Assembly (NCBI GenBank): GCA_050951805.1 | Contig: JBMNJT010000002.1 | Coordinates: 96,001-160,000 of the forward strand | Direction: 5' to 3' | Source: Bacillota bacterium | Lineage (GTDB): Bacteria > Bacillota > DTU025 | Length of the DNA stretch: 64,000 nt | Shown here: piece by piece, positions 1-64,000 of the stretch | Layout: each line of letters opens with the position of its first letter | Position numbering within the stretch: position 1 is the stretch's first letter | The notes under the pieces: model-generated | What the model was told of the DNA's origin: nothing | What the model saw: the letters and a program-made list of their open reading frames with translations, nothing else | Databases searched by the model: none | Program-made: the position numbers and the translations under genes

Positions 1-35
1 GTATAATCCCGGCGGACGCCCTGAGGGGGGATTAG
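1..35 (+). CDS. C-terminal end of an upstream ABC transporter permease (truncated by window start)
   Basis: Frame from nt 3 reads IIPADALRGD*, the typical PxxALR C-terminus of MacB/FtsX-like permeases; ends 4 nt before the next permease. Confidence 0.55.
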   Translation, partial: IIPADALRGD

Positions 36-39
36 GCCG

Positions 40-1491
40 ATGACTTCGCATCTGTTCAAATCCGCGTGGATCAATATGAGTCGACGCCCAATGCAGTCTA
101 TTCTGACGATCATTCAAGTGGCTCTTGCAGTAGCCTGCATGGTTTCGGTGGCAAGCTACAGGATGAATGTGTCGACAGCGGTCGACCGTTTCAAGTCTTG
201 TACTGATGACATAGTGATTGCCATGGGCGGGATGGAAAAGCGCACTGAGGGCGGGTATATGAGAAACATGTACAATATTTTCGATGACGACGACATTGCC
301 CAACTCAATGCTGAAGTTTCCCTCGTGGAGTCTGTAACTGTTTACGAGGATATGTGGGACATTGAGGCTGATGTGGATGGAACGTTGTATCGAATTGGCT
401 TAGGTGCGTTAGTCGGGCCTGGCTATCAAGACGTGGTCGGCTTCGACATGATCGAAGGCAACTTCATAACCGATGTGGATATGAAGGCGCAGTCCCGCGT
501 GGTCGTTATCTCGGAAGCCCTCGCGAAGATTCTGTTTGGGGAGGGCCCCTACGTAGGCAGAACGCTTGGCATTATGCCAGTCTGGGCGCGACGGAATTTT
601 GCTAATGAAGACGGGGCCATGCCCGTGGCACCCACTGAATACCATGTTATAGGCGTATACAGCAATTCTAAGACGTCTACGTCAGCGATGTCGAGCTATA
701 GTGGCATGCATCCAGCCATCCTCTGTCCGCTCACGTCCGATCCCAATCAGATTTACAGTTCAGGCCAGGGCTGGTTATGCATGGACGAAGAGTATTATCC
801 ATACGGCACATTGATGATCAAGGCCGCCCCCGGCAAAGCTGCAGCAGTTCGTGACCGTATCGTTGCCATGGTGTCAGGCCGTCCGAGTCCCGATTCATTG
901 AGCGGAAGTAGTGGGAGTATGGTGGTCATGGGAGGCGGAAGCGCTGAATTTGACGGGCCAGGGTCAGATGGCGAAGGCTCCGATTGGTATTCGCCCCCTG
1001 ATGAAGAGAGCGGCGCGTCGGTGATATTCGAGAGAACTGATGACTTGGAGCAGATGATAGGCTCATCTATGACTAGGATGACGTTGTTGCTCGGCGGCGC
1101 TACGCTTATTGCGATAATCGTGAGCGCTCTGGGCATTCAGAGTGCTATGATGGTAAATGTGACTGAACGCACCCGCGAGATCGGCTTAAGGCGCGTTCTT
1201 GGCGCCTCCCGCCGCGTTGTGGTGGTCCAGTTCACCGTTGACGCCATGATACTCGCGGCAGTAGGAGGCGGATTCGGAGGGCTTCTGTCATTTGCCCTGT
1301 ATCCATACCTAATGAATTCTGTCTTTTCCAGTATGGGCCCGGGATGGCTTTTGGACGTGAGTGCGAGGCCTGTGGGATGGGCCATATTAGCCGGGATTGT
1401 TCTTTCCGCCGCAGTGGGTGCCCTCTTTGGGGCGATACCTGCGGCACAGGCTGCCCGTGTTCAGCCTGCAGATATAGTGAGAGAGCTTTGA
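40..1491 (+). CDS. ABC transporter permease, MacB/FtsX family
   Basis: N-terminal TM helix, large extracytoplasmic domain, NVTERTREIGLRRVLGA motif, three C-terminal TM helices, PADIVRE end. Confidence 0.92.
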   Translation: MTSHLFKSAWINMSRRPMQSILTIIQVALAVACMVSVASYRMNVSTAVDRFKSCTDDIVIAMGGMEKRTEGGYMRNMYNIFDDDDIAQLNAEVSLVESVTVYEDMWDIEADVDGTLYRIGLGALVGPGYQDVVGFDMIEGNFITDVDMKAQSRVVVISEALAKILFGEGPYVGRTLGIMPVWARRNFANEDGAMPVAPTEYHVIGVYSNSKTSTSAMSSYSGMHPAILCPLTSDPNQIYSSGQGWLCMDEEYYPYGTLMIKAAPGKAAAVRDRIVAMVSGRPSPDSLSGSSGSMVVMGGGSAEFDGPGSDGEGSDWYSPPDEESGASVIFERTDDLEQMIGSSMTRMTLLLGGATLIAIIVSALGIQSAMMVNVTERTREIGLRRVLGASRRVVVVQFTVDAMILAAVGGGFGGLLSFALYPYLMNSVFSSMGPGWLLDVSARPVGWAILAGIVLSAAVGALFGAIPAAQAARVQPADIVREL

Positions 1492-1508
1492 TTCGGGGAG
1501 GTATTCTT

Positions 1509-2834
1509 ATGGCTGCAGGTACGCCGGAAACCGAAAGAGAGTATGAGCCCATAGTCACCAGTCCGGCGCGGACTTCATCGAGCAAGACCCGCCGCGACAT
1601 GGGCATGCTCATATTCATCATAGCCGTGTTGGTTGGCGCGGTTGCCCTGGCTGCACGGTTTCTCATACCCAAAGAAAAACCCTACCTCCTCTCGAACTAC
1701 ACATTTGCCCATGTCAGCACGGCTGATTTCACTGACTCTGTGAGCGCCCCCGGAACCGTAGCGCCGGCTACCACAGTGGACGTGCGTGCTGACGTTTCTG
1801 GGGTGGTTGCCAAGCTCAGCGCCGCTTTAGGTGATGAGGTGAATGTGGGCGACCCCATATGCGTTCTTCAGTCGCCAGAGCTTGTTACAAGACGTGACGA
1901 GGCAGTGCGCCAGGTGGTTGCTGCTGAGGATGCACTCGCCAAGGCAAAGCTCGATGCTGCTCAATCGGAGGAACGGGTGAGGAGAGAGATCGTCGTAGCC
2001 GAGCAGGCGGTTTCAGATGCACTTAATCGACGTGAAGATATGGAGAAGCTGTTCGAGGCGGGCGCTGTGTCCCGAGTCCAGGTGGACGAGGCGCGGGCCG
2101 CGGAAAGCAAAGCGCGTATGGCGCTGGATAACGCGCGGTTGGATCACGATGCCACTATTAGGTCGAACGCCCTCTCGATCGACACGGCCACAAGGCAGGT
2201 TGGCGTGGCACGGAATGCTTTGCGCGCTGCCGAGGATTGTATTTCACAGCTCACAGTCTGCTCGCCTATTAAAGGCAAGGTGTTGGAACTGAGTGTCGTT
2301 TTAGGCGCAACAGCGAGCCAAGGGGGAGTGGTCGCCCAGGTGGCGGATATGGAGAGCATAGTGGTAAAGGCCAAAGTTGCCTCCACAGATGTCCGCCGGG
2401 TGACGGTAGGGCAGCCTGCTTCGATAAACCTGGGAGGCAGAAAGGTGGCTGGAGTAGTTCGCCATGTGGCGCCCAAGGCCGAAGCGAGCGGACAGGGAGC
2501 GACTGTTGAAGTGACAATCGATTTTGATGAACGGCCGGGCGACGTGCCCCCAAACAGTGCTGCATTCGTCGATATAGAGGTGCAGAGACGTACAGATGTG
2601 CCGTCCTTGCCCCGCGGCGCTTACCTGGCCAGCAGCAGAGAACTGTTCGTATACGTAATCGAAGGTTCCAAAGCGGTCCAACGGGACGTGAGATTCGGTT
2701 CAATCTTCGGCAACCGAATCGAAGTAGTAGACGGGCTGTCGGTGGGCGAGAGCGTGATCACCTCATCCTATGAGGAGTTCAAGGATAGGCGGGAGATAAA
2801 AGTTGCGCCTGAGGGAGGACGGGAAAGCCAATGA
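1509..2834 (+). CDS. Efflux periplasmic adaptor (membrane fusion protein, MacA/HlyD family)
   Basis: ATG 1509 follows GGGGAGG. TM anchor, lipoyl-like halves (VSGVVAKL..GDEVNVGD; SPIKGKV), coiled-coil hairpin, EVVDGLSVGESVI C-terminus. Confidence 0.88.
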   Translation: MAAGTPETEREYEPIVTSPARTSSSKTRRDMGMLIFIIAVLVGAVALAARFLIPKEKPYLLSNYTFAHVSTADFTDSVSAPGTVAPATTVDVRADVSGVVAKLSAALGDEVNVGDPICVLQSPELVTRRDEAVRQVVAAEDALAKAKLDAAQSEERVRREIVVAEQAVSDALNRREDMEKLFEAGAVSRVQVDEARAAESKARMALDNARLDHDATIRSNALSIDTATRQVGVARNALRAAEDCISQLTVCSPIKGKVLELSVVLGATASQGGVVAQVADMESIVVKAKVASTDVRRVTVGQPASINLGGRKVAGVVRHVAPKAEASGQGATVEVTIDFDERPGDVPPNSAAFVDIEVQRRTDVPSLPRGAYLASSRELFVYVIEGSKAVQRDVRFGSIFGNRIEVVDGLSVGESVITSSYEEFKDRREIKVAPEGGRESQ

Positions 2835-3541
2835 ACGAGGATAGACAGGCTCAGGCTTTCATACAGCTTGAGGACGTGTGCAAAGTATACGCGATGGGGG
2901 ATGTCAGCGTTGCGGCGCTGGGAGGAATTTCACTCGAAATCCCCCGTGGGGAGTATGTAGCGATAATGGGACCGTCCGGTTCGGGGAAGTCCACTCTGCT
3001 CAACATCATGGGCGGTTTGGACGTGGCAACATCAGGCAAATACCTGCTAGAGGGCGTCGAGGTAACGCGTCTGCCCGATGCTGAGCTTGCCAGGATCAGG
3101 TGCCGTCACTTCGGATTCATCTTTCAAAGTTACAACCTCTTTCCCGAACTCACAGCAATCGAAAATGTGATAGTCCCCATGATGTACGCAGGCGTTGCGC
3201 CGGCTAATCGGACGCAACGGGCTGCAGAGCTCCTTGATTCGCTGGGGATGGGCCACCGGCTTCGCCATCTCCCAAGTCAGCTTTCAGGCGGAGAACAGCA
3301 GCGCGTTGCGATTGCAAGGGCGCTTGCCAACGACCCCGACGTGATATTCGCCGACGAGCCTACTGGAAACCTGGCCACAGCGCAGGGCGAGGAGATATTG
3401 GATATTCTTGAAGGGCTCAACAAAAGAGGGGTTACCATAGTGATAGTGACTCACAGCGAGAACGTTGCCGACCGCGCAGAACGACTCATAACCATGCGCG
3501 ATGGGCGAGTATATTCAGACCAGACGGCGGCTCGGGTGTAG
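2831..3541 (+). CDS. ABC transporter ATP-binding protein (LolD/MacB-type)
   Basis: Walker [24 protein letters not shown] signature, Walker B/D-loop [11 protein letters not shown]-loop VTH. Confidence 0.95.
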
Positions 3542-3889
3542 GTCGGGCGCAGCAAGCCTTGCCTGACTGACAACCTCTCATCATTTGACCCGCAACTCAA
3601 AACAGAGCTCAAATCCGTCTGCGTAACGTCGTCTCTTTAGTCGGCCGGACTGCCAGTCTCTCCTGAGATCCGCAAATGGCGCCCATTCTGCCAGCGGCCA
3701 TACATATTCTCCCCGAAAAGAGGATTGCAGATATCCAACGGTTGCTTTTGTCACAATGAGAGTCCCACAGCAAGTGTGGATAAGCCACTGCGCGATTCTC
3801 TTTAGTTCAGATCTTGGCCGCCTGCTCAGATCAAGATGCTCTTCGCAAGTTGCGCAGAAGCACAAGATGGGGGGAGGGACTTTTTCCTA

Positions 3890-3918
3890 TTGCATAATCT
3901 CCCCTGAGGTGCTATCAT
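3890..3918 (+). promoter_or_regulatory. Putative sigmaA promoter of the his operon
   Basis: TTGCAT-N17-TATCAT with extended -10 TG, just upstream of the T-box. Confidence 0.55.
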
Positions 3919-3945
3919 CTAACGTAATATACAAATACACACGTT

Positions 3946-4265
3946 AAAGCGATGATCGGGAAGAGTAGGCGCGGACCTTTCGGGCAGCGAGCCGGGGACG
4001 GTGCGAGCCCGGTCCGAAAGAGCGACTGAACCACACCCGGGAGTGCGGGCTGAACGCGGGCGCGAAAGCGTTCTGCTATTAGGTTCCGACGGAGTCTTTC
4101 ACCGTTACAGGAAAGGGGATATAAGGCAGCACTGCTTCTGTCGCCTGTTGCGCCGCTGTCCGTATCCTTGATGAGTGGGTTCGAGGCGCCAGCTTCGGGC
4201 TAATTAGGGTGGGACCACGGGAAGATCATGCTTCTCGTCCCTTTGCGGGACGGGGAGCATTTTTT
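3946..4265 (+). ncRNA. T-box riboswitch, histidine-specific
   Basis: Stem I with AGTA bulge and GGTGCGAG loop; CAC (His) specifier at 4032-4034; T-box AATTAGGGTGGGACCACGGG at 4202-4221, whose UGGG bulge matches the C73 discriminator of tRNA-His; terminator hairpin 4228-4260 plus T-tract. Confidence 0.93.
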
Positions 4266-4350
4266 CTTTAGTGCGCACTGTGTCCGCCCAGTCCAACTTG
4301 TCTTCGCAATGATATCGTCGACAAAACAGCAGACAGGAGCGTGATCGATT

Positions 4351-5430
4351 GTGGACAGCTTTCCGACTTGGGGAAGATACTATCTCCCCGCTGATGCCCT
4401 CATCAGACGACATATTGAGAGCAGTCTGGCGTGGACGTTCGAAGCCCGGGGCTACGAAGAGATAGTCCCGCCGCTGCTGGTGGGGTTGGATATGGCTGTA
4501 CTCGACTCGAGTGGTTCGACCTTTACCAATGGCCTGGCTGGGGCAGAGAAGCCATACGCAGTCCTTGCAAGGGATGGCAGCTTCTTTGCCCTGCGGTCTG
4601 ACATGACTGTCCCTGTTGCAGCTCTGGCAGTGCGCCACCTCTTGCCATCGGAAAGTCCTGTCCGCCTCTATTACTCAGGCAGCGTCTTTCGCCCCCAGAA
4701 GGCGGGAAATGGAAAACCGGAGGAGCGGCGCCAGTTTGGCGCTGAGCTGATCGGGACAGACGCTGCAGACAGCGTCAAAGCCGATTGTGAGATTCTTGCC
4801 ATGGCTGCCGAAGGGCTAATCAACACAGGAGTGCGGGACTTTTGCATCGGCCTGAGCGACGCTAAGCTCTTCTTGGCCATGCTCGATGCAGCACGGGTCG
4901 AGGATGATGCGAAAGATGCCATCTGGTCAGCGCTGGCATCACGAGACTATGTCCGCTATGGCGAGCTCGTATCGTCCCTCGATGACGGCGGCGATCCTCA
5001 GAAAGCCCTCGGAATCGATCTTCTCAAGCGCTTGCTTGCCCTAGAGTCAACAGAGGAGTCGCTCGATGCGCTCAGGAGGGCAGGGGTCTGCGATGCAGCT
5101 TCCGAGCTTATCAGGATACTTGATGTCTTGGAAGAGAGGGGTTTGGGCAAGTGCTTTCGTCTCGACCTGTCCATAGTCCGGGAATTTCGGTACTACACCG
5201 GAGTCGTGTTCGAGGGATATGCCGTTGGGTGCGCAAATGCCGTGATCGGCGGTGGACGGTACGACAAACTGCTGGCGCGATTTGGGTCGTCTGCGCCCGC
5301 AGCGGGTTTGGCTGTGGATGTGGACGCCGTGGTGTCGGCTTTGCAAGCAGTAGAAGGAGGTGAGCGTCGATGGAACAGGTATCTGTGGCCCAACGCACGC
5401 CCGTGCGCGAAAGTGAGGTCGCGTCACTAA
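4351..5430 (+). CDS. hisZ: ATP phosphoribosyltransferase regulatory subunit
   Basis: HisRS-like motifs ALRSDMTVPVA, RLYYSGSVFR, QFGAELIG, YYTGVVFEGY, GGGRYDKLL; directly precedes the short hisG. Confidence 0.92.
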   Translation: MDSFPTWGRYYLPADALIRRHIESSLAWTFEARGYEEIVPPLLVGLDMAVLDSSGSTFTNGLAGAEKPYAVLARDGSFFALRSDMTVPVAALAVRHLLPSESPVRLYYSGSVFRPQKAGNGKPEERRQFGAELIGTDAADSVKADCEILAMAAEGLINTGVRDFCIGLSDAKLFLAMLDAARVEDDAKDAIWSALASRDYVRYGELVSSLDDGGDPQKALGIDLLKRLLALESTEESLDALRRAGVCDAASELIRILDVLEERGLGKCFRLDLSIVREFRYYTGVVFEGYAVGCANAVIGGGRYDKLLARFGSSAPAAGLAVDVDAVVSALQAVEGGERRWNRYLWPNARPCAKVRSRH

Positions 5431-6119
5431 ATCTAGGGAACTGTCTCAGCATCGCGCTTCCCAAAGGTCGATTGCTCCAGCCATCGCTGGATGCCCTGGC
5501 GGAAGCGGGACTTCAAGTTCCAAGCATGGATGAGATAGACAGAAGACTCATCTACACGACGGGTGACGGCAGTATGCGGTTCATTCTTGCCCGCCCTGCG
5601 GATGTGCCAGCATATGTCGAACATGGCGCTGCCGACCTAGGGATAACCGGAAAGGATGCGTTGCTCGAAGGCGATTGGGGCGTTTGCGAACTCGTCGACT
5701 TAGGTTTTGGGAGATGCCGCTTGGTTGTTGCAGCGCTTCAGGGGGCGATTGCCCCAGATGGCTGCGGCTCTGAGGGGGCCGTCTGCAAGCTGCCTTTGCC
5801 GCGTAGTGGCCACACTCTACGGGTAGCCACCAAGTTTCCGGCCATTGCCAGACGCCACTTTGCGCTGAAACGGGATCTATGCGTCGAGATCATCAAGCTC
5901 AATGGGGCTGTGGAGATTGCTCCTATTGCGGGGCTTTCCGACGTAATCGTGGACATAGTGGACACCGGCCGTACATTGGCCGACAACGGGCTTGTGCCAA
6001 TAGAGGAGGTAGCGCAGTTATCAGCGAGGCTCATTGCGAATCGCGCGAGCCTCAAGCTGAAATCTACAGTCATCCATCAGATTGCGTCGGCGCTTTGTGA
6101 TCGAAGCCGCAGCATCTGA
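5370..6119 (+). CDS. hisG: ATP phosphoribosyltransferase, short form
   Basis: IALPKGRL, DVPAYVEHGAADLGITGKD, VATKFP, DIVDTGRTL; no C-terminal regulatory domain; RBS AAGGAGGTG. Confidence 0.95.
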   Translation: MEQVSVAQRTPVRESEVASLNLGNCLSIALPKGRLLQPSLDALAEAGLQVPSMDEIDRRLIYTTGDGSMRFILARPADVPAYVEHGAADLGITGKDALLEGDWGVCELVDLGFGRCRLVVAALQGAIAPDGCGSEGAVCKLPLPRSGHTLRVATKFPAIARRHFALKRDLCVEIIKLNGAVEIAPIAGLSDVIVDIVDTGRTLADNGLVPIEEVAQLSARLIANRASLKLKSTVIHQIASALCDRSRSI

Positions 6120-6217
6120 CGGACTTAGGCATCGAGCAGACAGATGGATTGCTGTAAAGCTGAGGCGAGGTTTATGGCCATTAAAACATGCCAATGCCAG
6201 GAGGTGTTGAGGCGAAG

Positions 6218-7516
6218 ATGAATACGCCAATCGGGATAAAGACTATTGCAGCTTGCGACTACTTGCAGCAACGAATCCGTCGAGGGCCTGAGGACTTCGA
6301 AGAGGTTGAGCAGAAGGTTCGCCCCATCATTGAAGACGTCCGAAGACGCGGTGACCAGGCTGTGCTCGACTACACCGCGCAGTTCGACGGTGCAGATTTT
6401 GTGCCAGAAAGCATTGAGACCACGAGCGCCGACATTGATCACGCCTACTCTGTGGTGGATCAGGGCGTTGTAGAGGCTCTCCGGAAGGCGGCCGACAATA
6501 TTCGGTGCTTCCACGAGCGGCAGGTACAGCAGACTTGGGCGTGCATTCTGGATGATGGAGCCATCATGGGGCAGGCAATCCGACCAATAGAACGGGTTGG
6601 CATCTACGCGCCTGGCGGCGCCGCGGCCTACCCGTCCTCTGTGCTCATGTGCGCGGTACCTGCCCGGATAGCCGGGGTGCAGAGCGTGATTGTCTGCACT
6701 CCACCTGGTCCCGGTGGCGTTGCCAACCCCTATGTGCTCGTGGCGGCCGACATCGTTGGCGTCGACAAGGTGTTCAAGGTTGGGGGATGTCAGGCCATCG
6801 CGGCGATGGCTTTTGGCACCGAGTCCGTCTGTGCAGTAGACAAAATCGTGGGACCGGGCAATGCTTATGTGACTGCAGCCAAAAGGTTGGTCTTTGGCTA
6901 TGTGGACATCGATATGCTCGCCGGACCGAGCGAACTTGTCGTGCTAGCAGACATGTCCGCCGACCCGCGCTTCGTGGCGGCGGACATGCTTTCTCAGGCT
7001 GAGCACGGTCCTGACTCGGAAGCCATATTGGTGACAACCAGATGCGAGGTTGCCGCGAGTGTTGTCCGCGAAATAGCCGTTCAGGTTGAGTCCCTGTCTC
7101 GTCGCGATACGATTATACGTTCTTTAAGCGAACACGGCCTTATCATAATCGCCGACGATCTCGACCAGGCTGTAGACGTGGTAAACCGCTATGCCCCTGA
7201 ACACCTTGAAGTGATGGTGGACGATCCCCATGCCCTTCTCAGTCGGCTGCGCAACGCCGGCAGCATACTGCTAGGTCCGCTCACGCCGGTGGCGGCCACC
7301 GACTACGCCGCCGGACCGAACCATGTATTGCCCACAGGTGGCACAGCTCGCAGTGGATCGCCTCTTTCAGTTCGGGATTTTGTGAAGATACAGAACATCA
7401 CATCGCTTACGCGGGTTGCACTAGACGATATGATGGATGCCGCCGAGACCATCGCAGCAGTCGAAGGGCTGGATGCTCACGCAGCTGCCCTTGGGGCAAG
7501 GAGGGTAGGATTATGA
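6218..7516 (+). CDS. hisD: Histidinol dehydrogenase
   Basis: GIYAPGG, KIVGPGNAYV, IDMLAGPSE, SQAEHG, APEHLE, GPNHVLPTGG. Start at 6218 or 6188. Confidence 0.96.
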   Translation: MNTPIGIKTIAACDYLQQRIRRGPEDFEEVEQKVRPIIEDVRRRGDQAVLDYTAQFDGADFVPESIETTSADIDHAYSVVDQGVVEALRKAADNIRCFHERQVQQTWACILDDGAIMGQAIRPIERVGIYAPGGAAAYPSSVLMCAVPARIAGVQSVIVCTPPGPGGVANPYVLVAADIVGVDKVFKVGGCQAIAAMAFGTESVCAVDKIVGPGNAYVTAAKRLVFGYVDIDMLAGPSELVVLADMSADPRFVAADMLSQAEHGPDSEAILVTTRCEVAASVVREIAVQVESLSRRDTIIRSLSEHGLIIIADDLDQAVDVVNRYAPEHLEVMVDDPHALLSRLRNAGSILLGPLTPVAATDYAAGPNHVLPTGGTARSGSPLSVRDFVKIQNITSLTRVALDDMMDAAETIAAVEGLDAHAAALGARRVGL

Positions 7517-8691
7517 TAGCCTCAGTTGCCGGGAGAGGAGGCGCCAATGAACGGGATATGGGTTCGGTGGCCGAGTTCGCCAGGCCTGAACTTCAAGGGC
7601 TTCGAGCTTGCGTGCCTGATTGGCATGGCGTCAGAGTCAAACTTGACAGCAACGAAAGCCCCTTCGATCTCCCTGCATGCATAAAGGAAAATGCCCTGAG
7701 GAAGTTGCGGGAGATCCCGTTCAATAGGTACCCTCAAGGGCTGGCGGCGAAGCTCAGGGAGACGATTGCATTCCGCGACGGGGTCAGCGAGACACAGGTG
7801 ACCCTCGGCAACGGGCTGGACGAGGTAATCTACATTATCCTGCAGGCTTTTGGACCAGGCAGGAAAGTAATAATCCAGAAGCCCTCTTTTACTACGTATA
7901 CCTATGCGGCTCTTTCCGCTAGCGCTGATATCCGGGCAGTTCCCCTCGACGAGGGACTGCGCTTGAGCACAGCGGGGCTTATCGAAGAGGCGAATGCTGC
8001 CGAGTCGCCTTGTATCTTGATCATATGCAACCCTCACAACCCTACCGGAGGGCGGTTTATGGAGGAAGACATCGTGGATGTGCTCGAAGCTACGAATTCC
8101 ATGGTCATAGTCGACGAGGCATACGTGGAGTTTTCGGGCGGAAGCGTTCTCCCGTTGGTTGCTGAGTATGATCGACTGATCGTGCTGCGGACGTTGTCAA
8201 AGGCTTTCGGGTTGGCCGGGGTGCGTGTCGGGTACTCCGTGTCGAGCTCTGAGATCGCTGCCGAGTTGGACCGGATCAGGCAGCCGTTCAACCTCGACTC
8301 GCTTGCCTTGGTTGTTGCTCAGACCGCTCTGGAAAACGACAACTATTGCCGGGAAGCGGTCGTCCGCATTGTCGAAGAGCGCGAGCGGCTTTTGGGCCGC
8401 CTTGGAGAAATTCACGGAGTGACCTGTTTCCCGTCTTGTACGAATTTCATTCTGTTTAGGACAACGATGCCAGATGCAACGATGGTCAGAGATGCTCTTC
8501 GTCGGTATGGCGTATCTGTTCGCGTGTTTCCCGATGAGCCCATGCTTCGCGGGTGCCTGAGGGTGAGCTGTGGGACAAAGGAAGAGGACGACGCATTCCT
8601 GGAGGCTTTGGAGAAGGTGTTGGCAGAAGCAAACCAAACGTCCGCCGGTCTTCGTGACGACGACGGAAAAAGGATTGAGGGTGGTGAGTAG
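7513..8691 (+). CDS. hisC: Histidinol-phosphate aminotransferase
   Basis: KLDSNESP, NRYP, CNPHNPTG, VDEAYVEF, PLP lysine in RTLSKAFGLAGVRVGY. Confidence 0.94.
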   Translation: MIASVAGRGGANERDMGSVAEFARPELQGLRACVPDWHGVRVKLDSNESPFDLPACIKENALRKLREIPFNRYPQGLAAKLRETIAFRDGVSETQVTLGNGLDEVIYIILQAFGPGRKVIIQKPSFTTYTYAALSASADIRAVPLDEGLRLSTAGLIEEANAAESPCILIICNPHNPTGGRFMEEDIVDVLEATNSMVIVDEAYVEFSGGSVLPLVAEYDRLIVLRTLSKAFGLAGVRVGYSVSSSEIAAELDRIRQPFNLDSLALVVAQTALENDNYCREAVVRIVEERERLLGRLGEIHGVTCFPSCTNFILFRTTMPDATMVRDALRRYGVSVRVFPDEPMLRGCLRVSCGTKEEDDAFLEALEKVLAEANQTSAGLRDDDGKRIEGGE

Positions 8692-8692
8692 G

Positions 8693-9307
8693 ATGCCCAA
8701 ACCGAGACTGGCCGAAGTGCACCGCAAGACATCGGAGACATCAGTCGAGCTGAGGTTGATCCTCGACGCTGCCAGAGACCATGGCTGCTCTGGCAGTCAT
8801 CAGGCGAACATCTCAACTTGCTGCGGATTCTTTGATCACATGCTCAGGCTGCTGGCATTTCATGCCCAGTTTAGCTTGGATCTTCATGCCACGGGAGACA
8901 TCGAAGTCGACTATCACCATCTTGTGGAAGATGTGGGCATCTGTATCGGCGAGGCATTCTGCGAAGCGCTAGGCGACAAGCAAGGCATTGCGCGCTTTGG
9001 CAGCGCCCTTGTGCCAATGGATGACGCTTTGAGCATGGCCGTCGTGGATCTGTCGGGGCGTCCATTCCTTCATTTCAATGTGTCCATGCCATGCGCGAAG
9101 GTTGGCGATTTCGATACAGAGCTGGTGGAAGAGTTCATGCGGGCTTTGGCAAGTAACGGGAAGTTCACATTGCATGTAGACCTGCTCCACGGGTGGAACA
9201 CGCACCATATCATAGAATCTGTCTTCAAGGCGGTGGCTCTTGCATTGAGGCAGGCCGCGGCAGCAGGAGACACGTCTTCGATTCCGTCCACGAAAGGGGT
9301 GTTGTAG
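8693..9307 (+). CDS. hisB: Imidazoleglycerol-phosphate dehydratase (monofunctional)
   Basis: RKTSET, FFDHML, DYHHLVED, PMDDA, NTHHIIESVFKA, PSTKGVL; ATG immediately after the hisC stop. Confidence 0.95.
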   Translation: MPKPRLAEVHRKTSETSVELRLILDAARDHGCSGSHQANISTCCGFFDHMLRLLAFHAQFSLDLHATGDIEVDYHHLVEDVGICIGEAFCEALGDKQGIARFGSALVPMDDALSMAVVDLSGRPFLHFNVSMPCAKVGDFDTELVEEFMRALASNGKFTLHVDLLHGWNTHHIIESVFKAVALALRQAAAAGDTSSIPSTKGVL

Positions 9308-9308
9308 G

Positions 9309-10880
9309 ATGCTAGTGCTTCCGGCTATAGATATCCACAACGGAAAGTGTGTTCGCCTGTTTCAGGGAGACTTTGCGAAAGTCACCGAGTATTCCGATGA
9401 CCCGTGCCAAACTGCCCGGCGATGGGCGAACATGGGCGCTCAGATGCTGCACGTGGTCGATTTAGACGGAGCCCGGCAAGGTATGCCGGTAAACTTGGAG
9501 GTTGTGCGCGGCATCATAGCCCACACTGGTCTTCCTGTACAAGTGGGCGGAGGTTTCAGAACTCCGAAGGACGTCGAATCGGCCCTTGAGGCTAAAGCGG
9601 CGCGAGTCATCCTAGGGACTGCGGCCTGTAGCGACCCGGCAATGCTCCGCGACCTTGTTAGGAGATTTGGCGAGGATAGGATCGTGGTGAGTATAGATTC
9701 CAACTGCGGTGCAGTTATGACAGATGGATGGGTGCGAGCCTCCGGCATCGCTCCTTCAGAACTTGTCGAGCGCGCCCTGGACTCTGGGATCCAGACAGTC
9801 ATTTGTACTGATGTGTCTCGAGACGGCACTTTGGCCGGGGTTAATGTTGATTCCATCGCTCAGCTGTTGTCGGCAGGCGCAAACGTTATAGTTGCAGGCG
9901 GAGTCAGTTCGATCCAGGATCTTCGTCAGCTGAAAGGCCTGGAAAGCCAGGGAGTGAGCGGAGTCATCATCGGCCGCGCTCTGTACACTGGCGCGATCAG
10001 ATTCCGAGATGCGTTGAGAGCGGCAGGAAGCAGGAGAATCATTCCTTGCCTTGACACGAAGGACGGCCGCGTGGTGAAGGGGGTTAACTTCGAGAATCTG
10101 AGGGATGCAGGCGACCCCGTTGGATTGGCTGAGATCTATGAGAGCCAGGGAGCTGACGAGCTGATGTTGCTCGATCTGTCTGCTACTGCTGAGGGACGCA
10201 GGACTGCCCTGGATCTTGTGGGCCGGGTCGCGTCTGCCGTCTCGATTCCCCTTTCAGCGGGCGGGGGCATCACAAGCCTCGATGATGTCGGGCGAGTTCT
10301 CGATGCCGGCGCGTCAAAGGTGTGCATCAACTCTGCAGCGGTGCGAAACCCTCAGTTGCTCCAGCATGCGGCGAAGGCTTTCGGGGTTGACCGGATCGTC
10401 TCCGCCATAGATGCATCCGCCATTGCGGAGCCATTTTTGGATGCAGGCAACAGACATGGCGATCGTGATGTCAACGACATCGTAAGCATCGAGGTTGACA
10501 GCAAGAACGATGGTAATGGTGACGGCTGTGGCAGGTGGGTTGTGTGCACATTCGGGGGCAAGCAACGCACGGATCTCGATTTGATTGAATGGGCTCGCAC
10601 CGTTGAGCGGCTGGGGGCAGGCGAAATCCTCCTCACGTCTGTGGATAGAGACGGGTCGACGGACGGCTACGACTTGCGGCAGCTGCGGGCCGTGACCCAA
10701 GCGGTGGGCATTCCTGTGATCGCGTCGGGCGGTGCAGGAACACCTGAGCATTTCCGCGATGCGTTCGTGGAAGGCGGAGCTGATGCTGCCCTTGCAGCCT
10801 CGGTCTTCCACTTCGGAACGCTGAGCGTGGGAGATGTAAAAAGACACCTCAAGCGGGAAGGAGTTGACGTCAGGTTATGA
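9309..10880 (+). CDS. hisA-hisF: Fused HisA (ProFAR isomerase) and HisF (IGP synthase cyclase), 523 aa
   Basis: About aa 1-240 is HisA (PAIDIHNGKCVRL, LHVVDLDGA, QVGGG, TDVSRDG, GRALY). The rest is HisF (RIIPCLD, VVKGVNF, GDPV, DELMLLD, GEILLTSVDRDG, PVIASGGAG, AALAASVFH). No stop, RBS or ATG at the junction. Confidence 0.93.
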   Translation: MLVLPAIDIHNGKCVRLFQGDFAKVTEYSDDPCQTARRWANMGAQMLHVVDLDGARQGMPVNLEVVRGIIAHTGLPVQVGGGFRTPKDVESALEAKAARVILGTAACSDPAMLRDLVRRFGEDRIVVSIDSNCGAVMTDGWVRASGIAPSELVERALDSGIQTVICTDVSRDGTLAGVNVDSIAQLLSAGANVIVAGGVSSIQDLRQLKGLESQGVSGVIIGRALYTGAIRFRDALRAAGSRRIIPCLDTKDGRVVKGVNFENLRDAGDPVGLAEIYESQGADELMLLDLSATAEGRRTALDLVGRVASAVSIPLSAGGGITSLDDVGRVLDAGASKVCINSAAVRNPQLLQHAAKAFGVDRIVSAIDASAIAEPFLDAGNRHGDRDVNDIVSIEVDSKNDGNGDGCGRWVVCTFGGKQRTDLDLIEWARTVERLGAGEILLTSVDRDGSTDGYDLRQLRAVTQAVGIPVIASGGAGTPEHFRDAFVEGGADAALAASVFHFGTLSVGDVKRHLKREGVDVRL

Positions 10881-11590
10881 TTGAACGATTGGAATCGGAT
10901 GATGGCGAAAGCCTGGAAGGATGGATAGACACGCTCAAATTCGGTGCAGATGGACTGATTCCCGCTGTCATTCAGGAGAGTGTGACTGGCCAGGTGCTGA
11001 TGGTCGGATACATGAATCGCCAGTCCATCGAAATGACGCTCCGTGAAGGCCGGACATGTTTTTGGAGCAGGAGCCGCCAGAGGCTGTGGACCAAGGGAGA
11101 GACTTCCGGACATTTCCAGAAAGTGCGGGCGGTCTTCTGCGACTGCGACCGCGACTGCTTGCTCATAGAGGTTGACCAGACGGGCGAGGCTTGTCACTTG
11201 GGCCGAAAGTCCTGTTTCTTTACGCAGTTATGGGGCAGTGCAGATGCTGCTGGGACCGGGTTCAGTCTGGATAAGCTCTACGAAACAGTGGAGGATAGAA
11301 AGGCAAGCCAACCGGAAGGTTCGTACACGGCCAAGTTGATCCGATCCGGGCAAGACCGAGTGCTGAAAAAAGTGGCTGAGGAGGCCGGCGAAGTGATGCT
11401 GGCTTCCAAGAACGACGACAGAGAGGAGATCATCAGGGAGATGGCGGACTTGTGGTTCCATTCCATCGTCGTTTTGGCATACCACGATATTCCTCCGCAG
11501 GCGATCCTGGACGAGTTGGCCGATCGTCACAGTAATGCGCGGAAAGCGGAAAGCTTGTGCACAGAAAGAAAAGAGGGCCCTGGATACTGA
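10877..11590 (+). CDS. hisIE: Bifunctional phosphoribosyl-AMP cyclohydrolase / phosphoribosyl-ATP pyrophosphatase
   Basis: WSRSRQRLWTKGETSG, DCDRD, ACHLGRKSCF, then SYTAKL, KKVAEEAGE, EMADLWFH. Confidence 0.95.
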   Translation: MIERLESDDGESLEGWIDTLKFGADGLIPAVIQESVTGQVLMVGYMNRQSIEMTLREGRTCFWSRSRQRLWTKGETSGHFQKVRAVFCDCDRDCLLIEVDQTGEACHLGRKSCFFTQLWGSADAAGTGFSLDKLYETVEDRKASQPEGSYTAKLIRSGQDRVLKKVAEEAGEVMLASKNDDREEIIREMADLWFHSIVVLAYHDIPPQAILDELADRHSNARKAESLCTERKEGPGY

Positions 11591-11630
11591 GGCAAGAGCG
11601 TCCGCGGGCCCTGCACATGGACGGGAAAGC

Positions 11631-13145
11631 TTAGATGTTGTCGGAGCCTACGGACTGCAATAGCCTGGACTTTGCCATGAAGCATGCAGCCAGTTGATAG
11701 GCGAGATCGGACTCGGCTTTGCGCACTGCGTCTATAGCTTCTGAGACTTCTGCATACGCGACTGCGCCAATACGGCATTGCTCCTCTCTTATGTCCAATG
11801 TTGCCGTGGCGATGGCGACAGCCAAACGCGCCAGCTCGACCGATGACTCTGCTTCGCGAAGATTGTAGAATGCTTCAACTACTTCAAGGAGTATGGAATC
11901 CCTTGTTTCGACGGCATTTGCTTTAGCCTGTTCCACTCGGCCTTTTGCGGACTCGATGGCGATCTCTGCAGCGTAATCCCTAGTAAGCAGTGCGGAGACC
12001 TCTAGGCCCACGCGCCAGTGTCCCCCGGATGACGCTTGCCCTTGGAAAAAGACATCCGGGCGTTTGGCCGCAATCGCTTGAGCGAGGGCAGCCTCGGCAT
12101 CTGCGACATCTTGCTCTGCCATGGGAATTTCGGGCCTCGTTTCGAGCGCCGCCCGCGTACAGGTGTCGAGATCCAGGTCTTCAGGCCATCTCACATACTC
12201 TCCGGCCGGCGCGAGGTGCACTAAAGTTTCCAGGTCTCTGCCTATAGCACGGTTAAAGCTGATGGAAGCAATAGCCAGATTGTGCCGGGCAGATTGAGCT
12301 GCCGCTTCGGCTCTGTCGGCGCCGGCCTTTGCTTCTAGTGCATCAAGTTCGCTTGCGTTCCCCGCAGAACATCGCCCCTCCACGAAAGCCGCATGAGTGC
12401 GGGCACGCGAGAGACCGCGGTCAGCGGCGGCGACTCGGTCTTCCGCTGCAAGGAGATTGAAGTATGCGGCCTGCGCTGAAGCACGCGCTTGGCGTATCGA
12501 CTGGTCGAGCTGGAACTGAGCACTCCGCAATTGAGACTGGGCAGAGCTTGTTGAGCTTGGGGCCTCGCCCGGGGAGCTAGCGCCGAGTATGGGCAGGGAC
12601 AGGCTTGCACTGCCGTTCCAGGCGCTTTTGCCCGATAAGGCCGGGTCTGAAAATGCAAAGGATGCGGTGGCCGACAATGAAAGGCTCCCGCCACCCAGCG
12701 GAATCCGCACGTCTCCGCCAGCTTGCGAAAGCGCATACATGGACGTCTCGCCTTTTCCCATCGGTTTGCTGTCTTCTTCGACGACACTCTGGACACTTAG
12801 CGGCCCAATCCCTATTTGCAGAGGTGCGGCATGGACCGTTATAGAAGGCCGCTTTTGAGCTTCGGCAGCCTGGAGCTGAAGCATTGCGAGCTCCACAGCG
12901 CGCTTGGCCGAAGCGACCGATGGCGAGGAGGATTCGGCCAGGCGCATTACATCTTCCATGGTCAGAGCCAGACTCTCGTCGGCGTGTGATGCGCCTAGAG
13001 AAGAATCCGCAGCAAAGGTGCATGGTGCAAGGGCGAGGAGTAACATCACAACGCAGATACAGATGTCTGCAGCTCTACGGCTGAACGGAACCGTGACAAA
13101 AGCCGTCTGCCGCTGCTGGCTTTTGTGTTGAGCAGTCTGGCTCAT
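11631..13145 (-). CDS. TolC-family outer membrane efflux protein
   Basis: Signal peptide; two OEP repeats (LTMEDVMRLA; AYFNLLAA; ALETRPEI; VVEAFYNL) with short beta-strand segments. Confidence 0.8.
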   Translation of the reverse strand: MSQTAQHKSQQRQTAFVTVPFSRRAADICICVVMLLLALAPCTFAADSSLGASHADESLALTMEDVMRLAESSSPSVASAKRAVELAMLQLQAAEAQKRPSITVHAAPLQIGIGPLSVQSVVEEDSKPMGKGETSMYALSQAGGDVRIPLGGGSLSLSATASFAFSDPALSGKSAWNGSASLSLPILGASSPGEAPSSTSSAQSQLRSAQFQLDQSIRQARASAQAAYFNLLAAEDRVAAADRGLSRARTHAAFVEGRCSAGNASELDALEAKAGADRAEAAAQSARHNLAIASISFNRAIGRDLETLVHLAPAGEYVRWPEDLDLDTCTRAALETRPEIPMAEQDVADAEAALAQAIAAKRPDVFFQGQASSGGHWRVGLEVSALLTRDYAAEIAIESAKGRVEQAKANAVETRDSILLEVVEAFYNLREAESSVELARLAVAIATATLDIREEQCRIGAVAYAEVSEAIDAVRKAESDLAYQLAACFMAKSRLLQSVGSDNI

Positions 13146-14290
13146 CGGGGATCACCAGGCTCAGCCTCTTCGGCCGGATAGTTTGCCCAGGCATCAAAGT
13201 GCAGTCGGGCGATGTTGTAGCTCATTATCGATTGAAGCTCGGAGAGCCTGGCCTCGGTGAGGCTCAACTGCGCTCCCAAGAGTGAATTGGCGATTTCCAT
13301 GCCGTGCTCGTAACGGAGCTTCATTATTCTGTAGTTTTCCTCTGCCTGTTTGGTCGCGGCTGAGGCGATTGAAATCGCCCTGTGGGATTCCTCAAGCGAC
13401 AGATACATCTGCCGGGCTTCAACTCGCACTCCGCGCTCAGCCTGGCCTGCGGCGAGCCTGGCCTGTGCCAGAGCATTATTGAGCTGCCGCTTGGTCAGTT
13501 CGGGAGTGTATTCGTTATCTGCGAACTTCGCTTCGAGCTCGCAGATCTCCAGGGTTTCTCGGGCCTTGACGATCTCCGGGCGATTCTTCAAAGCAAGGGC
13601 GAGTGCGGCTTCGTAGTCAACATCTCCGGCAATTGGCTGGGCTGAATCGATCGCAATGACAGGTGTGTCAAGGTCCATGCCTAAGGTGCGCTTTAGGGCC
13701 AGTTGTGCCAGTTCAAGATGGTTTTTGGCAGACAACGTCGAGGTTACTGCCTGCTCCAGAGCGATTTCAGCTGACATGACATCCATCTTGCTTGCCAGGC
13801 CGGCTTCGAATCTAAGACGAACGATTCGCAGGCTTTCCCTGGCCTGTTCTTCGGAGGCATGTATTATGTTGGCACGCTCTTGCGCTGTCACAAGATTGTA
13901 GTAGGCCTCGTCTACATCGAGCATGAGGGATTGTTCTTTTGCGACAAGGGCACGTCTAGCGTCCCGTCTGGCGCCGGCTGCGCGTTTGGAGGCGATCACG
14001 GATGGCCTTATGAGGGCATCTGCCTCTGCCATCTGGAACTGGATTTCGGATGCTTCGAACTCGAGCACTGCCATGGCATAATCATAGCTGTGGTCAATCG
14101 CGTAGCTGCGCGCTTCATCCAGGGTCAATTCCAAGGGCTCAGGCTGAGCTACTGCGCATAGCCCGCCGGATCCGGAGAGGGCGAGAAGCGCCAGAATGGC
14201 CATGGTTATGGCTAGAGGTGACTGTCGGAAATGCCGGGCGTGAGCGGGATTTTTCAACCTCAAACTTTTGGAAAGCGGTTTGATTGTCAT
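13142..14290 (-). CDS. TolC-family protein (shorter, mostly helical)
   Basis: Signal peptide, LTLDEARSYA, VDEAYYNLV, RFEAGLASKMDV, ALKNRPEI, RYEHG; overlaps the next TolC gene by 4 nt. Confidence 0.8.
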   Translation of the reverse strand: MTIKPLSKSLRLKNPAHARHFRQSPLAITMAILALLALSGSGGLCAVAQPEPLELTLDEARSYAIDHSYDYAMAVLEFEASEIQFQMAEADALIRPSVIASKRAAGARRDARRALVAKEQSLMLDVDEAYYNLVTAQERANIIHASEEQARESLRIVRLRFEAGLASKMDVMSAEIALEQAVTSTLSAKNHLELAQLALKRTLGMDLDTPVIAIDSAQPIAGDVDYEAALALALKNRPEIVKARETLEICELEAKFADNEYTPELTKRQLNNALAQARLAAGQAERGVRVEARQMYLSLEESHRAISIASAATKQAEENYRIMKLRYEHGMEIANSLLGAQLSLTEARLSELQSIMSYNIARLHFDAWANYPAEEAEPGDPR

Positions 14291-14642
14291 TATTCCAAAG
14301 TCCTCCTAACGGGAATCACTTGGGTCTGATAATAGGTAGTTCGCCGTACGGCCGGTTCCTCCTTCGGAGGCACATGAAGGGTGTATGTACGAGAGGAAGG
14401 TAGGCTTTGGGCTGTTTTATCCGTTCAAATTGATGATGGATGCAGGCGGCACAGACGTGATTCATCTGCAGGATGTGAGCATACGGGAAATGGAACTGAC
14501 TGAGAAACCTTGCAAAGGAAATTGACTACGGTGGAGCGCCAGCTTACCCCATAGGGTGATCGCTGGCTGTCCGCCGGGAGCCGCCATAAGCCAACGCATG
14601 AGCACGCAGCAACTATATGATAGCCTGTGGCTGTTGCCTCGC

Positions 14643-15860
14643 TCACTCTGATGCAAGTTCCGCCAATGCCGTGGCTGCCCTGTCGACGTCAGCGATGGTA
14701 TTGAACCATCCGAAACTGAACCGGACCGTGCCTTCAGGGAAGGTGCCCACAGTCTTGTGCGCTAGGGGAGCGCAGTGAAGTCCCGACCTTACCATCACTC
14801 CAAATTCCGCATCGAGCTCGTAGGCGAGTCTTCCCGGGTCGATGCACCCGTCTTCAAAGCTGATTGACACGGTGGCAACTGCGTCATCGGCAGACGCCTC
14901 ACCCGAGCCCCACGGTCCGAGAACGCGGACTTTCGGCCCAATGTCGACCGCCTGTTGAACGAATCGACTGGCCAATTCGGCTTCGTGACGCCTTATGCGG
15001 TCAGGACCGGTTTTTTGAACGAATTGCATGCCCGCGGCCAGCCCGGCTATTCCGACGGTATTCGGAGTTCCCGGTTCGAACTTATCCGGTAGAAATCCGG
15101 GTTGTCTCTCTTCATCAGACTTGCTTCCGGTGCCTCCCTGAGCGAGTGGGAGCATTTCCGCGGCTGCCCTGTCGCTCACGATCATTCCACCTGTTCCTGG
15201 CGGGCCGTATAGTGCCTTGTGGCCTGTGAAAGCCAAGATGTCGGCACCGAGGGCCCCGAAATCGAGGTCGATAACGCCGGCGGTTTGCGCTGCATCCACA
15301 ACGAAGAAAGCTCCTGCTTCGGCCGCGATTCGACCTACATCGGCAACTGGCAAGATTGTCCCGACGACGTTGGAAGCTCCAGTCATCACTATCATCTTTG
15401 TGTTCGGTCTGATCGCTTTCCTGATATCATCTGGGTCAAGTCTGCCTAGGGAATCGCACCCGACTATCGATACTTCGACGCGGTTTTGATCCTTTGCATG
15501 GCAAAGAGGCCTGATTACCGAGTTATGCTCCATGCTGGTCGTTACCACGTGGTCTTCAGGGCGGAGCAAGCCGTGGATGGCGCAGTTTAGGGCGTATGTT
15601 ACGTTGGGGGTGAAGACGACGTGCTCCTCTGAAGGGGCGCGAAAGAGCCTTGCCGCCGCAATGCGCGCATTCAGAGTCAGACGCCCTGCATCAAGGCTGA
15701 GGGAGTAGCCTCCCCGCCCGGGGCTTGCTCCGATGTTGAGCATGTACTGTTGCATCGCTTCCCATACCTGAGGCGGCTTGGGGAACGAAGTTGCAGCGTT
15801 GTCCAGATAAATCTTTGCCATGGTTGAAGACTTGATGGAGCGACAATCGTCTATATTCAA
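14643..15860 (-). CDS. Cysteine desulfurase / selenocysteine lyase-like class V aminotransferase
   Basis: IYLDNAATS, EHNSV, VDAAQTAG, PLP lysine in FTGHKALYGP, catalytic RSGLHCAP, VRFSFG. Confidence 0.92.
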   Translation of the reverse strand: MNIDDCRSIKSSTMAKIYLDNAATSFPKPPQVWEAMQQYMLNIGASPGRGGYSLSLDAGRLTLNARIAAARLFRAPSEEHVVFTPNVTYALNCAIHGLLRPEDHVVTTSMEHNSVIRPLCHAKDQNRVEVSIVGCDSLGRLDPDDIRKAIRPNTKMIVMTGASNVVGTILPVADVGRIAAEAGAFFVVDAAQTAGVIDLDFGALGADILAFTGHKALYGPPGTGGMIVSDRAAAEMLPLAQGGTGSKSDEERQPGFLPDKFEPGTPNTVGIAGLAAGMQFVQKTGPDRIRRHEAELASRFVQQAVDIGPKVRVLGPWGSGEASADDAVATVSISFEDGCIDPGRLAYELDAEFGVMVRSGLHCAPLAHKTVGTFPEGTVRFSFGWFNTIADVDRAATALAELASE

Positions 15861-16837
15861 CTGTAGTCCCTTTCTTTCTGCATCATGTGTCGTTTTCGCG
15901 TCATTTCCAATTCGTCCGCAGTCGATTCTCTTGGATGCAAGAGCCTCTCCAAGACGAAATCTCGGAAGGCCAGAGCAGTAGGTGATAGGACTTTTCGCTT
16001 GTGGTTGATCATGTAAAGTTGCCGATGGAGGTCGATGCCCTTTATGCGCACGGCTTTCAGCTTTCTTTCCGCTATCTCCGCAGCCGCGGCCCGCGCTGAC
16101 ACGATGCCAAGCCCCAATCCCGCGTCTGCTGCAACTGCCGCCTTGATTGCCTCTGCGCTTTCAAGGCGGGCTCTGATATTGAGTCCGCGGGGGTCTATGC
16201 CGTGCTCCTGCAGTGCCTTATCGAATGTGACCTGGGTGCCAGACCCCGGCTCGCGGCAGACGATGGGTTCGGCAAGCAACGATTCTATGTCAATTATATC
16301 TCCCCAAGCCGCGTATTTGCTTTTTGGAGGAGCGATCAATATCACTTCGTCTTCTATGATGGGAAATGATTCTATGCTAGCCTCGTTGCCAATTGATCCG
16401 ACGATGCCTAGATCTGCATCGTAATTGAGAATTCTGTCCCACACCTCTTGCGAATCCGCATGGCGCAACTGGATGAAGACTTTCGGGTACTCGGCCAAGA
16501 ATTCGGCCACGAACTCTGGGATCACATACCCTGCTGGAACACTGCTGGCCAGCAATGTTAGGGTTCCCGAGAAGTCCGACTTGTAATGGTCGATGGCTTC
16601 CGCTGCTCGATCGCGCATGGCGAGGATATCGGCGGCGTAAGGCTTCAGCACCTGACCTGCAGGAGTAAGTGTCACTCCATGGCTTTTCCTTTCGAAAAGT
16701 GTGACCCCTAGTTCGCGCTCGAGTGCTGCAATCTGCACGCTGATGGTCGGCTGCGACATGAAAAGGGATACTGCGGCCTCGGTAAAGGAACCGTGGTTGG
16801 CGACGGCAAGAAAGATAGAGAGTTGCTTTATGTCCAT
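15857..16837 (-). CDS. LysR-family regulator (selenium-metabolism-associated type)
   Basis: HTH GSFTEAAVSLFMSQPTISVQIAALERELGVTLFER; REPGSGT; divergent from yedE. Confidence 0.92.
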   Translation of the reverse strand: MDIKQLSIFLAVANHGSFTEAAVSLFMSQPTISVQIAALERELGVTLFERKSHGVTLTPAGQVLKPYAADILAMRDRAAEAIDHYKSDFSGTLTLLASSVPAGYVIPEFVAEFLAEYPKVFIQLRHADSQEVWDRILNYDADLGIVGSIGNEASIESFPIIEDEVILIAPPKSKYAAWGDIIDIESLLAEPIVCREPGSGTQVTFDKALQEHGIDPRGLNIRARLESAEAIKAAVAADAGLGLGIVSARAAAAEIAERKLKAVRIKGIDLHRQLYMINHKRKVLSPTALAFRDFVLERLLHPRESTADELEMTRKRHMMQKERDYS

Positions 16838-17134
16838 GATGTCAATTCACTCTCCGGCTTCAAGGTAAGCATGGCCAACGGCAATCGTTGACGGCAGGGA
16901 AAAACACGCGTCCCATCGCGGGCCGCTTGCCCCCTTATGCAAGTATCTCGCGGCGCACCGCCATTGTCAACATGATATTAGATAGCGTAATTCAATTGAT
17001 ACGAATTATTAATAGTCTGTATTGTGAACGCCTGGAGATGGTCATATACTTCAATTGGCTCCACATTGTGCGAGACTACATTTTCTCCATTTTATAGTTG
17101 GAGTCCATGTTCTAAGGGAGGTCAGGTCGTCGTT

Positions 17135-18235
17135 ATGAACCAACGTCGTGTCGTAATAGTTGCCGGCGCTATCGTGGGAGCGCTCAGCATCATTCTGGTG
17201 GCAACGGGCAATCCGGGCAATATGGGGATATGTGTTGCGTGCTTTATACGTGACATCGCGGGAGCTCTGGGATTGCACCGCGCTCCGATAGTTCAGTATA
17301 TTCGCCCCGAGATTCCGGGCTTCATCATCGGATCGATGATCGCTGCAATGGCTGCAGGGGAGTTCAAGACCAGGGGCGGATCATCTCCGCTTCTCCGGTT
17401 TGTTCTCGGCTTTTTTGTAATGATAGCGTCATTGGTATTCTTGGGATGCCCGCTCAGGATGGTTTTGCGCCTGGCAGGCGGCGACCTCAATGCGCTTTTG
17501 GGCATTGCGGGTTTTGCATTCGGCATATGGATAGGAACACTCTTCCTCAAGCGCGGCTTTACTTTGGGAAGAAGCACAGCAATGCATAAGGGAAACGGGG
17601 CTGTAATGCCGCTGATCAGCATTGCGCTGATCGCGCTTTTAGTGGCCGCTCCTGCGTTCATCTTCTTCAGTGAGACCGGTCCCGGCTCGATGCACGCACC
17701 GCTCATACTGGCGCTGCTTGCTGGAATCATCGTTGGGGTGGTAGCACAGCGTTCGCGCCTCTGCTTGGCAGGGGGAATCAGAGACTTGATATTGATACGC
17801 GATCCACACCTATTCAATGGTTTTGTGGCCATATTCGCAGTAGCCGCACTCCTCAACCTCCTCACAGGCAGGTTCCAGTTCGGATTTGACGGACAGCCTG
17901 TGGCCCATACTGATGGCCTGTGGAATTTCCTCAGCATGTCAGTGGTGGGACTCGGTGCAGTGCTCCTCGGCGGGTGCCCGCTTCGTCAATGCATACTCTC
18001 TGGCGAAGGTGACGGAGATGCTGCGATTGCATTCCTCGGGATGCTTGTGGGGGCGGCATTTGCGCACAACTTCGGCCTGGCGTCTTCGCCAGCGGGGGTG
18101 ACCGGCGCAGGTAAGGCTGCTACCTTGATCGGACTTGCGGTTATGCTGGCAATCGGTTATTTTGGGGCAGTAAACGCTGTTGACGCATTGAGTACAGTCG
18201 GTGGCGGCAAGAAGACTGCTGGCGGCAGCAGATAA
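17135..18235 (+). CDS. yedE: YedE/YeeE-family membrane protein (sulfur/selenium transport)
   Basis: GNPGNMGICVACFIRD, two GCPLR motifs, QRSRLC; multiple TM helices; RBS GGGAGG upstream of ATG 17135. Confidence 0.88.
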   Translation: MNQRRVVIVAGAIVGALSIILVATGNPGNMGICVACFIRDIAGALGLHRAPIVQYIRPEIPGFIIGSMIAAMAAGEFKTRGGSSPLLRFVLGFFVMIASLVFLGCPLRMVLRLAGGDLNALLGIAGFAFGIWIGTLFLKRGFTLGRSTAMHKGNGAVMPLISIALIALLVAAPAFIFFSETGPGSMHAPLILALLAGIIVGVVAQRSRLCLAGGIRDLILIRDPHLFNGFVAIFAVAALLNLLTGRFQFGFDGQPVAHTDGLWNFLSMSVVGLGAVLLGGCPLRQCILSGEGDGDAAIAFLGMLVGAAFAHNFGLASSPAGVTGAGKAATLIGLAVMLAIGYFGAVNAVDALSTVGGGKKTAGGSR

Positions 18236-18248
18236 GGGGGGATGGACC

Positions 18249-18479
18249 ATGGCAACACAAGTAGACGCTAGGGGGCTTTCTTGTCCTCAACCTGTAGTTC
18301 TTACTAAGAAGGCTATGGATTCGATCACATCAGGAGAAATCGAAGTGCTCGTGGACAACCCTGCTGCCAGGGAGAATGTCGCAAGATTTGCGAGGAATGC
18401 TGGATGTTCGGTGGAGATTGGTGAGGAGAGGGATGGCTCGTATGTCATTTCGATTTCCAAGGCAGGACGTAAGAGCTAA
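18249..18479 (+). CDS. TusA/YedF/SirA-family sulfur carrier
   Basis: VDARGLSCPQPV motif, EVLVDN..ARENV; RBS AAGGGGG. Confidence 0.9.
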   Translation: MATQVDARGLSCPQPVVLTKKAMDSITSGEIEVLVDNPAARENVARFARNAGCSVEIGEERDGSYVISISKAGRKS

Positions 18480-18984
18480 GCAGAATAACGTTGAGCCGCC
18501 CCATGAGGCTGAATCTTATGAGAGCAGGGCCGGTGCCTCCGGCCCTGCTAGTTGCGTTGCGGGATGTTCGTTTGGGGTCGGAAGAGGAGTCGAGGGAGCG
18601 CCGAAAAGGGAAAAGGAAGCGGCTGAGTCGGCAGAAGAAGTGGAGCTGCTTGTTACATTCCCCAGTGTACATCATGCGCTCAAATTGGAGCGGATGATCA
18701 AAACATGTGCGTGTGGGCAGGACGGCTCGGGACGGTCAGTCGATCTGATGCCTGTTCCACGCCGGATAAGTTCCAGCTGTGGTCTGGCTGCCAGCGTTTG
18801 CGTGACCATGGGCGCGGGGAGTACGTCCGGGAATGGTGTTGCCCGATTGGGCAGCCCGGGTACTGTTTGCCGTTCTTTGGTGGAGGAGTTGAAGGCGGCT
18901 GGCGTAGAATACCAGGGCATATACCTGCCTCTGCCTGGCGGCGAGTTTCAGCTTCTGACCGATGGTGAAGAGGCGGGGATGTAG
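18376..18984 (+). CDS. DUF3343-family protein (start uncertain; conserved core from ~18639)
   Basis: LLVTFPSVHHALKLE and LMPVPRRISSSCGLA motifs, typical of DUF3343 in YedE/YedF clusters. Confidence 0.7.
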   Translation: MSQDLRGMLDVRWRLVRRGMARMSFRFPRQDVRAKQNNVEPPHEAESYESRAGASGPASCVAGCSFGVGRGVEGAPKREKEAAESAEEVELLVTFPSVHHALKLERMIKTCACGQDGSGRSVDLMPVPRRISSSCGLAASVCVTMGAGSTSGNGVARLGSPGTVCRSLVEELKAAGVEYQGIYLPLPGGEFQLLTDGEEAGM

Positions 18985-19494
18985 CGAACCCGGGATAGAC
19001 CGGGCGGACGGCGAGATGAGATGATAGTTTCGCCGTTTATTCTGATTTACCTAAAAACCGTCACAAGCCCAATATGGGAAGTCCTTTGCCTGGCCTGCGC
19101 TGCGAAGTTCACCTTGCTTGCAGCGTTTCATCTGGCCAGCTGGTGCGGGCATTAATAGATTGATGTTGCTTTAAATGCCAACTTGCACCCATCTCCTATA
19201 AATCCAGTCTGATTTGACGCATGTACGCATGCGTGCTCAACCAATTCATCTCCTGTTTCACTCAAGTTGGTTTGCCTATGCGGTTGGACGCGTTTTCGAA
19301 TATGGGAGCGAGAGCTGGTGAATGTTAGGGGAGCGCGGATGCGCCCAGTCTCCCCGATTGCCTACTCTGGAGGTTCTGATTTTCCCAAATCGCTGCTGAG
19401 CTGAGCTCGGAAAGTGGCGAGCAAACCACGGAATTTGAAGCAAACACGGGCAGGGAAATCATTGAGGTCTGAGGAATAGTAACAAGAACAATAT

Positions 19495-21333
19495 ATGGAA
19501 CTGCGCATTGAAATTGGAGGTGGCTCCGGGTTGAATAGGAGACCATTGCGTTCGGAGGTTCCGGTAGAGGAAACCTGGAGATTGGAAGACCTGTTCGGAT
19601 CGGATGAGGAATGGGAGGCCGCGCTGAAATCGTTGGACGCCGGGATTCCGGCTGTTGCCCAATACATGGGAAGGCTTAAGGATGGACCGAGGCTGATGGC
19701 GGAGTGCTTTGAGGCTGCAGAAAACCTGATCAGACGTGCTGCGCCAGTTGGGCTCTACGCTTACCTCCGTCTTGCGGAAGACGGTTCAAATCCGGCCAAT
19801 CAAGCGATGATGGGCCGTTCAGCGGCGATGCAGGCCCAGATCGGGGCAGCGCTAGCATTTATTGAGCCCGAGGTTCTGAGCCTGCCGGACGGGACCGTAG
19901 AGCGATATCTGAAAGAGGAGCCGAGGTTGCACCCGTTCCGGCGCCGTCTCGAGCGTATCCTTGACGACAAGCCTTACGTTCTGACCTTTGAGACCGAAGC
20001 GGCCCTTGCAATGTTGGGCGAGGTCATGAACGCCCCGCAGATGCTGTACGAGCGGGCCAAGAGCTCTGACATGCACTTCGATTCCGTAGTTGATTCTGAA
20101 GGAAAAGAGATTCCGGTTTCGTTCGCCACCTACGAGGTGATGCTCGAGAAGTCGCCAGATGTCACGCTCAGGCGGAATGCCTACGCTTCATTTACCGAAG
20201 GATTGAAGAAATACCGTAACGTGCTGGGAGGCACATTTGGGACGGAGATCAAAAAGAACGTTGTCATGGCGAAGATGAGAGGGTTCGATTCGGCTACTCA
20301 CATGTTTTTGCACCAGCAAGAGGTGCCGATCGATGTGTATGAGAATTTGCTCAATATTATCCAAGAGGAATGTGCGCCGCACATGCGGAGATACGTGGGG
20401 CTTCGCAAGTCTGCGCTAGGCCTCGATAAAATACTCTATTGCGACATAGAAGCACCACTCGACCCCGAGTTCGACCCTGAGATCAGCTACGAAGAAGGTG
20501 CGAGGCTCATTATCGATGCTGTCCAGGTAATGGGGGCTGAATACGCGGAGATCGTGCAGATGGCCCTCGAGGACAGGTGGGTAGATAGGGTAGACAATGT
20601 AGGCAAATCGACGGGGGCTTTCTGCGCGCCTGCTTACGACAGCCACCCCTACGTCCTTACTACTTGGGGTGGGCACATGCGTTCGGTCTTTACTCTCGCT
20701 CACGAGCTTGGGCACGCGGTCCACAGCTCTCTCACAGCTCGCAACCAGAGGCTTGTCAATACGGAAGTATCTAGGGTTTTTGTTGAGTCGCCTTCCACGT
20801 TCAATGAAATGCTGCTGGCGCGCCACATATTGAGCAAGACGGATGACAAAAGGATGCGTCGCTATGTCTTGATGCAGCTTTTAGGGACCTATTATCACGA
20901 TTTCGTCCGCCATATGCTCGAGGCAGAGCTGCTTAGGCGCGTATATGCCCTTGCCGAAAAGGGCCAACCTATTACCGCCTCGGTCCTTTCCGAGCTGCAG
21001 GGCGAGATTCTGGATGATTACTGGCAGGGACTGGTCGAGGTAGACGAAGGGGCCCGCCTCACTTGGATGCGCCAGCCCCACTACTACATGGGGTTGTACC
21101 CCTACACGTACTCGGCAGGGCTTGCCTGTTCCACCGCTGTTGCGCAGGCTCTCGATGAGGGGAATACTCAAGAAGTGGCAGGCCGTTGGGTGCATGTGCT
21201 GAAGTCGGGAGGCACCCAAAAACCGCTCGATCTGATGAGGACGGCAGGGGTCGACCTTGAGGATGCAGGTACTATCAGGGGCGTTGTAGATTATGTTGGA
21301 AGCATCGTGGATCAAGTGGAGGAGACTATGTAG
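19495..21333 (+). CDS. pepF: Oligoendopeptidase F (M3B), copy 1
   Basis: RSEVPVEETWRLEDLF, GKSTGAF, TLAHELGH, ESPSTFNE, WMRQPHYY, YPYTYSAG. Alternative TTG start at 19531. Confidence 0.94.
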   Translation: MELRIEIGGGSGLNRRPLRSEVPVEETWRLEDLFGSDEEWEAALKSLDAGIPAVAQYMGRLKDGPRLMAECFEAAENLIRRAAPVGLYAYLRLAEDGSNPANQAMMGRSAAMQAQIGAALAFIEPEVLSLPDGTVERYLKEEPRLHPFRRRLERILDDKPYVLTFETEAALAMLGEVMNAPQMLYERAKSSDMHFDSVVDSEGKEIPVSFATYEVMLEKSPDVTLRRNAYASFTEGLKKYRNVLGGTFGTEIKKNVVMAKMRGFDSATHMFLHQQEVPIDVYENLLNIIQEECAPHMRRYVGLRKSALGLDKILYCDIEAPLDPEFDPEISYEEGARLIIDAVQVMGAEYAEIVQMALEDRWVDRVDNVGKSTGAFCAPAYDSHPYVLTTWGGHMRSVFTLAHELGHAVHSSLTARNQRLVNTEVSRVFVESPSTFNEMLLARHILSKTDDKRMRRYVLMQLLGTYYHDFVRHMLEAELLRRVYALAEKGQPITASVLSELQGEILDDYWQGLVEVDEGARLTWMRQPHYYMGLYPYTYSAGLACSTAVAQALDEGNTQEVAGRWVHVLKSGGTQKPLDLMRTAGVDLEDAGTIRGVVDYVGSIVDQVEETM

Positions 21334-21372
21334 ACATTTGCTCATGACCACGTTGGAAGCGGAGGTGTGCAT

Positions 21373-23187
21373 ATGGCTGAAAGACTGGCGCGTTCGGAGG
21401 TGCCCGTCGATGAGACATGGAGGCTCGATGACATGTTTCAATCGATGGAAGCATGGGAAGCCGAGCTGGCAGCGGTTGAGCGGATTATTCCACAAGTCGC
21501 AGAGTTCCAGGGGAGACTGGGGGATGGCGCAAGCGTTCTCCGAAAGTGTTACGAGACGGTGGAGTTGCTTGCAAGGCGGTTTGAGAAGATCTCTACCTAT
21601 GCCTACTTGCGATTCTCGGAAGATGGGACGAATCCTGTAGGCCAGGAACTGATGGGACGAACGATGGCAGCGCAAGCTAGGCTCGATTCTGCGATCGCGT
21701 TCATGCGCCCCGAAATACTCAGTCTGCCGGATGGAACCATCGAAGGCTATTTCTCGGAAGAACCAGGCCTTGAGACGTTCAGAAGGCGTCTGGAGCTAAT
21801 CCTCTCCGACAGGCCATATGTTCTGTCAGCTGAAACCGAAACTGCCATCGCAGCACTTAGGGAGGTTCTCGACGCTCCAGAGATGGTGTACGAATGGACA
21901 AAGACGTCGGACATCTCATTTGAACCTGCCGTAGACAGCGAGGGACATGAGGTTCCTGTCTCCTTTGCAACGTATGAAGAGATACTCGAGGTCTCGCCCG
22001 ATGCTGCGTTGAGGCGCAGCGCGTATACTTCTTTCTCGCGCGGTCTGGCGCGCTATCAGAATGCCTTGGCCGGCACGTTCGCAGCAGAGGTAAAGAAGAA
22101 TGTGGCGCTGGCGAGGATCAGGGGCTACGAGTCGGCAACCCATATGTTTCTGCATCAGCAGGAGGTGCCGGTGGAGGTATACCACAATCTGCTCGATGTG
22201 ATTGAGGAAGGTCTTGCGCCGCATATGAGGCGGTATGTAGACCTTCGAAGGCGCGTGCTGGGGCTGGACAAGATAATGTACTGCGATATCGAGGCACCCC
22301 TTGACCCCGACTTCATGCCTGAGATCAGCTATGAAGAGGGAGCTAGGCTCATCATAGATTCTGTTGCGGTCATGGGAGCGGAGTATGCGGATATCATTCG
22401 GGTCGCTCTGGAGGACAGGTGGATCGATCGTGCGGATAATATCGGCAAGTCGACCGGGGCTTTCTGTACGTCTACGTACGACGTGCACCCTTATATCCTT
22501 GCAACATGGGGCGAGAGCATGCGTTCAGTCTTCACCATCGCTCATGAGCTTGGCCATGCAGTGCAGTCGGTTTTGGCAAGTTCAAACCAGCGGTTCGTAA
22601 ACGTCGAACCGTCCCTGGTTTTCATAGAAGCGCCATCGACCTTGAATGAACTGCTTCTCGCGGAGCACATCCTGGAGAGTGCCGATGACTTTCGAATGCG
22701 CCGTTGGGTGCTCATGCAGCTTCTAGGGACTTATCATCACAACTTCGTCCGCCATCTGTTGGAAGCGGAGCTTGTAAAGCGCATCTACGCGCATGCCGAG
22801 GCGGGTCGGCCGATAACGGCAGCGTTGTTATCAGCGGAAAAGGGCGATATTCTGGAGAGCTACTGGGACGGGGTTGTAGAGATAGACGATGGTGCAAAGC
22901 TGACATGGATGCGGCAGCCCCACTATTACGCCGGTCTTTACTCGTACACTTATTCTGCAGGTCTGACCTGCGCAACTGTTGTGGCGCAGTCTGTGCGCGA
23001 GGAGGGCTCGCGAGCTGCTGAAAGATGGGTGAATGTGCTGAAACAAGGGGGCTCAATGGCACCTTTGGAATTGATGAAAACGGCCGGCGTCGATCTGGAG
23101 GACGCGGCTACTATTGGCGATGCAGTGGACTATGTGGGGCGAATTGTGGACGAGGTGGACAGAGGTTTTGGAGGACAGCCTCACTGA
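21373..23187 (+). CDS. pepF: Oligoendopeptidase F (M3B), copy 2
   Basis: Colinear paralog with the same motifs (TIAHELGH, EAPSTLNE, WMRQPHYY); RBS GGAGGTG. Confidence 0.94.
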   Translation: MAERLARSEVPVDETWRLDDMFQSMEAWEAELAAVERIIPQVAEFQGRLGDGASVLRKCYETVELLARRFEKISTYAYLRFSEDGTNPVGQELMGRTMAAQARLDSAIAFMRPEILSLPDGTIEGYFSEEPGLETFRRRLELILSDRPYVLSAETETAIAALREVLDAPEMVYEWTKTSDISFEPAVDSEGHEVPVSFATYEEILEVSPDAALRRSAYTSFSRGLARYQNALAGTFAAEVKKNVALARIRGYESATHMFLHQQEVPVEVYHNLLDVIEEGLAPHMRRYVDLRRRVLGLDKIMYCDIEAPLDPDFMPEISYEEGARLIIDSVAVMGAEYADIIRVALEDRWIDRADNIGKSTGAFCTSTYDVHPYILATWGESMRSVFTIAHELGHAVQSVLASSNQRFVNVEPSLVFIEAPSTLNELLLAEHILESADDFRMRRWVLMQLLGTYHHNFVRHLLEAELVKRIYAHAEAGRPITAALLSAEKGDILESYWDGVVEIDDGAKLTWMRQPHYYAGLYSYTYSAGLTCATVVAQSVREEGSRAAERWVNVLKQGGSMAPLELMKTAGVDLEDAATIGDAVDYVGRIVDEVDRGFGGQPH

Positions 23188-23285
23188 GCCGCTCAGCTTC
23201 GTCAAGGCCATGACGGGATAGGGGGCGGATATTGAAGAAGGAAGCGCCGCGACGGTGCAGAAACCGGTCGCGGGCTCCCTAGCTA

Positions 23286-25109
23286 TTAGCTATTGCTGGA
23301 CTTGCTTTCGGGCTCGCCGTCTGACTCGCAAGCAGAGTCCGCTGGCTCGTGGTGACCACTGTAGGCTGGAATAGACGAAAGCGAATTGAGATACTCGTCC
23401 CGCTGAATTGGGGTGAGGTATTTTTCCATGAGGCGAACGTCGCGAATCTCCGGTTCTAACTCGATGAGGAGCTCGACGGGAACACTCGCCCATATTCTTC
23501 TTTTGCCTGCCGCAATAGGGAGAATATTCGAAATAGACTCACATGTAGTCGGCGAAGGGATGACTCTGCAGGCGTCTGCTGAAGGCGAGTCGAGTTTGCC
23601 ATCATCATTCTTGCTCCAGTTGAACAATGCTGCCCTGGGGCTTGCGGCCTCAACTTCGAGTCCTTCTTCGACCTTCGCCTCACTGGACGAAAAGTCAATT
23701 CGGAGCATGCAAGTTTCATCAAATCCCGCTTCCACAAAGAGACGGGGGAGGTTGTACACGCGATAATTTTGCACATAATCGATTTCAAGTTCAACGAGGT
23801 GTTCCGACCTGTCGCATATGTCTGACACAGATGACAGGACAGAAGGGTTGGCGCGAACAGCGGTCACTATCTTCCCCTGCCTAGGATCCACGCAGATGAA
23901 CTCCTCTGGCGCTTCCGACTCTTCTTTGGGCGTCATTGCTGTGCCCGCAGGGATCAGTTCGTGCTCTGAGCCGTCAGCCAAAAGAAGGGATATGTCAGAG
24001 ACCAGCCTGGGTATGCAGTTGCGATAGGCCATGATCGCTGCCCCTTCGGCGATCAGGGTTGAGGAAGCGGAAGGCCTCACTATGCGATCCGGGGTCATCA
24101 GGCGTCCAAAGCCCTCTACAACCGGGGGCAGATTTGTGCTTTCTCCGATGAGCAGGCAGAGATCTACGTCGGATGGCTTGGCGCCTGCCGATGAGAGCAT
24201 CTCTTCTGTCGCCTGAAGGACACGGTCGACAATGGGCCTGATCAAATCCTCAAACTCGGCTTTGGAGAAAGACTCTTCGATATCGTAGTCAACCCCGTCC
24301 ACGCTGCAGAACCCGGCCTTTGCGATCTGTGTCTCGCTATCCGAGCTGAGAGCGATTTTCGCCTGTTCTGCCGCGCTTAGCAGTGCCTCTTCAGGAGCCA
24401 AACCGGGCATCGCTTCCTCCAGTTTCTGACGAGATAGGCCGTTGCGCTTCATAAAACGTTTGAGCGCTTCTTCTGCGAGGAGGGCATCGATATCATCGCC
24501 GGCTACATCGTCGAGGGAGCAACTTGCTACTTCGACGAGGCAATCATCGGTCATTATGACCAAGGTTATTTCCACATTCCCGGCGCCCCAGTCCGCCACG
24601 ACGACTCTGCGGCATTCGGATGCATCGATGGGCTCGCGTTCCAGATATCCGACGAGCGCAGCGAGGGGCTCGGACACGAGGAAGCTGGGACTAAAACCTG
24701 CAGCCTTGGCTGCCCTCATGATCTCTTTGCGTTGATCCCGAGCGAGAGAGTTCGGGATTGCGATGACAAATCTATCATCTTGCTCGGGCGAGATTTTCGC
24801 TTCTTTCAGCAAGAAGTTGAATATCACTTCAGTTGCTGTTTCTGTGGATATCGTGCGCGTTGCCAGAGTGACGGTGTCGTCTGATGCAAGACGCCTCTTG
24901 ACGGATTTGATGAATGCATGGTCAGGGTCTCCGAGAAGGGACGAATACGCGTCCTTCGCTTCGGTTCCCACACGCGGTTGCCTGCGCTTTTGATACCAAA
25001 CAAGCGACGGATGCCCGTGGCCGTCTGCGAGCAGGGCTTCAGCACTTTTCCCATCAAACGTTGCCAACATAGAATTAGCTGTTCCAAAATCTACTCCTAT
25101 ACCACGCAT
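23286..25109 (-). CDS. Divergent Hsp70/DnaK-like protein
   Basis: GVDFGTANS, PSLV, SVKR, LVSEPLAA, DWGAG, GDDID, AEQAKIALS; degenerate phosphate-2 and adenosine motifs; RBS GAGGTGG before ATG 25109. Confidence 0.8.
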   Translation of the reverse strand: MRGIGVDFGTANSMLATFDGKSAEALLADGHGHPSLVWYQKRRQPRVGTEAKDAYSSLLGDPDHAFIKSVKRRLASDDTVTLATRTISTETATEVIFNFLLKEAKISPEQDDRFVIAIPNSLARDQRKEIMRAAKAAGFSPSFLVSEPLAALVGYLEREPIDASECRRVVVADWGAGNVEITLVIMTDDCLVEVASCSLDDVAGDDIDALLAEEALKRFMKRNGLSRQKLEEAMPGLAPEEALLSAAEQAKIALSSDSETQIAKAGFCSVDGVDYDIEESFSKAEFEDLIRPIVDRVLQATEEMLSSAGAKPSDVDLCLLIGESTNLPPVVEGFGRLMTPDRIVRPSASSTLIAEGAAIMAYRNCIPRLVSDISLLLADGSEHELIPAGTAMTPKEESEAPEEFICVDPRQGKIVTAVRANPSVLSSVSDICDRSEHLVELEIDYVQNYRVYNLPRLFVEAGFDETCMLRIDFSSSEAKVEEGLEVEAASPRAALFNWSKNDDGKLDSPSADACRVIPSPTTCESISNILPIAAGKRRIWASVPVELLIELEPEIRDVRLMEKYLTPIQRDEYLNSLSSIPAYSGHHEPADSACESDGEPESKSSNS

Positions 25110-25558
25110 CAGCACAGTTCCACCTCTTAACATGTTTGCTGCCCATGAAAGGGTTTCTGGGCGTATATTACTATAGTACCATCAATATCCGAAATAAGAA
25201 ACCCGGTCCAAGAAAGCAATACATAATCGGCTTTTGTCCTAGCGGATGGAATTGACCGGAATTTGCGGGACGGGTCCTAAGAACGCCAGTTGAGGGCCGG
25301 TAAAAGTGAAGAATCGATGAAGCGGGGCAGGCACTGGCAGTGTTCTCGTGCCAGGAAAACATGGATGAAGGATGTTGTTGTGATTCTCATGTGGTAGACT
25401 ATTGTCTAGCTGAAGTTGCTAGTGGCAGTCGCGAAGACGAAGCTCTGCGGGGAGGGCGAAAGCGCTTCCTAGCCTCGCTGCGCGGCGTTATCACATCTGC
25501 GGGAGCGACTGCAGACTTATGGGTGCATGTCACTCAAATACATCATCACGGCTAGGAA

Positions 25559-27172
25559 GTGTTAGTATTGTCGGGCGATGCTAGCAAGACTTTGGCCAAG
25601 TCGGCAGGGATTGTGGCCCTTGGCTCTGTACTCAGCAAGATACTTGGCTTTCTGCGAGAGAGCGCTCTCGCATCGGAATTCGGCGCCAGCTATGCGACGG
25701 ACGCATATCTGATGGCCATGATCATACCGACGTTGATGCTGTTTGGTGTGGGACCTGCAGTCACCACCACATTGATACCTGTCTTTACCGACTTGGAGAA
25801 GCGCAAGGGGCGCGATGCGGCATTCAAGTCAGTCAGTTGCATCATAAATGCCTGCATCGTAGTGGCAGCTGCTGTGACCGTTGCCGGATTGGTGTTTGCC
25901 GAGCCGTTGGTAAGCTTCGTTGCGCCTGGATTTTCAGGGGAGACTTACGAACTGACAGTGGACTTGACCAGGCTGTTGTTTCCAATAGCCATCTTTACGG
26001 TTATCACCCACTGCATAACCGGGGTGCTGCACGCACTGGGCAGGTTTGCGGTGCCGGCAATGACCGGCCTGGTGCAGAATGTGATAATAATCACTTCGAT
26101 ATTGGTGTTCGGACCGAAGTATGGGATAACGGCGGTGGCTGTTGGAACGGCGCTCGGGGCTGCATCGATGTTTCTGGTGCAGTTGCCAGCGTTATTCTCA
26201 TCTGGGTTCAGATATCATTTCGCGCTCGACTGGCATGATCAAGGGCTTCGCCAGGTGGGCAAGTTGATAGGCCCGATCGTCCTCGGCTCTGTTGCCGGAC
26301 AAGCTGGCACGGTGATTATACGGATATTGGCATCGAGGCTCCCTACAGGGTCTATTACGTATCTCAATTACTCTCAGCGCCTTGTGGGCTTGCCTGTAGG
26401 CGTTTTCGGGACTGCGCTGGTTACGGTCTTGTACCCGACTTTCGCGCGGATGCATTCTGAGGGGACTAGAGAGGACTTTGCGAAGACATTCCGCCGATCT
26501 GTGGGCGTAGTATTCTTTACGCTTGTGCCCATGGCGGTCGGGCTTGCGGTCCTTGCAACCCCCGTGGTCCGCCTGGCTTTCGAACGGCGGGCGTTTACGC
26601 CTGAGGCCACTGCCGCCACAGCTGCAGCACTGGTCTATGCTTGCGTGGGGATACCGGCTATGAGCCTGTCTGATCTGTCATCGAAGGCTTTTTATGCCAT
26701 GCAAGACACAATCACGCCTGTGCTGGTCAATATGGGGGCTGTTGGGGTCAATGTGGCACTCAGTTTGGCGCTTGTAGAGCCTATGGGCCATACGGGATTG
26801 GCTTTGGCCGGCGCATGCCAGCCGATAGCTTCCTTTTTGATGCTTCAAGCTGTTTTGAGATATCGCGAGAAGAAATGGACGAGGAAGGCTAGAACAGATG
26901 GTGTCGCTGACAATTACAGCCTGGCCGGGTCAATCGCCAAGTCCGTTGTGTCTGTTGTTGTGATGTGGTTTGCTGTATCGTATTTTGATGCTTGGATAAC
27001 AGAGGTGTTTCCGGGTATGGGGACAGGGCGGCAGATAGTGCGGCTGGCTGCGTCAGTCGGCGTTGGAGCAGTTGTCTACTTTGCGATGGCCGCGATGCTT
27101 AAAAGCCAGGAACTCTCATTTGCCTTCAGCACCGCAAAAAAGAGGGTCAAGGAGAGGAAAACAGCAGTGTAG
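25559..27172 (+). CDS. murJ: Lipid II flippase MurJ (MviN)
   Basis: SKILGFLRE, FGASYATDAY, APGF, YSQRLVGLPVGVFG, FYAMQDTITP; ~14 TM segments. Confidence 0.93.
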   Translation: MLVLSGDASKTLAKSAGIVALGSVLSKILGFLRESALASEFGASYATDAYLMAMIIPTLMLFGVGPAVTTTLIPVFTDLEKRKGRDAAFKSVSCIINACIVVAAAVTVAGLVFAEPLVSFVAPGFSGETYELTVDLTRLLFPIAIFTVITHCITGVLHALGRFAVPAMTGLVQNVIIITSILVFGPKYGITAVAVGTALGAASMFLVQLPALFSSGFRYHFALDWHDQGLRQVGKLIGPIVLGSVAGQAGTVIIRILASRLPTGSITYLNYSQRLVGLPVGVFGTALVTVLYPTFARMHSEGTREDFAKTFRRSVGVVFFTLVPMAVGLAVLATPVVRLAFERRAFTPEATAATAAALVYACVGIPAMSLSDLSSKAFYAMQDTITPVLVNMGAVGVNVALSLALVEPMGHTGLALAGACQPIASFLMLQAVLRYREKKWTRKARTDGVADNYSLAGSIAKSVVSVVVMWFAVSYFDAWITEVFPGMGTGRQIVRLAASVGVGAVVYFAMAAMLKSQELSFAFSTAKKRVKERKTAV

Positions 27173-27362
27173 GCAGGGGTAATCTTGATGCTGGCTATGG
27201 CTTTTGCCAGTCGGATATTGCCCGGAGGGACCTATTAATCCAGTGTATTATGTTGTGTTGAGTGCATCAGTCGTACCCATGGGCTGCGCTTTTTGCCCAT
27301 GGCGCGACTCGGTCTGCAGATGCTAGGCGCAGCTGATTTGGGGCAATTGACGGAGGTCGGAT

Positions 27363-28238
27363 ATGCGAGTTCATCTAGATTGTATTGCTTGTACTTTGAG
27401 GCAGGCTCTAGAGGCGGCCCGCCTCGCTACCGCTGATATCGATGTTCAGGAAAGGATAATCCGCAGATCCCTTGAGACACTTGCGGATTATGACCTATAT
27501 AGGACCCCGGCCGAGCTGGGCAGTGCAGTTCATGAGCTTGTCAAGGAGTGTTCGGGCAACCCGGATCCTTACCGGAATGTCAAGAAAGCTACCATCGAAA
27601 TGGCCCATGCCATTTACCCTGGGCTGAAAAGGTTTGTTGAGGAGCAGGACGACAGATTGCTCGTGGCATTGGAAGTTTCGGCGGTGGGGAATCTGTTGGA
27701 TGCGGGGGTATATGGGGATCTGCGCACTGTTGATCTGGAAGAGACGCTCAAAGAGGAACTGAGCAGGGGCTTTGCCGTGTGTGATATTGACTTTCTTCGC
27801 GCCGATTTGCTTGGCGCAACCAAGGTGCTGATCATTGGGGACAATGCAGGTGAAACAGTGCTCGATCGGATTCTGATATCTGAGATCAAAAGGGCTTGCG
27901 GAAAAGAGGATAAGGTGAATGTGTTCTATGGAGTCCGCAGCGCCCCTATGATAAATGATGCAACAGCGGAAGATGCTGTCGCATCAGGGCTGGATCATGA
28001 TGCAACTATTGTGGATACTGGCTGCTGCACACCTGGACTCGTTCTTAGAAATGCCACGCCGGACTTTTTGAAGCTGTATGAGGAAGCGGATGTTGTGATC
28101 AGTAAGGGTCAGGGAAACTATGAGACGCTCAGCGATTCCGCAGGGCGCACTATTCACTTCGTGCTGAAGGCGAAGTGCAGGGCAGTGGCCGAGGATACCG
28201 AGGTAAACATAGGCGAGTATGTGCTGCTTCGGCGGTGA
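27363..28238 (+). CDS. DUF89 / ARMT1-like damage-control phosphatase
   Basis: CIAC, DPY, GNLLD, GDNAGE, PMINDAT, SKGQGNYETLS, LKAKC. Confidence 0.9.
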   Translation: MRVHLDCIACTLRQALEAARLATADIDVQERIIRRSLETLADYDLYRTPAELGSAVHELVKECSGNPDPYRNVKKATIEMAHAIYPGLKRFVEEQDDRLLVALEVSAVGNLLDAGVYGDLRTVDLEETLKEELSRGFAVCDIDFLRADLLGATKVLIIGDNAGETVLDRILISEIKRACGKEDKVNVFYGVRSAPMINDATAEDAVASGLDHDATIVDTGCCTPGLVLRNATPDFLKLYEEADVVISKGQGNYETLSDSAGRTIHFVLKAKCRAVAEDTEVNIGEYVLLRR

Positions 28239-28303
28239 GCAATTCTATTTTTGACCTGTTGCTTTCCACCTGAGTTTGCGGGCAGTTTGGGACTGTTAAT
28301 CTG

Positions 28304-28332
28304 AGAGGCCGATGCTTTTAGCATCGGCCTCT
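28304..28332. terminator. Hairpin, probable terminator
   Basis: Perfect 13-bp stem AGAGGCCGATGCT/AGCATCGGCCTCT between convergent genes. Confidence 0.6.
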
Positions 28333-28417
28333 GCCACATGAATCACACGTATTCCATTCACAACAGGCGCTCTCTGCCTTTCGCTCGCTCTGCGTAGTCA
28401 TCCTCGACCGTGAGGGC

Positions 28418-29945
28418 TTAGTAGGCCAGCGTATTAAGGTTAACACTGCTTTCGAACCCGCATGCCAGCATCGTTTTATAGGCGCTGGCGGCGCCCTCCC
28501 TGTCGTTCAGGTTGGTGCATACAACTGAGGTGCTCTCGGCTTGGCTCGAGGGCCTCAAGAATCTCTCTGCTCCGCTTCTCGATGGACTGATCCTCGGTTG
28601 TGTAGTACGTGCCCGTGAAATAGACGCGGGACAAGATCTCCAATTCCCGGAGTTCTCCCGGCTCAACTTCTATTAGTCCTTTTGGATTAGGGCCTGCTCC
28701 AAAATACAGGCCGTTGCTGGAGGATATGACATTGCCGTGCTCGTCGAGGGCCAGAATCCGCTCCTGTCAGGTAGATGGGAAGTATCGGAGGCGTACCCGC
28801 CGAACTGAACTTCGGGAATGCTGTTGATCTCAAAGGCGGTATCAGCAGTCCTCATCGAACTTATGTCCATGGAATCGTAGCCGTGTTCGCCGTAGCTGAT
28901 CGAATGAAAGACGAAGCCTGTCCCCGGCTCCAAGATTTCTACCGGTTCTACGAAACGCAAGGCGACTTCTCTTGTTTTCCCTGATTCAAGGGCGAGTTCA
29001 GCGCCGACCTGCCCCTCAATGACCTAGGGCAGTTCCCACCTCGTATCGGCGTCCTGCGGGCAGGTTGAAACAGAACTCGCCATCATCGCCGACGGTGTGC
29101 CGCGGGAGGCCGGTGCAATCTGTGGAGAAAGCAGTAGTCTCCTTCATTTCGCGCACAATGATGCGCGCACCCGGCAAGGGTTTCCCGTCAAGGAGCACGA
29201 TGCCTTTAATCTCTCCCATGCCTGCACCGCCGTCTGCGCCCTCTAGGGCATCGAGAGTTGACTGCCTCGCCGTAGATCCCAATGGGTTTGCTCTTAACCG
29301 AAGTGGAATCAGGATCTCCGGGCTGCTCATACGTTTCCTGCCGAAGCCGGTCTTCATCTTCGAACATTTCGAGGATCTTCTCATAGGCTGCTCTTGCCCT
29401 TTGATAGTCTCCCATTGCAACCAGAAGATCGCCCCTCTCTTCGCGGCGGGCTGTGGGCATTGGTAATCCGGCATGGCCTCTGCATCGTCAAACCGGCCTT
29501 CCGCGACGTACATGTCGACGAGGAGAAAGGCGGCTTCAATGCGGTTGCCTATGTTTCTTCCTTAGCTCTCGGATCACCTGAATGGTACAAACCGCCAGCT
29601 GATGCGTGGCGTCAGGGGCCGACCAGTGATCGGGATGGTCGGTGCAGATCTTGAGCAGCCTCTCCTATTTGGTCAACGTTCCTTCGGGAATCTCGTCGAT
29701 CACATTATGGCTCCGCGTTGTCCACATCTGCACGGGAAGATGATAGCTATGAAGCTTCGGTCGTCCGGCAGGATAGAGGCTGACCAGTATGAGGCATCCG
29801 GTATTTTCTCATTGTCCAGATACTCGGAGATGAACTTGTCATAGTAGGCAAGTGCCTTGACCGGATCATTGCCTTCGCGCGCACGCTCGGCTATCTTGAG
29901 CAAGTAGGCCCCGTCCACCACGTGGTAGATGTTGACTTGTGATTG
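28418..29945 (-). pseudogene. Fragmented TPR / carboxypeptidase-regulatory-like domain gene (approximate limits)
   Basis: Fragments in several frames: KALAYYDKFISEY, YVAEGRFDDAEAM, GDLLVAMGDYQRARAAYEKIL (TPR-like) and GEIKGIVLLDGKPLPGARI..GDDGEFCFNLPAG. Confidence 0.55.
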
Positions 29946-29984
29946 GGCTTTTGAAGGGCGGTCGCGCCGGGTACTGCAGGCGGT

Positions 29985-30396
29985 GCCTGTGTGCAAGAGG
30001 CTCTTAATTGTGCCGACAGGCTTGCCTGTGATATCCGATATTTCAGGGATGGAAAATTCTTCGTAGTAGAACATCACAATGACTTCCCGGTATCGGGGCG
30101 GAAGGCCTTCGACGGCTCGGGAATGTGTGAAAAATCCTCAGGAGGCAAGAGCTTGGAGGTGCTTTGGGCTTTCCGTCGGTGACGCTGATAATGGCGGCAG
30201 TGCCTTATGAGGATTGTATACATCCATGAGTAGAGTGTGGATTCGCCACGGAAGTGATCGCCCAGGATGAGAGTCACAGCCCGTCGGTGTACATGTCGAC
30301 CAACTCGTTCGCCGCTTCCTCATGGCCTGCCTTAAGCCTCTTCACATGAGGTTCGTGCATCGAGACGCATAGGCATAGATAGTTCCCTATGGCCAC
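29985..30396 (-). pseudogene. Degraded ECF sigma-70 factor
   Basis: Three frames: VKRLKAGHEEAANELVDMY*, FRGESTLYSWMYTILIRHC (region 2) and VMFYYEEFSIPEISDITGKPVGTIKSLLH (region 4); GTG start after GGAGGGG. Confidence 0.75.
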
Positions 30397-30901
30397 AGCT
30401 CTTCCCCCCTCCACCTATTAAGAGATGGGCGGGGGCGAAAAGGTTGCACTCCACTATGTTTATATTAGCGTTCTTGCTTTTGTAGAGGAATGTTAGTATG
30501 TTACGGCATTAGGAGAGCAGAGGTGGTGATTGTCCATGGCCCATTGCGTTTTGCGCGTGGCGGCATGTTGCAGCAGGCGGGGGGTTGTGGCGGGGAGGGG
30601 TGAGCAGATGGTGGTCGTTTCTTAGGGGGAGTAACACGCACCCGGTCATTACCCCCCGAAACTGACTCCATGTTAATCACTCCTCCTCCCGGGCGTACTG
30701 TACGTAGCTGGCTGACCCGGGCTTTCCGTGTTGGGGTGGTGAGTGGCCCACTGGCGGTCATTCTGCGAACGAAATGAATGCCAGAGAGTCGTACTTCGCC
30801 TAAATTGACCCTTTGCGGGTCATTTATCAGGTGAGCTCCGGAAACTCTCGTCCATCCCCATCCAACTGATATATGTTCGAGCAGGCATCTCGGGCTGGTG
30901 T

Positions 30902-31615
30902 CTAAGCGCCTTCGCCGTACATGATTATCACAAACTCAAGTCCATCTTCGTCATCTGTCCAGAAGCTGTGGGCGGTGTTCGCCGGTATTATGTATGCTTC
31001 TCCTTCTGCGAACCTGTATTCTGTGTGTCCGAGCTTTATGGAGCCCTCTCCTTTTGTGCCGATGACAAGAGTGTTGAAGGGATTGTACTGGTCGTCCTCT
31101 TTTTCGTTGATGACCATGCCCTGTTCCACTCTGTACCAGGCTGTTCTGAGGCCTGAAGTATATACCAAAGGCACTGCGTATCCGCCATGCACCACCCTGG
31201 CGTGGTCCTTGCCAAATAGTATCTTCTCCGGTTCTCCGATTACGAAGAAGTGAAATGCGAAATCCATTAGGTCCAAGTCTTTTGGCGGGCTATAGCCATC
31301 GATGAACCTGACATCGAGCGGGGCGTAGTCGTTCATCTTGGCTCTTCCTGCGGCGGTTAGGAAATGCATCTTCCCCAAGTAGATGTCTTCCAGTGTTTTA
31401 GCTGTGCTCACAAGGTAGAATGTGGGCTTGGAAGGCTTGCAGTTCGCAATCGTGTAGCTGCCTTCCTTCTGTATAGAGACCGTCCACCATTGGCCGTCAT
31501 TGATGAGGAAACCGAAGGAGATGTCAACCGGGTTTGGGGTTTTGGCGATGTAGGACGTGCAGAAACCCTCCAACATCTCCCGAACTGGCAGATTGGCGCT
31601 CTTGTCAATTTCCAT
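30902..31615 (-). CDS. SCP2-like N-terminal domain plus C-terminal cupin protein
   Basis: C-terminal cupin (GTKGEGSIKLG..FAEGEAYIIPANTAHSF); N-terminal pattern WWTVSI..PTFYLVS..TLEDIYLGKMHFLTA resembles SCP2. Confidence 0.6.
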   Translation of the reverse strand: MEIDKSANLPVREMLEGFCTSYIAKTPNPVDISFGFLINDGQWWTVSIQKEGSYTIANCKPSKPTFYLVSTAKTLEDIYLGKMHFLTAAGRAKMNDYAPLDVRFIDGYSPPKDLDLMDFAFHFFVIGEPEKILFGKDHARVVHGGYAVPLVYTSGLRTAWYRVEQGMVINEKEDDQYNPFNTLVIGTKGEGSIKLGHTEYRFAEGEAYIIPANTAHSFWTDDEDGLEFVIIMYGEGA

Positions 31616-31654
31616 GTGGATCGCTCCTTTTGCATGAGTTTAAGCTCTTTTTTC

Positions 31655-32785
31655 TCATCTGAACATCGCATTCAGATAGGCCACCATGCCGAGGTCGCCG
31701 TCGATCTCGATGCGCCCCCGCGTCATGAATGCTTCGGGAGAGAGAAAGCCTGTCATCAGGCCTTCAAAATCGGCTTTGCTCAATGCAAGCCTGAGGTCTG
31801 CCTCTTCCTTTGCGCCTTGTTCTATCTCCACTTTGTGTTGGCCTTTTGAAACATGATAGGTTATGCCATCATCGGTGAAACATATTTCGATGATTCCGTC
31901 CTTCAGTGTGCCTGCGTTGTGCTCCAATTTGCGTTTTGCCACTTCGAACAGATCATCGAGTGACTTGTTGCCGTGCTCTGGTGCTTGAGGGCCTTCTTCA
32001 GGGGCGAGCGACCACAGATCCTCCAGTCCGTCGGTGACGGTCGGAGGGAGGTTGAGCCTTTCGGCCACTACGTATGCCGCGATGTCATGCTGGATCCACA
32101 AGGTTATTGGCATGATGATCCCCGGCAGGGTTGAGGAGAGTCCGTAGGTATCGTCTGGTCCGGCAATCTGCGCCATGAGGCCCTCGTCCTGGTCTGCTAC
32201 AAGGCCCATCCATCTGCCATACACCGCTGCTTGCAGGTATTGGAGGGGGCTGACGTAGTGCTCTACGGCGTCCTCTACTATACCTTTGCCTTCCCCGTAA
32301 ACGAGGGTGAAAACTTTGACGCCCCTCGATTTCGCTTTTGCGATTTCGCCAGCCAGGCGGGGAAGGTCTTCGGCAAATACCGATATGTACAGCCTTCTCT
32401 GTGATCTTGCGCACATTCTCTCTGCGGTTTCCGTCACTAGATCGTATCCTGTGACGACCGAAAAAGGGTCTTCTGTCCGCCCTTTGCTAAGCCTGTCCAA
32501 TTCGACGGAGAGATAGGTGGTGAGATCCAATAGCTCATCCTGAAATCGGGCTATAAGGCTGTGGTGAGAGATTGGAGTGTAGTATTGCTTCCCGTCGACT
32601 GATAGTGAATATGCGGCTTTTTTTCGCACCAATGACTCAAGGGTTTCGTATACTTTGGCTCGTGGCACCCCCGACAATTTGCTGGCCTCGTATCCTGTAA
32701 TGCTTGGCTGTTTGACGAGGGCAGCGTATATCTTGGCTTCGTATTCAGTCAGGCCCATTTGCTGAAGACCGCTTATCAGATCCAT
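31655..32785 (-). CDS. TrmB-family transcriptional regulator with C-terminal SCP2-like domain
   Basis: TrmB HTH GLTEYEAKIYAAL..SGVPRAKVYETLESLVRK; central effector domain (SRGVKV); C-terminal EADLRLALSKADFEGLMTGFLSPEAFMTRGRIEIDGD. Confidence 0.8.
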   Translation of the reverse strand: MDLISGLQQMGLTEYEAKIYAALVKQPSITGYEASKLSGVPRAKVYETLESLVRKKAAYSLSVDGKQYYTPISHHSLIARFQDELLDLTTYLSVELDRLSKGRTEDPFSVVTGYDLVTETAERMCARSQRRLYISVFAEDLPRLAGEIAKAKSRGVKVFTLVYGEGKGIVEDAVEHYVSPLQYLQAAVYGRWMGLVADQDEGLMAQIAGPDDTYGLSSTLPGIIMPITLWIQHDIAAYVVAERLNLPPTVTDGLEDLWSLAPEEGPQAPEHGNKSLDDLFEVAKRKLEHNAGTLKDGIIEICFTDDGITYHVSKGQHKVEIEQGAKEEADLRLALSKADFEGLMTGFLSPEAFMTRGRIEIDGDLGMVAYLNAMFR

Positions 32786-32802
32786 GGCAACCTCCCAGCG
32801 GA

Positions 32803-32826
32803 TAGTAACTACTAAAGTAGTTACTA
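32803..32826. promoter_or_regulatory. Perfect inverted repeat, probable TrmB autoregulatory operator
   Basis: TAGTAACTACT-AA-AGTAGTTACTA between the -10 box and RBS of the trmB gene. Confidence 0.7.
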
Positions 32827-32838
32827 AACTGCCATTTC

Positions 32839-32867
32839 ATTATCTATCAGCGCCAAGCAGATGTCAA
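32839..32867 (-). promoter_or_regulatory. sigmaA promoter of the trmB-SCP2 operon
   Basis: Minus strand reads TTGACA-N17-GATAAT. Confidence 0.65.
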
Positions 32868-32940
32868 GCACTAGAACTTGCGTTTTATGCCTAGGAGCCG
32901 ATATGTAAATTGAAGGGATTTGAGGTAGAGTAGTACTTAG

Positions 32941-32968
32941 TTGACATGTATATGTGCCGTGATACATT
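32941..32968 (+). promoter_or_regulatory. sigmaA promoter of the SCP2-ADH-AOR operon
   Basis: TTGACA-N16-TACATT with extended -10 TG. Confidence 0.55.
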
Positions 32969-33307
32969 CTAATCAGCTGGGGGAAATACGGATGGGGGAG
33001 GTGGCGTGACAGGATTGAGGCGTCTTTTCAAGGAAGACAAGCTATATATAGGCAACTCGGACTGGAGCTGAGAGCATCCGCTAGTTCCGATAATGAGGAT
33101 GCTCATTAGTGGCCTGCTGATTGTGTGGTAGGGTGTTGCCGAGCACGATAGTGATCAGACGGGCAACTGTCACTTTGGTGTGCAGATAAATCGCTAAAAC
33201 GGGGTGTTCTTTCCCGCGTTGTCCGCCTATATCCAGCTATGCAGCGGGCACGATGCGCGGTATGGGCGAGAGCGAGTATACACAAAGGAAAGAGAGGGGT
33301 CAGCGAT

Positions 33308-33823
33308 TTGGCCAGCGCTTATCGGGAGATAAGGCCACCGGCAAAGAGGTTTGAGAGAAGCTGTGTTTCGGTTCTGCTGTGGTTTGTGGGCAGAGGGTTT
33401 CAGGCGGCCGCCCATGTAGACAAACATGTGCAGGACGAGGTGTGCGGATGGAAAGATGGGACTATTATCGCTATAGGAGTTGCGCCTTGCGGCCCGCACA
33501 TGAGCGTCAGAAAAACTGGCAACAGGTTGCGTTTCCTCGGCAATGTGAAAGCTCCGGACGCGGACGCTGTCATCGAATTCAAGAGCCTCGATGCCGCTCT
33601 GCTCGTCCTTACCGGACAGATCGGAATCGACCGGGCTTACGCGGAACATAGATTCTCTTTGAAAGGGGATCTGTTTTCCATAGGCATGCCGCTCGTTAGG
33701 TGCCTCTACATTGTGGAGTCGTACCTCTTCCCCAAAAGCATTGCCAAGAAGATTCTGAAGAGATGGCCAAAGAGGAGTTCCTCTGGGTTTGCAGTCTATT
33801 TCCACACCATTTTCGGGGTGTAA
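33308..33823 (+). CDS. Hypothetical SCP2-like protein
   Basis: TTG after GAGAGGGG; DADAVIEFKSLDAALLVLTGQIGIDRAYAEHRFSLKGDL resembles the SCP2 C-terminal half; first gene of the operon. Confidence 0.55.
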   Translation: MASAYREIRPPAKRFERSCVSVLLWFVGRGFQAAAHVDKHVQDEVCGWKDGTIIAIGVAPCGPHMSVRKTGNRLRFLGNVKAPDADAVIEFKSLDAALLVLTGQIGIDRAYAEHRFSLKGDLFSIGMPLVRCLYIVESYLFPKSIAKKILKRWPKRSSSGFAVYFHTIFGV

Positions 33824-33840
33824 TAGAAGGAGGCTGAAGA

Positions 33841-35022
33841 ATGATTCCTTCTTATTATGAATTCATAAACTCTGTGAAGATACTATCAGGCAAGAATGCT
33901 CTTGAGAATATTCCGGCAGAACTCAGGGGATTCGAGGCCCGAAAGCCAATCCTGCTCACCGACAAGATGCTGGTCAAGATAGGCCTGGCGCAGCAGGTCG
34001 TAGATGCGTGCGGCGGATCTGAAATTGTGATCGGCGCCATGTATGATGATATCCCCCCTGATTCCTCAGTGGAAGTGGTCAATGACATAGTCCGTGTTTA
34101 TCGCGAAACGGGATGCGATTCGGTCATTGCTGTTGGGGGAGGTTCGGTGATAGATACCGCTAAAGGCGTATGTATTTGCTTAACCGAGGGGACTGATGAC
34201 CTTCTCGACCACATGGGTGTCGATATTCTGAGGAGACGTAAGACGCCTTTCGTGGTAGTGCCTACCACTGCGGGGACCGGTTCCGAGGTTACCGGGGTCG
34301 CTGTGATCGCAAACCCTGCAAAGAATGTGAAGATGGAATTTGTATCGGCCAACATTCTGCCTGATGTTGCTGTCCTCGATGTGAGGATGACAAAGTCGCT
34401 CCCGCCACGTCTCACTGCGTCCACTGGCATGGATGCTCTTGTGCATGCTATTGAGGCCTATACGTGTCTGCAGAGGAATCCCTTGAGCGATGCACATGCT
34501 CATGCGGCCATCAACCTGATCCGGAAGTATCTGCCCCGAGCAGTTCGAGACGGCAAGGACGAGGAAGCCCGGCTTGCCATGGCCAATGCATCGCTTCTGG
34601 CAGGTGTCGCTTTCTCCAACTCCATGGTGGGCATAGTCCATGCCGTGGGCCATGCATGCGGAGGGGTGTTGCGGGCGCCACACGGAGACTGCATGGCGAT
34701 ATTGCTTCCTTACGGGATGGAATATAATCTGAGTGCAGTGTCGGAGCGCTATGCGGAACTCCTTCTGCCATTGGCTGGACCGGAAGTATATGCGCGAACT
34801 TCTGCGTCGCAGAGGGCTGAAAAGTCGATTGAGACTGTTCGGGAGATGAGTGCAGAATACAGCAGGATCTGTGGGCTTCCGACTAAGCTGAGGGAGGTTG
34901 GCGTGAAAAAGGAGGATTTTTCGGCAATAGCCAGGGCGGCTGTGAATGATGGCGCTATGATAGTTAATCCGGTTGAAGCGGATGAAGACGACGTGCTGGG
35001 CATCTTGGAGAAAGCCTATTGA
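33841..35022 (+). CDS. Iron-containing alcohol dehydrogenase
   Basis: AVGGGSVIDTAK, VPTTAGTGSEVT, GMDALVHAIEAY, VHAVGH, HG. Confidence 0.95.
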   Translation: MIPSYYEFINSVKILSGKNALENIPAELRGFEARKPILLTDKMLVKIGLAQQVVDACGGSEIVIGAMYDDIPPDSSVEVVNDIVRVYRETGCDSVIAVGGGSVIDTAKGVCICLTEGTDDLLDHMGVDILRRRKTPFVVVPTTAGTGSEVTGVAVIANPAKNVKMEFVSANILPDVAVLDVRMTKSLPPRLTASTGMDALVHAIEAYTCLQRNPLSDAHAHAAINLIRKYLPRAVRDGKDEEARLAMANASLLAGVAFSNSMVGIVHAVGHACGGVLRAPHGDCMAILLPYGMEYNLSAVSERYAELLLPLAGPEVYARTSASQRAEKSIETVREMSAEYSRICGLPTKLREVGVKKEDFSAIARAAVNDGAMIVNPVEADEDDVLGILEKAY

Positions 35023-35040
35023 TGGGAGGCTGGAGAGGCT

Positions 35041-36945
35041 ATGGAGGGTCGATATAGGGGCTATGCAGGAGAGACTTTGTTGATAGACTTGGGTTCGCGC
35101 CAAGTGTCAACATATCCATGGACCGACCTGGAACGGGAGCTGTATCTGGGCGGCAAGATCATGGCGGCTAAGATAATGCATGACATAGTGGATCCCGAAG
35201 TGGAGCCGTTTTCCCCTGAAAACCCGCTGGTTGTGACCACAGGCCCTCTCACTGGGTCAGGGGCGCCCAGCTCCAGCAGGTTCAACATCTCCACATTGTC
35301 GCCTCTCACAAACCTTTTGACATCGTCCAACTGCGGCGGGAATTTCGGGTTCCACCTGAAGAAGGCTGGGTTCGACGGCGTAATAATTACTGGTAAATCT
35401 CCGGAACCTGTCTGGATAGAGATAGACGATGGCAAGGTCGTTTTCCACGACGCCGGAGAGCTTTGGGGAAAGACGACAGGGGAAACTCAGGAGGCTCTTC
35501 CGAAGAACGCAGGGAAGATGGTGATAGGCCCGGCTGGCGAAAACCTCGTGCTTTATGCGTCTATTGTGAGCCAGGAGCGAGTTGCCGGGCGGGCGGGGGT
35601 TGGGGCGGTAATGGGGTCGAAGAACTTGAAGGCTGTTACTGCTCGCGGAAGCAGGAGGATGGTTCTTTACGATGAGGAGAAGGCAAAGGAGATATTCAAA
35701 GAGTGGGTCAAGGCACTCAGGGGGCATCCATTGACAGGGGTGCAACTTCCTCAACTGGGGTCGGCGGGGCTCGTGGCCCCGATGCAGTACAACAAGATAC
35801 TTGCGACGAGAAACTTTGCTCGCGGCCGATTTGACGAGTTTGAGGCCGTATCCGGAGAGACGCTGCGGGAAAAGCATCTTATAAGGAACAAGGGATGCAT
35901 TACGTGCCCCATCCAATGCGGAAGGGTGGTGGAGGTGGACGGCAAGGAGGTAAAAGGCCCTGAGCTCGAAACTTTGGGGCTGCTCGGGCCGAACCTGGAG
36001 AACTCCAATCTCGAGCTTATTCTGGAATGGAACTATCTTTTGGACGAGCTCGGCATGGATACCATATCCGCCGGCAGCACTGTTGGATTTGCCATGGAGC
36101 TTAATGAAAAGGGTTTGTGGGACAATGGCCTCGCCTTTGGCGAGGTGGACAACCTTGCAGACGTGTTCAGGCAGATCGCCTGCAGGGAAGGGATTGGGGA
36201 TCTTCTGGCCGATGGGACCAAGCGCCTTTCCGAGAGGTTCGGCGGCCGGGAGTTTGCTATACACTCCAAGGGCTTGGAGCTGTCAGCGTATGAACCGCGG
36301 CGTTCAGTCGGGATGGGGCTGGGCTATGCCACATCGAACAGGGGAGGATGCCATCTAAACGGGGGATACCTGGTTCTCCTTGAAGGGCTGGCACTCAATA
36401 TCGACCCGTTGACGACGAACTCAAAGGCGGCGTTGACCATTCTTTTTCAGAACATTATGGAGGCGGTGTCGGCGGGAGGGAGCTGTCTGTTCACGTGTTA
36501 CCTTGCCATGCCCGCGTTCATGCTGGAGGATGCGAACGCATGGACAACTAGGTGGATCAATCGCGCACTCACTCGCCACGGCCATCTGATGGGAGCTGTT
36601 GCGAAGATGCCGGGCTGGATGATGCCGTTTCACTTTCCCGGCCTCTGGCATACGCAGGCTCTTACTGCTGTAACCGGGATGAAGATGACCTTCGGGAGGT
36701 TTAAGGAGATAGGAGAGAGAGGATATAATCTCGAACGCATGTTCAACGCGAAAAGGGGAGTGACGGCGGCAGATGATGCGTTGCCGAAACGCCTCACCGA
36801 TGACCTGCAGGATCCTGAGGTTCCCGGAAGCAGGGTCCCGCTTGATGACCTGAAAAAGGAGTACTACAAACTGAGAGGTTGGGATTTTAACGGGCTGCCC
36901 AAGAAAGAGAAGCTGCGCAAGCTTGGCCTGGCGGGGGTGGATTGA
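35041..36945 (+). CDS. Aldehyde:ferredoxin oxidoreductase (W/Mo-pterin, AOR family)
   Basis: SPLT, IGPAGEN, AGRAGVGAVMGSKNLKA, CITCPIQC, DELGMDTIS, NRGGCH, ERMFN, YYKLRGWD. Confidence 0.95.
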   Translation: MEGRYRGYAGETLLIDLGSRQVSTYPWTDLERELYLGGKIMAAKIMHDIVDPEVEPFSPENPLVVTTGPLTGSGAPSSSRFNISTLSPLTNLLTSSNCGGNFGFHLKKAGFDGVIITGKSPEPVWIEIDDGKVVFHDAGELWGKTTGETQEALPKNAGKMVIGPAGENLVLYASIVSQERVAGRAGVGAVMGSKNLKAVTARGSRRMVLYDEEKAKEIFKEWVKALRGHPLTGVQLPQLGSAGLVAPMQYNKILATRNFARGRFDEFEAVSGETLREKHLIRNKGCITCPIQCGRVVEVDGKEVKGPELETLGLLGPNLENSNLELILEWNYLLDELGMDTISAGSTVGFAMELNEKGLWDNGLAFGEVDNLADVFRQIACREGIGDLLADGTKRLSERFGGREFAIHSKGLELSAYEPRRSVGMGLGYATSNRGGCHLNGGYLVLLEGLALNIDPLTTNSKAALTILFQNIMEAVSAGGSCLFTCYLAMPAFMLEDANAWTTRWINRALTRHGHLMGAVAKMPGWMMPFHFPGLWHTQALTAVTGMKMTFGRFKEIGERGYNLERMFNAKRGVTAADDALPKRLTDDLQDPEVPGSRVPLDDLKKEYYKLRGWDFNGLPKKEKLRKLGLAGVD

Positions 36946-36948
36946 TTC

Positions 36949-37206
36949 ATGATTGAGGTGCGCATCTATGGCCCGCTCAGGGAGAGATTGGGTACGGGTT
37001 CGCTCGAAGTTGAGGCATCGCGGGCGGGCTCCGTCGGCGAACTGCTTGCCGTGGTAAGCGAAGTCACTGAAGCGGCCAGTCTGTCGGAGCTGCGCAAAGC
37101 GTCAGTTTTCGTGAATGGGACGAATATCGTAGATTTGAGGCTGTTCAGGACTGCTCTGTTGCCCGGGGATGAAGTGGTATTGCTTTCGCCGTCGGGAGGC
37201 GGGTAG
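36949..37206 (+). CDS. MoaD/ThiS-family sulfur carrier
   Basis: Ubiquitin-like, VFVNG, GDEVVLLSPSGGG C-terminal GG. Confidence 0.9.
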   Translation: MIEVRIYGPLRERLGTGSLEVEASRAGSVGELLAVVSEVTEAASLSELRKASVFVNGTNIVDLRLFRTALLPGDEVVLLSPSGGG

Positions 37207-37414
37207 AAGGCAGGAGCGGTGCCCAAGGTTCACCTCAAAAAGAGATGACAAGGCCCTTACGTTCAGATGCCCTCAGGTCTGTTTGGTGAATCTTGATATT
37301 GAGTCCGGCATGATTTTTAGCCGGCCTTACAGTTGCAGAAGGTGTTGGGGATTGGCGATGTCCCCATCGGAGCATGGCCGAACGGTTCACTTGGGGAGGC
37401 AAATTGCTAATAGA

Positions 37415-37438
37415 AGAGCCCTGCAGGAGCAGGGCTCT
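37415..37438. terminator. Hairpin between convergent moaD and MCP genes
   Basis: 10-bp stem AGAGCCCTGC/GCAGGGCTCT. Confidence 0.55.
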
Positions 37439-37469
37439 CTAACACAACGTAGCCTAGTTCAAAGCGCAA

Positions 37470-39338
37470 CTAGGCGACCTTGAACTTGGCGACGTCATTC
37501 ATCATCTTATGCGCCATGTCGGCCATCAGCTCGGACGCGGCATGAATTTCACGTATTGAGGCGTTCACTTCCTCGGAGGATGCGGATACCTCTTCGATTG
37601 AGGCTGCGTTTTCTTCGGATATGGCAGCGATGTTCTCTACGGATTTTTGCACTTCTGCCATGCCTGCCGCCATCTGCTGGGCTGCAGCGGCATTTTCATC
37701 GGATACGGCAACCACTTGGCTCATGCCCTGATTGACTTGGATTGTGTCATTCATCAGTGCTTCTCCTAGTGTGGCTGTCGAGCCTGCAACAGCAAGGTTG
37801 TTCTGAGCGTTCTTTCGTATGACCTCTAAAGAGGCGGTTGCTGCTGATACTACAGGCACGCTTTTCTCTATCAGCTCTCCTGATGCAACAATAGCTTTGG
37901 CAACACGTCCAGTATCAGCTACTGTTCTCTCTATCAGCTTGGAGATGGTCTTGGTTTCTTCAAGCGATCCTTCTGCAAGTTTGCGCACTTCTTCAGCAAC
38001 TACCGCAAAACCTCGACCCTGTTCGCCGGCGCGCGCTGCCTCTATGGCTGCATTTAGGGCCAACAGATTGGTTTGGTCTGCGATGTCGCTTATTACTTGA
38101 ACAACCTGCCCAATCTGGCGTGAGCTTTCGTCTAGGCCTTTCGCTGCGCTTTCCACTTCGGCCGAAGCTTGTCGGATTTGGTTCATTATGTATTCAACCT
38201 CTTGGACAGATGCGTTACCTTCCTCAGCAGACTTGACGGTAATTTCCATATCCTTTTGCAGCTCTTTGAGGAAACCCGTCACTTTGCTGAGTTCTTCGGT
38301 CATGCGATCTACCAGTTCGGATGTGTTTTTCACTTGCATCATTTGAGTTTCGGCGCCTGACGCAACCTGATTCACGCTGGCCATTATCTGTTCACTGGCG
38401 GCTGCTGTCTCGTTTGCAGAAGAGCTTTCCTGCTCGGCGGCGTTTGCCATTTGCTGCACGGTTGCTGCTATCTGATCCACGGCTTGGGCTGATTCCCCGG
38501 CGGCCGCTGACAGCTGGGAGCTTGATCCGGCAACCTGCTCTGCAGTGCCCTGAACTTCGCGGACAAGGCTTGCGAGATTCTCCGTCATTCGACGCACAGA
38601 CTCATTTAGGGCTTCAATTTCGTCCCCTGTCTCGATCGATGGGATGGCGACAGTAAGGTCACCCATTGACATGAGGTCTGCTGCTGCCTGTATTCTTTCG
38701 ACTGGTACAGCAATGTTCTTCGAGAGGATTATGGTTAGGGCAATTACAGCCGCTAATGCGATTACCAGGCATATCCCGATGATGATCAGACCGTTTCGGG
38801 CTATTCTGTTTGCTTCTGCAATCCATTCATCGTTCACGTTGACGATGTAATCGCGCCAGCTGTTGATCGAATCGGTTAGTGCTGCGTTGGCAAAGGTTTC
38901 TTCGTCGATGAGCAGATTCACGGCCTGGTCCACAGAGCCATCGCTGATTGCGATGAACATTCGGTTTGCCATGTCCCTGTACATGGATTCAAAATCCATT
39001 ATGGCGTCTCTATATTCTATGGACTGGGCGTGTAGATCATAGTCATCCATGGCCTGCAGAGCCTTATCGATGCTCTCATTGATGGACTCGTATTCTGAGA
39101 TGCAGAATTCGTCCTGGGTGAGGATGTAGTCTCGGAGCACGACGCTTCTTTCCAACATGTGTGCACGGACCGTCAATATCTGTGTTTCAAGAGGGAGGCT
39201 TAGCTTGATGATATCTGTGTAGCGTTGAGCCGTTCTCTGGTTTGACCAGATGCCTGCAGCTGCAACGCCAACGGCCAGTGCTAACACTATTACGTAAGAG
39301 AAGATCAGTTTTTTGCGAATGCTCAATTTCAACCGCAT
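37470..39338 (-). CDS. Methyl-accepting chemotaxis protein (helical sensor, HAMP, signalling domain)
   Basis: Two TM helices, HAMP (GDLTV..DEIEAL), [38 protein letters not shown]; RBS GGAGGTG before ATG 39338. Confidence 0.95.
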
Positions 39339-39366
39339 TGCACCTCCATGGCTTCGCTTAATACCT

Positions 39367-39394
39367 TTATCGGCAGGTTTGAGCAGGATCTTCA
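39367..39394 (-). promoter_or_regulatory. sigma28 (FliA/SigD) promoter of the MCP gene
   Basis: Minus strand reads TGAAG-N15-GCCGATAA, with a consensus sigma28 -10 box. Confidence 0.7.
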
Positions 39395-39749
39395 CAGGAA
39401 AAAATGTGTCGGAAGGACACTACATGGATGGTATAGACCGGATATAGCCAAACATTCAAGTGTGTGGGGAAACCAAGATAGATGTTGGTATTATGCCTGC
39501 AACGAGTTGCATTCCGGCTCGGGGCGCGGCATCACGCAAGGAGCAAATGTTGTGAAAAACACCAGGATTTCGAGAAGGACATATGGCGCAGGACGATAAT
39601 ATGTAATGTGACTAGAGGCGTGCCGGTATGCGCTTTCCGGTATTAGACAGCCTGCCAACACGTACTATGACGACACAAAATGGTTCCACTCATTCTCACA
39701 CTTGACATGCTAACCAACCTGGTGCATTAAGCAGCTTGAACCGGAACCG

Positions 39750-39845
39750 TGTGAATTGCCCGGTTTGAGGGATGAAAATTCGATTGCCTAGGCCGACCCG
39801 TGACAGCGTTTGTCGAGTTTAAGAGCATCTATAATGGATTTGCTT
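39750..39845 (+). ncRNA. Candidate CRISPR-like regulatory RNA (degenerate repeat, 37-nt spacer, degenerate repeat)
   Basis: TGAGGGATGAAAAT (39766-39779) matches 12/14 nt of the repeat 3' end. GTTTAAGAGCATCTATAATGGAT (from 39817) matches 18/24 nt of the repeat 5' part with one gap. TTGACA at 39702. Confidence 0.55.
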
Positions 39846-39998
39846 CAATGATGTCGCAGCTTTTGTTGTTGTCGGCCATCTGAAGACATATCCAAGTCTG
39901 ATGCACCTTCTGGGGCTGATGGGTACTGCCACAAGTGTAACTCGTCTAGTGAGGCTGTGAGATGATTCATACTTTCTGTAACGATTAGGGGGGATTGC

Positions 39999-42149
39999 AT
40001 GCTCATAGAGAACCTAATTAGGATTGGAAGGCCCTTCGTTCAGGGCGGGTTGCCGCCAGGAGAGATTATCAAGCAGATTACCGATGTAGCGGAGCCCACG
40101 GCAAGGAATTTCCTTTCACGGGTCTGGGTGGTGGAGATTGATCGCAGGGACGGACAATTCCGAACGGGGCGTCTTCATGTGCAAGAATGGGGCAGCTATC
40201 AGGCAAGTGGCAAATCCTCTAAGGAGGTCTTCGAGCCAGATCTTGATCGTGCGGTTGGTGCGCCTTTCGTTCTCCCAAAGGGTGGCAACCCTCTCTTGCC
40301 TCAGGGGAGATACGGCTTGCCAGTGTATCCCATATACGACCGGACGGTGAGGGAAATAATGGACGCCGAGCGTGATGAGGCTATTGAGCTTTGCTCGTCA
40401 TTTCTGTCATCTCGCATCGAAAGAACCTCGGGGTTTGAGCTTTCGGAGTCGGAAATAGCGGCGGTTGGCTGTCAGATGGCTGATGGGATCAGATCTACTT
40501 GTGTGGAGGACAACGTTAAGGCACTGGGCCTTATCATTCTAGCAGAGTCAACGGAAAATGGCCCTTTTGGCCGAGAAGATTTCCTGCCTTCTGGAAATCC
40601 TCATCTTGCATATGTTGGCCCTTCTGTTTTGGAAGAAGGCAAACATATCATATCTAGGTTGGACAGGTGTGTTGAACCGTTTTGGGAGGCCAAGATAGAA
40701 GAGGGAGTCGAAGGAGGTGAACGGGTTGGGCCAGATGCTGTATGCTTCTTCTGCGACAACGTTGGTAGGACAATATCTGCCTACTGTAAGGCTTGGCCTT
40801 GGATGACTCCAACCTGGGAGTTTCCATTTCCCGCATCGTGGATTTCGAGAAGATCAAGATCCTCCGGCATTGATCACATGGTGGAGGGCATTGCTCTGTG
40901 CGAGGAGTGCTACAAGGCGTTGTTTTACGGTGCAAGCATCTTCCTCAAGTTGTCTACGCCGATGGATACGTGGCTTACTCGAGAGCTCTTCTCGCCTGTC
41001 ACAAGCGCAGGCGGGAGAGAGACTTCAAGGGAGAGAGGAAAAGTTGAGCCAATCTACGGCAGCGCGATAGCCCTCCCGATTCTGGATATGTCTTTCGACG
41101 ATCCAGACGATCGCGAGGAATTTGTTGAAGCAATCTCCTACATGCTCACACAGTCTGATGGTCATGGAGCAGATATGCATTTGAGTTCTATTGCCGGTCT
41201 GGAAGTTTTTATTCCCGAACAACTGAGCAAAGATGATTTTAGAATAAGCATCATGTATTTCAGCGGTAACGTGTCCCAGGGGAATGTGCACCTCAGAGCT
41301 ACCATAGAAGATGTATTGCCATCAACAGCCCGTCTGCTTACCAGGCTGGTGAGGGAAATAGGCGATATTTCCTTGGACATTGCGCGGGCAGTGCGATCTA
41401 GGGACATATCCGATAAGGAATCGGCATTTCTTAAGTCCAGGTATTCCTCATTGCCATACCTTCTTACAATGGCTTATGGAGGCCCTTACCTTTGGGATAC
41501 ACTTTCTTCTGCGTTGCACAGAGCCGATCTTAGCTATCCAAGATTTGTTTCGAACAGTGCTATTAGGATGGGGCAACTGGCACGTCAATTGCCTGATAGT
41601 AGGGATGTCTTTAAAGACGAAGTCATATTCTATCTTACATTCCGCGAGTTTCTCAGGCTTTACCGGGAGAAAATCATGGTAACAGAGAGAGGGGGAGCGT
41701 ACATCGGCATGCGAAACTGGAGAACGCTCTTGGATATGATGTCCAAGGAATTGCCAACGGATATGTGCTTTAAAAACGTTGAAGAGCTTGGTTTTGGATG
41801 TGGGTACCTCACGGGGGTGTTTGCAAGACAGTATTGGGCGGCAACCAAATTCGGAGACAGCGGGAAAGACTACCTAAAGCATCGTGTCATGACATTTGGA
41901 ACAGATCTCAGTCCGGATGTTCTTCACAAGCGTGGTCTTGGTCGCATGGAAGAAGTGGCCAGAAGGGTAAATATGCATCTATCCGAAGACTTCAGAATTA
42001 GGTTGGGGATTGTACTTGCTGAGTATGCCAGGATGGAAGACGATGTAAGCAGCGATCGTCATGGCTTCATGGCAGCTTTCTGGTCCGGTTATAACTTGTC
42101 ATCAGTTGCGGCGCAGGAAAAGCGCAGTGCTTCGGAATCCTTGACATAG
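39999..42149 (+). CDS. cas8b: Type I-B large subunit Cas8b (Csh1/TM1802-like)
   Basis: 716 aa, first gene before cas7/cas5/cas3; CFFC and CEEC Zn motifs; helical C-terminus ending AAFWSGY. Confidence 0.78.
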   Translation: MLIENLIRIGRPFVQGGLPPGEIIKQITDVAEPTARNFLSRVWVVEIDRRDGQFRTGRLHVQEWGSYQASGKSSKEVFEPDLDRAVGAPFVLPKGGNPLLPQGRYGLPVYPIYDRTVREIMDAERDEAIELCSSFLSSRIERTSGFELSESEIAAVGCQMADGIRSTCVEDNVKALGLIILAESTENGPFGREDFLPSGNPHLAYVGPSVLEEGKHIISRLDRCVEPFWEAKIEEGVEGGERVGPDAVCFFCDNVGRTISAYCKAWPWMTPTWEFPFPASWISRRSRSSGIDHMVEGIALCEECYKALFYGASIFLKLSTPMDTWLTRELFSPVTSAGGRETSRERGKVEPIYGSAIALPILDMSFDDPDDREEFVEAISYMLTQSDGHGADMHLSSIAGLEVFIPEQLSKDDFRISIMYFSGNVSQGNVHLRATIEDVLPSTARLLTRLVREIGDISLDIARAVRSRDISDKESAFLKSRYSSLPYLLTMAYGGPYLWDTLSSALHRADLSYPRFVSNSAIRMGQLARQLPDSRDVFKDEVIFYLTFREFLRLYREKIMVTERGGAYIGMRNWRTLLDMMSKELPTDMCFKNVEELGFGCGYLTGVFARQYWAATKFGDSGKDYLKHRVMTFGTDLSPDVLHKRGLGRMEEVARRVNMHLSEDFRIRLGIVLAEYARMEDDVSSDRHGFMAAFWSGYNLSSVAAQEKRSASESLT

Positions 42150-42178
42150 AGAGCAAAGCGTGAGAGGAGAGAAGACTT

Positions 42179-43135
42179 ATGTCAGTAAGAAATGGCGAAA
42201 TACTTTTTGTCAAGTGTGTGAAGGACGGCATCCCCAATAGGGATCCACTGAATGAGAGCGATGCCAGACGGATCTTCGGTGAAGATGATGGTAGGATATC
42301 TCTTTCCGATGTGAGTATGAAGCGAGATGTTCGAGATTACGTTCAGGCGAAGTATCCAGACGGAGGCGACGACAAGCAGCACTTCATTTTTTGTCGCGAG
42401 GAGAGGCGCGACGATGGTAAGCTAATGGGTCGAGAGAGCTTAGCTCGGAGTATCATTGAAAGGGCCAACCTTGAGGATAAGGCGACCGTTAAGGATGCGC
42501 TGATGAAGGCTGCTTTCGATGTTCGGGTATTTGGAGCCGTCTACAGTGTGAAAAAAGAGGCATTTAATCAGACCGGTCCTGTGCAATTCGGCTGGGCACA
42601 TTCGCTTCATCCAGTCGAAACGAAATATGTACAGGGAACCGTCGTGATGCCAAGCGAGGACGTCAAAGCGACCGAGACAGGTGAAGAAGGCGGCAAAGGA
42701 CAAGGCACGATATGGACGAGCTATACTTTGCCGTTTGCGGTCTTTATCATGCCTGGAGTGATCAATGCAACAATCGGCAAAGACACAGGACTGTCAGCGT
42801 CTGATGTGGATTTGCTTCTGGAAGCTCTCTGGCTGGGCACTTTGCACCGACAGGCAAGAGGCCGCGGACTACAACAGCCAGTCTTTATGTTGCACGTTGA
42901 ATACGATGATCCGTTTTTCAGGCTCGGCTACCTTGAGGATTATGTCAAGCTGGAGCCTGAAAGGGATGTATGGCTCGGAGGTAATCCCCCGACGGCTCTA
43001 ACGGATGTGTCGCTAGATGTTACAAAGCTTGCGGATGTGCTTAATGGATGCAACCGAATTGCCAGGGTGCGGAGCTGGGTTGGGACAAGAGCGAACATCA
43101 TTGGGGATATTCCAGGGGAAGTCTGCAACTTTTAG
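42179..43135 (+). CDS. cas7: Cas7b (Csh2/Csd2 family)
   Basis: PNRDP, SDVSMKRDVRDY, DVRVFGAV, TGPVQF. Confidence 0.92.
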   Translation: MSVRNGEILFVKCVKDGIPNRDPLNESDARRIFGEDDGRISLSDVSMKRDVRDYVQAKYPDGGDDKQHFIFCREERRDDGKLMGRESLARSIIERANLEDKATVKDALMKAAFDVRVFGAVYSVKKEAFNQTGPVQFGWAHSLHPVETKYVQGTVVMPSEDVKATETGEEGGKGQGTIWTSYTLPFAVFIMPGVINATIGKDTGLSASDVDLLLEALWLGTLHRQARGRGLQQPVFMLHVEYDDPFFRLGYLEDYVKLEPERDVWLGGNPPTALTDVSLDVTKLADVLNGCNRIARVRSWVGTRANIIGDIPGEVCNF

Positions 43136-43158
43136 TGGATGTAAGGGGGCAGGTTAGG

Positions 43159-43866
43159 TTGAAGGTTCTTTCATTTGACCTGCGGGGTGATGTTGGCCAT
43201 TTCCGTCGGCCTGATACTACCGTAACTCACGCTACATATCCGTTTATTACGCGGACCGTTCTCGCAGGGCTTTGCGCCTCTGTTATCGGGCGAGAGTCGC
43301 TGGACGGAGACAACTTTATGGGCATTCAACTGCTATCGAGGGCAAGGACCGTAGTGCAACAGATGTCGATGCTTGGAAAGGGCTGGTTAGGCAGCTCTAG
43401 CGGAACATTTAATAGACCTACGTCAATTGAACTAGTCGTGTCACCAAACTACAGGATCTACTATACGGGTCCCTATTTACAAGAATTGTTTGATATGATA
43501 TCCACTGGCAGAAGTGTATTTCATACTTATCTTGGCAGCGCATATTGCCTTACGTTTCCTCACAATGCTAGGCTCAGCGACTTAGAACGCATAGATCCTC
43601 ATCCGTATACAGCTGTTGAATCTGCCACTGTAGTTCCAACCCAGGCTATTCGAGAGCTTGTATTTACGGATGGCGCCGAATACGGCAGAGTCGGTGGGAT
43701 GCAATATCAGCGAATAGGAGACAGGAGTTTCGAAGGGACGGTCAACGTGATTTATGAGGTCAATGGTGGATCAGTGGTGTTCAGGAGTGTTGAATCCAGA
43801 AAGCGTGATGAGAAGCCATATATGATCCTTGCCCTTGACGAGTCGAGAGTTGTGACTCTTTGGTGA
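43159..43866 (+). CDS. cas5: Cas5
   Basis: FDLRGDVGHFRRP..TYPFITRTVLAGL, PTSIE, YLG; TTG start after AAGGGGG. Confidence 0.9.
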   Translation: MKVLSFDLRGDVGHFRRPDTTVTHATYPFITRTVLAGLCASVIGRESLDGDNFMGIQLLSRARTVVQQMSMLGKGWLGSSSGTFNRPTSIELVVSPNYRIYYTGPYLQELFDMISTGRSVFHTYLGSAYCLTFPHNARLSDLERIDPHPYTAVESATVVPTQAIRELVFTDGAEYGRVGGMQYQRIGDRSFEGTVNVIYEVNGGSVVFRSVESRKRDEKPYMILALDESRVVTLW

Positions 43867-43926
43867 CTAGCGAGTATGATGCGTGCGTAGAAGTGTTTGT
43901 ATGATGTTGTCAGTCTGTAGGGATGG

Positions 43927-46371
43927 ATGGTCATGAGACTTATTCGTTTTGAAAAGTGCATTGCAAGGCCAGATAATGCAGATGGGTCCAAGAACATGCT
44001 TACAGATCATCTGGTGGCCACAGCGTTTGGTTGGGGCGATCCGTCTAGTCAAACCCTGACTTCTCTCAACTTTCTCGGCGGTCTGCTTCACGACGCGGGA
44101 AAAGCTAGATGGAGATGGCAGCGGTATATAGGAGATCGCCAGAGCGGTGGAAGGAGCTTTCCATCCGTTAATCACGCACCCCTTGGCTCTGCTGTTTTCA
44201 TGTATGCTGCTTCCAAACTTGTGGCCACTTGGGATCTTCGCCGCGAGGAGCTTTGGGAGGCGCGACGCCAAATCCTCCGAATTTCGCGAGACATATATGA
44301 TCACCATGGCGAGCTGGGCGACATTGAAGGGGAGCCGCCATGGGCAGCTACACTAACTTCTGATCATGTAGCTGAGTGCGATATGGGTGGGCTTTTTCAC
44401 TTCGTCAATTCCTATTTCCCGGGCCTTAAGCTTGACGGTGCGGAGTTTACTCAATGGCTGAGCAGGGCTCCCGAGATTTGGGAGACATGGGCTGCTAAGT
44501 GTGAATCGAGGTTCAGGGCTGAGCTAACTAGAAAGGTGAGTAGATTCTCTGTCGCAGCAAGCCACTGCGTGCGAATTCCAACGTCGGGCTTGATAGCTTC
44601 CGACAGATTGGACGCAGCCGGGATCTTGCCGGGCGCGGACTTGATTTCACCGGAGATGGCTGCTGAAGCTGAATCAAGATTACTGGATTATTGCTCAGCT
44701 CGAGCTGAGTCTTTTTCGGGTCAGAAAGGCCCTCGCAAACTCACATCGCTCCGTCAAATGGTGCAGGATGAATGTGTAAGGCGGTTTGTCGATTCTTCGT
44801 CGGCCCATATGTATACGCTTGTACTGCCTACAGGACTTGGCAAGACTCTAACCAGCCTAAGAGTGGCCTTGAAAGCTTGCCAATCTGGGATGTGCAGTCG
44901 AATAATCTATGTTGCTCCGTATTTGTCAATCTTGTCGCAAGCTACAAGAGAGGTAAGACATGCTACGGGACTTGAAGTTCTGGAACACCATCACCTATCC
45001 GCTATTTCCGTAATAGGTGCTGAAAACGAGGGCCTCAAAGACTGCTTGCCTACTGGCAATGATGATACGACGATGCTTGATTCTTGGCTTGCGCCAGTTG
45101 TAACTACAACTTTCAATCAGTTCTTCCGCGCTCTCTTTCCAGAGAGAGCACAGCATACGATGAGGCTTCAAGCCCTTCATGGAGCTTTTGTCATAATAGA
45201 TGAACCCCAAGTAATCGACAGATCTGCTTGGACTCTATTTCTGACTATGACTGAAGCCATGATCAAGCAGGCTAATGCCAAGCTGCTTTTCTCCACGGCT
45301 ACTCTGCCTCCGCTTCAGCCAGGGCTTTCGTCCGATCCTGTAATCCTTGCACCACCATACCTGGAGGTGGAATCAAGATACGAAGTGGATGTGCTCGAAT
45401 GGCCACTGGGGGAAGATGAGGTTGCCCAGATGGCAGCTGAAGCGGTAGGGGACGCAGGTTCGGTGGCGGTGATAATGAACACCGTAGGAGATGCATATGA
45501 GGTGTACAATCGTGTCCGAGGCCTCCTGCCGAAGGAGGTCTGTTTTTTATTGACAGGGGCGATGACAGCGCCTCATAAGGCGAAAAGGATAGACGAGATT
45601 AAGGCAGCCCTTAAGCAGGGGAGGCCTGTGTTGGCAATATGTACTCAGATCTTGGAATGTGGTGTCGATCTCAGTTTTGCACGCATGTTCAGAGCGGCGC
45701 CGGTGCTGCCGTCAATAGTGCAAGCTGCCGGGCGAGTGAACAGACATGCAGAGTTAGGGATTGGAAGAATCACTGTTTTCAGGTTTTTGCGAGGCGGAGA
45801 AGACGATACTCGTCGCTATGTGTATCGTTCAGGCCCCGTCAGGGAAGCGACGGATGTCTGTCTGGCAGCGTACCCTGCATGGGGGGAGCAGCAGTCTTCC
45901 GAGGTGTTGAACGAATACCATAGTCAAGTGATGGCCAGATCCACGGCGACTGAGTCACTTGAAGCACTGGTTGAGGCGGCGTGTGGCAGGTGGTCTGCTT
46001 TTGGAAGGGTGGATCCATTTGACGGCGACTACCCGCATGTTAGTGTCTTTGTGCCTTTCGGTGAAGATTTGCTGGATTCGCACGTCATGAGTCTGCTTCA
46101 ACGTTATGCTCCCATGGGGTTGGATCAGCTTTACGACCGCTACTTGGATCGTGGATTCCGTTCGAACCTTTCGTTCCGTGAGAGGAAGGAATTTATGGCG
46201 CTGATGCAACACTTCATTGTGCCTTTGGATGAGAAGTCTGCACATGGGAGAGTGGCGATTGATCCGGAGCGGCCTATAGCAATCCTTGCAGATAGGCGCG
46301 ACTATTGCGCAGAGACTGGGTTTGCACATCTCAAGTGTGAAGGCAACACGACCTCCCGCATAATGATATGA
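43927..46371 (+). CDS. cas3: Cas3 HD nuclease-helicase
   Basis: LTDHL, LHDAGKA, DHHG, LPTGLGKT, IIDEPQ, STAT, TQILECGVD, QAAGRVNR. Confidence 0.95.
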   Translation: MVMRLIRFEKCIARPDNADGSKNMLTDHLVATAFGWGDPSSQTLTSLNFLGGLLHDAGKARWRWQRYIGDRQSGGRSFPSVNHAPLGSAVFMYAASKLVATWDLRREELWEARRQILRISRDIYDHHGELGDIEGEPPWAATLTSDHVAECDMGGLFHFVNSYFPGLKLDGAEFTQWLSRAPEIWETWAAKCESRFRAELTRKVSRFSVAASHCVRIPTSGLIASDRLDAAGILPGADLISPEMAAEAESRLLDYCSARAESFSGQKGPRKLTSLRQMVQDECVRRFVDSSSAHMYTLVLPTGLGKTLTSLRVALKACQSGMCSRIIYVAPYLSILSQATREVRHATGLEVLEHHHLSAISVIGAENEGLKDCLPTGNDDTTMLDSWLAPVVTTTFNQFFRALFPERAQHTMRLQALHGAFVIIDEPQVIDRSAWTLFLTMTEAMIKQANAKLLFSTATLPPLQPGLSSDPVILAPPYLEVESRYEVDVLEWPLGEDEVAQMAAEAVGDAGSVAVIMNTVGDAYEVYNRVRGLLPKEVCFLLTGAMTAPHKAKRIDEIKAALKQGRPVLAICTQILECGVDLSFARMFRAAPVLPSIVQAAGRVNRHAELGIGRITVFRFLRGGEDDTRRYVYRSGPVREATDVCLAAYPAWGEQQSSEVLNEYHSQVMARSTATESLEALVEAACGRWSAFGRVDPFDGDYPHVSVFVPFGEDLLDSHVMSLLQRYAPMGLDQLYDRYLDRGFRSNLSFRERKEFMALMQHFIVPLDEKSAHGRVAIDPERPIAILADRRDYCAETGFAHLKCEGNTTSRIMI

Positions 46372-46393
46372 ACCTCAGTGTATCCTTGGAGGG

Positions 46394-46909
46394 GTGCAGA
46401 TGCAGCAGGCTGGCTATGTGCATGTGACAGGAACCTTAGTGCGGTACTACTATGTCTGTAAACGACAGGTTTGGCTGCTGGCACATCAAATTGTGCCGGA
46501 CCAGGAGCATGAGGGCATAGTTGTGGGACGCCACATTCATGAGCATGCGTTCAAAAGGGAAAGGAAAGAGGTATGGCTGGAATCTGGGAAAATGGATATT
46601 GTCGGCATGAAGGATGGCAAACTAGTAGTAGGCGAGGTAAAGAAAAGCTCAAGAAGTGCAGATAGTGCACGAATGCAGCTCCTGTTCTACCTGGATGAAC
46701 TGAAAAATCGTGGCATAGAGGCCCGGGGCGAGTTGCGGTTTCCGAAAGAGAAGAGGCGTGAAGCGGTTGAGCTGACCGAGGACGCCATCGCGGAGCTTGA
46801 ACGAGTCAGAACTGAGATTCGCGAAATTGTGTGCATGGAAACACCGCCCAAAGCCCGGAGAATCAAGTACTGCAGAGGCTGTGCTTATGCAGAGTTGTGC
46901 TGGGCCTGA
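46394..46909 (+). CDS. cas4: Cas4
   Basis: YYYVCKRQVWL, EVKKS, QLLFYL, CRGCAYAELC. Confidence 0.95.
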   Translation: MQMQQAGYVHVTGTLVRYYYVCKRQVWLLAHQIVPDQEHEGIVVGRHIHEHAFKRERKEVWLESGKMDIVGMKDGKLVVGEVKKSSRSADSARMQLLFYLDELKNRGIEARGELRFPKEKRREAVELTEDAIAELERVRTEIREIVCMETPPKARRIKYCRGCAYAELCWA

Positions 46910-46941
46910 AAACCTATTACCTATCGGAGGGGAAGTGACAA

Positions 46942-47937
46942 TTGCGAAAAACAGTATTCGTATTTTCAGACGGCGAGCTCAAACGCAAACACAACACCGT
47001 GTTCTTTGAGACAGAGGATGGCGAAAAACGTTACCTGCCGATTCAAGACATAGGGGAGATAATGGCGTTTGGAGAGATTACTGTAAACAAGAGGCTGTTG
47101 GAGTTCCTTGGGAAGAAAGAGGTCATCCTCCATTTTTTCAACTACTATGGCTACTATATTGGCAGCTTTTATCCGAGGGAACATATGAACTCCGGTTACA
47201 TGACGCTTCGGCAAGCAGAGCACTATCTTGATCACGAAAAGCGAATTACGCTGGCCCGGCAATTTGTTTTAGGAGCAGCGCAAAACATGATTCAGGTGCT
47301 CAAGTACTATGAGAGGCGTGGGAGGCTGGGGAGTGAGATAAGACTTATCATTGAAGAATTGGCCGACGAATTGGATGCTTGCCATGACACGGATGAACTT
47401 ATGGGGATTGAGGGTAACATGCGAAACCATTATTACAAGGCTTTTGATCAGATACTTGACAATCCATTGTTTAGATTTGAGAAGCGTAGCCGGAGACCTC
47501 CCAGGAATCACATGAACACCCTTATAAGTTTTGGCAACTCCATCTTGTATACAATGGTGTTGAGTGAGATATATAAAACTCACTTGGATCCGCGCATTGG
47601 CTTCCTCCACGCCACGAACTTTCGCCGCTTCAGCCTCAATCTCGATATCGCGGAGATTTTCAAACCGATCATAGTTGATCGCACCATATTTACACTAGTT
47701 AACAGAAACCAGCTGACAGAGAGTGACTTTGAAAAAGAAATGGGCGGGATCATGCTCAAGGAATCTGGGAGGAAAACGTTTGTGGCAGAAATGGACCGGA
47801 AGCTAAGCACAACATTGACGCATGAGAAGACCGGCAGGCAAGTCTCGTATCGAAGGCTCATACGATTGGAGCTTTACAAGCTTCAAAAAAGTCTCATGGG
47901 CGAAGAGCCCTACCGCCCATACGTGGCTCGATGGTGA
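46942..47937 (+). CDS. cas1: Cas1, type I-B
   Basis: HFFNYYGYYIGSFYPRE, LMGIEG, NTLISFGN, GFLH, LDIAEIFKP. Confidence 0.97.
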   Translation: MRKTVFVFSDGELKRKHNTVFFETEDGEKRYLPIQDIGEIMAFGEITVNKRLLEFLGKKEVILHFFNYYGYYIGSFYPREHMNSGYMTLRQAEHYLDHEKRITLARQFVLGAAQNMIQVLKYYERRGRLGSEIRLIIEELADELDACHDTDELMGIEGNMRNHYYKAFDQILDNPLFRFEKRSRRPPRNHMNTLISFGNSILYTMVLSEIYKTHLDPRIGFLHATNFRRFSLNLDIAEIFKPIIVDRTIFTLVNRNQLTESDFEKEMGGIMLKESGRKTFVAEMDRKLSTTLTHEKTGRQVSYRRLIRLELYKLQKSLMGEEPYRPYVARW

Positions 47938-47946
47938 GGTGAAGGC

Positions 47947-48210
47947 GTGTACGTTATTCTTGTCTATGACGTTGATCAGTCTAGAACGTCAAAGATGCTG
48001 AAGAAGTGTCGTGAATACCTTTACTGGGTTCAAAACTCCGTCTTCGAAGGGGAAATTACCCGTGCGGACCTAGAAATGCTGAAGATGGAATTAGAAGAAA
48101 TCATGGATGTGGATGAAGATTCTGTGATCATCTACAGCCTGCGCTCGACCAAATACTCGTCAAAGGAAATTCTGGGAGTCGAGAAAGGTGGACGGGAGTT
48201 GATCATATGA
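47947..48210 (+). CDS. cas2: Cas2
   Basis: YVILVYDV, WVQNSVFEG, DSVIIY. Confidence 0.96.
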   Translation: MYVILVYDVDQSRTSKMLKKCREYLYWVQNSVFEGEITRADLEMLKMELEEIMDVDEDSVIIYSLRSTKYSSKEILGVEKGGRELII

Positions 48211-48269
48211 AGAACAACTTGGCCGAATACCGTGGTGCGTTGCCGCAGATGTTGTGTTTTCGTTGGTAC

Positions 48270-48444
48270 GCAAGCGTCAAATAACCCCTGCTTGATATTT
48301 GGGCTGGGGCCATTTGGCGGTTTAGTCGGGTTGCTTAGCTATAGGTTGGGACTTGTAGAGGTCCACAGGATCCAACTTACTACCGACTTGACCGATATCG
48401 ACGTCGCCAAGAAGCAGCACGAAGCTTGTGTCACTGATAACTAG
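48270..48444 (+). mobile_element. Remnant of an IS110-family element 5' end
   Basis: 48397-48444 encodes IDVAKKQHEACVTDN*, resembling the N-terminal GIDVAK..H motif of IS110 DEDD recombinases. Left limit approximate. Confidence 0.5.
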
Positions 48445-48493
48445 AGTAGCTCGTTCCGAACACGCAGCCCAAAGCTGGCGCCTATTGCCGCTA

Positions 48494-50080
48494 AGTCACG
48501 TCCGATATAATGCTGTAAAAAGGCCTTAACCCTGTTGTGGTGGGTGGGGATGGGTATGGAAAGGCCACTGGTTCTCTAGTAGAATTGGAGCATGTAAGAA
48601 CCAATTATCTACTAGGAGGAGAACCAATGGCTACATATCAGATTAGCATATCCGAAGAGCAATTGCATGGACTTTTTGATGGGGACCGTGGGTTAGCAAA
48701 CCTTCTTGAATCAGTGCTTAACCAGGTGCTTGAAGCGCAGGCTACGGAGCAGCTTGGGGCAGAGCCTTATCAGAGAACTGAGGAGCGGACCGGGTATCGC
48801 AATGGGTCCAGAAGGCGACCCTTGGTGACGCGGGTGGGCTCAATTACCTTCGAGGTCCCTCAGTTTAGAGAGGGCAAGCTGGATACGGACCTTTTTGAAA
48901 GGTACCAGCGCAGCGAGCCCTGATTGCCACGCTTATTGGAACGGAGTGTCTACTCGTAAGATTCGAAAGATAACCCGCGAGCTATGTGGTGTGGACATCT
49001 CGGAATCCACAGTCTCAGACATGGTGAAGACGCTGGACCCTGCAGTGCGCGAATGGCGCGAACGTCATCTCGACAAAGAGCCATATCCATTTCTATTGGT
49101 TGATGCGATAGGGATCAAGATCCGCAATGGAGGCAGGATTTGGAATCACATGCCGTAGGCGTAAACTCTGAAGGCATGCGCGAGATTATCGGGTTCATGC
49201 GAGAAGGAAGACTCATGGCGCGAGTTCTTCAACTCTTTAAAGGCAAGGGGCCTTTCGGGCGTAGACCTTGTGGTGTCAGATGACCATGGAGGACTAGTCA
49301 ATGCTGTAGCAGTAGAGTTTCAGGGGGCATCATGGCAGCGTTGCCAGACTCATTTCACTAAGAACATCCTGGATGCGTGCCCCAAGGCAACTCCACTCCC
49401 GACTGCGCCTCATGTTTGAAGCGCCCGATATGGATACTGCCAGAGAATTGCTTGGTGGTGGCATCACCGCTGATTTCGCAGCTCGGGCCCCTAAGGCAAT
49501 CGACAGGCTTGAAGAAGGATTTGACGATGCAATGGCTGTAATGGTTCTACCCCAATGCCTCCGGAAAAGGCTGAGAACAACCAACTGTGTAGAGAGAGAT
49601 CCGAAGGCGGGAACGGGTGATAAGGATATTCCCAAACGGTGATTCGGCCATCAGGCTGCTTGGTGCTGCGCTTATCGAAAGGGATGAGTACCGCTCGCAG
49701 GTATCTCAACATGGCTGAGTATTGGCAATGGAAGCAGGCTTGTGAATCGGGCCAGGCAGAATCCTCGCTCCATGTCGCTTGAGGGTTAGCGCTTCTCGTT
49801 ACAATCCAAGCTGATGGCTATCGCTGACTCCGGCGCAGACCGAGAGGCAAGCAGAACCTAGCTAGAGATAAATATCTTGGCCATGGACGCAATTTGCCGC
49901 TAGGCCGAGCCGGAGTACAATACTCATTCGGCTTGGATAGAAAGTGCAAACCAGTCGAATGCGTCCAGTATACCAAGGAAGAGGAATTGGATGAAATTCG
50001 TCGGCAGTCCCGACTAGCTATCTATATAAACATGCTCCAGTAGAGGAGAACTGTTTTTACAGCACATTTCGGACTTGATC
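48494..50080 (+). mobile_element. Degenerate IS256-family element
   Basis: Imperfect terminal IRs AGTCACGTCCGATATAATGCTGTAAAA (48494-48520) and TTTTACAGCACATTTCGGACTTGATC (50055-50080); no perfect target duplication visible. Confidence 0.85.
48627..49782 (+). pseudogene. IS256 transposase, multiply frameshifted
   Basis: GAEPYQRTEERTGYRNG, FERYQRSE, GVSTRKI, YPFLLVDA, WQRCQTHF and LRTTNCVER fall in different frames. Confidence 0.9.
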
Positions 50081-50689
50081 CCGCTCCCAAGCGTTCCATT
50101 CGAGGCTGTGCGGCTTGATGCTGCAGTATTAAACAACTATGCTCAATTCCGCTTCGAGTCGGAAACCTATTCAGCGCCACAGGGGAAACCACGGCAGAAG
50201 GTTTTGCTCAGTGTGTATTGGGATCGCATCGAGGTGCGGAACCGGGAAGGCGAAGCACTCACAACGCTGCCAAGGCACTACATGCTCAAAGAGCAACCTA
50301 TTGACTGGCTGGCCCATTTTGAGATCTACTCACGTAGGCCACGAGCCGCCGTGCATTCAGCTATGTTCCGCTATCTTCCGAAGGCGGTCCAAGCCTACCT
50401 CAAGGAGGCGAATGCATCGGAACGGTCAGCTAGAGTGCGGTTCGTGAGAGACATGCTGAAGATGTATTCCATAGACGAAGTAGCTGAGGCGCTTGAGGCG
50501 TTGCCAGCCGATAGGCGCGCCAACCCCGCGAACGTTGAGCTCAAGCTGTATGCGCTTAACCCCGAAAACGGGCTTCCCGAACCTATTGCCGAGGGATACA
50601 CGCCAATTGAAGTAGCAGCTTACAATCCAGATTCCGCAGTCTACGACAAGCTCTTACCTGCACGGGCTGAAGGAGTGGTCAAGCCATGA
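50081..50689 (+). pseudogene. istA: IS21-family istA, 3' fragment only
   Basis: PLPSVPFE..FRFESETYSAP C-terminal istA motif; begins exactly at the IS256 end; overlaps istB by 4 nt. Confidence 0.8.
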
Positions 50690-51477
50690 CAGACTCTTTG
50701 CTTCAGAAACAGTGCAAGATGCTCAAACTCGGTTCGGTGAGCCAGACCTACAATGAAATACCCTTTGAAAGCAGAGAGCAATTCCTGACTGATCTATTTG
50801 CAGAAGAGCTAAGAAACCGAGAGAAGAATCGAAACCGGCGAAGGTTAAAGCGTGCAGGGTTGCCGCAAACCAAGACGCTGGAGGAGTTCTCCTGTGACAA
50901 CATCATATTGCCGCCCCAAACCACGATAGAACATCTAACCGAACTGAGGTTCATCGATGAGAAGGAGTCCTTGATTTGCATGGGCGGCGTGGGGACAGGC
51001 AAAACTCATCTTGTGATAGCGCTGGGGCTTAAGGCTGTCCTCAGCGGAAAGGAGGTCCGATTCTTTCAGACAGTTGATCTGGCAAACCGCTTGCTGGAGA
51101 AGAACGCAAAAGGGACTCTTGGAAGCTTAATACGCGATCTCGAATCATGCGATCTGCTTATCGTGGATGAACTGGGCTTCTTGCCTCTACCCCGTCACGC
51201 AGCAGAGCTCTTGTTCCAAGTAATCGCCAGCTGCTATGAGCGCCGAAGCGTAGCCATCACTACGAACCTTGAGTTCGGACAATGGAACACGGTGATCAAC
51301 GACAGCCGGCTCACTGCCGCGCTCATTGACAGGCTTGTTCATCACGGACATGTGCTTGCATTCACAGGGGAGAGCTACCGTCTACGGCACGCCCTCTCCC
51401 AATTGCATGCCCCAGATGACGTTGGAGGCGCCCACCCCCAACAAAACACTATTTACAAAAACGACCCGGCCCAATAG
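50686..51477 (+). CDS. istB: IS21 helper ATPase IstB
   Basis: KTLEEF, GGVGTGKTHL, LLIVDELGF, YERRSVAITTN, ALIDRLVHH, GESYR. Confidence 0.95.
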   Translation: MTDSLLQKQCKMLKLGSVSQTYNEIPFESREQFLTDLFAEELRNREKNRNRRRLKRAGLPQTKTLEEFSCDNIILPPQTTIEHLTELRFIDEKESLICMGGVGTGKTHLVIALGLKAVLSGKEVRFFQTVDLANRLLEKNAKGTLGSLIRDLESCDLLIVDELGFLPLPRHAAELLFQVIASCYERRSVAITTNLEFGQWNTVINDSRLTAALIDRLVHHGHVLAFTGESYRLRHALSQLHAPDDVGGAHPQQNTIYKNDPAQ

Positions 51478-51511
51478 GGCCCTGAGATCCGACCCCGGGC
51501 GTGGTGGTAGC

Positions 51512-51559
51512 CTATGCACTTTTTGACTGCCGAACTATGAACTTTTCGATTGCCAAACA
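51512..51559 (+). repeat. IS21 right end with tandem transposase-binding repeats
   Basis: CTATGCACTTTTTGACTGCC and CTATGAACTTTTCGATTGCC, ending in AAACA. Confidence 0.7.
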
Positions 51560-51982
51560 GACTTCGGCGCAACTGAGCATGCACAAAATCTCCATGCAGA
51601 TCAACAGCGCCATGGTAGGGAAATATGCCAGACCAAATTGCATTTGCGAAAGTGCTGAGGCAGAGAGCAAGGCTGAATCAAGTGGAAAACATGGGTCAGA
51701 TTCAGGCTTGGACTTAGCACTTGAAAAGGTTAAGCGAGATCCATGTCGTATAAGTATGATAGACACGATTGTTTGTTACACAAGAGAACAATACCACATC
51801 AATGCTTGCCATTTCCGACAGCACTGTTGCTGTTGTCGACCTCCGATAGTGTAAAAACCCCGGGGGGTCGACAACACGCCAAAAGGCCACCATTTGCCTT
51901 GTAGCTGGGACAGGAGGGATAAAGCTATATATAGAATATTCAGAATACTATCTGCACCAAGACTAATCTGCAGTTAAAACGG
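51560..51982 (+). promoter_or_regulatory. CRISPR leader region
   Basis: Non-coding and AT-richer; 11-bp inverted repeat TGTTGTCGACC/GGTCGACAACA at 51831-51876; TTAAAACGG abuts repeat 1. Confidence 0.75.
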
Positions 51983-54900
51983 GTTTATAGACTACCTATG
52001 AGGGATGGAAACCACGCTCTCGTTAGCGCTTGGGCGCCAATATCCATGTTTATAGACTACCTATGAGGGATGGAAACCATACATATAGGCCGGCCCCGTT
52101 GCTGCTGTTGTACCGTTTATAGACTACCTATGAGGGATGGAAACACAGCCAGAGCGAGCACCGAGAGTTCTGCTTCGAGTTTATAGACTACCTATGAGGG
52201 ATGGAAACCAATAGTGGATTCGTACCCGATCACATGCAACTGTTTATAGACTACCTATGAGGGATGGAAACTCAGCAACACAATAGCAAGACGTGCCACT
52301 GTGCGTTTATAGACTACCTATGAGGGATGGAAACCACCATAGCCGGCATTGCGCGTAGAATATCGGATGTTTATAGACTACCTATGAGGGATGGAAACTC
52401 GTTGTAGCCGTGCGTCCCGCATGCCGGTATACGTTTATAGACTACCTATGAGGGATGGAAACGATAGCAAAGATCATGTACCCCCATCCCTCATGTTTAT
52501 AGACTACCTATGAGGGATGGAAACCGTATGCAACCGGCGACCTGCATCGAGAAGGGTGTTTATAGACTACCTATGAGGGATGGAAACCTATCAGATGACG
52601 AACTGCAAGGCACCGCTTGCCAGGTTTATAGACTACCTATGAGGGATGGAAACGCAAGCATTCCACGTCAGTTCGGTTTCGTCAATGCTGTTTATAGACT
52701 ACCTATGAGGGATGGAAACATAGTCACCCTGGCGAACGCCACCTTGCATAAGCGTTTATAGACTACCTATGAGGGATGGAAACACAACTCGCTGCTTCCC
52801 GCGAATCTTGCTCAGAGGTTTATAGACTACCTATGAGGGATGGAAACCAGGTTCAACCGCTCATGAGAACGGCATGCAACGTTTATAGACTACCTATGAG
52901 GGATGGAAACCGAACCACGTGGCGTGCATGGCATCTGGTAGTTTCGTTTATAGACTACCTATGAGGGATGGAAACCCCTATAGTGGATCTCACCAGAGAA
53001 CCCCGTGGTCTGAGTTTATAGACTACCTATGAGGGATGGAAACATTATCTTGTCCCTAGGTCCACACTTCCTTTGCCCGGTTTATAGACTACCTATGAGG
53101 GATGGAAACGACCTGCGATCTCATCTCGGCCTTGCAGAGTCCGCAGTTTATAGACTACCTATGAGGGATGGAAACGCCACAGCGCACCCAGTCCATGGAC
53201 AAGACCCAGGTCGGTTTATAGACTACCTATGAGGGATGGAAACCGTGTTTCGCGTCGCTCACGTCCAAAATCTCTGCAAAGTTTATAGACTACCTATGAG
53301 GGATGGAAACTGGGATAGAACTGGAAGTCGACGACGGCCATCACAAGGTTTATAGACTACCTATGAGGGATGGAAACGAATACAATATGCCGTCCTCACC
53401 AGTTACAAAGTCTCGTTTATAGACTACCTATGAGGGATGGAAACAGCACTGTCAAGCGCGAATGATGGATTTAAGCACATTGTTTATAGACTACCTATGA
53501 GGGATGGAAACTTTCGCACATCGTTCTTTCCTCCGTCCTTCGCCGTGTTTATAGACTACCTATGAGGGATGGAAACCGTATTCCGCAAAATCCTCTCTAA
53601 AGCCGTTTATAGGTTTATAGACTACCTATGAGGGATGGAAACTCAGGACGACGGCGAATATATCGATGGCTATTATTAGTTTATAGACTACCTATGAGGG
53701 ATGGAAACTCATATGCGGGTATGCAGATCGTAACGCATCCTGCGGTTTATAGACTACCTATGAGGGATGGAAACACGTACAGTGGATGCACTCCAATACC
53801 GGAGGGTACCAGTTTATAGACTACCTATGAGGGATGGAAACGAAAAAAACATTGACGTGCTCAACACGCCAATAATCCTGTTTATAGACTACCTATGAGG
53901 GATGGAAACCTGGAATACGTAATGAATCAGCTTGCGCCGCTGTACCGTTTATAGACTACCTATGAGGGATGGAAACGAATCGATTTTAAGGGCCCCATAT
54001 AGTCCGCCCATAGTTTATAGACTACCTATGAGGGATGGAAACCTACCTTACAGACAAAGGCAATCTCTACCGATACGGTTTATAGACTACCTATGAGGGA
54101 TGGAAACTATGTGAAAGTTACACACAAAAGTTACATGCGTCTCTGGTTTATAGACTACCTATGAGGGATGGAAACTATCTTCCGGTATCCCCTCATCCAA
54201 TCGTTTCCTGATTGTTTATAGACTACCTATGAGGGATGGAAACTGCGACCGGGGAAATCGTGTGGCACAAAATCCCGGCGGTTTATAGACTACCTATGAG
54301 GGATGGAAACCGTCTTTACAAACCCATGCCTGCCAATCGTTGATGTGTTTATAGACTACCTATGAGGGATGGAAACATTGCGTCAGTGAGCGCAACGGCG
54401 TCTACGTTACTGTTTATAGACTACCTATGAGGGATGGAAACTATCTCCTCGAAGAATTGTGGGAGATCCTCGAAGAAAGTTTATAGACTACCTATGAGGG
54501 ATGGAAACTCGTAATTCTATGAGCGTGGGCGATATCATACTTCCGTTTATAGACTACCTATGAGGGATGGAAACAATCATACGTGGATGCAGCGAAACGC
54601 CGCTCAGAAGTTTATAGACTACCTATGAGGGATGGAAACCCGGACGCAAAATCCACCTTGTGGCGGCAGATGCGCCTGGTTTATAGACTACCTATGAGGG
54701 ATGGAAACTTCTCAGTTTCTGTCCTCCCGTCTGCGCCCGTCAGTGAGGGTTTATAGACTACCTATGAGGGATGGAAACAGTTGCTGCCAGAACCCGGGTT
54801 CGAATACTACGCCGCGTTTATAGACTACCTATGAGGGATGGAAACAGGGAAGGTAGTGAGGAAAGGCGAAATGGGCTATGCAGTTTATAGACTACCTATG

Positions 54901-56839
54901 AGGGATGGAAACCAATGCGCTGCAACTCGGAATCAGATGTCCGAGAGGTGTTTATAGACTACCTATGAGGGATGGAAACCCCAACTCGATACCGGTCGGC
55001 CACGTCAGCTGCCACGTTTATAGACTACCTATGAGGGATGGAAACGGCTCCAGGCATGTATCATCGTGCAGTGCCAACTCTCGTTTATAGACTACCTATG
55101 AGGGATGGAAACATCTCGCGATGCAGCTCCTGTCGCGTCCAGGCAAGCGTTTATAGACTACCTATGAGGGATGGAAACGCACAAGCGTTGGTTTACCTGG
55201 CGGTTTGATCACGAGCGTTTATAGACTACCTATGAGGGATGGAAACCTTCCATTCCAGAAAACCTCGGAGGATTCCAGAATTGTTTATAGACTACCTATG
55301 AGGGATGGAAACTGTGCTAGGTCTGAGTGATCAACTTCCTCAGAGTATTGTTTATAGACTACCTATGAGGGATGGAAACTGAGCCGGGAGACGTGCAGAC
55401 GCCATCGCGTTCGTTTATAGACTACTATGAGGGATGGAAACGGATTTACTGGGCTCAATGGCGTAACACCCTGCGTGTTTATAGACTACCTATGAGGGAT
55501 GGAAACCCATGTTGACGGCATCGGCTAGGGCTGCGTTGCGCTGTTTATAGACTACCTATGAGGGATGGAAACTGAGATATTGATGCTGCCCCCACACCTT
55601 CCCGCTGGGTCGTTTATAGACTACCTATGAGGGATGGAAACCGATGTCCTCCGGCACTTGCAGGGCTCCGGGCGGCGTTTATAGACTACCTATGAGGGAT
55701 GGAAACCGTCGAACGCTTCCAGCGCACAAAGGCCCGGCAGAAGTTTATAGACTACCTATGAGGGATGGAAACCCAGGAAGCGGGAACTCAAGGATCGTCG
55801 CGTCCGGGTTTATAGACTACCTATGAGGGATGGAAACCGCTCCGCCTCGGCCTTCGCCTTTTCGTTCTCGGCCTTGTTTATAGACTACCTATGAGGGATG
55901 GAAACCTCGTGCGACATCGACCCGCGGCGCGATGATATCGGGTTTATAGACTACCTATGAGGGATGGAAACGGAGACTTTCGCCCAGCACCAGGATCGGG
56001 CATCCGATCGTTTATAGACTACCTATGAGGGATGGAAACAATAACCCCAGCTCAAACCCACTTTGAAAGGAGATAAGTTTATAGACTACCTATGAGGGAT
56101 GGAAACGATCACTCCCGAGCAGTACAGGGCAATCATGTATAAGGTTTATAGACTACCTATGAGGGATGGAAACTGTATGGCATATTGTATCCGATACGCT
56201 ATGGCATAGTTTATAGACTACCTATGAGGGATGGAAACTAGATGGGCTGTGGCCACTGAACAGGGGCCGTACCGGTTTATAGACTACCTATGAGGGATGG
56301 AAACTCGGATATGGTGGCCGGAGTACGTGCCATACGACCCCGAGTTTATAGACTACCTATGAGGGATGGAAACAAAGGTTGCCGAGCGAACCCCGGCATC
56401 CTGGATGAGCTGTTTATAGACTACCTATGAGGGATGGAAACCACACACAAGCCCGCCCAGGGTAAAACACAGGATCATGGTTTATAGACTACCTATGAGG
56501 GATGGAAACTTCGATATACCAGTCGAGGAGTTGTTTCCAAAGGAGGTTTATAGACTACCTATGAGGGATGGAAACTATACATATAGGCCCCCCGGCGCCC
56601 CCCCCCGCGTGTGTTTATAGACTACCTATGAGGGATGGAAACGTGCAAGTATGGGTGGTAGTGAATCCATACGCTGAAGTTTATAGACTACCTATGAGGG
56701 ATGGAAACGCGCCCCGATCGATCGATCCTCAGGCCTCCTCGCGGTTTATAGACTACCTATGAGGGATGGAAACTTCTGTTTCTGTTTCTGCTCCTGTTAC
56801 TGTTTCTTAGTTTATAGACTACCTATGAGGGATGGAAAC
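51983..56839 (+). CRISPR. CRISPR array, ~74 repeats GTTTATAGACTACCTATGAGGGATGGAAAC (30 nt), spacers 32-40 nt
   Basis: Repeats directly visible (manual count 74, +/-1); one 29-nt variant at 55413-55441; 3' ATGGAAAC handle typical of type I-B. Confidence 0.99.
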
Positions 56840-56902
56840 ACTCGTTGGCTTTCAGATTGCCGTACGTAGCACTGTTTCGTTCAAATTAGGACTACGGGGA
56901 AG

Positions 56903-57015
56903 GGACTGCGGACAAAATCTTGGCCTCTAAAAGAGACAGGAGGGTGTCCGTTATGTATTCAAGAGAGGAACGCATGAAAGCGATTGAGCCATACACGCAG
57001 TCTATGCAAAAATGA
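56903..57015 (+). mobile_element. Possible IS3-family left-end remnant
   Basis: GGACTGCGGACAAAATCTTGG, RBS AGGAGG, then MYSREERMKAIEPY..* (56953-57015), resembling IS3-family transposase N-termini. Confidence 0.4.
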
Positions 57016-57106
57016 CGATTTGCATCGGAACGGGTTGACGAATGTGGCGGAAACGTGTACTCTGCATTTCTATTATGCCCAAAACACATCAACGACGAGG
57101 CAATTC

Positions 57107-58606
57107 CTAAATACCAATCCAGGGATCAATGAACGTGTGATCAGTGTGCAACTGGCTTCGCCCTATTCCTTCAACTGAGCAAAAGAGTTCAAGCAGCGGA
57201 TCTACCATCTGCTTGAACTGCATGTATTGGTCCTCGGAAATGAAAATGAATCCATGAGCTAGGATGCTGTGATTGCGCTTTCCCGTTTCGTTGAGAAACC
57301 TGTTCCAGTGTACACCTGCCGGGGCAAGACCATATGGATCATTGAGGGCCTGCAGCAGTATGTATGCCTCTGTTAGCGGAATGGGATTAGGGAGACTCGA
57401 TATGGGCGACCATTCCAGCTTCGATCTTATGTTGTTCACATTGTCCACAAGCTGATCCAGCTTGAACGATTCGAGTTTCGCGTAGTGTGGGTTGCCTGTA
57501 TCTATCCCATAGACAGCGAGCCTGCGCTGGGCCATTAGTTCAACTAGCCTATAAAGAAGAAGAGAAGCAGTGTCATACTCTCCTCTAGTTGCCTTGCGTT
57601 CTGCACTAGCATAGATTGTGAAGATGAGCGAGGCAGTGGCATTACAGTCCTCCAGAAGCGGCAGTGGGGGTTCCCCAGGCTCGGATGGCATAAGATCCTT
57701 GACATGTTCCAAACCTTCAAGTTGTGCACGAAGAGGCTGGATTTTGTTTGCCAAGTTACAATCTGGCACTGTCCCGTCGTGTGCCACAAGCATTTCGATG
57801 ATGTCAATAGTCTTTCTCATGCAAAAGCAGGCCTCGAGAAAATTCATCTCATCCCAGGCTTTGTAGGCCGCCGAAAGACTGGCAAGAGCCTCATAACGCC
57901 GTGGATAGGCTGCTTTCTTCGCGAGATTTGCCAGAACAAGCGCAGCCCCTGCAAAATCATGTCTGCGAAATCTATTCATGGCTTCCTTTTCGTCGAGATC
58001 GCCGAACACATTATAGGGATTGGGGACAAACTCAATATACTCAGAACCCGGTTCAGGCCGTCTATATGGATCGAGAAGATACTCGCGGTTTGCAATGTAG
58101 ATCAGCTGAGCACCAACCAGAGTACCTGCCAGCGCAGATCCACATGTCATAGTCTTCGTACCGCCAGTCAGATCCACTGCTATCTCCCGCCGTTGTTCCC
58201 ACCTGTTCCACACGTCTTTGATCTCGCAATAGATTTGAGTGACATCCGCAGGATCTACTAGCCTCTTTTCCCACTGACTCGGCCTAAGCCCAGTATGTTC
58301 TACAATCGTATCGAGCATGGACTCCGTCTTTTCGGTATACAAGAACAGCACTCGCTCGGGGTTGACGGCAGAGATTGATAGTATCAACGGCTCTGGTGAT
58401 GTGCCCACTGGCAGAATTAAACCGTATATGGGTTCTTTGATCTTCGACGCCTCTGTAGCAACAAATACCTGCTTGCTGAGGGGGAATACTGCCTTAGAAT
58501 AGAATTCCATGGCTATTGCCTGCTCTTCGCGGGTTTCCAGAGGTAATGATTGCCAGAGGTCAGAAGCTTGCTTCAATCGTTCCCTAAGTTGACCCAGATC
58601 ACTCAT
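57107..58606 (-). CDS. CRISPR-associated CARF-HEPN protein (TIGR02710-like)
   Basis: CARF motifs ILPVGTSPEP and VDLTGGTKTM; RPEPGSE..NPY; YRLVELMAQRRL; HEPN-like RNHSILAHG. Confidence 0.82.
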   Translation of the reverse strand: MSDLGQLRERLKQASDLWQSLPLETREEQAIAMEFYSKAVFPLSKQVFVATEASKIKEPIYGLILPVGTSPEPLILSISAVNPERVLFLYTEKTESMLDTIVEHTGLRPSQWEKRLVDPADVTQIYCEIKDVWNRWEQRREIAVDLTGGTKTMTCGSALAGTLVGAQLIYIANREYLLDPYRRPEPGSEYIEFVPNPYNVFGDLDEKEAMNRFRRHDFAGAALVLANLAKKAAYPRRYEALASLSAAYKAWDEMNFLEACFCMRKTIDIIEMLVAHDGTVPDCNLANKIQPLRAQLEGLEHVKDLMPSEPGEPPLPLLEDCNATASLIFTIYASAERKATRGEYDTASLLLYRLVELMAQRRLAVYGIDTGNPHYAKLESFKLDQLVDNVNNIRSKLEWSPISSLPNPIPLTEAYILLQALNDPYGLAPAGVHWNRFLNETGKRNHSILAHGFIFISEDQYMQFKQMVDPLLELFCSVEGIGRSQLHTDHTFIDPWIGI

Positions 58607-59044
58607 GAATCACTGCTCCTTTGCATGCGTTTCTGATGGTCTATCCCTATGCTACAACCTTCTCTTGTCCTGTGAGCGAAATGTTCCATGTGTGCTGAGG
58701 TTTTTGTAGTGTTCGTGAGTCTTTCGGATCTTTGAGGTGGCTAGTGTATCATGAGATTAATAAACCGGGCTGACTTTTCCCCGTAGTACTTAGTCGAAAC
58801 ATGGCATTCAAGATATGTATCGGATTCAGAGAGGTTGACTCTGCTTTATGCCACCGAAGGGGTCGCCATCTCAAACCAATAGTGCGTACGCCCATGCTTG
58901 GCGTTCCTCGCGGACAGGTTTCCAACCGAGGCAGCCGATTGTGTTGCACGTTTGCCTCTAGCCCTCTGCTATGCTTACTGAAGCAATGATCGTCAAAACG
59001 AAATGGACGGGGTAAGAACATTGTGCATACGATCCATACCTTTG

Positions 59045-59791
59045 CTAGGCTCGAGAGTGTCCAACAACCGCCAGACATCCAAATCCCTGTGCGTTTTTCG
59101 ATCCCAGACCTGCATTGAGCGCAAGCAACAGCAGCTCTCTCGGGCCGGTCATAAGCAGTGGACCAGAGTACCCTTTGATTACAGTATCTTTGTAATACAC
59201 GACGTGCAATCGTGGTTGTCGTAAAGGTTTTACTGATACGGTCCCCATAGGAGCTTGCTTCCCCAGGAACGCCTCGTATTTACTCGCCAAGTTCCTGGAC
59301 ACGAGTTCCTCGAACTCCTTTTCGCCAGGCTGATAGTAGCAGGTGTATGGTGATCCATCTCCCTTCGTGAGAGTACTGTAAACGACTACTGGCGACAGTG
59401 TGACTACAGTTAGTTCATCAGTAAGCACTACGGGGTTGTTCGCCTCGATGCATTCAACAGGGATTTTCTGGCCAGCAAGGGTTATGAAGCCCTTAACTAA
59501 GAGACTAGTCCCCAATGATCGGCAGATCTCCTCAACCGGCGAGCACACTACCAGATGAACTTTCCCGTCAAACGATATAGTCCCCACTGCCCTGTCAAGG
59601 CGATAAGAGCCCCTCAAGCGTGAGAACGTAAGGGGCTTGAATATCCGAGAACCACGTTCATACCCTTCATCATGGATGAACGTGCCAAAGTCAGGACCTA
59701 GGTTGGCATATATCGCAGACTGCAATATGTGGTTGTAGTGCACCGGCAACATCACCGGTCCAGAAGGATTCAGAGTAATATTGAGACGCAA
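59045..59791 (-). CDS. cas6: Cas6 crRNA endoribonuclease
   Basis: HYNHILQSAIY, FKPLTFSRL, LSPVVV, G-rich loop GLGSKNAQGFG. Confidence 0.95.
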   Translation of the reverse strand: MRLNITLNPSGPVMLPVHYNHILQSAIYANLGPDFGTFIHDEGYERGSRIFKPLTFSRLRGSYRLDRAVGTISFDGKVHLVVCSPVEEICRSLGTSLLVKGFITLAGQKIPVECIEANNPVVLTDELTVVTLSPVVVYSTLTKGDGSPYTCYYQPGEKEFEELVSRNLASKYEAFLGKQAPMGTVSVKPLRQPRLHVVYYKDTVIKGYSGPLLMTGPRELLLLALNAGLGSKNAQGFGCLAVVGHSRA

Positions 59792-60376
59792 ATCAATTCA
59801 TCCTCTGCGAAATTACTCAATATGTGGGTGTTCCATGAAAATACCGTTCTGATGGCCGTGTCAACTGCAGCATAGATATCGGTTATGAATATTCGATATA
59901 TTGTCTCATCCCCCTCAGCCCAGCTATAGCCAGAATATGGGCTTTCGGCCGCGTTGTCGCATTATCAGAGGGTGGCAACAAGAATGATTCGATTGCCAAT
60001 GATGACGATATTGTCTGAATCACACATTCACCTGACAGGTAATACCCACTACATACTAGTATACCCCACAAGTGCCAATTACCCTTCATGCAACAAGATC
60101 CCAATCCGCATCGAATTGCCGTGTTTTCCGGGATCTCAGCTTGTGCACTCATGATTTCCAGGACTGTGTATGCACCGTGTTTAGGACGTGATCGCCATGT
60201 ACAAGGCCTGTACGCACGGTATTCTGAGAGAGATCACGCCAAGCCGATGATCTGTCGCCATCTTACTTGATATTGAGGGCGGTAGTTTCGGTTCTGCACA
60301 TAAACTGATATACTATCGCTGCAAGCCTATCACAACAACGGTTTGAGTTTGGATGGGCAAACTGAATATCGCAAAT

Positions 60377-60577
60377 CCTGTCAGGTGCCCTCATGCAGAG
60401 GGAGAATAGGGAAGAGGCAGCAGGCTGAGGTTGTGCAACCGCTCCTGCGAAGCCCGCGGTCCCGCCACTGTAGTCAGGGAGCCGAACGCGAGGCAGCGAT
60501 GCCGGTGTCACTTTCGCAAGATGAAGGGAAGATGCGTGCAGGCGATGATCTGACAGCCAGGAGACCTGCCTGACAGG
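60377..60577 (+). ncRNA. Cobalamin (AdoCbl) riboswitch
   Basis: P1 CCTGTCAGG/CCTGACAGG, AATAGGGAA, CCCGCCACTGTA, GGGAAG, B12 box AGCCAGGAGACCTGCC; upstream of nrdD. Confidence 0.9.
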
Positions 60578-60670
60578 ATGCGAGCCACCTTCCGTGGAAA
60601 GAGGGGGCGGCGCCTGCTCCGCATATTCGCTCGCCGAGCGATGGGGAGCAGAGAATGTTGCTGGCGGCGT

Positions 60671-60707
60671 GGCCCCCGTTTGACCGAAAACGGGGGCCTG
60701 TGGTTTT
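60671..60707 (+). terminator. Riboswitch expression-platform terminator
   Basis: 11-bp stem GGCCCCCGTTT/AAACGGGGGCC followed by TGTGGTTTT. Confidence 0.6.
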
Positions 60708-60745
60708 ACAGGCAGCCAGGAGACGTATTTAGGGGGCGCTGGTAA

Positions 60746-62518
60746 ATGTTAGAGGCACAACACGAGATACATGAGGCAGGGCATGGAGAGAGCAAGTGGC
60801 TTGACTTGATGAACGCGATCGGAGAGATCATAGAGAATACCAGCAGGGAGAATGCGAACATCGGAAACTCTCCATCTGCCAAGATGTTGCAGATTGCATC
60901 TTCAGCCAGCAGAGAATATTACCTCGATCGTGTAATACCTGACGACATCGCTTGCGCGCATAGAAATGGCGATATCCACATACATGACCTCGACTACTAC
61001 GGCAAGACATTGACTTGCGTACATATCCCGTTGGGAAGATTGCTGGCAGAGGGTTTCGATACCGGCCACGGCTATGTCCGCCCGCCCAAGCGGCCTGCCT
61101 CCGCCGCGGCGCTTGCCGCAATCATAATACAGAGTTGCCAAAACGACATGCACGGTGGCCAATCATTTGCGCACTTCGACACCGATATGGGTCCCTACAT
61201 GGAGGGCTTTGATGAAGACGAAGCCTATCAGGGAATGGAGGCCTTCATATACAACCTAAATACCATGCACAGCAGAGCCGGGGCCCAAGTCCCGTTCTCC
61301 ACGGTCAATATCGGCTGCGACACGTCCGCCGGCGGACGTCGCGTCACAAGATTGTTGTTGGAAGCTTACGAGCGTGGGCTTGGAAGGGGCGAAACGCCTG
61401 TTTTCCCCAACATCATCTTCAGAGTTAAATCGGGGGTCAACATGAACCCTAAGGACCCCAACTACGACCTTTTCAAGCTGGCATGCCGAGTGTGCGCCAG
61501 GCGCATGAACCCGACGTTCAGCTTCATGGATTCCTCGTTCAATGCACCATACGGGGACGAAGTGGCCTATATGGGCTGCAGAACGCGGGTGATGGCCAAT
61601 CGCAGAGGTCAGGAGACAAGTGTTGGAAGGGGCAACCTCTCCTTCACAACCATCAACCTTCCCCGATTGGCCCTAATGGCCGGCGGAAACGTCGACCGCT
61701 TTTTCAGGCTGCTCGATACCAAGCTCGAGCTCGTGTACAGACAATTGCTGCACAGATTCGATATCCAATCGAGGCTCAAGGTTCGTGATATGCCATTTCT
61801 GATGGGGCAGAAGATATACATTGACTCATATGGACTTGGCGAGAATGACGAGATTGGCCCCGCCATAGCCAATGGCACGCTTTCCGTAGGTTTCATCGGG
61901 CTTGCGGAGACACTGACAGTTCTCTGCGGTGCCCACCATGGTGAAAACGAGGAAGCAGAGCAGCTTGGCCGGGAGATAGTCTCCTTCATGCGTCGGCAGA
62001 TAGACGGATTTGCCGAGGAGAGCAACCTCAACTTTACCTTGCTGGCAACCCCTGCAGAAGGGTTGTCAGGCCGTTTCGTGGCCATTGACAGGGAACGGTT
62101 CGGGACTGTTAGGAACGTGACTGATAGGGAATATTACACCAACAGCTTCCACCTTCCGGTGAGATATCCAACGACGATTTCACGAAAACTCGTTGTTGAG
62201 GGTGCGTTCCATGGATTGACCAACGCAGGGCACATATCATACGTAGAACTCTCGTCTCCGCCTATTGAAAACGGAGAAGCAGTGGAAAGCATCGTGAAGG
62301 CAATGGCCAGGGCGGACATGGGTTACGGGGGCATCAACTTTCCCATAGATGAATGCCGCAAGTGCGGACATGCCGGGGTGATCGAGAGCTCCTGCCCTTC
62401 TTGCGGTTCAGGAGACATCTCCCGCATAAGAAGGATCACAGGATACCTTGCTCCCTTAGACAGGTTCAACGACGCAAAAAAGAGGGAGCTTGAGGAGAGA
62501 GTTCCCCATGGAAACTAG
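60746..62518 (+). CDS. nrdD: Anaerobic (class III) ribonucleotide reductase, without ATP-cone
   Basis: HIHDLDYY, LTC, HGGQS, QVPFST, YMGCRT, ATPAEGLS, YYTNSFH, CxxC..CxxC, glycyl-radical loop RRITGYL. Confidence 0.96.
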   Translation: MLEAQHEIHEAGHGESKWLDLMNAIGEIIENTSRENANIGNSPSAKMLQIASSASREYYLDRVIPDDIACAHRNGDIHIHDLDYYGKTLTCVHIPLGRLLAEGFDTGHGYVRPPKRPASAAALAAIIIQSCQNDMHGGQSFAHFDTDMGPYMEGFDEDEAYQGMEAFIYNLNTMHSRAGAQVPFSTVNIGCDTSAGGRRVTRLLLEAYERGLGRGETPVFPNIIFRVKSGVNMNPKDPNYDLFKLACRVCARRMNPTFSFMDSSFNAPYGDEVAYMGCRTRVMANRRGQETSVGRGNLSFTTINLPRLALMAGGNVDRFFRLLDTKLELVYRQLLHRFDIQSRLKVRDMPFLMGQKIYIDSYGLGENDEIGPAIANGTLSVGFIGLAETLTVLCGAHHGENEEAEQLGREIVSFMRRQIDGFAEESNLNFTLLATPAEGLSGRFVAIDRERFGTVRNVTDREYYTNSFHLPVRYPTTISRKLVVEGAFHGLTNAGHISYVELSSPPIENGEAVESIVKAMARADMGYGGINFPIDECRKCGHAGVIESSCPSCGSGDISRIRRITGYLAPLDRFNDAKKRELEERVPHGN

Positions 62519-63047
62519 CGTTATTGACAAGCTCCGTTCGCACGCCAGCTTGGATTTCCACCTCAGGCTTGCCGGGATAGTGGACGAAAGTGTTGTGGAC
62601 GGGCCAGGAGTGAGGCTTGTGGTTTTTGCACAGGGATGCCCGCACCACTGCCCGGGCTGCCACAATCCTCATACATGGGCGACGGACGGGGGCGTATCGG
62701 TTGCGGCCGAGGAAATAATCGAGAGGCTGAGGGCCAACCTGGTACTGTCTGGAGTGACCCTCAGCGGGGGAGAGCCATTTGCTCAGGCTTCCGAATTCGG
62801 CAGATTGGCGATGGCTGTCAAAAGGATGGGGTTTACCGTGACGACATATACCGGTTACAAGTGGGAGCATCTTGTCCAGTCGAGCTACAGCGGAGTGCAC
62901 CTGCTCTTGGATAATACGGATATACTGGTAGACGGGCCCTATGTCGACAACCTCAGAGAGCCGGGCCTCAAATGGCGCGGCTCCAGCAATCAGAGGATTA
63001 TAGACGTGCATAGATCACTCGGGGCGGGGAGCGTTGTGTTGCTGTAG
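62508..63047 (+). CDS. nrdG: Anaerobic RNR activase (radical SAM)
   Basis: VDGPGVR, GCPHHCPGCHNP, SGGEP, LVDGPY, RGSSNQRIID. Confidence 0.95.
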   Translation: METSVIDKLRSHASLDFHLRLAGIVDESVVDGPGVRLVVFAQGCPHHCPGCHNPHTWATDGGVSVAAEEIIERLRANLVLSGVTLSGGEPFAQASEFGRLAMAVKRMGFTVTTYTGYKWEHLVQSSYSGVHLLLDNTDILVDGPYVDNLREPGLKWRGSSNQRIIDVHRSLGAGSVVLL

Positions 63048-63197
63048 GTGAGAGCCATTTGGGCGTCAGGCGCCCGTTTTCCACCCGCCCCCGCATCCAT
63101 CGCACATCCGAACCGGCTGTTTGGCGCTGCGGCCAGCCAAACAGCGTTGTCTCAATTCAGCTCCATATCATCATTCCTCTTCCCAAACCACAAAACT

Positions 63198-63292
63198 TTT
63201 GCGCAAAGAAGGAAACTTGGATGTAATGTCGAATACATATTGCGCAATAGCAATGCAATATATATGTGCAAGTGCGCAAATCTTGCGCAAGA
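63198..63292. promoter_or_regulatory. Cluster of TTGCGCAA palindromes, probable LacI-family operators
   Basis: TTTGCGCAAA 63198-63207, TATTGCGCAATA 63238-63249, TCTTGCGCAAGA 63281-63292, plus a partial copy at 63272. Confidence 0.6.
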
Positions 63293-63316
63293 CGTGCCAA
63301 TTACGGAGGTGCGCCA

Positions 63317-64000
63317 ATGGTCAAGCTTGAGCGACTCGCCAACAAGCCTATTCTCAGGCCTGTGCCTGAACACGGATGGGAGAGGGCGGCGGTATTCAAC
63401 TGCGCAGCGGTCTACAAAGACGGCATCTTCCACCTTATCTACCGCGCCTGCAATCTGCCCAGCCACGACAGGTTCGGACCCTACATTTCCACAATGGGGC
63501 ATGCTGTGAGCCTCAACGGAGTAGATTTCGCTAGGGACGACAAACCGGTGTTTTCCGGGGAGGGCCCCCAGGAGCAACGGGGGGTCGAGGATCCCAGAAT
63601 CGTGGAACTAGACGGCAGGTTCTACATGATGTATACGGCCTTTGGCGCCAGATTCGATGGAGACTATAGAATATCGATGGCAAGTTCGCCTGACCTCATC
63701 AATTGGTCGCGCCACGGAGTAGTCCTGGATGAGCCCAACAAAGATGCCTCGCTCTTTCCGGAGAAGGTACGTGGCAGGTACGCGATGTACCACAGACGCC
63801 ACCCGAACATCTGGATGGCCTTTTCCGATGATTTGGTGAACTGGACCGATCACAAAGTGATCATGGAGATAATACCCGATTCGTGGGAATCGGAGCGCAT
63901 AGGCATTGCAGGTCCGCCCTTCAGAGTGGCTGAGGGGTGGGCCTTGATCTATCATGGCGTAGATTCTGAAAACAGGTACCGCCTGGGCTGGGCGCTCTTT
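63317..64000 (+). CDS. GH130-family glycosidase / mannoside phosphorylase (truncated by window end)
   Basis: RBS GGAGGTG; KPILRP, VFNC, LIYRA, GVEDPRI, YMMYTAF, NKDASLFPEK, YHG. Confidence 0.88.
   Translation, partial: MVKLERLANKPILRPVPEHGWERAAVFNCAAVYKDGIFHLIYRACNLPSHDRFGPYISTMGHAVSLNGVDFARDDKPVFSGEGPQEQRGVEDPRIVELDGRFYMMYTAFGARFDGDYRISMASSPDLINWSRHGVVLDEPNKDASLFPEKVRGRYAMYHRRHPNIWMAFSDDLVNWTDHKVIMEIIPDSWESERIGIAGPPFRVAEGWALIYHGVDSENRYRLGWALF

What the first reader, a model, noticed from the sequence alone, without database searches (positions are those of the whole stretch)
9309..10880. HisA-HisF fusion without HisH-coupling residues in an operon lacking hisH: candidate ammonia-dependent IGP synthase
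Seen: hisB ends at 9307 and the next ORF starts at 9309, leaving no room for hisH at its usual position, and none is in the window. HisA and HisF form one frame joined by ALRAAGSRRIIPCLD with no leftover start. In the HisF half, GADK reads GASK (Ser at 10314-10316) and FGSQ reads FGVD (Asp at 10389-10391). The catalytic Asp residues (CLD, AID) and the gate residues R5/E46/K99/E167 (T. maritima numbering) are kept. Established: HisF D98 and Q123 lie at the HisH interface and couple to the glutaminase; HisF alone can use free ammonia in vitro; the HisF N-terminus lies on the HisH-docking face. Inference: this enzyme has lost HisH, takes NH3 directly (plausible in ammonia-rich anaerobic habitats) and may channel PRFAR between the two barrels.
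Basis: partly seen in the sequence, partly recalled or inferred. Interest (0 to 1): 0.85.

Follow-up and report, generated by a model that had tools for sequence, protein, structure and literature searches.

The report
Fused histidine enzyme lacking glutaminase partner
A real two-in-one histidine-pathway enzyme in a biogas-reactor bacterium whose genome has no glutamine-splitting partner for it, so it most likely takes ammonia directly, as many of its relatives also seem to do.

Summary
ORF 9309-10880 is one 523-aa HisA-HisF protein in a complete his operon. It scores above the curated cut-offs for both HisA and HisF. The D98->Ser and Q123->Asp changes are as described, and the catalytic and gate residues are kept. 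No hisH was found in the 97%-complete genome or in any of 12 genomes of its family.

hisH loss goes with erosion of the HisH-contact residues. In a blind column scan of 59 HisH-partnered against 17 HisH-less HisFs, Q123 and D98 were the two best discriminators. Over 41 HisH-less HisFs, 34 have lost Q123.

The genome also lacks glutamine synthetase, GOGAT and Amt, keeps glutamate dehydrogenase, and its GMP synthetase has lost its glutaminase domain. It comes from anaerobic digesters. Direct use of ammonia is therefore the best reading, but it is not shown biochemically.

The fusion is not linked to hisH loss. HisA-HisF fusions are common in metagenomes: 87 of the 120 best homologues keep Q123, eight genomic fusions have hisH directly upstream, and HisH-HisA-HisF triple fusions exist. 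PRFAR channelling could not be tested.

HisH-independent HisF is already known from C. glutamicum, E. coli suppressors and ant endosymbionts. This is a new variant of a known kind.

The parts
4351..5430 (+). hisZ-like gene (HisRS paralogue, regulatory subunit of short HisG); first gene of the his operon
   Evidence: Pfam tRNA-synt_His 1.7e-57. The name hisZ is my reading from its position before hisG.
5370..6119 (+). hisG, ATP phosphoribosyltransferase (longest ORF; the true start may be later)
   Evidence: Pfam HisG 1e-49
6188..7516 (+). hisD, histidinol dehydrogenase
   Evidence: Pfam Histidinol_dh 3e-166
7513..8691 (+). hisC, histidinol-phosphate aminotransferase
   Evidence: Pfam Aminotran_1_2 1.9e-55; operon position
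8570..9307 (+). hisB, imidazoleglycerol-phosphate dehydratase. This is the longest ORF; the likely start is the ATG at 8693, right after the hisC stop (inference).
   Evidence: Pfam IGPD 1.3e-62, domain from residue 83 of the long ORF
9309..10880 (+). hisAF, a single 523-aa frame: HisA half (residues 1-240) plus HisF half (241-523)
   Evidence: dN/dS is 0.10-0.19 among 6 family members. AF2 pLDDT 92.7, pTM 0.85.
9309..10028 (+). HisA (ProFAR isomerase) half; D8 invariant and D130 at least 90% conserved in 115 fusions
   Evidence: TIGR00007 368.9 bits vs cut-off 228.95; conserved columns
10011..10055 (+). Junction ALRAAGSRRIIPCLD (residues 235-249): the end of HisA helix 8 runs straight into HisF strand 1, with no start codon and no spacer
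   Evidence: A contig of run X17 covers 9975-10512 without gaps.
10029..10880 (+). HisF (IGP synthase cyclase) half; catalytic D249 (=D11) and D368 (=D130) are invariant
   Evidence: TIGR00735 385.7 bits vs cut-off 294.55; PDB HisF 1e-87; invariant columns
10314..10316 (+). Ser336 at the position of HisF D98, the salt-bridge partner of HisH K181
   Evidence: Alignment. Role of D98: passages of PMC8115485 and 10.64898/2026.05.29.728626.
10389..10391 (+). Asp361 at the position of HisF Q123, an interface residue
   Evidence: It is the best discriminating column between HisH-partnered and HisH-less HisFs.
10422..10529 (+). Lineage-specific insertion (residues 372-407), Asp/Asn/Gly-rich, predicted disordered, after strand 5 of the HisF half
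   Evidence: Gap in all PDB alignments. Measured over fusion residues 371-407, the stretch is 37 residues here, against 0-25 in the other close relatives (P0002-P0018, P0038) and 3 in most typical fusions. pLDDT is below 50 at 376-393 and 400-404.
10877..11590 (+). hisIE (PRA-CH + PRA-PH); overlaps the hisAF stop by 4 nt
   Evidence: Pfam PRA-CH 3.9e-34, PRA-PH 1.3e-22

Best explanation
The gene encodes a bifunctional enzyme for steps 4 and 5 of histidine synthesis. The HisA half isomerises ProFAR to PRFAR. The HisF half converts PRFAR plus ammonia to imidazole glycerol phosphate and AICAR.

There is no glutaminase subunit, and the ammonia is free NH3/NH4+ from the cell. The organism lives in anaerobic digesters. 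It appears to assimilate nitrogen through glutamate dehydrogenase only, with no glutamine synthetase, GOGAT or Amt found. Its GMP synthetase has also lost its glutaminase domain. hisH was therefore lost as dispensable, and the HisF surface residues that exist only to couple to HisH (D98, Q123, and position 124) have drifted.

Shown: gene structure, absence of hisH, residue changes and their co-occurrence with hisH loss, purifying selection, habitat, and absence of GS.

Inferred: that NH3 is the substrate in vivo, and by which route it reaches the active site. It could pass through the now exposed R5/E46/K99/E167 gate or enter directly from the catalytic face.

The HisA-HisF fusion is a separate and common event. 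It probably fixes stoichiometry or proximity for the labile PRFAR (inference).
For: - Domain identity and intact catalytic residues.
- No HisH in the genome by three methods.
- No HisH over the cut-off in 12 of 12 family genomes, six of them (G000, G001, G003, G004, G005, G007) at least 93% complete.
- Purifying selection: dN/dS 0.10-0.19 in 15 pairs.
- Blind column scan of 59 HisH-partnered vs 17 HisH-less HisFs. Q123 (0.98 vs 0.00) and D98 (1.00 vs 0.29) are the two top columns, while 44 catalytic or binding columns are at least 95% identical in both groups.
- 24 further HisH-less HisFs: 17 have lost Q123.
- Phylum sample of 151 genomes at least 90% complete: 31 of 132 HisF-bearing genomes lack HisH.
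- All 13 GS-less genomes that have HisF lack HisH, against 0 GS-less among 101 genomes with both HisF and HisH.
- Own genome: no GS, no GOGAT (68), no Amt (53), GDH present (67). GuaA is the synthetase domain only, directly after hpt.
- guaA_Nterm was not found, but guaA_Cterm was found, in 10 of 12 family genomes and in HisH-less G023, G026 and G029.
- Habitat: 17 runs holding at least half of the sampled words; the 14 studies on record cover all 20 holding rows. By record the runs are anaerobic-digester, sludge, bioreactor or biogas metagenomes, apart from one run without an organism name and two under a coded name.
- Precedent in print (passages read): C. glutamicum delta-hisH grows on ammonium medium and its hisF complements E. 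coli delta-hisH (PMC3896937). E. coli delta-hisH is suppressed by his-operon amplification or hisF overexpression (PMC13540730).
Against: - No enzyme assay or growth test exists for this protein, so ammonia use is an inference.
- The cell still needs glutamine. PurQ and a GATase-bearing 537-aa protein that I read as PyrG are kept. Glutamine scarcity alone therefore does not force hisH loss.
- The charged gate R5/E46/K99/E167, usually discussed as part of the HisH-HisF channel, is fully kept here. That would also fit an unknown partner.
- 7 of 41 HisH-less HisFs keep Q123. Three of them (G131, G164, G173) keep D98, Q123 and C124. The residue signature is therefore not universal, and some 'losses' may be assembly gaps.
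- 18 of 31 HisH-less genomes do have a GS hit.
- Kin are not independent. Only 1 independent pair lies on well-supported branches and 8 on the best tree, so no formal significance was reached.
Confidence: 0.7

Rival explanations
1. The HisF half still receives ammonia from a glutaminase, but from a different one than HisH. Candidates are the 241-aa Peptidase_C26/GATase protein at G000:C2:768516-769241, a moonlighting PurQ, or an unrecognised protein docking on the same face.
For: - A class-I GATase of unknown role exists (Pfam Peptidase_C26 195 bits; below every NCBIfam cut-off).
- The ammonia gate R5/E46/K99/E167 is conserved.
- GuaA also lacks its own glutaminase, so a shared glutaminase could in principle serve both.
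Against: - The would-be docking residues are not re-fixed. They vary among close relatives: position 98 is S/R/C/A/F/T and position 123 is D/E/N/H. That looks like relaxed constraint rather than a new interface.
- No extra conserved gene sits in the his operon.
- No GS was found, so glutamine is not made de novo.
- The review PMC3896937 (passage) argues that glutaminase activity needs a perfectly matching HisF/HisH pair.
- I did not test whether the C26 protein co-occurs with HisH-less HisF.
Confidence: 0.12
2. The his operon is a decaying remnant. With hisH gone the pathway no longer works, and the organism takes up histidine.
For: - The genome lacks several biosynthetic functions: no CarB, no GS, no GOGAT.
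- In Aerococcus viridans, another HisH-less genome, the hisF match carries an internal TGA.
Against: - All the other his genes searched for (hisZ, G, D, C, B, AF and IE) are intact and tightly packed. A histidinol-phosphate phosphatase was not looked for.
- dN/dS is 0.10-0.19 across genera, with dS up to more than 1.
- Catalytic and phosphate-binding columns are at least 95% conserved in HisH-less HisFs.
- The frame is kept in 5 further genomes of the family and in 17 close metagenome proteins, P0001-P0017.
- Contigs of a metatranscriptome run lie on parts of the gene. This is a weak hint, because DNA carry-over is not excluded.
Confidence: 0.06
3. hisH exists but lies in the unassembled 3% of the genome, or is too divergent to detect.
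For: - Completeness is 97%, not 100%.
- Three HisH-less genomes of the phylum sample keep a fully canonical D98/Q123/C124 HisF and may be such cases.
Against: - 0 of 12 family genomes have it. Independent assemblies would all have to miss it.
- Its usual slot between hisB and hisA is closed: one base separates stop and start.
- The HisH-contact residues are eroded.
- The family model found HisH in 14 of 14 control genomes, archaea included.
Confidence: 0.03

Closest known systems
Heterodimeric imidazole glycerol phosphate synthase HisF-HisH (T. maritima, E. coli)
   Same: The HisF half is an ordinary HisF by sequence (1e-73 to 1e-87 to solved HisF chains). It has catalytic D11/D130, both phosphate sites and the R5/E46/K99/E167 gate.
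   Different: There is no HisH gene. D98 (salt bridge to HisH K181; passages) and Q123 are replaced. HisA is fused to the N-terminus. There is a 36-residue insertion after strand 5.
Corynebacterium glutamicum HisF (delta-hisH strain grows on ammonium; PMC3896937, passages read)
   Same: HisF does the fifth step without a glutaminase in vivo, with ammonia as the proposed donor.
   Different: C. glutamicum still has a functional hisH. Here the gene is gone in a whole family and the interface has eroded. The C. glutamicum result is cited there as unpublished observations.
E. coli delta-hisH suppressors and hisF overexpression (PMC13540730, passages read)
   Same: They show that HisF alone can supply histidine if enough enzyme is made.
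   Different: That is a laboratory rescue needing 10- to 30-fold amplification. Here it is the natural, single-copy state.
hisH pseudogenes in Blochmanniella ant endosymbionts (PMC12779916, one passage read)
   Same: A natural loss of hisH with hisF kept. The authors also propose that high ammonia makes this possible.
   Different: Those are reduced endosymbiont genomes. Here the organisms are free-living anaerobes, spread over many families, with a documented residue signature and loss of GS. Their Figure S5 (a supplement) was not seen.
HisA-HisF fusions of Bacteroidales and of metagenomes; HisH-HisA-HisF triple fusions
   Same: The same domain order, HisA then HisF, in one frame.
   Different: 8 of 8 genomic cases have hisH directly upstream and keep D98/Q123. 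87 of the 120 best homologues keep Q123. P0098 and P0115 carry the GATase in the same chain. These fusions arose independently of the window's clade in the HisF tree.
Eukaryotic HIS7 / bacterial HisH-HisF fusions
   Same: A fusion involving HisF in the same pathway.
   Different: The opposite logic: HIS7 ties the glutaminase to HisF, whereas this protein has dispensed with it. HisH-HisF single frames were seen in two Phycisphaerae loci (L083, L101).

Membership tests
HisA, ProFAR isomerase (NCBIfam TIGR00007) | Whole-protein score above the curated cut-off | tested here: met
   368.9 bits vs 228.95, residues 3-234
HisA, ProFAR isomerase (NCBIfam TIGR00007) | Two catalytic Asp at the ends of strands 1 and 5. 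Which residues these are is recalled, not taken from a call. | tested here: met
   D8 is invariant and D130 at least 90% conserved in 115 fusions
HisF, cyclase subunit of IGP synthase (NCBIfam TIGR00735) | Whole-protein score above the curated cut-off | tested here: met
   385.7 bits vs 294.55, residues 242-522. The genome search gave 318 bits for the HisF part alone.
HisF, cyclase subunit of IGP synthase (NCBIfam TIGR00735) | Catalytic D11 and D130; position in a his operon | tested here: met
   D249 and D368 are invariant. The gene lies between hisB and hisIE.
Glutamine-dependent heterodimeric IGP synthase (HisF-HisH) | A hisH gene in the genome | tested here: not met
   Best TIGR01855 score 25.3 bits vs cut-off 105.4. 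My own HMM and tblastn hit only PurQ. 0 of 12 family genomes have it.
Glutamine-dependent heterodimeric IGP synthase (HisF-HisH) | HisF residues that couple to HisH: D98 and Q123 | tested here: not met
   Ser336 and Asp361. In HisH-partnered HisFs, D98 is kept in 59 of 59 and Q123 in 59 of 60.
Glutamine-dependent heterodimeric IGP synthase (HisF-HisH) | Ammonia gate R5/E46/K99/E167 | tested here: met
   All four are kept. The gate is named in a passage of 10.64898/2026.05.29.728626.
HisH-independent, ammonia-using HisF (functional class, as for C. glutamicum) | Cyclase activity or growth with NH4+ and without a glutaminase | not testable with these tools
   Only indirect support: the genomic context and habitat
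WbuZ / HisF2 glycosyl-amidation paralogues (TIGR03572, NF038364) | Score over the cut-off, a paired HisH2/WbuY gene, and a polysaccharide-cluster context | tested here: not met
   TIGR03572 gives 331.8 bits vs 299.7, but summed over 3 stretches of both barrels and below the HisF score. NF038364 gives 283.9, under its cut-off of 310. No HisH-like neighbour; the context is the his operon.

The most novel reading that the evidence does not exclude
Anaerobic Bacillota that have lost glutamine synthetase have repeatedly dismantled their glutamine amidotransferases. They shed HisH and often also the glutaminase domain of GMP synthetase, and they run these steps on free ammonia. The freed HisF surface then evolves convergently. 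Q123 is lost, position 124 turns Arg/Lys in many lineages, and in some lineages the R5/K99/E167 gate is rebuilt. That could be adaptation for taking up bulk NH3 rather than mere decay. On this reading the window's enzyme belongs to a widespread, unrecognised class of naturally ammonia-dependent IGP synthases.
Probability: 0.45. Interest if true: 0.7.

Novelty: new variant of a known kind. Interest (0 to 1): 0.55.

Why it matters
Textbooks and annotation tools treat IGP synthase as an obligate HisF-HisH pair. GapMind, for example, scores hisF and hisH as two required steps (passage). Genomes like this one would therefore be called histidine auxotrophs.

In the sample here, 31 of 132 HisF-bearing genomes of the phylum lack HisH. 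Every GS-less genome with a his pathway is among them. If HisF works on ammonia in these organisms, three things follow:
- Metabolic reconstructions of digester and gut anaerobes are systematically wrong at this step.
- Nature offers many HisF variants tuned, or at least tolerated, for direct ammonia use. These would serve studies of ammonia channelling and allostery, and glutamine-independent histidine production, as discussed for C. glutamicum in PMC3896937.
- Loss of glutamine synthetase becomes a testable predictor of which amidotransferases can shed their glutaminase.

The fusion itself matters less, because it is common and mostly co-exists with HisH.

Tried and rejected
- **Fusion causes or requires hisH loss.** Rejected. 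G004, G005 and G006 lack hisH and have separate genes. Fusions with hisH next door and triple fusions exist.
- **A short linker marks HisH-less fusions.** Rejected. Fusions that keep D98/Q123 have junction lengths of 11-62 residues by my measure, several of them at or below the 20 of this protein.
- **HisH-less HisFs are one clade spread by transfer.** Not supported. On a quick LG+G4 tree of 111 rows the Q123 state changes at least 14 times, but deep branches are weak, with 28 of 105 starred.
- **Formal phylogenetic test of HisH against Q123.** treekit independent_pairs found only 1 pair on starred branches and 8 on the best tree, so there is no usable p-value. I report counts only.
- **Geometry of the two barrels and PRFAR channelling.** The AF2 model is confident, but no coordinate file is exposed. 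Whether HisA covers the HisH face or the active sites face each other was not determined. I did not run fold search or complex prediction, since neither gives that geometry and I claim no binding.
- **Expression.** Contigs of a metatranscriptome run (X18) lie on 9291-9495, 9647-9840 and 10623-11153 only. Holes prove nothing and DNA carry-over is possible.
- **Other glutaminases.** No SNO/PdxT. PF00117 gives only two hits. I did not scan the 537-aa protein and read it as PyrG by eye.
- **Literature.** Searches found no paper describing natural bifunctional HisA-HisF proteins or a GS/hisH co-loss. The phrases 'hisA-hisF fusion', 'fused hisA' and 'HisA-HisF fusion protein' had 0 occurrences among the 15 of 563 matching papers that were listed. 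'hisAF' had 0 occurrences in PMC8305728 and PMC1963479. The library omits most subscription journals. Klem & Davisson 1993, Rieder 1994 and Chioccioli 2020 were seen only as citations.
- **Supplements.** None were opened. Figure S5 of PMC12779916 and Table S4 of PMC13540730 may bear on the precedents.
- **Not done:** a phylum-wide count for the GuaA domains (only the 41 relatives were counted), and the co-occurrence of the C26 protein with HisH-less HisF.
Full report
**What is there**

The window holds a compact his operon on the + strand: a HisRS-like hisZ (4351-5430), hisG, hisD, hisC, hisB (ending at 9307), a 523-aa ORF (9309-10880) and hisIE (10877-11590). One base separates the hisB stop from the next ATG, so there is no room for hisH at its usual place.

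The 523-aa ORF carries two His_biosynth domains. It passes the curated NCBIfam cut-offs of both HisA (368.9 vs 228.95 bits) and HisF (385.7 vs 294.55 bits).

- D98 is Ser336.
- S122/Q123 are Val360/Asp361.
- R5, D11, E46, K99, D130 and E167 are kept.

AlphaFold2 models it with pLDDT below 50 in an otherwise confident model (mean pLDDT 92.7, pTM 0.85).

**Is the fusion real?**

- Contigs of two DNA runs span 8800-11300 with only 3 and 6 substitutions and no indel. One of them, X2, may be the source of this DNA; X14 is from another study.
- A contig of a third run covers 9975-10512, across the junction.
- Of the 9 substitutions inside the gene, 6 are synonymous.
- The same single frame is present in five other genomes of the family (G001, G003, G007, G009, G011) and, cut by contig ends, in two more. 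It also occurs in 17 close metagenome proteins.
- Pairwise dN/dS among six family members is 0.10-0.19.

The gene is real and under purifying selection.

**Is hisH really absent?**

The HisH family model finds nothing over its cut-off in the 97%-complete genome (best 25.3 bits, which is PurQ), while it hits all 14 control genomes. A HisH HMM that I built from five relatives hits only PurQ among all ORFs of 60 aa or more. tblastn finds only the same region.

Class-I GATase domains in the genome are few:
- PurQ;
- a 537-aa protein that I read as CTP synthase, by eye and not scanned;
- a 241-aa Peptidase_C26 protein of unknown role.

No genome of the family has HisH over the cut-off (0 of 12).

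**Fusion and hisH loss are separate events**

- Within the family, genera g1 and g2 have the fusion. G004, G005 and G006 have separate, adjacent hisA and hisF, yet also lack hisH. hisH loss is therefore wider than the fusion.
- A scan of species genomes found eight HisA-HisF single frames: seven in records titled Porphyromonadaceae, Prevotella(ceae), Bacteroidales or Bacteroidetes, and one untitled. All eight have hisH directly upstream and keep D98 and Q123.
- Among the 120 best database homologues of the fusion, 87 keep Q123, 32 do not and 1 is truncated.
- Two proteins (P0098, P0115) are HisH-HisA-HisF in one chain.

HisA attached to the N-terminus of HisF is thus compatible with HisH, and junction length does not separate the two kinds.

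**Do D98/Q123 track HisH?**

I collected HisFs whose partner status is known: HisH adjacent or in the genome, against no HisH in the whole genome or HisH only beside a second HisF paralogue. In a scan of all columns of the HisF half, with 59 partnered against 17 partner-less sequences, the two most discriminating columns were Q123 (98% vs 0%) and D98 (100% vs 29%). Meanwhile 44 columns, including D11, K19, D130, D176 and both phosphate sites, are at least 95% identical in both groups.

| Partner status | Q123 kept | Q123 lost |
|---|---|---|
| HisH present | 59 | 1 |
| HisH absent | 0 | 17 |

Adding 24 more HisH-less HisFs from a phylum sample, 17 have lost Q123 and 7 keep it. Three of those seven keep D98, Q123 and C124 and may be recent losses or assembly gaps. 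Overall, 34 of 41 HisH-less HisFs have lost Q123 and 23 of 41 have lost D98.

The replacing residues differ even among close relatives (S/R/C/A/F/T at 98; D/E/N/H/P/A at 123), which looks like relaxed constraint. Position 124 turns Arg/Lys in many lineages, and some lineages also change R5, K99 and E167.

On a quick HisF tree the partner-less type is scattered, with at least 14 changes. Deep branches are weak, however, and a paired test had only 1 well-supported pair. I therefore give counts, not a p-value.

Passages read confirm the known roles. fD98 pairs with hK181 and moves towards the glutaminase site on activation. fQ123 lies in the interface cluster. fR5/fE46/fK99/fE167 form the ammonia gate.

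**How common is this?**

In an evenly drawn sample of 151 genomes of the phylum (at least 90% complete), 132 have HisF and 102 have HisH. 31 have HisF without HisH, spread over about 20 families, and one has HisH without HisF.

Outside the sample, the complete genome of Amphibacillus sp. Q70 and an Alkaliphilus MAG also lack HisH. Aerococcus viridans lacks it too, but its hisF match has an internal TGA. Three genomes (G013, G043, G044) have HisH only next to a second HisF copy, while their other HisF is of the partner-less type: in G013 it lies in the his operon, in G043 and G044 its context was not examined. In G013 that second copy has Gln at D130.

**Why ammonia?**

The own genome gave these results:

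| Function searched | Result |
|---|---|
| Glutamine synthetase | none by family search; none by phmmer/tblastn with a type I and a type III-like GS of the same family |
| Glutamate synthase (GOGAT) | none |
| Amt transporter | none |
| CarB | none |
| Glutamate dehydrogenase | present |

Its GMP synthetase is the 332-aa synthetase part only and starts 6 nt after hpt. The same-family genome G004 has the full-length enzyme.

In the 41 relatives, the GuaA glutaminase domain is not found, although the synthetase domain is, in 10 of 12 family genomes and in G023, G026, G028 and G029.

In the phylum sample, 14 of 151 genomes lack GS. Thirteen of these are HisF-positive and HisH-negative, and the fourteenth has no HisF. 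None of the 101 genomes with both HisF and HisH lacks GS. The converse does not hold: 18 of the 31 HisH-less genomes have a GS hit.

That such reactors are rich in ammonia is my own knowledge and comes from no call.

**Known background**

From passages read:
- Isolated HisF uses ammonia in vitro.
- S. typhimurium and E. coli hisH mutants are auxotrophs.
- C. glutamicum delta-hisH grows on ammonium medium, and its hisF complements E. coli delta-hisH (unpublished observations cited in PMC3896937).
- E. coli delta-hisH is suppressed by 10- to 30-fold his amplification or by hisF overexpression (PMC13540730).
- hisH pseudogenes in Blochmanniella were suggested to be tolerated at high ammonia (PMC12779916).

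HisH-independent HisF is thus an established possibility.

My searches found no description of natural HisA-HisF bifunctional proteins or of a GS/hisH co-loss. The library lacks most subscription journals, and supplements were closed.

**Verdict**

The best reading (about 0.7) is a bifunctional HisA-HisF that runs the cyclase step on free ammonia, in an organism whose nitrogen metabolism is built on ammonia. The rivals are less likely: an unknown glutaminase partner (about 0.12), a decaying pathway (about 0.06) and an unassembled hisH (about 0.03).

The fusion is a common, independent feature. PRFAR channelling remains untested, because the model's coordinates could not be read.

This is a new variant of a known kind. 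The wider pattern — recurrent natural loss of HisH with a residue signature, tied to loss of glutamine synthetase — is the part worth following up.

Noticed in passing
G000:C2:775981-776982 (locus L132 781-1779), outside the window: GMP synthetase is a 332-aa synthetase-only protein (guaA_Cterm 475.5 bits) that starts 6 nt after hpt. The glutaminase domain is cleanly missing, while same-family G004 has the full-length enzyme. The same state (C-terminal part found, N-terminal part not) occurs in 10 of 12 family genomes and in G023, G026, G028 and G029.
   Followed up: partly
whole genome G000: No glutamine synthetase, glutamate synthase, Amt ammonium transporter, CarB or PdxT was found; glutamate dehydrogenase is present. 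In a sample of 151 genomes, all 13 GS-less genomes that have HisF lack HisH.
   Followed up: partly
window 10422-10529 (residues 372-407): An Asp/Asn/Gly-rich insertion in the HisF half. Over the measured stretch (fusion residues 371-407) it is longest in this genome: 37 residues, against 0-25 in the other close relatives and 3 in most typical fusions. It is predicted disordered and its role is unknown.
   Followed up: partly
L112 3193-4581 (G026); L153 1763-3322 (G157); also G080, G119, G156: HisF-HisIE single frames (His_biosynth + PRA-CH + PRA-PH, Pfam-confirmed in G026 and G157) in HisH-less lineages. G080, G119 and G156 have 461-466-aa HisF frames that were not scanned. G026 and these three also have Lys at R5 and Ser/Ala at E167; G157 keeps R5 and E167.
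   Followed up: partly
proteins P0098 (776 aa), P0115 (700 aa), P0102 (687 aa): Metagenome proteins with GATase + HisA + HisF in one chain, and HisA + HisF + HisIE in one chain.
   Followed up: partly
L083 5167-6762 and L101 5278-6780 (Phycisphaerae MAGs): Single frames of about 500-530 aa that match both HisH and HisF, a HIS7-like bacterial fusion.
   Followed up: no
L121 (G013:C18), L127 (G043:C50), L128 (G044:C274): HisH sits next to a second HisF copy, away from the genome's other HisF (in G013 that one lies in the his operon). In G013 the copy has Gln at catalytic D130 and Glu at D98, and is probably a WbuY/WbuZ-type amidation pair.
   Followed up: partly
L126 (G042, Aerococcus viridans, C1:41969-42715): The hisF match has an internal TGA in a genome without HisH. 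It is a possible pseudogene, unlike the intact genes of the window's family.
   Followed up: no
L049 (Nitrospiria MAG): The one exception among 60 HisH-partnered HisFs: hisH is adjacent, but position 123 is Ser.
   Followed up: no
window 11631-14290 (- strand): Two adjacent long ORFs (504 and 382 aa), rich in Ala/Glu/Leu, with signal-peptide-like N-termini. They look like TolC-type outer-membrane factors, which would be unusual for a Bacillota genome. This was read by eye only.
   Followed up: no
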